Shown here piece by piece: positions 1 through 20,000 of a stretch of 20,000 bases of DNA. The notes beneath the pieces are model-generated. The model searched no databases, was not told where the DNA came from, and saw only the letters and a program-made list of their open reading frames with translations. Within the stretch, counting starts at the first letter, position 1. Each line of letters opens with the position of its first letter. The DNA is from an uncultured virus (IMG/VR IMGVR_UViG_3300011871_000032) (lineage: Duplodnaviria; Heunggongvirae; Uroviricota; Caudoviricetes). The position numbers were made by a program, and so were the translations under genes. The stretch lies in IMG/VR virus record IMGVR_UViG_3300011871_000032. One strand, given 5' to 3'.

Positions 1-764
1 TTTACTTGTAAAGCTCCTTGTAAGGTTGTTGAGCCTCCAATACTTAGATTTCCAGCGGCAGTTATATCTTTAGCATTGTTAATGCTTTGACCACCCATAT
101 TTAAGTTTCCAGTCATAGGAAGAGTACCATCACGGCGCAAATAAACAGAATACATTGCTGAGTTAAATCCTGTTCTATAAGCAAGTAAGCCATCTCTTGT
201 TATATTATTAAAATTAGTTGAGTTCTCTGTCCATTGGGAATTATATCCAGATACTGATGTTGCTGATTTTGAAACACCACTATCTATTCCTGCAGATTGC
301 ATAGCTTTACCTAATAAATCATAACGAATTGCACCACCTTCTATCCAAGCAGCAGAGGTAGTTATTAAACCATTTATTAAATAATTAGGAGATGTTCCTG
401 ATCTTTTGAATATTATTTTGTAAGGAGAACGAAAAGAGTTAGTATCCTTATAAGTTGTAGGCAATAAACCTTCATTAACTAATGTTGCTACTGTTATTTC
501 ACATCCAGATGCATTACATGTTCTTGGACCCGGATCTGTTGATTGACTAGAACTTGATGTTAATGTTGATAGTTTATCATATCTTATATTTATATACCCA
601 TTTACAGCATCTCCTATTTGCCTAATTTGTTGACCTACAGCAGATGCTACGACATTTTCCTGTTCATTTCTCATGTCCTGAAATTTAATAAAAGTAATCA
701 TAGTGCCTACACCAAGCACTAATATTAATTCCAATAGAGAGAAACCTCCTTTCTTCAACTTCAT
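1..764 (-). CDS. PilV-like type IV minor pilin/adhesin, N-terminal part (3' end beyond the left edge)
   Basis: Not in the ORF track because it has no stop in the window. Manual translation from ATG at 764 (RBS AAGGTG): MKLKKGG|FSLLELILVLGVGTMITFIKFQDM...YLRRDGTLPMTGNLNMGGQSINNAKDITAAG..., open to position 1. It has a class III signal peptide (G|FxxxE plus hydrophobic helix), and the LRRDGTLPMTGNLNMGG segment recalls PilV-like adhesins. Confidence 0.8.
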   Translation of the reverse strand, partial: MKLKKGGFSLLELILVLGVGTMITFIKFQDMRNEQENVVASAVGQQIRQIGDAVNGYINIRYDKLSTLTSSSSQSTDPGPRTCNASGCEITVATLVNEGLLPTTYKDTNSFRSPYKIIFKRSGTSPNYLINGLITTSAAWIEGGAIRYDLLGKAMQSAGIDSGVSKSATSVSGYNSQWTENSTNFNNITRDGLLAYRTGFNSAMYSVYLRRDGTLPMTGNLNMGGQSINNAKDITAAGNLSIGGSTTLQGALQV

Positions 765-877
765 TTGTTTCACCTTCGACTAAATATAATGTATATGTTT
801 CATTTATATTATATTTAATCAAAAACTCAACTTTTTTGTTTTAAAAAACTAAATAAAGTAAAATGATTAGTATTCCT

Positions 878-1258
878 TCATTTTATTTTTATTCTAAGTT
901 CTATATCTTTAATATTTAAAGGAATAGTAGTTATTTTATTTTTGCTTGATTCTACTATGTAACATTTCATATTATTACTTTCTTTTTTTGAAGTTGATAA
1001 TGTTATATGCTTACCTATTTTATCCAAATAAAAATCTTTTTCCATCTCTTTATCTGAAATGGTTATGCTTAATGGATCTTTTGTATATGTTTCTACTTCA
1101 ATTGTATTTTTTACTTCTTTTTTATTAATATTTTTTGTAACTATAACATCGAATTTTAAAGGTGATTCGTAACGATCTTTAAGATTTAAACATATTTTTT
1201 CAGCGCTTGCTATGTTTGAAAAAGCTAGTATAAAAGCTATTGTTAATATTTTTTTCAT
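878..1258 (-). CDS. Small exported protein with Sec signal peptide, function unknown
   Basis: MKKILTIAFILAFSNIASA|EK gives basic N-terminus, hydrophobic core and ASA cleavage site; RBS AGGAG upstream. Confidence 0.7.
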   Translation of the reverse strand: MKKILTIAFILAFSNIASAEKICLNLKDRYESPLKFDVIVTKNINKKEVKNTIEVETYTKDPLSITISDKEMEKDFYLDKIGKHITLSTSKKESNNMKCYIVESSKNKITTIPLNIKDIELRIKIK

Positions 1259-1315
1259 TTTTATCTCCTAATATTTAGAAAATAATAATGACATCTATAT
1301 TTTCCTAATTCAAAT

Positions 1316-1336
1316 AAAAAACCACCCGCAGGTGGC
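1316..1336 (-). terminator. Intrinsic terminator, c(UGCG)g loop
   Basis: Minus strand GCCACC-TGCG-GGTGGT-TTTTT just after the stop at 1345. Confidence 0.8.
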
Positions 1337-1344
1337 TTTACTTA

Positions 1345-3147
1345 TTATCTGATCTTAGGTTTGGATGCTTCAATATTATTAGAACTATTTTCACCTAACT
1401 CCATAACTCTATCTCTGCCAATCATACTTACCATATAAAGATTAAGTTCGGTTTTTTCAGTAAAATAACCACCACCATATCCGCTATTAGTTAATGGATT
1501 ACCATTTTTCAATAAATTAAAAATAGCTCCTGTCTCCAAACTTGATAAAGCAGCACTTTTCAGCTCTTTATTATTTTGAGGGAAAATATCATCTCTTGAC
1601 ATATCTAATAAAGCGCGAGCATTTTCTTCATCATTGAAAATAGATTTAAGACTAATATTTTTTAATATTTCAGGATCATAACCTTTTCCTGTTTTATTAT
1701 TAAAGGCATAAATATCCAACTCAGGGAATTGATGAGGATTAAATTTAAAATCAGTATTAGGTGCTTCTTTTTTACCATTTAATTTATAAGGCAAATCTAT
1801 TTTTAAACCAACTAATACTTCTACTTCACCTAATGCCTGAAGTTTTTCAAGTTCTTTATTCAATTTCTGATTATTTAAAGATTTTAAATTATCAATATTA
1901 ACTAAATAAGTTTTTTCAAAATCTACATCTTTTATTTCATCAGATAATGATTGGCTTGATTTTTTTACTTCAACTGTTTCTTTTGATCTATGGAATAAAA
2001 CAGACGCATCTTTTAAATGATCTAATAATTCTTGCAACTCACCTTTTAAAAGATTTCTTTCACCTATTTGATGCCCCCAATCATGATATGATGCTTTTAA
2101 TTCTAAATATCTTGTGTCAGCTTCATTAGCTTTGGCTTCAACAATAATAACTTTTGCTTCTTCTGGAATATCGTATTTCTCTTTTAGCTCTAAACTTAAG
2201 TCATTTGTTTTAATATTATAACTATCTCCATCTTGAACTGTTTGTTTAGGTCCAATAATTTTACTTATAACTTTCGTCATATCAGAAACAGAAATAAAGG
2301 ACTTTTCTTTACTTCTAACTCTATCTACATAATTTAAATGTTCAACAAATTCATAGTTATTAAAAAACTTTTCCATATTTTTATGACCAAGACGAGCATA
2401 ACTCCCGCTTACTCTTTCATATCTTTTTTCGTCTACTGAATATTCTGCTGCTTCTTTCTTCATTCTTCTAATACTTTCTGAAATAGCATCTTCTGAGCTT
2501 TGACCTTTTCTTGCTTTGTCTACTCCATCGAAAAAATATGAACCTTGGGAATCCGTCGCCCAAATATCAAATACCATTTCATAATATGGATTAATTATCG
2601 CACCTTGCTCATCTTTATAAAAACCATATAGATTATTAGTAGAACTTGAGCGATTATCTTGATAATGAAAGCTAAAGAATATATTTTCAATACCATAATC
2701 TTTCATTTCCGCATACTTTTCAAAATAGTCCTCACTTGCTACGTTTTTTAATCCTTTAATAAAATCTTTGTAAGGCAAATGAAAAACATCTCCGTCATGG
2801 AAAGTATCATAATCCATTTTCACTACTGATCTAAGGCTTCTTTCTTCTGATAACGGGGTGCCTTGTATTTTTTCTACATTTTCAAATTTACTAATAAAAC
2901 TCAGCATATCATTAACATGAAAAGGCATCTTTATGCCTTCAATAACTTCTTTCTTTTCATTTAAAAATTCTTGACGAGGCTCTATAAAACCATTTGTGGT
3001 TTCTTCAAATATAAACTTAACGAAGGTTGCTCCTGTCTTATCAAGCATTTCTACAGCTTTTTTGGCTCCGTTTTTTTCAGCCATATTTCTGATATCAGCC
3101 ACTTCAACAAAGTAAACATCATTTGGTCCAACGATAATTTGTGACAT
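1345..3147 (-). CDS. Large hypothetical protein (~600 aa), paralogue A
   Basis: 608-aa ORF; preferred start is ATG 3147 (MSQIIVG) with RBS AGGAG, matching the N-terminus of the paralogue. Colinear motifs are shared with 3272..5107. Confidence 0.85.
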   Translation of the reverse strand: MSQIIVGPNDVYFVEVADIRNMAEKNGAKKAVEMLDKTGATFVKFIFEETTNGFIEPRQEFLNEKKEVIEGIKMPFHVNDMLSFISKFENVEKIQGTPLSEERSLRSVVKMDYDTFHDGDVFHLPYKDFIKGLKNVASEDYFEKYAEMKDYGIENIFFSFHYQDNRSSSTNNLYGFYKDEQGAIINPYYEMVFDIWATDSQGSYFFDGVDKARKGQSSEDAISESIRRMKKEAAEYSVDEKRYERVSGSYARLGHKNMEKFFNNYEFVEHLNYVDRVRSKEKSFISVSDMTKVISKIIGPKQTVQDGDSYNIKTNDLSLELKEKYDIPEEAKVIIVEAKANEADTRYLELKASYHDWGHQIGERNLLKGELQELLDHLKDASVLFHRSKETVEVKKSSQSLSDEIKDVDFEKTYLVNIDNLKSLNNQKLNKELEKLQALGEVEVLVGLKIDLPYKLNGKKEAPNTDFKFNPHQFPELDIYAFNNKTGKGYDPEILKNISLKSIFNDEENARALLDMSRDDIFPQNNKELKSAALSSLETGAIFNLLKNGNPLTNSGYGGGYFTEKTELNLYMVSMIGRDRVMELGENSSNNIEASKPKIR

Positions 3148-3234
3148 TATTTCTCCTTGAATTTTCATCATTATTTATCTATTTTAAAACATTAAATTTG
3201 TTATGTATATAGAATGCTATCTCTTAGCAAAAAT

Positions 3235-3258
3235 AAAAAAGAGACCCGGAGATCTCTT
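3235..3258 (-). terminator. Intrinsic terminator, c(UCCG)g loop
   Basis: GAGATC-TCCG-GGTCTC-TTTTTT. Confidence 0.75.
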
Positions 3259-3271
3259 CTTAAATTTTTTC

Positions 3272-5107
3272 TTATAACTTAGGTCTTGATGGAGATACTT
3301 TGCTTTTTAAAGTTTTTTCACCCACCTGATTTATAATATTCACACTAAACTCACTTCTATCTTTAAATAAATAATCATTAAACTCAACTAATGCTAAAGA
3401 ATTACTATTTATTATTTTAAATATACTGTTTGTTTCTAATGTCCCTATAGAGGCTGTCTTATAATTCACAGGAACAATCCTCGATGGTATTCTTTCTTTA
3501 TCTGCTTCTCTCAATAAATGCTCTCTAACAGCATCTGGATTAGCCATGATCTGTTCTATATTTATTTCTTTCAATGATTCTGGTTCAAAGGCTTTTCCTG
3601 TCGCATTATCAAAACCATAAACATTCATTTCAGGGAAATTAGATGCATCAAAACCTACTATTTTATTAAACTTCTGGCTCAAACAATCAGTATGACCATT
3701 TGGTATATAAGGAAAATCAAATTTAAAACTGACTAATACATTATCATTACCTAACTCTTTTAATTTATTTAACTCTATATTTAGGGCGTTGTTTCCAAGA
3801 TTCAATATAGTCTCAATATCCACAGAATAAGCTTTTGCCATAGTAATATTTTCACCATCTAATGTTGTTAAAATATGAGCATTAGGGCTTATTTCATAAT
3901 GAGGAACTCTTTCAGCTTCTGTTCTTGCAACACCTATACCATTCCTTGTAGATACCAACAGCTCATTTAACTCATTCTTTAAAAGATATCTTTCGCTTAT
4001 TAATGCTCCCATTCCATCAGTAAAAGACATTTTTATATTATAATAACGCTCATCATTTTTATTTGCCAAAATATCAACATACATATCTTTCACATTATCG
4101 TTAATGTTGTATTTCTCTTTTACTCTTTCATTTAAATCATCAACAATAAGATAATATTGATCTCCAGCCTTGGCTGTTATTTTAAATCCAAGTTCCTTAG
4201 AAGCAATATTATGCATATCTGCTAAAGATGTGAAAGCATATTCATCGTTATGAATATTTTCTACAAAACGTAGCTTATTTTTTATTTTTTCATCATTAAA
4301 TAAAAGCTCTATATTATTCGGCTCAAGAACCATATAACAATTGCTATAATTTTTACTATCTTCTAAATTTTTAGCTCCTGTTTCTATAGCATGATTTAAA
4401 CGCATACCCCAAACATCTTCTGAAATAAAGTTCCTTCTATCATCTTGGGAGTTTTGTTTTTCTAACTGTTTATATGAATCTCCCTCAAAGAAAAATGTTC
4501 CGTGTTCATCAGTAGCAAATATTTCCATACTTGGGCTATGATAAGGATTTAGAAAATATTGCTGATCTTTGATATTATTAATAGAAAAGTTTTTATCCCT
4601 TGGCATTTTTCTATTATCATTATAATGCATGGATATAAAGATATTTTTTATACCATATTCTTTCATTACTTCTGCTCTCGTATAATTTTCTTCATGAGCA
4701 TAGTTTTTAAGACTCAATAAAAAATCATCAATAGATAATTGATATACATCACCATCTTTTAAATTGAATCCTCCTACATTCACTGTAGAATTAATATCTC
4801 TGACAATATTACTTTCACCTTTTTTATATTCGACACCTTCAACTTTATTTATTAAATATAACATATCCCTTTCTGTAAAGTTCATAGAACTATTTTCAAT
4901 AGATTTTCCTTTATTATCTAAAATAGTAAATTGTGTTTTAATAAAACCGCTTGGCGTTTCTTTAAAATCAAAAATGACTTTATTTGCTTGTGGATTTTGA
5001 TCTATTTTATCCATCCAAGCTTTATTTTCGTTTTGTTCCATTAACTCTCTAATCTTACCTATTTCAATAATGAATTTGTCGTTTAATCCAATAATATTCT
5101 TTGACAT
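3272..5107 (-). CDS. Large hypothetical protein (611 aa), paralogue B
   Basis: Long ORF with RBS AAGGA. Shares blocks with paralogue A, e.g. MKEYGIKNIFISMHYNDNR/MKDYGIENIFFSFHYQDNR, FATDEHGTFFFEG/WATDSQGSYFFDG, ERYLLKNELNELL/ERNLLKGELQELL. Confidence 0.85.
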   Translation of the reverse strand: MSKNIIGLNDKFIIEIGKIRELMEQNENKAWMDKIDQNPQANKVIFDFKETPSGFIKTQFTILDNKGKSIENSSMNFTERDMLYLINKVEGVEYKKGESNIVRDINSTVNVGGFNLKDGDVYQLSIDDFLLSLKNYAHEENYTRAEVMKEYGIKNIFISMHYNDNRKMPRDKNFSINNIKDQQYFLNPYHSPSMEIFATDEHGTFFFEGDSYKQLEKQNSQDDRRNFISEDVWGMRLNHAIETGAKNLEDSKNYSNCYMVLEPNNIELLFNDEKIKNKLRFVENIHNDEYAFTSLADMHNIASKELGFKITAKAGDQYYLIVDDLNERVKEKYNINDNVKDMYVDILANKNDERYYNIKMSFTDGMGALISERYLLKNELNELLVSTRNGIGVARTEAERVPHYEISPNAHILTTLDGENITMAKAYSVDIETILNLGNNALNIELNKLKELGNDNVLVSFKFDFPYIPNGHTDCLSQKFNKIVGFDASNFPEMNVYGFDNATGKAFEPESLKEINIEQIMANPDAVREHLLREADKERIPSRIVPVNYKTASIGTLETNSIFKIINSNSLALVEFNDYLFKDRSEFSVNIINQVGEKTLKSKVSPSRPKL

Positions 5108-5168
5108 AATAATTCCTTCGCATTTATTTATATATTTTATTATAGCCTTTTAAAAATAAAGTGTATAC

Positions 5169-5196
5169 AAAAAAAGCCACCCGAAGGCAGCTTTTT
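5169..5196 (-). terminator. Intrinsic terminator, c(UUCG)g loop
   Basis: AGCTGCC-TTCG-GGTGGCT followed by a T run; the stem uses GU pairs. Confidence 0.75.
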
Positions 5197-5199
5197 GTT

Positions 5200-5532
5200 T
5201 TAATCTTTTTTCAAAATTTCAGTATCATATTCGATATATTCATTATTTCCTATTGGCCTTGCACATTTTTTTCCAATCATTACATATCCTTTATTTTCTA
5301 AAGACAAACATGTTTTCTGATTATCTTTATAGTCCGAAACATCCATATAGTATCCAGATAAAACCAACACAATAGATAAAATCAACGAAGGAACAAAAAT
5401 CTTCGCCAGCCAAACAATCCTTTTTCTTTCAAAATAAAGCCCTTTCCATAGAGTCATTGATTGGATTGCAGAAACTAGAATGAAAATAACCAAAAAGAAT
5501 AAGATATTATTTTCAGAAAATAAAACAGGCAT
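5200..5532 (-). CDS. Small membrane protein (2 predicted TM helices)
   Basis: Hydrophobic stretches ILFFLVIFILVSAI and IFVPSLILSIVLVLSGYY; RBS GAGG. Confidence 0.7.
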   Translation of the reverse strand: MPVLFSENNILFFLVIFILVSAIQSMTLWKGLYFERKRIVWLAKIFVPSLILSIVLVLSGYYMDVSDYKDNQKTCLSLENKGYVMIGKKCARPIGNNEYIEYDTEILKKD

Positions 5533-5655
5533 AAAAACCTCTCAAGTGATATTACATACATTACATGTATTATACCTTTTAACGTTTTTATGCACAATCT
5601 TTATTTCTGTTTTTCTATTCTTTTGGATGAAATCTTTGTGTTGCTTGGCTAACCT

Positions 5656-5982
5656 TTAATCTAATTTAAGATCTTCTTCAGAAGGTAGTTCACCATGTTC
5701 GGCAAAATATGTCAAAATAGGTAAAATTTCTTTTACCATAGATTGAGAGAGATGCATTCGATTATTGGCAACAAATTCTTCAACACCTTTTATTTGTTTA
5801 ATATCCAGATCATGCCAACCCGTTAGACCTTCTTTCATTACTTTTACATCAAGGTCTTTACAGCCTAACCAAATAAGACCTTCTTCATCGATAGCACTAC
5901 TTTCTTGGATAGTACAAGTCTCACCACATCTATCTGTAAACTCTACAAGTTGGAATCCTCTTCCTGTTTGTTCAAATTTCAT
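5656..5982 (-). CDS. Conserved phage-type hypothetical protein
   Basis: RBS GAGGTG; the pattern T.RGF...EF.D..G..C..Q.SS...IWLG...RMHL is one I recall from phage hypotheticals. Confidence 0.7.
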   Translation of the reverse strand: MKFEQTGRGFQLVEFTDRCGETCTIQESSAIDEEGLIWLGCKDLDVKVMKEGLTGWHDLDIKQIKGVEEFVANNRMHLSQSMVKEILPILTYFAEHGELPSEEDLKLD

Positions 5983-6006
5983 TATCTACACCTCATTTTA
6001 TTTAAT

Positions 6007-6035
6007 AAAAAAGAGAAGATCGAAATCTTCTCTTT
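6007..6035 (-). terminator. Intrinsic terminator, UUCG loop
   Basis: AAAGAGAAGAT-TTCG-ATCTTCTCTTT-TTT. Confidence 0.8.
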
Positions 6036-6049
6036 GTATAAAAGCTATT

Positions 6050-6265
6050 TTATCTCACCAAGATAACAGCCATATCCTCACCCGTATCATTAAGGCAACA
6101 AATAGGCTGACCAATCCAGCGTTTATCTTGCAACTCATCATCCCATTGAGCAATACATCCATCTTCAGGACGCACACCAATTTTTACCCAAACCTTGTCC
6201 GCACCTTCATATTTAAATTTAGCACCTAATGCAAGCTTACTAAATAAAACTTTCTCTTCACTCAT
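6050..6265 (-). CDS. Hypothetical protein (71 aa)
   Basis: RBS AGGA; directly follows 6280..6768 and precedes a terminator. Confidence 0.7.
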   Translation of the reverse strand: MSEEKVLFSKLALGAKFKYEGADKVWVKIGVRPEDGCIAQWDDELQDKRWIGQPICCLNDTGEDMAVILVR

Positions 6266-6279
6266 TTTATCATCCTATA

Positions 6280-6768
6280 TTAAGATGCCAGCGGCATGAA
6301 AGCAACTTTAGATACAACAAAAACCTCTTCATCGGTAAGAATAAACTTACTTTTCTCAGGGTTAACGTGATCGATTTCTTTACCCGTAAGCTCTTCTTCA
6401 ACATTATAAGGAGTGAAACGATTATTTCGAGCAAAGTTAATGCCAGAAATGATACGCTCATTAGCAACAAAAGTTACAACACTACAGGTTCCACGCATAC
6501 CGGGTTCATTAAACTTAGCGGAAGGGATGCTTTTAATTCCTTCGAGTTCAGCAAAAAGTTTTTCCATTGCGTCATCATCACCACCCTGAAGGAAAACTTC
6601 TGTTTCGCCATTATATGCCCAATCAATAAAAAGCTCAGCAGCTTCTGGAGAGAAGTGATTAAGATATGCCTTTTTCCACAGGTTATTCAAGCCATGACCA
6701 TACTGAGGGATCTGATTACTACCACGCACATAAAAGTTCATAATTGTATAACGTTTTGAAAATGCCAT
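6280..6768 (-). CDS. Hypothetical protein, possible PTH2 (peptidyl-tRNA hydrolase type 2)-like fold
   Basis: RBS AGGAG and its own promoter. QYGHG, TEVFLQGG and FNEPGMRGTCSVVTF resemble the Q-x-x-H-A helix and F-x-E-P...T strands of viral PTH2-like proteins (by eye). Confidence 0.5.
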   Translation of the reverse strand: MAFSKRYTIMNFYVRGSNQIPQYGHGLNNLWKKAYLNHFSPEAAELFIDWAYNGETEVFLQGGDDDAMEKLFAELEGIKSIPSAKFNEPGMRGTCSVVTFVANERIISGINFARNNRFTPYNVEEELTGKEIDHVNPEKSKFILTDEEVFVVSKVAFMPLAS

Positions 6769-6801
6769 TATTTAAATCTCCTATTCTTTATCAATTACGC
6801 G

Positions 6802-6831
6802 ATTATACTATATCCCTACCATTAAAGACAA
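6802..6831 (-). promoter_or_regulatory. Sigma70-type promoter
   Basis: -35 TTGTCT (6831-6826), 18 bp spacer, -10 TATAAT (6807-6802). Confidence 0.65.
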
Positions 6832-6861
6832 CAGTTTATTTTTATTTTTTCATAGTTATTT

Positions 6862-7101
6862 TTATCGGCCATTTTCTTCGTGCTTGAGTTTTTTGGCATA
6901 CTTTTCAGTGCTAATTTTCACTCTTACAAGTTCATCCAGAACTGCTTTTGCTACTGCCTCATTCTGATGATAGTATTCTCCGCAATCTTCATACATACCA
7001 AAATTTTTTCGGTCTTTTATAGCCTGCTCATGATTTACTTTTGCTTTTTTAATTTCGCCTTCAAGCCATTTAACAACATCTTTTACGCCTTCTGATTTCA
7101 T
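6862..7101 (-). CDS. 79-aa helical protein, paralogue of 7541..7780
   Basis: ATG 7101 (MKSEG) matches the paralogue start; 44/79 residues identical in an ungapped manual alignment, including FGMYEDCGE. Confidence 0.8.
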   Translation of the reverse strand: MKSEGVKDVVKWLEGEIKKAKVNHEQAIKDRKNFGMYEDCGEYYHQNEAVAKAVLDELVRVKISTEKYAKKLKHEENGR

Positions 7102-7116
7102 TTTTTTTCTCACATT

Positions 7117-7560
7117 TTAGTCATTAAAAGTAAGTGGATCGGTCAAGTAATAAATATTATTACTATCTCTCATGATATTTTCATAGTGAAGATCAAGCTC
7201 ACAACCTTCTACAACTGACAATAACTCTACTGCTTTTTTACATATTTCTTCTAACTTTGAATCTTCAAAATAAGCCTCATGGTAGTCTGAAAAATCAAGC
7301 AATGCTTTTTTATCTTTTTTACTTATTTTTAACGGAAACAACCTTTTCATTAAACATGTTGCTTGTTCACCATCAAAATCGACTTTTAAGATGGGAACAA
7401 TGCTGTATTTTTCTCTTACGTCTTGAGGAAGTACAGCAATCTTATAGAATGCATCATATTCGTAATCTGATGTAACCTTTAAACAAACATCAGAATCAAT
7501 TTCATGCACGACTGAATGCTTTCCAGAACCGAGGATTTTATTAGTGTTCATGTTCTTCAT
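7117..7560 (-). CDS. Minimal protein-kinase-like protein resembling the T7 gp0.7 kinase domain
   Basis: Gly-rich loop LGSGKHSVV, beta3 lysine VCLKV, catalytic loop DLHYENIM, Mg-binding LTDP (compare T7 kinase LGNGHFS / VIKV / DMHSGNIM / ITDP, recalled from memory). Confidence 0.75.
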   Translation of the reverse strand: MKNMNTNKILGSGKHSVVHEIDSDVCLKVTSDYEYDAFYKIAVLPQDVREKYSIVPILKVDFDGEQATCLMKRLFPLKISKKDKKALLDFSDYHEAYFEDSKLEEICKKAVELLSVVEGCELDLHYENIMRDSNNIYYLTDPLTFND

Positions 7561-7780
7561 TCTGTAGATTTTGAGCTAATTCCTCAGTCTTATTCTTAAC
7601 TCTTACCAGCTCTTTTAGAACGGCTTCTGCTGTTATTACATCTTCATTATAGCTTTCACCACAATCTTCATACATACCAAACTTGCTTCTTGCTCTTTTA
7701 GCAGAAACAACGTTAGCTTTGGCTTTTTCAATTTCTTCTTCAAGCCATTCTACTACTTTTTTAAAACCTACTGATTTCAT
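7541..7780 (-). CDS. 79-aa helical protein, paralogue of 6862..7101
   Basis: First gene after the promoter at 7813-7841; its stop overlaps the kinase start; contains FGMYEDCGE. Confidence 0.8.
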   Translation of the reverse strand: MKSVGFKKVVEWLEEEIEKAKANVVSAKRARSKFGMYEDCGESYNEDVITAEAVLKELVRVKNKTEELAQNLQNEEHEH

Positions 7781-7812
7781 TATATTAATCTCATGATTGT
7801 TTATATTAAGCT

Positions 7813-7841
7813 ATTGTACACTAACCCGTTGTTAATGACAA
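7813..7841 (-). promoter_or_regulatory. Sigma70-type promoter with GTTGTCATTA motif
   Basis: -35 TTGTCA, 17 bp, -10 TACAAT. Confidence 0.7.
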
Positions 7842-7843
7842 CA

Positions 7844-8293
7844 TTATTCAACTTCTGACCATGAATCAATTTTAATATGTCGGCTATGATCATACTCACG
7901 ATACATTGAATATTTTACTTCGTACACACGTCCTTCTTTATCTTTAGCTAAAAAAGTTAAAACTTCATCAGATAGCATTGTATCAAGAGTTCGCAAATAA
8001 TAAGCTACATCCGCCAGCCTTTCTTCAAAAACTTCTTCTGAAGACTCTTCTAACAAAAAGTCAATTTCTTGTATTTCTTTTGATTGACGAAGTTTTTTTG
8101 CCTCAATCATTACATCGTTAAACAATTCTGCCATCTTTAAAGCGTCATCAAGACTTCCTGAAAGGCTTTTATCTTGAACAACAATCCACTCACCATTATC
8201 ATTAATAAATACTTTGATGATTTCTTTTTTATCTGCAATACCTACAACCTCTATTTGCTCATCTTTATTTTTTACATCAACATAACAATGCAT
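7844..8293 (-). CDS. Hypothetical protein (149 aa, acidic)
   Basis: ORF with RBS AAGGA. Confidence 0.7.
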   Translation of the reverse strand: MHCYVDVKNKDEQIEVVGIADKKEIIKVFINDNGEWIVVQDKSLSGSLDDALKMAELFNDVMIEAKKLRQSKEIQEIDFLLEESSEEVFEERLADVAYYLRTLDTMLSDEVLTFLAKDKEGRVYEVKYSMYREYDHSRHIKIDSWSEVE

Positions 8294-8345
8294 TTTATAA
8301 TCCTTTTTATTAATATGAGTTTTATATAAACAGAATAGCTATTTG

Positions 8346-8531
8346 TTACTCCGATTTTTCATGCGTTAAAACACAACGACCAGCGCAATAATAAGAAAAA
8401 CGACCATTCTTATCTACTTCTTCAAAATCAGCTTTACAAAGGCAGTTTTCTTTATTGCTAATTTCATAGATTTCTTCCTTAGTTCCGCTTCGTTTCAATT
8501 CGCCGTTAACAAAAAACGAGTATCTTTTCAT
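8346..8531 (-). CDS. Hypothetical protein (61 aa)
   Basis: The ORF-track ATG (8561) lies inside the -10 box; the better start is ATG 8531 (MKRYSFF) with RBS AAGGTG. Confidence 0.65.
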   Translation of the reverse strand: MKRYSFFVNGELKRSGTKEEIYEISNKENCLCKADFEEVDKNGRFSYYCAGRCVLTHEKSE

Positions 8532-8559
8532 GCTTTCACCTTTCAAATTTGTTGTTGTC

Positions 8560-8611
8560 ATTATAGCTTTTTATAGGGTTAAATACAATAAAAAAGAGGC
8601 CGTAGCCCCTT
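8560..8611 (-). promoter_or_regulatory. Terminator (c(UACG)g) fused to a sigma70 promoter
   Basis: GGGGC-TACG-GCCTC-TTTTTT, then -35 TTGTAT (8588-8583), 17 bp, -10 TATAAT (8565-8560). Confidence 0.75.
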
Positions 8612-8624
8612 ATTTTATAAACAC

Positions 8625-9320
8625 TTAGATAAAACCTAAGAACATCGGATGATCGATTAAAGCTTGAATTTTCGGTTTTAAATCTTCCATTTCCATCATA
8701 TAGTCATCAGATGAGTTTATATAAAAACCCTTTGCTTTTGACACTGGCAAATGTTTACCATGAGGTTTCGTGAAAATATCCATGAAATTATTTTCATCCA
8801 TTTCTTTTTCCAGCAAGCTCATTTTCTTTTTGAGTTCTTCTTTTTCACTTTCTGGAGTAAAAGATGAATACAGTTCATCCATCACGTTATCATATTGTTC
8901 TTCAAGTTCAGCAAAACGGTTCTCATAATAGTTTTGAGAGTCAATCACTCCGCCGCTCATAACAAACTCTTCTTTTTCACGTTTATGATTAAATCCGCTT
9001 TTAATGCTAAATCCCCAGCAATATGGTTTTACTTTAAATTGGGTTTGAAGTTCTTTACGGTCAAAAGCAAAAATAACAAAACCGAAGTTTTTAGAAACAG
9101 ACAGATCACGACTCATAGACCAACCATACATCCATTTAGAGTCATTATAGATAGGATCGTTGTCTTTACGACGAATACCATCAGTCCAGAAACGTTGTGT
9201 TGTGTGAGCTTCAAAAAAACCACGATTTAAAATATCCATTACTTTAAAGATGCTAACACCATGCCAAAGCACACCTTGGCTTTTGATATCTAACATTTCA
9301 GCATTCGTGATTTTTTTCAT
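8625..9320 (-). CDS. Putative ADP-ribosyltransferase-fold protein
   Basis: LWHG (beta1 His), WSMSRD (S-x-S motif) and EKEEFV (E-x-E) occur in the order typical of ART domains, followed by a coiled-coil C-terminal part. Confidence 0.55.
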   Translation of the reverse strand: MKKITNAEMLDIKSQGVLWHGVSIFKVMDILNRGFFEAHTTQRFWTDGIRRKDNDPIYNDSKWMYGWSMSRDLSVSKNFGFVIFAFDRKELQTQFKVKPYCWGFSIKSGFNHKREKEEFVMSGGVIDSQNYYENRFAELEEQYDNVMDELYSSFTPESEKEELKKKMSLLEKEMDENNFMDIFTKPHGKHLPVSKAKGFYINSSDDYMMEMEDLKPKIQALIDHPMFLGFI

Positions 9321-9376
9321 TTTCTTTCACTCTATGATTTTTCTATGTTGTCATTATACACAGAGTTTAAGGCAAC

Positions 9377-9405
9377 AAAAAAGAGGCCGAAGCCTCTTCT
9401 TTTTT
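9377..9405 (-). terminator. Intrinsic terminator, c(UUCG)g loop
   Basis: AAGAGGC-TTCG-GCCTCTT-TTTT. Confidence 0.8.
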
Positions 9406-10117
9406 ATAGATAACTTAAATCTTTAGGTTTAATTTTCACATTATAACCCATAGATTTTAAGAATTTAGTATCAAAATCAATTACTTTATCACGCATGGAA
9501 CCTTCTGTAGCTACATCATCCATTTTATTACTGGTAGTAGCTACAGCAATAAAAGAGTTATAATGCATTTCAACAAAAACCATCTGATCAGCATTGATAG
9601 TTCCGATTAAAATAATAGGTGCATTATCAATCTCATCGTAATGGTTGCGTAAAACAGACTTGCCATTTTCTAACATTTCCATCTCTTGAATAGCATCATA
9701 CATTTGTTTAAACGCATCTTGAGGAATACTTCCCGTTTCATCAGTTAAGTAGCCAAATAGAGATACTTTTTCACCTTCTGTTTTTTCTTTTGAAGATTCT
9801 TTCTTTTCTTTTTCAATTTTAGAATAACGCTCTACTTGATAAGCTTTCAGCAGATTATCTACCACCTTTTCATTTGAATTCAATGATTCATAGATTTTGA
9901 GATCACCCGGCATAGTTGCCATCAAACTGTTGTTTACTACTACGCTAATCTCATCATTAGCATGATGATATTTGGATACAATAATACCATGAGTTGCTTG
10001 GAAAGCTTTTGGAACAAGCTCACTAGTGTTCAAACCAAGATAGTTAACCATAGAAAACTCTGGCAGAGTTTCACGTTTAACATCATGACGAATAGCAATG
10101 ACAACTTGGTTTCCCAT
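9404..10117 (-). CDS. Hypothetical protein (237 aa)
   Basis: The ORF-track start lies in the -35 box; the better start is ATG 10117 (MGNQVV) with RBS AAGGA. Confidence 0.75.
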   Translation of the reverse strand: MGNQVVIAIRHDVKRETLPEFSMVNYLGLNTSELVPKAFQATHGIIVSKYHHANDEISVVVNNSLMATMPGDLKIYESLNSNEKVVDNLLKAYQVERYSKIEKEKKESSKEKTEGEKVSLFGYLTDETGSIPQDAFKQMYDAIQEMEMLENGKSVLRNHYDEIDNAPIILIGTINADQMVFVEMHYNSFIAVATTSNKMDDVATEGSMRDKVIDFDTKFLKSMGYNVKIKPKDLSYL

Positions 10118-10147
10118 TTCTTTTTCCTTACTCGTTAATTTAGGTTT

Positions 10148-10204
10148 ATTATAGCTTTTTTTCTCGTTATGCACAATAAAAAAGAGGCCGCAGCCTCTTC
10201 TTTT
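10148..10204 (-). promoter_or_regulatory. Terminator (c(UGCG)g) fused to a sigma70 promoter
   Basis: GAGGC-TGCG-GCCTC-TTTTTT, -35 TTGTGC (10176-10171), 17 bp, -10 TATAAT (10153-10148). Confidence 0.75.
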
Positions 10205-10222
10205 CTTAATTTTTATACTACT

Positions 10223-10498
10223 CTATACCAGAAACTCTACAGTGAAAATCCGGGCGCTCTTGCTCAACTGGTTTTTCTCCTGTAGTTCTCTCATAATACG
10301 AAGAGCTTCATGTTTATCAGAAAACATTGCTACATGAATATCTTCAAGCATTCCATGATTACCACTTTTAAACTGCTCGTAATGCTCTTTCAACGTTTTA
10401 CACGCGATTTTACCACCATCAGTCACTTCCTGAATAAAGGAAGGATTCCACGCATCGCGGCATAAAACACCTTCTTCCGAACGAATCATAGCTGTCAT
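10223..10498 (-). CDS. Hypothetical protein (~91 aa)
   Basis: Preferred start ATG 10498 (MTAMI) with RBS GGAG. Confidence 0.65.
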   Translation of the reverse strand: MTAMIRSEEGVLCRDAWNPSFIQEVTDGGKIACKTLKEHYEQFKSGNHGMLEDIHVAMFSDKHEALRIMRELQEKNQLSKSARIFTVEFLV

Positions 10499-10614
10499 TT
10501 TTACTTCTCCCACCCGTTTAATCTAAGTAAATAATAGCATATTTACTAGACGACTCTCAAGCTATTTTCCTCATTATCAGTTTTTTTAAAGCATGTCTCA
10601 AACAAATAAAAATA

Positions 10615-10683
10615 CTAATATACTTCCGCAAAGTGCTTAGCGGTTATCTCTTCGGCATGACTTACTGCGTATTCTTTATCATA
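10615..10683 (-). pseudogene. Probable 3' remnant of a gene interrupted by the IS607-type element; it also supplies the putative guide
   Basis: Immediately after the element end it reads YDKEYAVSHAEEITAKHFAEVY* with no start of its own. Confidence 0.4.
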
Positions 10684-10910
10684 CCGTTTATTTTAAACTG
10701 TACAAATCTGATTACATGAATAAAAACGTAACTACCGAAGGTGGTTACATAAAAACATCATATAATTATTTAGTTTAAAATACTTATTTTAAGCTCTCAT
10801 TTCCAGACGCATGGCGACTGGAAATAAACAGCTCTTGGCATAACGGAATACCAGTACTGCCCAGTATCAGAAATGATATCTTACTTAATACAGGCTCTGT
10901 ATTAAGGTCT
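10684..10910 (-). ncRNA. Putative TnpB omegaRNA scaffold, copy 1 (5' boundary approximate)
   Basis: Overlaps the tnpB 3' end. Hairpins at 10884-10906 (10-bp stem), ~10799-10825 and 10728-10748 are also present in copy 2, plus a conserved terminal block of about 30 nt. Confidence 0.6.
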
Positions 10911-12547
10911 ATGCTCTCACCTCTTTTTGATACTGTTTTATGCAGGTGTTTTAACTTGGACCAGCCGGAGGCCGCTCCTGCGTCGAATATCATCTTTCTT
11001 AGTGATATCCTCTCTGCCGTTATTACACCTGTTTTATCTTTTTTAACTTTCAATATAGAGGACGGGATTTTCTCACGATATCCCTGTCCTCTACGGGCTA
11101 TCACATATGCCGCTGGCATATGCTCATTATTCTTCGTCGTTATTTTCGTCCTGTATTTCAGGTTTCCAAGGAAACTTGTATATGCCGGGTTTACTGTTAA
11201 CAAATTAACTCCAAGCTTCCAGCATTGCCCGATAAAATACTCCCTTATTTTTCCATACGCAAACGCACTCAGCATACGGGCATAGTTTTTATTGTAATTA
11301 TCTTTTAATGCTTTTTTCTTTTTCGTAAAATCCAATTCTTCTATTACGATACTTTTACCACGGCTCAAGGCATAGTCCACTATGCCTTTCGTCGCCTGAC
11401 TTAATACTGTTTTACGCTGTTTCGTTGACTTGTCTTTCAGATCCAACGTTATCGACCAGCCACGCAAATAGTTTCCTTTTTCATCTGTTTCCGCTACGTC
11501 CAAGTGGTCTGGATTGATATCAACCCCTATCAGGCCATAGCGTTCTACAGTCTTTATCTCTGGCTTTATATCATGACTTGTCTGTAAACCTATACCGATA
11601 TCAAAATTACCTTTGCTGTTTCTCATTAATCTGATTGAAAGCGAAGATGTAGGAGAAACTAACGTTCTCCCTTCTGCCTTAGCTGCTTCCTTCTGAGCTT
11701 TCGTGTATTTAACTTTCCCTTCACGGTGAAACAGGATGTGATTACGTAGTTCCTCTTCATAATAGGAAACAGTAATGGGAACAGAGAGTTTAGAAAAACT
11801 GAATTGTTTTTTTAATGCCACAGGAACAGTTATATTTAATGTGAATTCGTTATTTTTATTAATATTTATATTAGCATTGGAGTTACCCAAGTTTTCATCG
11901 GTAGACCCTACGAATAACATATGCCCGTAGCGTAAAGCGTTCCATTGCTTTCTCCATGAACTTAGTTTTACTTTATCATTAGGATGGATACGGTTTCGTT
12001 TACTTAGCAGGTCTGCAGAACCATAGCATATTTTAAAATCACTATTGGCTATATCATATTGTAGCTTTTGTTCACGACAGCGTAAGCGTTCAAGCTGGTT
12101 AAGAAAAACCGTTTTCTTTTTTACTGCTTCGGATAAGCGGGTGCGATTCGCCGCATAGCTACGCATAACGGGTGTCATACTATTAATCAGTTTTATCGTA
12201 TTAACCTGTTTCTGTAGCTTATTTTCAACGGATTTTATCTTATCTTGCACATTATCAAGGTAGTTTTTCTTGTTGGATAATTGTGATTTAATCTGTCCTT
12301 GTACCTGCTGGAATAAACCAGCATTAAATATCCGATAAGGTAAAACATCATTTTTATCACATAATGATTTAACTTCCGCTATTTTAAGCCCGTCAAGTGA
12401 TTTCTTTTTTATCTTGGATGTGGTGATAAACTTAATGTGGTTATAATGATTCAGATACACGTCAAGAAAAGACAGTTCCTCTGCGGTGAAAGCAGATGAT
12501 TTTATCTTTGTATTAATCGTAATAGTGCGTGTATCGGAGTTAGCCAA
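10784..12547 (-). CDS. tnpB: IS607-associated TnpB-like RNA-guided nuclease (587 aa), RuvC-III His variant
   Basis: RuvC-I GVDINPDHL, RuvC-II IVIEELDF, VNPAYTS, then NEHMPAAYVIARRG where canonical TnpB has a CxxC zinc finger and a DxD..AAxNI motif; TTG start with RBS AAGGA. Confidence 0.85.
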   Translation of the reverse strand: MANSDTRTITINTKIKSSAFTAEELSFLDVYLNHYNHIKFITTSKIKKKSLDGLKIAEVKSLCDKNDVLPYRIFNAGLFQQVQGQIKSQLSNKKNYLDNVQDKIKSVENKLQKQVNTIKLINSMTPVMRSYAANRTRLSEAVKKKTVFLNQLERLRCREQKLQYDIANSDFKICYGSADLLSKRNRIHPNDKVKLSSWRKQWNALRYGHMLFVGSTDENLGNSNANININKNNEFTLNITVPVALKKQFSFSKLSVPITVSYYEEELRNHILFHREGKVKYTKAQKEAAKAEGRTLVSPTSSLSIRLMRNSKGNFDIGIGLQTSHDIKPEIKTVERYGLIGVDINPDHLDVAETDEKGNYLRGWSITLDLKDKSTKQRKTVLSQATKGIVDYALSRGKSIVIEELDFTKKKKALKDNYNKNYARMLSAFAYGKIREYFIGQCWKLGVNLLTVNPAYTSFLGNLKYRTKITTKNNEHMPAAYVIARRGQGYREKIPSSILKVKKDKTGVITAERISLRKMIFDAGAASGWSKLKHLHKTVSKRGESIDLNTEPVLSKISFLILGSTGIPLCQELFISSRHASGNESLK

Positions 12548-12601
12548 TATGAGTTTATCCTTTGTTTTATAAAAGAAACATACCTTATATTATGTCTAAA
12601 A

Positions 12602-12800
12602 TCAAATAATTGCTTTTTTATTTGAATGAGAGTGCTTTCCGTATAACTTAGCTAAAAATACAGTTACTATAGTAATTAGATCCTGAACAAGTTGATTTTC
12701 AAAAGAAAGCTCTTCTTTCTGTCGTAAAACAGTTAATTTCACGTTAAAATGAAAACATATACGTTCAAAAAGTGGAAACCCGAAGCATAATAATCGGCAT
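12602..12800 (-). pseudogene. tnpA: C-terminal remnant of IS607 TnpA (serine recombinase)
   Basis: CRLLCFGF (degenerate DRLxRFGF) ... ENQLVQDLITIVTVFLAKLYGKHSHSNKK matches the IS607 TnpA C-terminus (ELVxDLxxIxxxFxxxLYGxRSHKxK). The HTH and catalytic-Ser N-terminal half are absent. Confidence 0.8.
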
Positions 12801-12816
12801 CTAACAAGATACCGAT

Positions 12817-12845
12817 ATACTATCACATCATTATATTAAAGACAA
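12817..12845 (-). promoter_or_regulatory. Native-type sigma70 promoter directly upstream of the tnpA remnant and tnpB
   Basis: -35 TTGTCT, 17 bp, TGn-TAGTAT; same TTGTCTTTAA start as the promoter at 6831. Confidence 0.5.
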
Positions 12846-12853
12846 TAAAATGA

Positions 12854-13318
12854 TTACTTATATTTTCTTTTACTTTCTGCAGAAAGTTGAGGTTTTACAG
12901 CACTTTCAATTTCAACAACATGATCAAAATGTCTATTGAAAGCTACCTCTTCTTTTTCAAACATTTCTCTTGATTCTATGCCATTATTTTTTACTTTTAA
13001 TAAGTATCCTTCTATATCATCAGTTACTGAACCATCCCAAGGATCTCTTCTCAGTATTTTATACATTCCTACTGTATTATTTTCATCAAACTCATTCTTT
13101 TTCATTTCTTCTAATGAAGCTACAGCATTTACAATGTTATCCTGATGAACAATAGGAATGGTATCCCAAAGTTCTACCAAATCCATTTCACCTTTTCCAT
13201 CCTTTACAATATCATTCCATAGATAAAGATAGGTTTCATGTGGTAAGTCATCACTTGTTTCTGCTAAACCATCTGGAGTACATCCTATAAGTAAGTTTTC
13301 TACAACTATATTTTTCAT
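12854..13318 (-). CDS. Hypothetical protein (154 aa, acidic with basic C-terminal tail)
   Basis: RBS AAGGA, own promoter; ends ESKRKYK. Confidence 0.75.
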   Translation of the reverse strand: MKNIVVENLLIGCTPDGLAETSDDLPHETYLYLWNDIVKDGKGEMDLVELWDTIPIVHQDNIVNAVASLEEMKKNEFDENNTVGMYKILRRDPWDGSVTDDIEGYLLKVKNNGIESREMFEKEEVAFNRHFDHVVEIESAVKPQLSAESKRKYK

Positions 13319-13347
13319 AATTTATTCCTTTGTCGATTATATATTCA

Positions 13348-13398
13348 ATTATATCAAGCTTTTTCTTTCGTGCAATAAAAAACCACCCGAAGGTGGTT
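13348..13398 (-). promoter_or_regulatory. Terminator (c(UUCG)g) fused to a sigma70 promoter
   Basis: AACCACC-TTCG-GGTGGTT-TTTT, -35 TTGCAC, 16 bp, TGn-TATAAT. Confidence 0.7.
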
Positions 13399-13440
13399 AA
13401 TTTAATAATATTTTAGTTTTAACTTTGTGTCAAATCAAAT

Positions 13441-14106
13441 TTAAACTTTTGTATTTAACACTTCTAATCTTTTAGCGTTAAGTTGTTTAATTTTATCAGA
13501 ACTTACTTTGATATCAGCAAGCAGTGAGTCTACAGCCTTTTCAGCTTCTGGATAAGCTTCTTTATACTTTTTACTATTTTTATTTGCCCCACTCATTTGC
13601 TTAGCTACAATTTCTTTTACAATACGCTCCATATTAGAAGATAATGATTCTCCATTAGATAGCGTCTTTATCATTGAACAACCAAAATCACTTTTATTCA
13701 GGATATTATAGATAAACGATGCTTCCAGAACATCTTCTACTATTTCTTTTTGAGAGTTAATTTCTTTCACTAACTGCTCTACAACATCTTCTTTTGTCAT
13801 TCCAAATTTAGCGATTTCTTTTTCTTTATGGACAGCGTTAGCTGCTTCAATCTTATCCATACGCTCTTTATCTGCTGCTGCTTTTTTCTCTGCTTTTACA
13901 GCATCAATAAGACCATTATCACCTGTTTTGTTCAGGCAGTCGATACCTACAACAGACACCTTACCATCTGCTGATTTGATAAAGAAACGGTTTTTTAATA
14001 CGGTACCACAATGCTCACAAAAAAATACACCGCTTTCTTGTGGTTTACACAAGCTAAAAGGAGCCTGACCTAAACCCGATAATGTAAAAACGTGTACTTG
14101 TTTCAT
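13441..14106 (-). CDS. Hypothetical protein with N-terminal zinc-binding motif and coiled coil
   Basis: CEHCG...VVGIDC motif of a phage-type zinc ribbon; own promoter (TAGATT-17-TAGAAT, 14166-14138). Confidence 0.7.
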   Translation of the reverse strand: MKQVHVFTLSGLGQAPFSLCKPQESGVFFCEHCGTVLKNRFFIKSADGKVSVVGIDCLNKTGDNGLIDAVKAEKKAAADKERMDKIEAANAVHKEKEIAKFGMTKEDVVEQLVKEINSQKEIVEDVLEASFIYNILNKSDFGCSMIKTLSNGESLSSNMERIVKEIVAKQMSGANKNSKKYKEAYPEAEKAVDSLLADIKVSSDKIKQLNAKRLEVLNTKV

Positions 14107-14168
14107 GTGAGTCTCTCATCGTTTATTTAATGATATGATTCTATCATAATAACAACAAAAAATCTACT

Positions 14169-14200
14169 AAAAAAAAAAAAAACCCCCCCGCAGGTGGCTT
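14169..14200 (-). terminator. Intrinsic terminator, c(UGCG)g loop
   Basis: GCCACC-TGCG-GGGGGT plus a long T run; near copy of the 1316-1336 terminator. Confidence 0.7.
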
Positions 14201-14209
14201 TTATTTTAA

Positions 14210-14440
14210 TCAGTCTTTCTGTTCAAACAGTTTGTAGAAACGATCTACAGTTTTATAGATATACTGGCGAGATACTTCATATTTAGCACTCATATCTTTT
14301 ACATTTTTCTTGTCTACCAGCACTTCTTCCAACAGCTTGTTAGTGCGAATACTCCAACCTTCGATTGCTGGTGATTTTTCTGCCCACTCATCAGCAGTCA
14401 GATGTTTTACATTGTTAGTATCTTTTTTTGGTTTTGCCAT
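14210..14440 (-). CDS. KorA/TrfB/ArdK-like HTH transcriptional regulator
   Basis: HLTADEW...EVLVDKKNVKDMSAKYEVSRQYIYKTVDRFY parallels the KorA N-domain (RLTESQF...GVLVDGKPQATFATSLGLTRGAVSQAVHRVW, recalled from memory); RBS GGAG; downstream of ssb. Confidence 0.7.
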   Translation of the reverse strand: MAKPKKDTNNVKHLTADEWAEKSPAIEGWSIRTNKLLEEVLVDKKNVKDMSAKYEVSRQYIYKTVDRFYKLFEQKD

Positions 14441-14522
14441 AATATTTACTCCACTTCTTTTGATTAAAATTTAAGGTTATTTATTATAGGCCAACATCAT
14501 TGCTGGCCTTAGTAATTTATTA

Positions 14523-15038
14523 TCAGAACGGGATATCGTCGTCAAAGTCCATCGGTGGATTTTGAGTACCAGCAGCTTGAGGCTGACCAGAATATTGTTG
14601 CTGCTGTGGTTGTGATTGTTGCTGACCACCCCAACCGCCGCCTTGTTGTTGATTTTGAGGTTTCTGACGCTGTGGCTGACGGTCAGAATTAGTTTTACCA
14701 CCAATCATATTCATAGTATCACCATTAGATACCTGAACTTCTGTAATGTAAACAGGCTTATCAGAACCTTCCGGTGTCCAATTGCGTGTACGAAGAGAAC
14801 CTTCAATATAGACCTGCGAACCTTTACGCAGATATTCACCAGCAACTTCGGCTTTACGACCCCATACTACAATGTTATGCCATTCAGTATGTTCTTTCTT
14901 CTCACCAGTTGTTTTATCGCGCCATGATTCACTTGTCGCAATACGGAAAGTTGCAACGGCAGTGCCATTAGGGATATAACGGACTTCAGGATCAGCACCA
15001 AGAAAACCAACAAGAATCACCTTATTTACACCAGCCAT
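14523..15038 (-). CDS. ssb: Single-stranded DNA-binding protein
   Basis: [52 protein letters not shown], Gln/Gly-rich linker and the DFDDDIPF tail. Confidence 0.98.
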
Positions 15039-15098
15039 AGTTCACCTCAAAAAGTAGTTTTATGTTTTGTTTCGGCTCTTGCCTCAACCTATGAAGCT

Positions 15099-15127
15099 AT
15101 TCTATATAGTCTTGCTATCAAAGTCAA
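15099..15127 (-). promoter_or_regulatory. Sigma70 promoter of the ssb-HTH operon
   Basis: -35 TTGACT, 17 bp, -10 TAGAAT. Confidence 0.7.
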
Positions 15128-15152
15128 CAGAATATTTTCATTATTTTTAAAT

Positions 15153-15174
15153 AAAAAACCGCCCGAAAGCGGCT
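15153..15174 (-). terminator. Intrinsic terminator, UUCG loop
   Basis: AGCCGCT-TTCG-GGCGGTT-TTTT. Confidence 0.75.
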
Positions 15175-15177
15175 ATC

Positions 15178-15513
15178 TCACTTTAATCCTTCAAAACCAA
15201 CTAATTCAATATGTTCTGGTAAATCTTCTACAGATAAAGAACCATTCAGTAAACCTACAAGGTACTTATTGTGATTTGAAAATGCATCTGATTCATCAAA
15301 ATAACCAGCAGTTTCGGTAAGCCCTTCAAGTTGAGATATAACATCAGATACAGTTTCGTAACGATGCTCAAAATCATCATCATTATTAGCTAAAGGATAA
15401 AAAATGATAGTTAAATCATCTTCTTCCATCAAAATATTATATGATGGACTTTCATTGCTTCCACGAACTACCGTTTTAAGAATAGATAATCTAATCACGT
15501 TAACCTTACTCAT
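15178..15513 (-). CDS. Hypothetical acidic protein (111 aa)
   Basis: RBS GAGGA. Confidence 0.7.
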   Translation of the reverse strand: MSKVNVIRLSILKTVVRGSNESPSYNILMEEDDLTIIFYPLANNDDDFEHRYETVSDVISQLEGLTETAGYFDESDAFSNHNKYLVGLLNGSLSVEDLPEHIELVGFEGLK

Positions 15514-15548
15514 TTACTTATCCTCAAGTTATAATTTCTATAGCTATT

Positions 15549-15641
15549 TTATCCCAAAGCTTCATTTAATGACATTTCACCAGAAGTCATACGCTCGACT
15601 ACACTTTTTTCTAATGGTGCTACATATTCTACTTTTAGCAT
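15549..15641 (-). CDS. Unannotated 30-aa small protein
   Basis: MLKVEYVAPLEKSVVERMTSGEMSLNEALG*; RBS GAGGA 7 nt upstream; promoter TTGTGC-17-TAAAAT at 15702-15674. Confidence 0.6.
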   Translation of the reverse strand: MLKVEYVAPLEKSVVERMTSGEMSLNEALG

Positions 15642-15707
15642 TATTTTATCCTCGTTAAAAGTTTCTTGTTTAGATTTTATCATTAACCTATATGATGCAC
15701 AATATGT

Positions 15708-16187
15708 TTACATATTCAATTTTTGTTTTTTCATATTACTAACAAATTCAATGAGTTTCTTATCGTATTCGAAACTTTTTTGGCTACTTCGAACATCTAA
15801 AGTGCTTTCTAGTTTACGAAGATAAAGCGCTTCGCTGGCGGCAGCGGCTTTTTCAAATGATTTAGAAATAGTTAAAAGTCGTTTAAGCTCAATGATAGGA
15901 TATTCATCATCAGCGATGGATTCAGTTAACCAATTTTCTTCGGAAATATCTGTTCCAATCGCCCACAGACACTTACTTGGATCTACACCTTCTGGAACAT
16001 AACCTTTTTGATAATCATATGTTACATCACTATCATCATCCGATGCTTCCCAAATACCTTCATCTTGATTGTAAATAGGACGAAGTTCAAAGGAGTTAAC
16101 ACTACCATTAGCATCCATTGCTGAATACCACACATCACCACCTATATTCATACATTTCTTGCCAAAAATACTATAATAAATTGCCAT
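15708..16187 (-). CDS. Hypothetical protein (159 aa)
   Basis: Long ORF; the W..AMDANG.V..FE.RP.....GIW pattern is seen in phage hypotheticals. Confidence 0.7.
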   Translation of the reverse strand: MAIYYSIFGKKCMNIGGDVWYSAMDANGSVNSFELRPIYNQDEGIWEASDDDSDVTYDYQKGYVPEGVDPSKCLWAIGTDISEENWLTESIADDEYPIIELKRLLTISKSFEKAAAASEALYLRKLESTLDVRSSQKSFEYDKKLIEFVSNMKKQKLNM

Positions 16188-16251
16188 ATTTTTTCACTTT
16201 TTATTTATATAATTAATAAACCTCATCACGAATGAAAGGTTTGTTTTTTTA

Positions 16252-16542
16252 TTAGGAATAAAACTCAATCCCAATTTTATCAATTTCTAAGTCAAGAAAT
16301 TCATCAGGAAGTAATGACTTTAAAACTTCTACAGCATTATTTCCGTTATCGTCTAAAATTTCAGACTTTAAATTGATTACGCCTGTAAAGTCCCCATCAT
16401 TCATCTTACCATATGTACATCCATGCTCTAAACAGTAATCATAGAATGTAGTACGTAAATCTTCTGGCAACTCACTTCCATCAAAAGAATAGTTAATATC
16501 ATGGCTAATTGGATACACTGAAACAATAGTCTTTTCTGTCAT
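16252..16542 (-). CDS. Hypothetical acidic protein (96 aa)
   Basis: RBS GGAG; followed by a UUCG hairpin at 16218-16242. Confidence 0.7.
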   Translation of the reverse strand: MTEKTIVSVYPISHDINYSFDGSELPEDLRTTFYDYCLEHGCTYGKMNDGDFTGVINLKSEILDDNGNNAVEVLKSLLPDEFLDLEIDKIGIEFYS

Positions 16543-16627
16543 TCATTAATCTCCAAAATAATTTTATAAATATTTCCGCAATACACATATAAATAAAGCC
16601 CTACTCTATGGTAAGGCTTTAATATTC

Positions 16628-16918
16628 TTATTTACTATCAATGATTTTATAAATACGAGCCACTAAATCTTCGTGTGTTTTAAAACCTTCACTATCTACA
16701 CGAGTATCATAACAGCCGCTCCCCCAATCGGAATGAACACGAAGAGGAATCTGACCATCAGCAAGCTGCTTTGCAGCAATATCCATCATTGTGGAATCAG
16801 GACCGTTAAAACGATCTTCCTCATCATCAAACTCAGGATCAAAATCAGCTTTAATCTTCGCATATTTAGCGATAAAAGCTTGGATTTCTTTAGACAACTG
16901 CAGCATTTCACTTTTCAT
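16628..16918 (-). CDS. Hypothetical protein (96 aa)
   Basis: Own promoter TTGATT-17-TATACT (16976-16948); hairpin at 16595-16620 after the stop. Confidence 0.7.
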   Translation of the reverse strand: MKSEMLQLSKEIQAFIAKYAKIKADFDPEFDDEEDRFNGPDSTMMDIAAKQLADGQIPLRVHSDWGSGCYDTRVDSEGFKTHEDLVARIYKIIDSK

Positions 16919-16988
16919 TTCATATTCTCTCTATTTATGATACGACAAGTATAACTACTTCTGTTGTCATAATCAACCTTTTTATTTC

Positions 16989-17198
16989 TTAGAGAACTTT
17001 CTTTTTAAATGACTCATTTACATTGTCGTAAATCCAAAATGTTCCAGATAATTTTTCCTCAAAATCATCTTTTAGAACAACTACATCACCACGAACGATT
17101 TCTTGATTTTCATCAAAAGCAGCATCACGACCAAGTTTACTATCGATATAGCTTTTATTTACAGGATTCTCTAATGTTGAAAGAATAATTAAAGACAT
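16989..17198 (-). CDS. Hypothetical protein (69 aa)
   Basis: RBS GGAG; follows 17211..17429. Confidence 0.65.
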   Translation of the reverse strand: MSLIILSTLENPVNKSYIDSKLGRDAAFDENQEIVRGDVVVLKDDFEEKLSGTFWIYDNVNESFKKKVL

Positions 17199-17210
17199 AA
17201 TAATCTCCGG

Positions 17211-17429
17211 TTAACAAAGCTCCATTGCAGAAGAATAGGCTGATTCGAAATCAGAGTAAACATCAATTAAAGACTCTTCTCCACCAAAAAGAGGGATTTC
17301 ATAAAGGTGAAAGCCGTTCTCTTTTTTATGAATGAACCAACCATCTTCAATATATTCGGATTTCTGAATCAGCAAAGAACCGTCTTCTTGCTCTTTTACA
17401 AATAAACCAAGCTTTACATACTGTTCCAT
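17211..17429 (-). CDS. Hypothetical protein (72 aa)
   Basis: RBS GAGG; promoter TTGTCA-17-TAAAAT (17491-17463). Confidence 0.7.
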   Translation of the reverse strand: MEQYVKLGLFVKEQEDGSLLIQKSEYIEDGWFIHKKENGFHLYEIPLFGGEESLIDVYSDFESAYSSAMELC

Positions 17430-17496
17430 TTTAGCCTCAACTATGACGTTATGATAGAGTTTATTTTACACTATACGCTTATTAATGACAACAAGT

Positions 17497-17826
17497 TTAT
17501 GCAATAGGTTCAAACTCAATGACGCGCTTAATGAGTATTTCATCAAAACAAATAACATTTTCATGCATTACATAGATAAAATAATCATTACTTTCAATCG
17601 TTTGCTCCTCTGAACTATCAGAATCTGTATTGGATACAAAAATTTCAAACTGTCTTTTTACACTCTTTTCTAGTGTAGAACTGATTGGACTTATCATTTC
17701 TTTTATGACAGCATTAACTTCTTTGTGCTTACCTTTTTTATTATCTTCTGTTAACTGATCAAGTAAGTCGCAAGCCTCTGAAATACAAAGCATGTCGTGA
17801 TCTTCATATAATTTTGATATAGGCAT
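17497..17826 (-). CDS. Hypothetical protein (109 aa)
   Basis: RBS GGAG. Confidence 0.7.
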   Translation of the reverse strand: MPISKLYEDHDMLCISEACDLLDQLTEDNKKGKHKEVNAVIKEMISPISSTLEKSVKRQFEIFVSNTDSDSSEEQTIESNDYFIYVMHENVICFDEILIKRVIEFEPIA

Positions 17827-17894
17827 TAGATTAACTCCATCAAATTTTAATAAAGTATACCTTGTATGGCTTTTAAAAGCTATCTTTTAAATAC

Positions 17895-17919
17895 AAAAAA
17901 GACGCCGAAGCGTCTTTTT
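17895..17919 (-). terminator. Intrinsic (possibly bidirectional) terminator, c(UUCG)g loop
   Basis: AAAAAGACGC-TTCG-GCGTCTTTTTT. Confidence 0.8.
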
Positions 17920-17937
17920 ATTCTTATTCATTTTTAC

Positions 17938-18234
17938 TCATTGATAAAAAACAAAATTATTCATAGATAAATCTTTCAATGATGTAATGGTGTAATCATC
18001 CAGATCGATACCTTCTTTTTGACCCTCGAATTCAATAGAAACAGAAAAAGGAAAATCATTTTCTCCTTCGGCTTTTAAAGCAGCCTTAAACTCATTTTGA
18101 GCCGTTTTATTAAAATATTTAGCCAGAACATCCTGAATATCTTTAAATGTTTTTACACCGCTATATACTTCGCCATTTTCTACTACAACACTATATACTT
18201 TATTACCATCCAGCTTTTCTTGAATATTCTGCAT
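17938..18234 (-). CDS. Hypothetical protein (98 aa)
   Basis: ORF followed by a terminator. Confidence 0.7.
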   Translation of the reverse strand: MQNIQEKLDGNKVYSVVVENGEVYSGVKTFKDIQDVLAKYFNKTAQNEFKAALKAEGENDFPFSVSIEFEGQKEGIDLDDYTITSLKDLSMNNFVFYQ

Positions 18235-18249
18235 TATTATCTCTCTTAT

Positions 18250-18459
18250 TTATTTTTTAGGTTCGTTTTTGATGATATGACGAGCCAATGTATAATCTTC
18301 ATTGACGATTTCTTTTCTTAAAAAATCAATGAAGCTTTCATTTTCTTTAGCAATATCTAAATCTGTATAGCCATCTTCAGTGTAATCAACGAAAAGTTCT
18401 AAACGATTCTTAACAGTATCACTCTCCGCATCAATGTAATTTGCTAAAAGCTTTTTCAA
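18250..18459 (-). CDS. Hypothetical protein (69 aa), immediately downstream of the right end of IS copy 2
   Basis: TTG start 11 nt after the terminal GG of the element. Confidence 0.55.
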   Translation of the reverse strand: MKKLLANYIDAESDTVKNRLELFVDYTEDGYTDLDIAKENESFIDFLRKEIVNEDYTLARHIIKNEPKK

Positions 18460-18470
18460 TTGTTTATTTA

Positions 18471-18790
18471 CCGTTTATTTTAAACTGTACAAATCTGATC
18501 ATATATAATAAAACGTAAACTATCAGGTTTTACCGAAATGTCTCATTTCGTTTTTAATATGTAAATACTTCGTATTTGCGTAAAAAACATCATATTGAAT
18601 AAAATGTAACTACCGAAGGTAGTTACATAAAAATATTATATAATCGTTTAAGTTTAAAATACTTATATTAAGCTGTTTATTTCCGGTCGCATAGCGACTG
18701 GAAATAAACAGCTCTTGGCATAACGGAATACCAGTACTGCCCAGCATCAGAAATGATATCTTACTTAATACAGAGCCTGTATTAAGGTCT
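18471..18790 (-). ncRNA. Putative omegaRNA scaffold, copy 2, 91 nt longer than copy 1
   Basis: Hairpins at 18764-18786, 18671-18713 (19/20-bp stem) and 18604-18628, plus extra hairpins at 18534-18550 and 18558-18582. Confidence 0.6.
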
Positions 18791-20000
18791 ATGATTTCAC
18801 CTCTTTTTGATACTGTTTTGTGCAGGTGTTTTAACTTGGACCAGCCGGAGGCTGCTCCTGCGTCTAATACCATCTTTCTTAGTGATATCTTCTCTACCGT
18901 TATTACACCTGCTTTATCTTTTTTAATTTTTAATATAGAGGACGGGATTCTCTCGCGGAATCCCTGTCCTCTTCGGGCTATCACATATGCCGCTGGCATA
19001 TGCTCATTATTCTTCGTCGTTATCTTCGTCCTGTATTTCAGGTTTCCAAGGAAACTTGTATACGCCGGGTTTACTGTTAATAAGTTAACTCCAAGTTTCC
19101 AGCATTGCCCGATAAAATACTCCCTTACTTTTCCATACGCAAACGCACTCAGCATACGTGCATAGTTTTTATTGTAATTGTCTTTTAATGCTTTTTTCTT
19201 TTTCGTAAAATCTAAGTCTTCTATTACGATACTTTTACCACGGCTCAACGCATAGTCCACTATGCCTTTCGTCGCCTGACTTAATACCGTTTTACGCTGT
19301 TTCGTTGACTTATCTTTTAAATCTAACGGTACCGACCAGCCACGCAAATAGTTTCCTTTTTCATCTGTTTCTGCTACGTCCAAGTGGTCTGGATTGATAT
19401 CGACACCTATCAGACCATAGTTTTCCACGGTCTTTATCGCTGGCTTTATATCATGACTTGTCTGCAGTCCTATGCCTATATCAAAGTCACCTTTGCTGTT
19501 TCTCATTAATCTGATTGATAATGAGGATGTAGGGGAAACTAACGTTCTCCCTTCGGCCTTAGCCGCTTCCTTTTGAGCTTTCGTGTATTTAACTTTCCCT
19601 TCCCGGTGAAAAAGGATGTGATTGCGTAATTCATCTTCATAATAGGAAACAGTAATCGGAACAGAGAGTTTGGAAAAACTGAATTGGCTTTTTAACGCAA
19701 CAGGAACGGTTATATTAAGAATAAAATCATTATTCTCATCAATGTTTATATTAGCATTGGAGTTCCCCAAGTTTTCATCGGTAGACCCAACGAATAACAT
19801 ATGCCCGTAGCGTAAAGCGTTCCATTGCTTTCTCCATACACTTAGTTTTACTTTATCATTAGGATGGATACGGTTTCGTTTACTCAGCAGGTCTGCAGAG
19901 CCATAGCATATTTTAAAATCATTATTAGCTATATCTTTTTCCAGTTTTTGTTCACGACAGCGTAAGCGTTCAAGCTGGTTAAGAAAAACCGTTTTCTTTT
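18610..20000 (-). CDS. tnpB: TnpB-like nuclease copy 2 (5' end outside the window)
   Basis: Frame stays open upstream of 19800 (...TVFLNQLERLRCREQKLEKDIANNDFKICYGS...). Same RuvC motifs: GVDINPDHL, IVIEDLDF, NEHMPAAYVIARRG. Confidence 0.85.
   Translation of the reverse strand, partial: KKTVFLNQLERLRCREQKLEKDIANNDFKICYGSADLLSKRNRIHPNDKVKLSVWRKQWNALRYGHMLFVGSTDENLGNSNANINIDENNDFILNITVPVALKSQFSFSKLSVPITVSYYEDELRNHILFHREGKVKYTKAQKEAAKAEGRTLVSPTSSLSIRLMRNSKGDFDIGIGLQTSHDIKPAIKTVENYGLIGVDINPDHLDVAETDEKGNYLRGWSVPLDLKDKSTKQRKTVLSQATKGIVDYALSRGKSIVIEDLDFTKKKKALKDNYNKNYARMLSAFAYGKVREYFIGQCWKLGVNLLTVNPAYTSFLGNLKYRTKITTKNNEHMPAAYVIARRGQGFRERIPSSILKIKKDKAGVITVEKISLRKMVLDAGAASGWSKLKHLHKTVSKRGEIIDLNTGSVLSKISFLMLGSTGIPLCQELFISSRYATGNKQLNISILNLNDYIIFLCNYLR

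Follow-up and report, generated by a model that had tools for sequence, protein, structure and literature searches.

The stretch of DNA that was analysed, here called the window, comprises 20,000 nucleotides from an uncultured virus of the Caudoviricetes. Positions 10615 to 12845 contain the right-hand part of an IS607-family element together with the edges of the phage ORF that it interrupts, and a second copy of the element lies at the end of the window. The features are listed below; G001 is the nearest relative compared.

12817..12845, minus strand: promoter TTGTCTTTAA-N13-TAGTAT, native to the phage and belonging to the interrupted ORF, at present 5' of the tnpA remnant and tnpB; the same promoter stands before the intact ORF in G001
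12793..12816, minus strand: 5' hairpin of the phage transcript, phage-derived, with a 10-bp stem; the G001 version has 2 differences
12792..12796, no strand: deletion junction with microhomology; homology to G001 ends at 12792, and homology to the intact tnpA of locus L062 can begin at 12796
10684..12796, minus strand: right-hand 2.1 kb of an IS607-family element (tnpA C-terminal codons, tnpB-like gene, structured 3' region and right end)
12602..12796, minus strand: tnpA remnant of an IS607-type serine transposase, last 64 codons and stop (NF033518 profile)
10784..12547, minus strand: tnpB-like gene, intact, 587 aa, D343-E403-H476, without zinc finger, fitting the RIIIr-4 type (TIGR01766, family alignment, model)
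10684..10852, minus strand: omegaRNA-like scaffold of four helices (predicted fold common to most copies; covariation)
10664..10683, minus strand: flank that would serve as guide, TATGATAAAGAATACGCAGT, adjoining the right end and unique in the window
10615..10683, minus strand: 3' remnant of the interrupted phage ORF, 22 codons and stop, the end of a 141-aa ORF left uninterrupted in G001 (L001:4103-4528)
18470..20000, minus strand: second element copy with its right end at 18470, scaffold at 18471-18732 and tnpB from 18610, running past the window end

The features listed by a sequence-only reading of the same DNA are all present, with small corrections. The tnpB-like ORF, called intact there, is open throughout and begins with TTG. 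The RuvC-I Asp and RuvC-II Glu which that reading took to be kept are D343 and E403; both are invariant in a 22-sequence family alignment (identity down to 21%) and line up with the corresponding Cas12f motifs. E353 is nearly invariant in the same alignment and is a possible candidate for an extra acidic ligand. The 587-aa protein matched TIGR01766 above its cut-off (54.7 bits, cut-off 32) and NF040570 guided_TnpB under its cut-off (46.8 bits, cut-off 100), and had no match among the Pfam TnpB models. Its predicted model resembles Cas12k, Cas12f, Cas12m and Fanzor2, and the Foldseek matches were Cas12k (2e-10), Cas12f (4e-10), RuvC (2e-5) and Fanzor2 (7e-5), with low TM-scores of at most 0.4; this agrees with a split RuvC fold that has a WED/REC-like N-terminal half. 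The N-terminal half is predicted to form long paired helices at residues 71-122 and 132-167, in agreement with the coiled coil noticed before.

Two further observations of the sequence-only reading, a His at the position of the third acidic residue and the lack of a CxxC zinc finger, were also borne out. The His is H476, which opens the last RuvC helix of the predicted model and falls on the Asp of a Thermus-phage relative (KDVAAAYVIGRR) in the ungapped register from the shared AAYVI(A/G)RR. A RuvC-III His is present in 21 of the 22 aligned family sequences, in 38 of 40 additional homologues inspected by eye and in 137 of the 146 family representatives examined, with a spacing of 15 to 17 residues from NPAYTS to the His. 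Between NPAYTS and the last RuvC helix, no CxxC...CxxC was found in the window copy or in any of the 146 representatives. The family is matched by 1,362 clusters at E<=1e-30, and for one member the source gives the label Citrobacter freundii. RIIIr-4 is a major TnpB clade in which the RuvC-III Asp is replaced by His and the C4 zinc finger is missing (PNAS 2023, PMC10691335), and it is over-represented in viruses (Altae-Tran et al., PMC10691335). The altered site is conserved in the clade, from which the authors infer retained catalysis and probable activity (PMC10691335); the accessible portions of the literature on His-type TnpB proteins contain this activity prediction and mention in a tree, and no experiment showing nuclease activity. 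By its aligned features the window protein fits the RIIIr-4 type (D-E-H, without zinc finger). Judged from the family sequences, the His, the absent zinc finger and the extra length are clade-wide traits, not derived at the window locus. They also occur in copies with a full tnpA, and the idea that they mark a nuclease-dead co-opted gene is not supported.

The tnpA remnant lies upstream of tnpB on the same strand, an order found also in 12 loci with a full tnpA. It covers positions 127-187 of the 187 in NF033518 (E 2e-14; 53.4 bits, cut-off 110), and with a full TnpA as tblastn query residues 128-189 are covered. The window copy is without the N-terminal MerR-like part of the serine-recombinase TnpA and is a derivative, not a complete IS607 member. 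The earlier description of about 65 degenerate codons was right in length (64 codons and stop), but not in the matter of degeneracy: the remnant is in frame, has no stop or frameshift and shows a single private change at 26 invariant columns. On these sequences it is barely decayed rather than degenerate, which shows that the deletion is recent, and after a young deletion an intact tnpB proves little. Comparison with G001 and with full elements shows that, much as had been proposed, a single deletion took away the left end, tnpA as far as about codon 124 and some 364 bp belonging to the target ORF, and thereby joined the phage promoter and hairpin to what was left of the element; with the left end and most of tnpA deleted, the window copy cannot transpose. 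The left-end motif has 0 matches in the window, so that an intact left end, which would speak against immobilisation, does not appear. The bases at the junction are CGATT, with GCCGATT on the phage side and ATCGTTT, one mismatch, on the tnpA side.

The junction lies directly beyond the hairpin. This hairpin had been noticed at the junction and is real, but it did not originate there, being native phage sequence: in G001 the same promoter and hairpin precede the intact 141-aa ORF, and a run of T follows directly after the hairpin. The promoter had been assigned to the type used by backbone genes, and this assignment stands, with five intergenic copies of the class on the minus strand. The bare 10-mer, with at most one mismatch, occurs 13 times against 6.0 expected, a count reached in 4 of 200 shuffles. 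In G001 (341,648 bp, 97% complete) the element is absent, no homologue was found, and both target ORFs are whole, the 141-aa ORF for copy 1 and a 188-aa ORF for copy 2; the search for empty sites that the sequence-only reading had advised thus succeeded at both loci. PHROGs contains no family for either interrupted ORF. Against phage records, no match was obtained by megablast of 10400-13400 or by tblastn of the 608-aa neighbour, and tblastn of the SSB gave only matches of about 59%, to unrelated phages.

At the other end, the right end ...AAACGG|T is identical to that of other copies, and its boundary is fixed by copies with differing flanks. The scaffold overlaps the last 23 tnpB codons and ends at the right-end GG, and the same fold is predicted in most copies. 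Among 13 sequences, 95.3% of the cells in the helices are paired, against 27-46% when the helices are slid, and six pairs carry changes on both sides; these figures are computational only, and the structure was derived from the same sequences that served to score it. A 17-nt core of the scaffold is identical in copies that are 70% alike. In the window copy helices 1-3 and the right end are intact, and helix 4 is imperfect, with two of its six pairs unpaired in the common register and a 45-nt hairpin insertion. The omegaRNA-like region reported as intact holds as a prediction, with the reservation of helix 4. Rfam gave no omegaRNA-type family, its sole match being queA at chance level (E 0.88).

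The adjoining guide matches the empty site in G001 with one mismatch, and with up to three mismatches nothing else in the window or G001 is matched beyond this site and one three-mismatch site. The right-end junction is one base off, reading ACGG|TATGAT in the window and AAGG|TTATGAT in G001, so that, going by the sequences, the guide of the window copy may not fall in register with alleles of the G001 type. The TAM-like motif at the window locus is AGG(T), not GGG(T). No CRISPR array was found in 9000-14000 or among the direct repeats of the window.

The second copy is 7.9 kb away, has 92% nucleotide identity to the first and sits inside the 188-aa ORF. A full element was found elsewhere, with a tnpA at L015:3345-3923 (155.5 bits, cut-off 110), tnpB and the same right end. 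The flanks of full copies read GGG|T...ACGG|T, and GGGT closes the 11 left-end flanks that were inspected by eye. Independent 5' truncations were counted at 5 of 17 judged loci. Elements of the family multiply inside jumbo-phage genes and tRNA regions. One locus, L064, was considered as an orthologous locus for a lineage-specific dN/dS and discarded: over the first ~270 nt it is the same as the window, in tnpB the similarity is about 92%, and the flank at the right end differs, so it is a recombinant or an assembly chimera.

We consider it probable that the locus is a recently immobilised, 5'-truncated cassette of a selfish IS607-family RNA-guided nuclease in the AT-rich genome of a jumbo phage. 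When intact, such an element runs from a left end through a serine-recombinase tnpA and a 587-aa tnpB (D-E-H, without zinc finger, RIIIr-4 type) to the right end ...AAACGG, with a structured RNA region of ~125-170 nt overlapping the tnpB end, and it inserts at GGG|T sites. At the window locus it landed in the small phage ORF, and then one deletion of ~0.8-0.9 kb at short microhomology took out the left end, tnpA as far as codon ~124 and ~0.36 kb of the ORF 5' part, and thereby placed tnpB behind the own promoter of the interrupted ORF. TnpB and its RNA would still be an RNA-guided nuclease with the flanking ORF remnant as guide, so that the natural target would be the uninterrupted allele, similar to the retention or homing role of IS605 and IS607 TnpBs. 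The cassette would then be a relic of a selfish element that may have kept its ability to home, and not a regulator adopted by the phage.

Selection on tnpB bears on an alternative that we regard as unlikely, namely that the relic is inert. In that case the cassette would be too young for decay, TnpB and its RNA would be of no use to element or phage, and targeting would be disabled by the base loss at the junction, by the changes in helix 4 or by a TAM that departs from the consensus. In favour of the probable reading, comparison of copy 1 with copy 2 gave a tnpB dN/dS of 0.14. Copy 1 has no private change at 132 family-invariant columns, and its private changes, 16 nonsynonymous and 16 synonymous on a branch that includes time before the deletion, are biased to synonymous, since neutrality predicts 78% nonsynonymous (p 5e-4); both results disagree with an inert relic, as do the intact helices 1-3 and right end. 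The nonfunctional tnpA remnant, however, is also open and nearly unchanged, so the intact tnpB ORF is not evidence of use. In the comparison of decay between the two genes that had been suggested, the difference in changed invariant columns (1/26 in the remnant, 0/132 in tnpB) is not significant (p 0.16). The one-base register shift, AGGT instead of GGGT and the two unpaired pairs of helix 4 would also suit an inert copy, as would the deeper truncations, the tnpA-tnpB fusion and the internal deletions found among relatives. Coverage of the gene by contigs of one RNA library points the other way; these contigs span 10300-12802 and bridge the right-end junction, and RNA libraries can contain DNA. 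The contig of RNA run X8 extends to 12802, a short way past the -10 element, and shows no loose end there, and 12825-13127, where DNA runs continue, has no cover; these are contigs from one study, so neither a transcription start nor silence upstream is implied.

A bolder proposal, which we put forward tentatively, is that jumbo phages possess in this cassette, which has neither a left end nor tnpA, an RNA-guided homing gene that stands on its own and is transcribed from the promoter captured from the phage. When relatives co-infect, its RNP would cleave their uninterrupted allele, and recombinational repair would carry over the cassette with the adjacent deletion; the copies that recur with a truncated 5' side and a precise right end (window copy 1, L014, L063, L066 and L070) would be products of abortive one-ended repair synthesis from the right-end side, not of random decay. 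If this were true, the cassette would spread without a transposase, and exclusion of competitors would also be possible.

In 3 of 3 non-RNA runs, which come from three studies, contigs run across the truncated left junction. The sequences of these runs are almost the same, with 7 differences over about 760 nt of flank, so by this measure the shared junction shows no deep conservation. The least probable explanation is a domesticated system in which the phage would keep TnpB and its RNA under its own promoter, as a nuclease-dead regulator or as a weapon against co-infecting relatives with the uninterrupted allele. In its favour are the backbone-type promoter before tnpB, the missing left end, the recurrence of the junction in three other runs, the one-mismatch match to a related-phage allele and the TnpB exaptations documented in the accessible parts of two reports, prophage-borne ones included (PMC10691335; bioRxiv 10.1101/2023.11.30.569447). 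Against it stand the clade-wide active-site and zinc-finger features, the Asp and Glu kept here where the TldR screen, as described in the available text, demanded at least two of the three residues mutated (bioRxiv 10.1101/2023.11.30.569447), the retained right end, the lack of a conserved partner gene, the comparable truncations at other sites and the scarcity of guide matches in the window and G001. The sequence-only reading had held tnpB to be retained and wired into the expression programme of the replicon as a selected state. This view is not upheld, given the empty site in G001, the second copy, the truncations at 5 of 17 loci, a guide matching its own uninterrupted allele only, as the guide of any TnpB element does, and the young deletion.

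The locus looks like an ordinary, recent life stage of such elements, not a newly domesticated system, and taken alone it is what routine decay of an insertion sequence yields. As a natural and fully delimited example on which the His-type TnpB clade without zinc finger can be tested, it supplies a protein, a covariation-supported scaffold, the boundary of scaffold and guide, a GGG(T) target motif and two matching empty alleles in a related phage. Moreover, elements that multiply in jumbo-phage genes make RNA-guided homing between co-infecting phages directly testable.

The known systems were compared on the basis of the accessible portions of the cited reports. With respect to RIIIr-4 (PMC10691335), to which it is likened by features and not by tree position, the window protein is long, 587 aa, from a helical insertion in its N-terminal half, and the window copy has lost the transposase and left end. 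TldR (bioRxiv 10.1101/2023.11.30.569447) is likewise a TnpB derivative without tnpA and with a fixed guide, sometimes phage-carried. Its RuvC is deteriorated (the screen required at least two mutated D-E-D residues) and many members are C-terminally truncated; transposon ends are absent, a partner gene is conserved and the guide is directed against a promoter elsewhere, according to the same text. The window locus, in contrast, keeps the Asp and Glu and a clade-conserved His, has a right end and tnpA remnant, and its guide matches, within the window and G001, its own flank and the G001 empty allele only. The closest characterised relative is Cas12r of Thermus phages (bioRxiv 10.64898/2026.04.20.719267), with 33% identity over 174 residues of the RuvC half (E 1e-21); it is similar in size, phage-encoded and without zinc finger, and its interference is described there as RuvC-dependent. 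Unlike the window protein, it has Asp at the H476 position, its gene is followed by a CRISPR array, which the window locus does not have, and it lies outside IS607 elements. The Clostridium botulinum IStron/IS607 (PMC10690162), as far as described in the portion available, differs in its group I intron, which the window element lacks, and the window element also belongs to another TnpB clade and a jumbo-phage replicon; without its left end and most of tnpA, the window copy could spread by repair-based copying only. In both, a serine-recombinase tnpA lies upstream of tnpB, and the GGGT flanks of the window family agree with the GG core and (T)GGG motif of the Clostridium element. There the guide comes from right-end flanking DNA and the RNP targets the empty site, and the same would apply to the window element.

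The sequence-only reading described the anatomy of the locus correctly. The following features belong to copy 1, a 5'-truncated IS607-family element (10684-12796, minus strand), and to the related copy 2 (18470-20000+, minus strand).

10784-12547, minus strand: tnpB-like ORF of 587 aa; an AAGGA motif precedes its TTG start codon
12602-12826: 74-codon ORF upstream of tnpB, matching positions 127-187 of 187 in the IS607 transposase model
12602-12796: tnpA-derived part at the DNA level, 64 codons plus stop
18610-20000+, minus strand: second copy of the tnpB gene, running off the window end, with 92% DNA identity to copy 1
10720-10765 and 18510-18640: hairpin-plus-T-run modules, also found in the 3' regions of the related loci L062-L066

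Both copies terminate in ...GATCAGATTTGTACAGTTTAAAATAAACGGT and diverge beyond it, so we set the right end at 10684/10683 in copy 1 and at 18471/18470 in copy 2. The 3' RNA region of copy 2 is about 91 nt longer than that of copy 1, and its tnpA and left end fall past the window end. The nearest relative, G001, a 341,648-bp virus record rated 97% complete, has 40% of the window's sampled words in common; on this basis the replicon was treated as a putative jumbo phage. The window has a high A+T content, with 26-39% G+C per 1-kb window, and almost every long ORF is on the minus strand. Among 28 neighbouring ORFs compared with PHROGs, a tail-collar fibre protein, an SSB and a hydrolase were named, and most others are without a named function. 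Two families of G+C-rich, terminator-like hairpin repeats, AAAAAAGAGGCCnnAGCCyCTT and AAAAACCACCCGnAGGTGG, punctuate the backbone intergenic regions.

8560-8621, 9347-9408, 10148-10209; 1305-1349, 13366-13410, 14167-14211: terminator-like hairpin repeats, two families, intergenic

No homologue of the TnpB-like protein was found in G001, which matches both element flanks at 93-98%. At site 1, the empty site corresponding to copy 1, an intact 141-aa ORF in G001 stands behind the same promoter and hairpin; of this ORF the window keeps the last 22 codons, located past the right end, but lacks the first ~364 bp. At site 2, an intact 188-aa ORF reads ...TATTGGG/TAAATAAAC... precisely at the position of copy 2. 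The presence of both intact ORFs in G001 shows that each of the two copies has been inserted into a phage ORF. Copy 1 is additionally short of DNA at its left side, and at the junction (12792-12796) phage GCCGATT and tnpA ATCGTTT have CG-TT in common, a microhomology; no left-end motif was found across the whole window. The earlier claim that an immobilising deletion placed the element behind a native promoter was thus borne out, since comparison with G001 reveals both the loss and that the promoter at 12845-12817 is the interrupted ORF's own. Five intergenic occurrences of the class TTGTCWTTAA-N13/14-TAnnAT lie upstream of minus-strand genes, and this class was not among the calls of a generic sigma-70 scan. 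The right-end junction is one base off, ACGG/TATGAT in the window versus ACGG/TTATGAT predicted from the G001 allele (10683/10684 versus ~4170 in its locus L001), a difference that would put the guide out of register on targets of the G001 type.

We compared four public runs over 10300-13300, three of them non-RNA (from three studies) and one a metatranscriptome. The truncated left junction is bridged by contigs in all three non-RNA runs and the right-end junction clearly in one; further right-end copies, differently flanked, also occur in these runs. With 7 differences from the window in ~760 nt of flank, the run sequences are close relatives of the window. In the single metatranscriptome library, where DNA can be present, contigs cover 10300-11077 (bridging the right-end junction), 11079-11734 and 11793-12802.

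A 259-kb IMG/VR contig has two copies about 70% identical to the window protein. One of them, L015, is complete: a 192-aa tnpA (155.5 bits, cut-off 110) precedes tnpB, the right end is the same, and the interrupted host ORF continues in frame through TGGG/T...ACGG/T. By eye, GGGT ends the left-end flanks of 11 loci; a variant left end follows ACAGT in L062 and L063. The region upstream of tnpB was judged in 17 distinct viral and metagenome loci, and a full-length tnpA match is present in 12 of them (L015, L062, L065, L067, L068, L072, L074, L075 and L078-L081), in two pieces in five of the 12. The remaining five loci lack a full tnpA.

Window copy 1: tnpA cut at residue ~125
L014: last ~35 tnpA codons alone remain
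L063: no tnpA; left-end-like sequence retained
L070: no tnpA
L066: match begins at TnpB residue 237

One right-end flank is common to L062, L063 and L066, which are three states of one insertion site. Placed in order, L062 (full), L063 (tnpA deleted, left-end-like sequence kept) and L066 (from TnpB residue 237) form a 5'-side decay series. Another deletion product is the family member P0042 (428 aa), with the first ~105 residues of a serine transposase fused in frame to the C-terminal ~320 of the TnpB-like protein. L064:1-2711 begins with ~270 nt identical to the window's promoter/tnpA-remnant junction, and its tnpB is ~92% alike; its right-end flank differs and by eye looks like a tRNA 3' portion (GGTTCGATTCC ... 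CCA), where ARAGORN calls none. L064 is either an assembly chimera or the product of recombination between copies. The 866,249-bp contig of L070 bears at least 3 element copies, and 16 tRNA genes (Asn, Ser and Trp only) occupy 1.8 kb at L070:465-2293, directly upstream of a tnpA-less copy.

The dN/dS is 0.14 between window copies 1 and 2 and 0.16 between L014 and L015. Compared with five close copies, copy 1 has 16 nonsynonymous and 16 synonymous private changes (neutral expectation 78% nonsynonymous, p 5e-4), on a branch that spans some pre-deletion time of unfixed length, and none at 132 family-invariant columns. The tnpA remnant has 1 private change at 26 invariant columns, a difference from tnpB that is not significant (p 0.16). 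Since this functionless remnant is still open and nearly unchanged, the deletion is young, and the intact tnpB is no demonstration of selection after immobilisation. The 20 nt after the right end are unique in the window; in G001 they match the empty site, differing there only at position 18, and otherwise a single site with 3 mismatches. The target is preceded by AGG(T) in place of GGG(T). A guide matching the empty site is the normal state of a TnpB element, not one redirected to a new target.

A 17-nt core near the ORF end is identical in copies of 70%-100% protein identity, and minimum-free-energy (MFE) folds predict the same four helices in most copies.

Short hairpin on the 17-nt core GGTATTCCGTTATGCCA
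Hairpin of ~19 pairs across the last codons
Pairing of the sequence just past the stop codon with right-end AGTTTAAAATA
Inner hairpin CTGAT...ATCAG

In a 13-sequence alignment (40 pairs), 95.3% of cells are paired versus 26.9-45.9% with the partner slid, both-side changes occur at 6 pairs versus 1-3 when slid, and the covariation score was reached by 0 of 500 shuffles, the structure being derived from these same sequences. Two of the 6 helix-4 pairs are unpaired in copy 1 in the common register. Only in the window's subclade does the helix-4 loop hold additional hairpin-plus-T-run modules, one to four in number; they are ~45 nt long, each ending ...TATGTGAT or ...TATATGAT, and resemble intrinsic terminators or very small insertions. 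One such module also lies inverted upstream of tnpB in L063. Rfam has no family matching the RNA region. The last ~70 protein residues are poorly modelled and poorly conserved, which fits a dominant RNA constraint there.

Residues 375-458 of the 587-aa protein match TIGR01766, the TnpB-related domain of NCBIfam (54.7 bits, cut-off 32); the guided_TnpB model scores 46.8 bits, under its cut-off of 100, and the Pfam TnpB models give no match. An AlphaFold model built on a 22-sequence alignment (mean pLDDT 78.8, pTM 0.57) has a long helical hairpin (71-122 and 132-167), an RNase-H-like core and a final helix beginning at H476, with residues 519-587 at low confidence. Foldseek searches of the PDB find type V effectors and relatives, namely Cas12k (2e-10), AsCas12f (4e-10), Cas12m, CasX, Fanzor2 and RuvC resolvase, all with TM-scores <=0.4. 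In a PDB-sequence profile search, the GxDxN and IxxExLD/NPAYTS blocks align with the RuvC-I, RuvC-II and PxYTS blocks of Cas12f.

D343 (RuvC-I) and E403 (RuvC-II) are invariant throughout the 22-sequence alignment, where identity falls as low as 21%, and position 476 (RuvC-III) is His in 21 sequences and Asp in one; by eye, 40 further homologues have His in 38 and Asp in 2. A profile search of 1.84 billion representatives returned 4,448 clusters at E<=1e-3 and 1,362 at E<=1e-30. Among the matches listed, 137 of 146 new representatives begin the ..AA..IARR helix with His, a median of 15 residues after the PxxTS motif; of the other nine, 7 do not match the pattern, 1 has K (with aberrant spacing) and 1 has A. 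No CxxC...CxxC follows PxxTS in any of the 146. This signature is that of the published RIIIr-4 major clade, described as having RuvC-III Asp replaced by His, the C4 zinc finger lost and viruses over-represented (PMC10691335); its authors infer catalytic activity from conservation of the altered site, and the literature naming the clade, as far as accessible, yielded no assay of a member.

The step from this anatomy to a domesticated, probably nuclease-dead system fails, because the signature belongs to a known, virus-enriched and probably active TnpB clade, the locus is absent from G001 and a second copy sits beside it in the window, and comparable truncated copies are seen at further sites. 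The possibility of most interest is that cassettes of this kind may still spread by homing among co-infecting phages, with no transposase involved.

The GGGT left flanks fit the GG core and 5'-TGGG target/TAM motif reported from experiment for a Clostridium IS607 (PMC10690162). The closest annotated phage relative of the window protein lies in a Thermus phage Lalka8 record (L090:805-2975), directly followed by an annotated CRISPR repeat region; a 2026 preprint describes this system as Cas12r (bioRxiv 10.64898/2026.04.20.719267). Both proteins are without the zinc finger, whereas Cas12r has KDVAAAYVIGRR, whose Asp aligns on His476 in the shared-helix register. As the preprint reports RuvC-dependent interference by Cas12r, the missing finger is no sign of inactivity.
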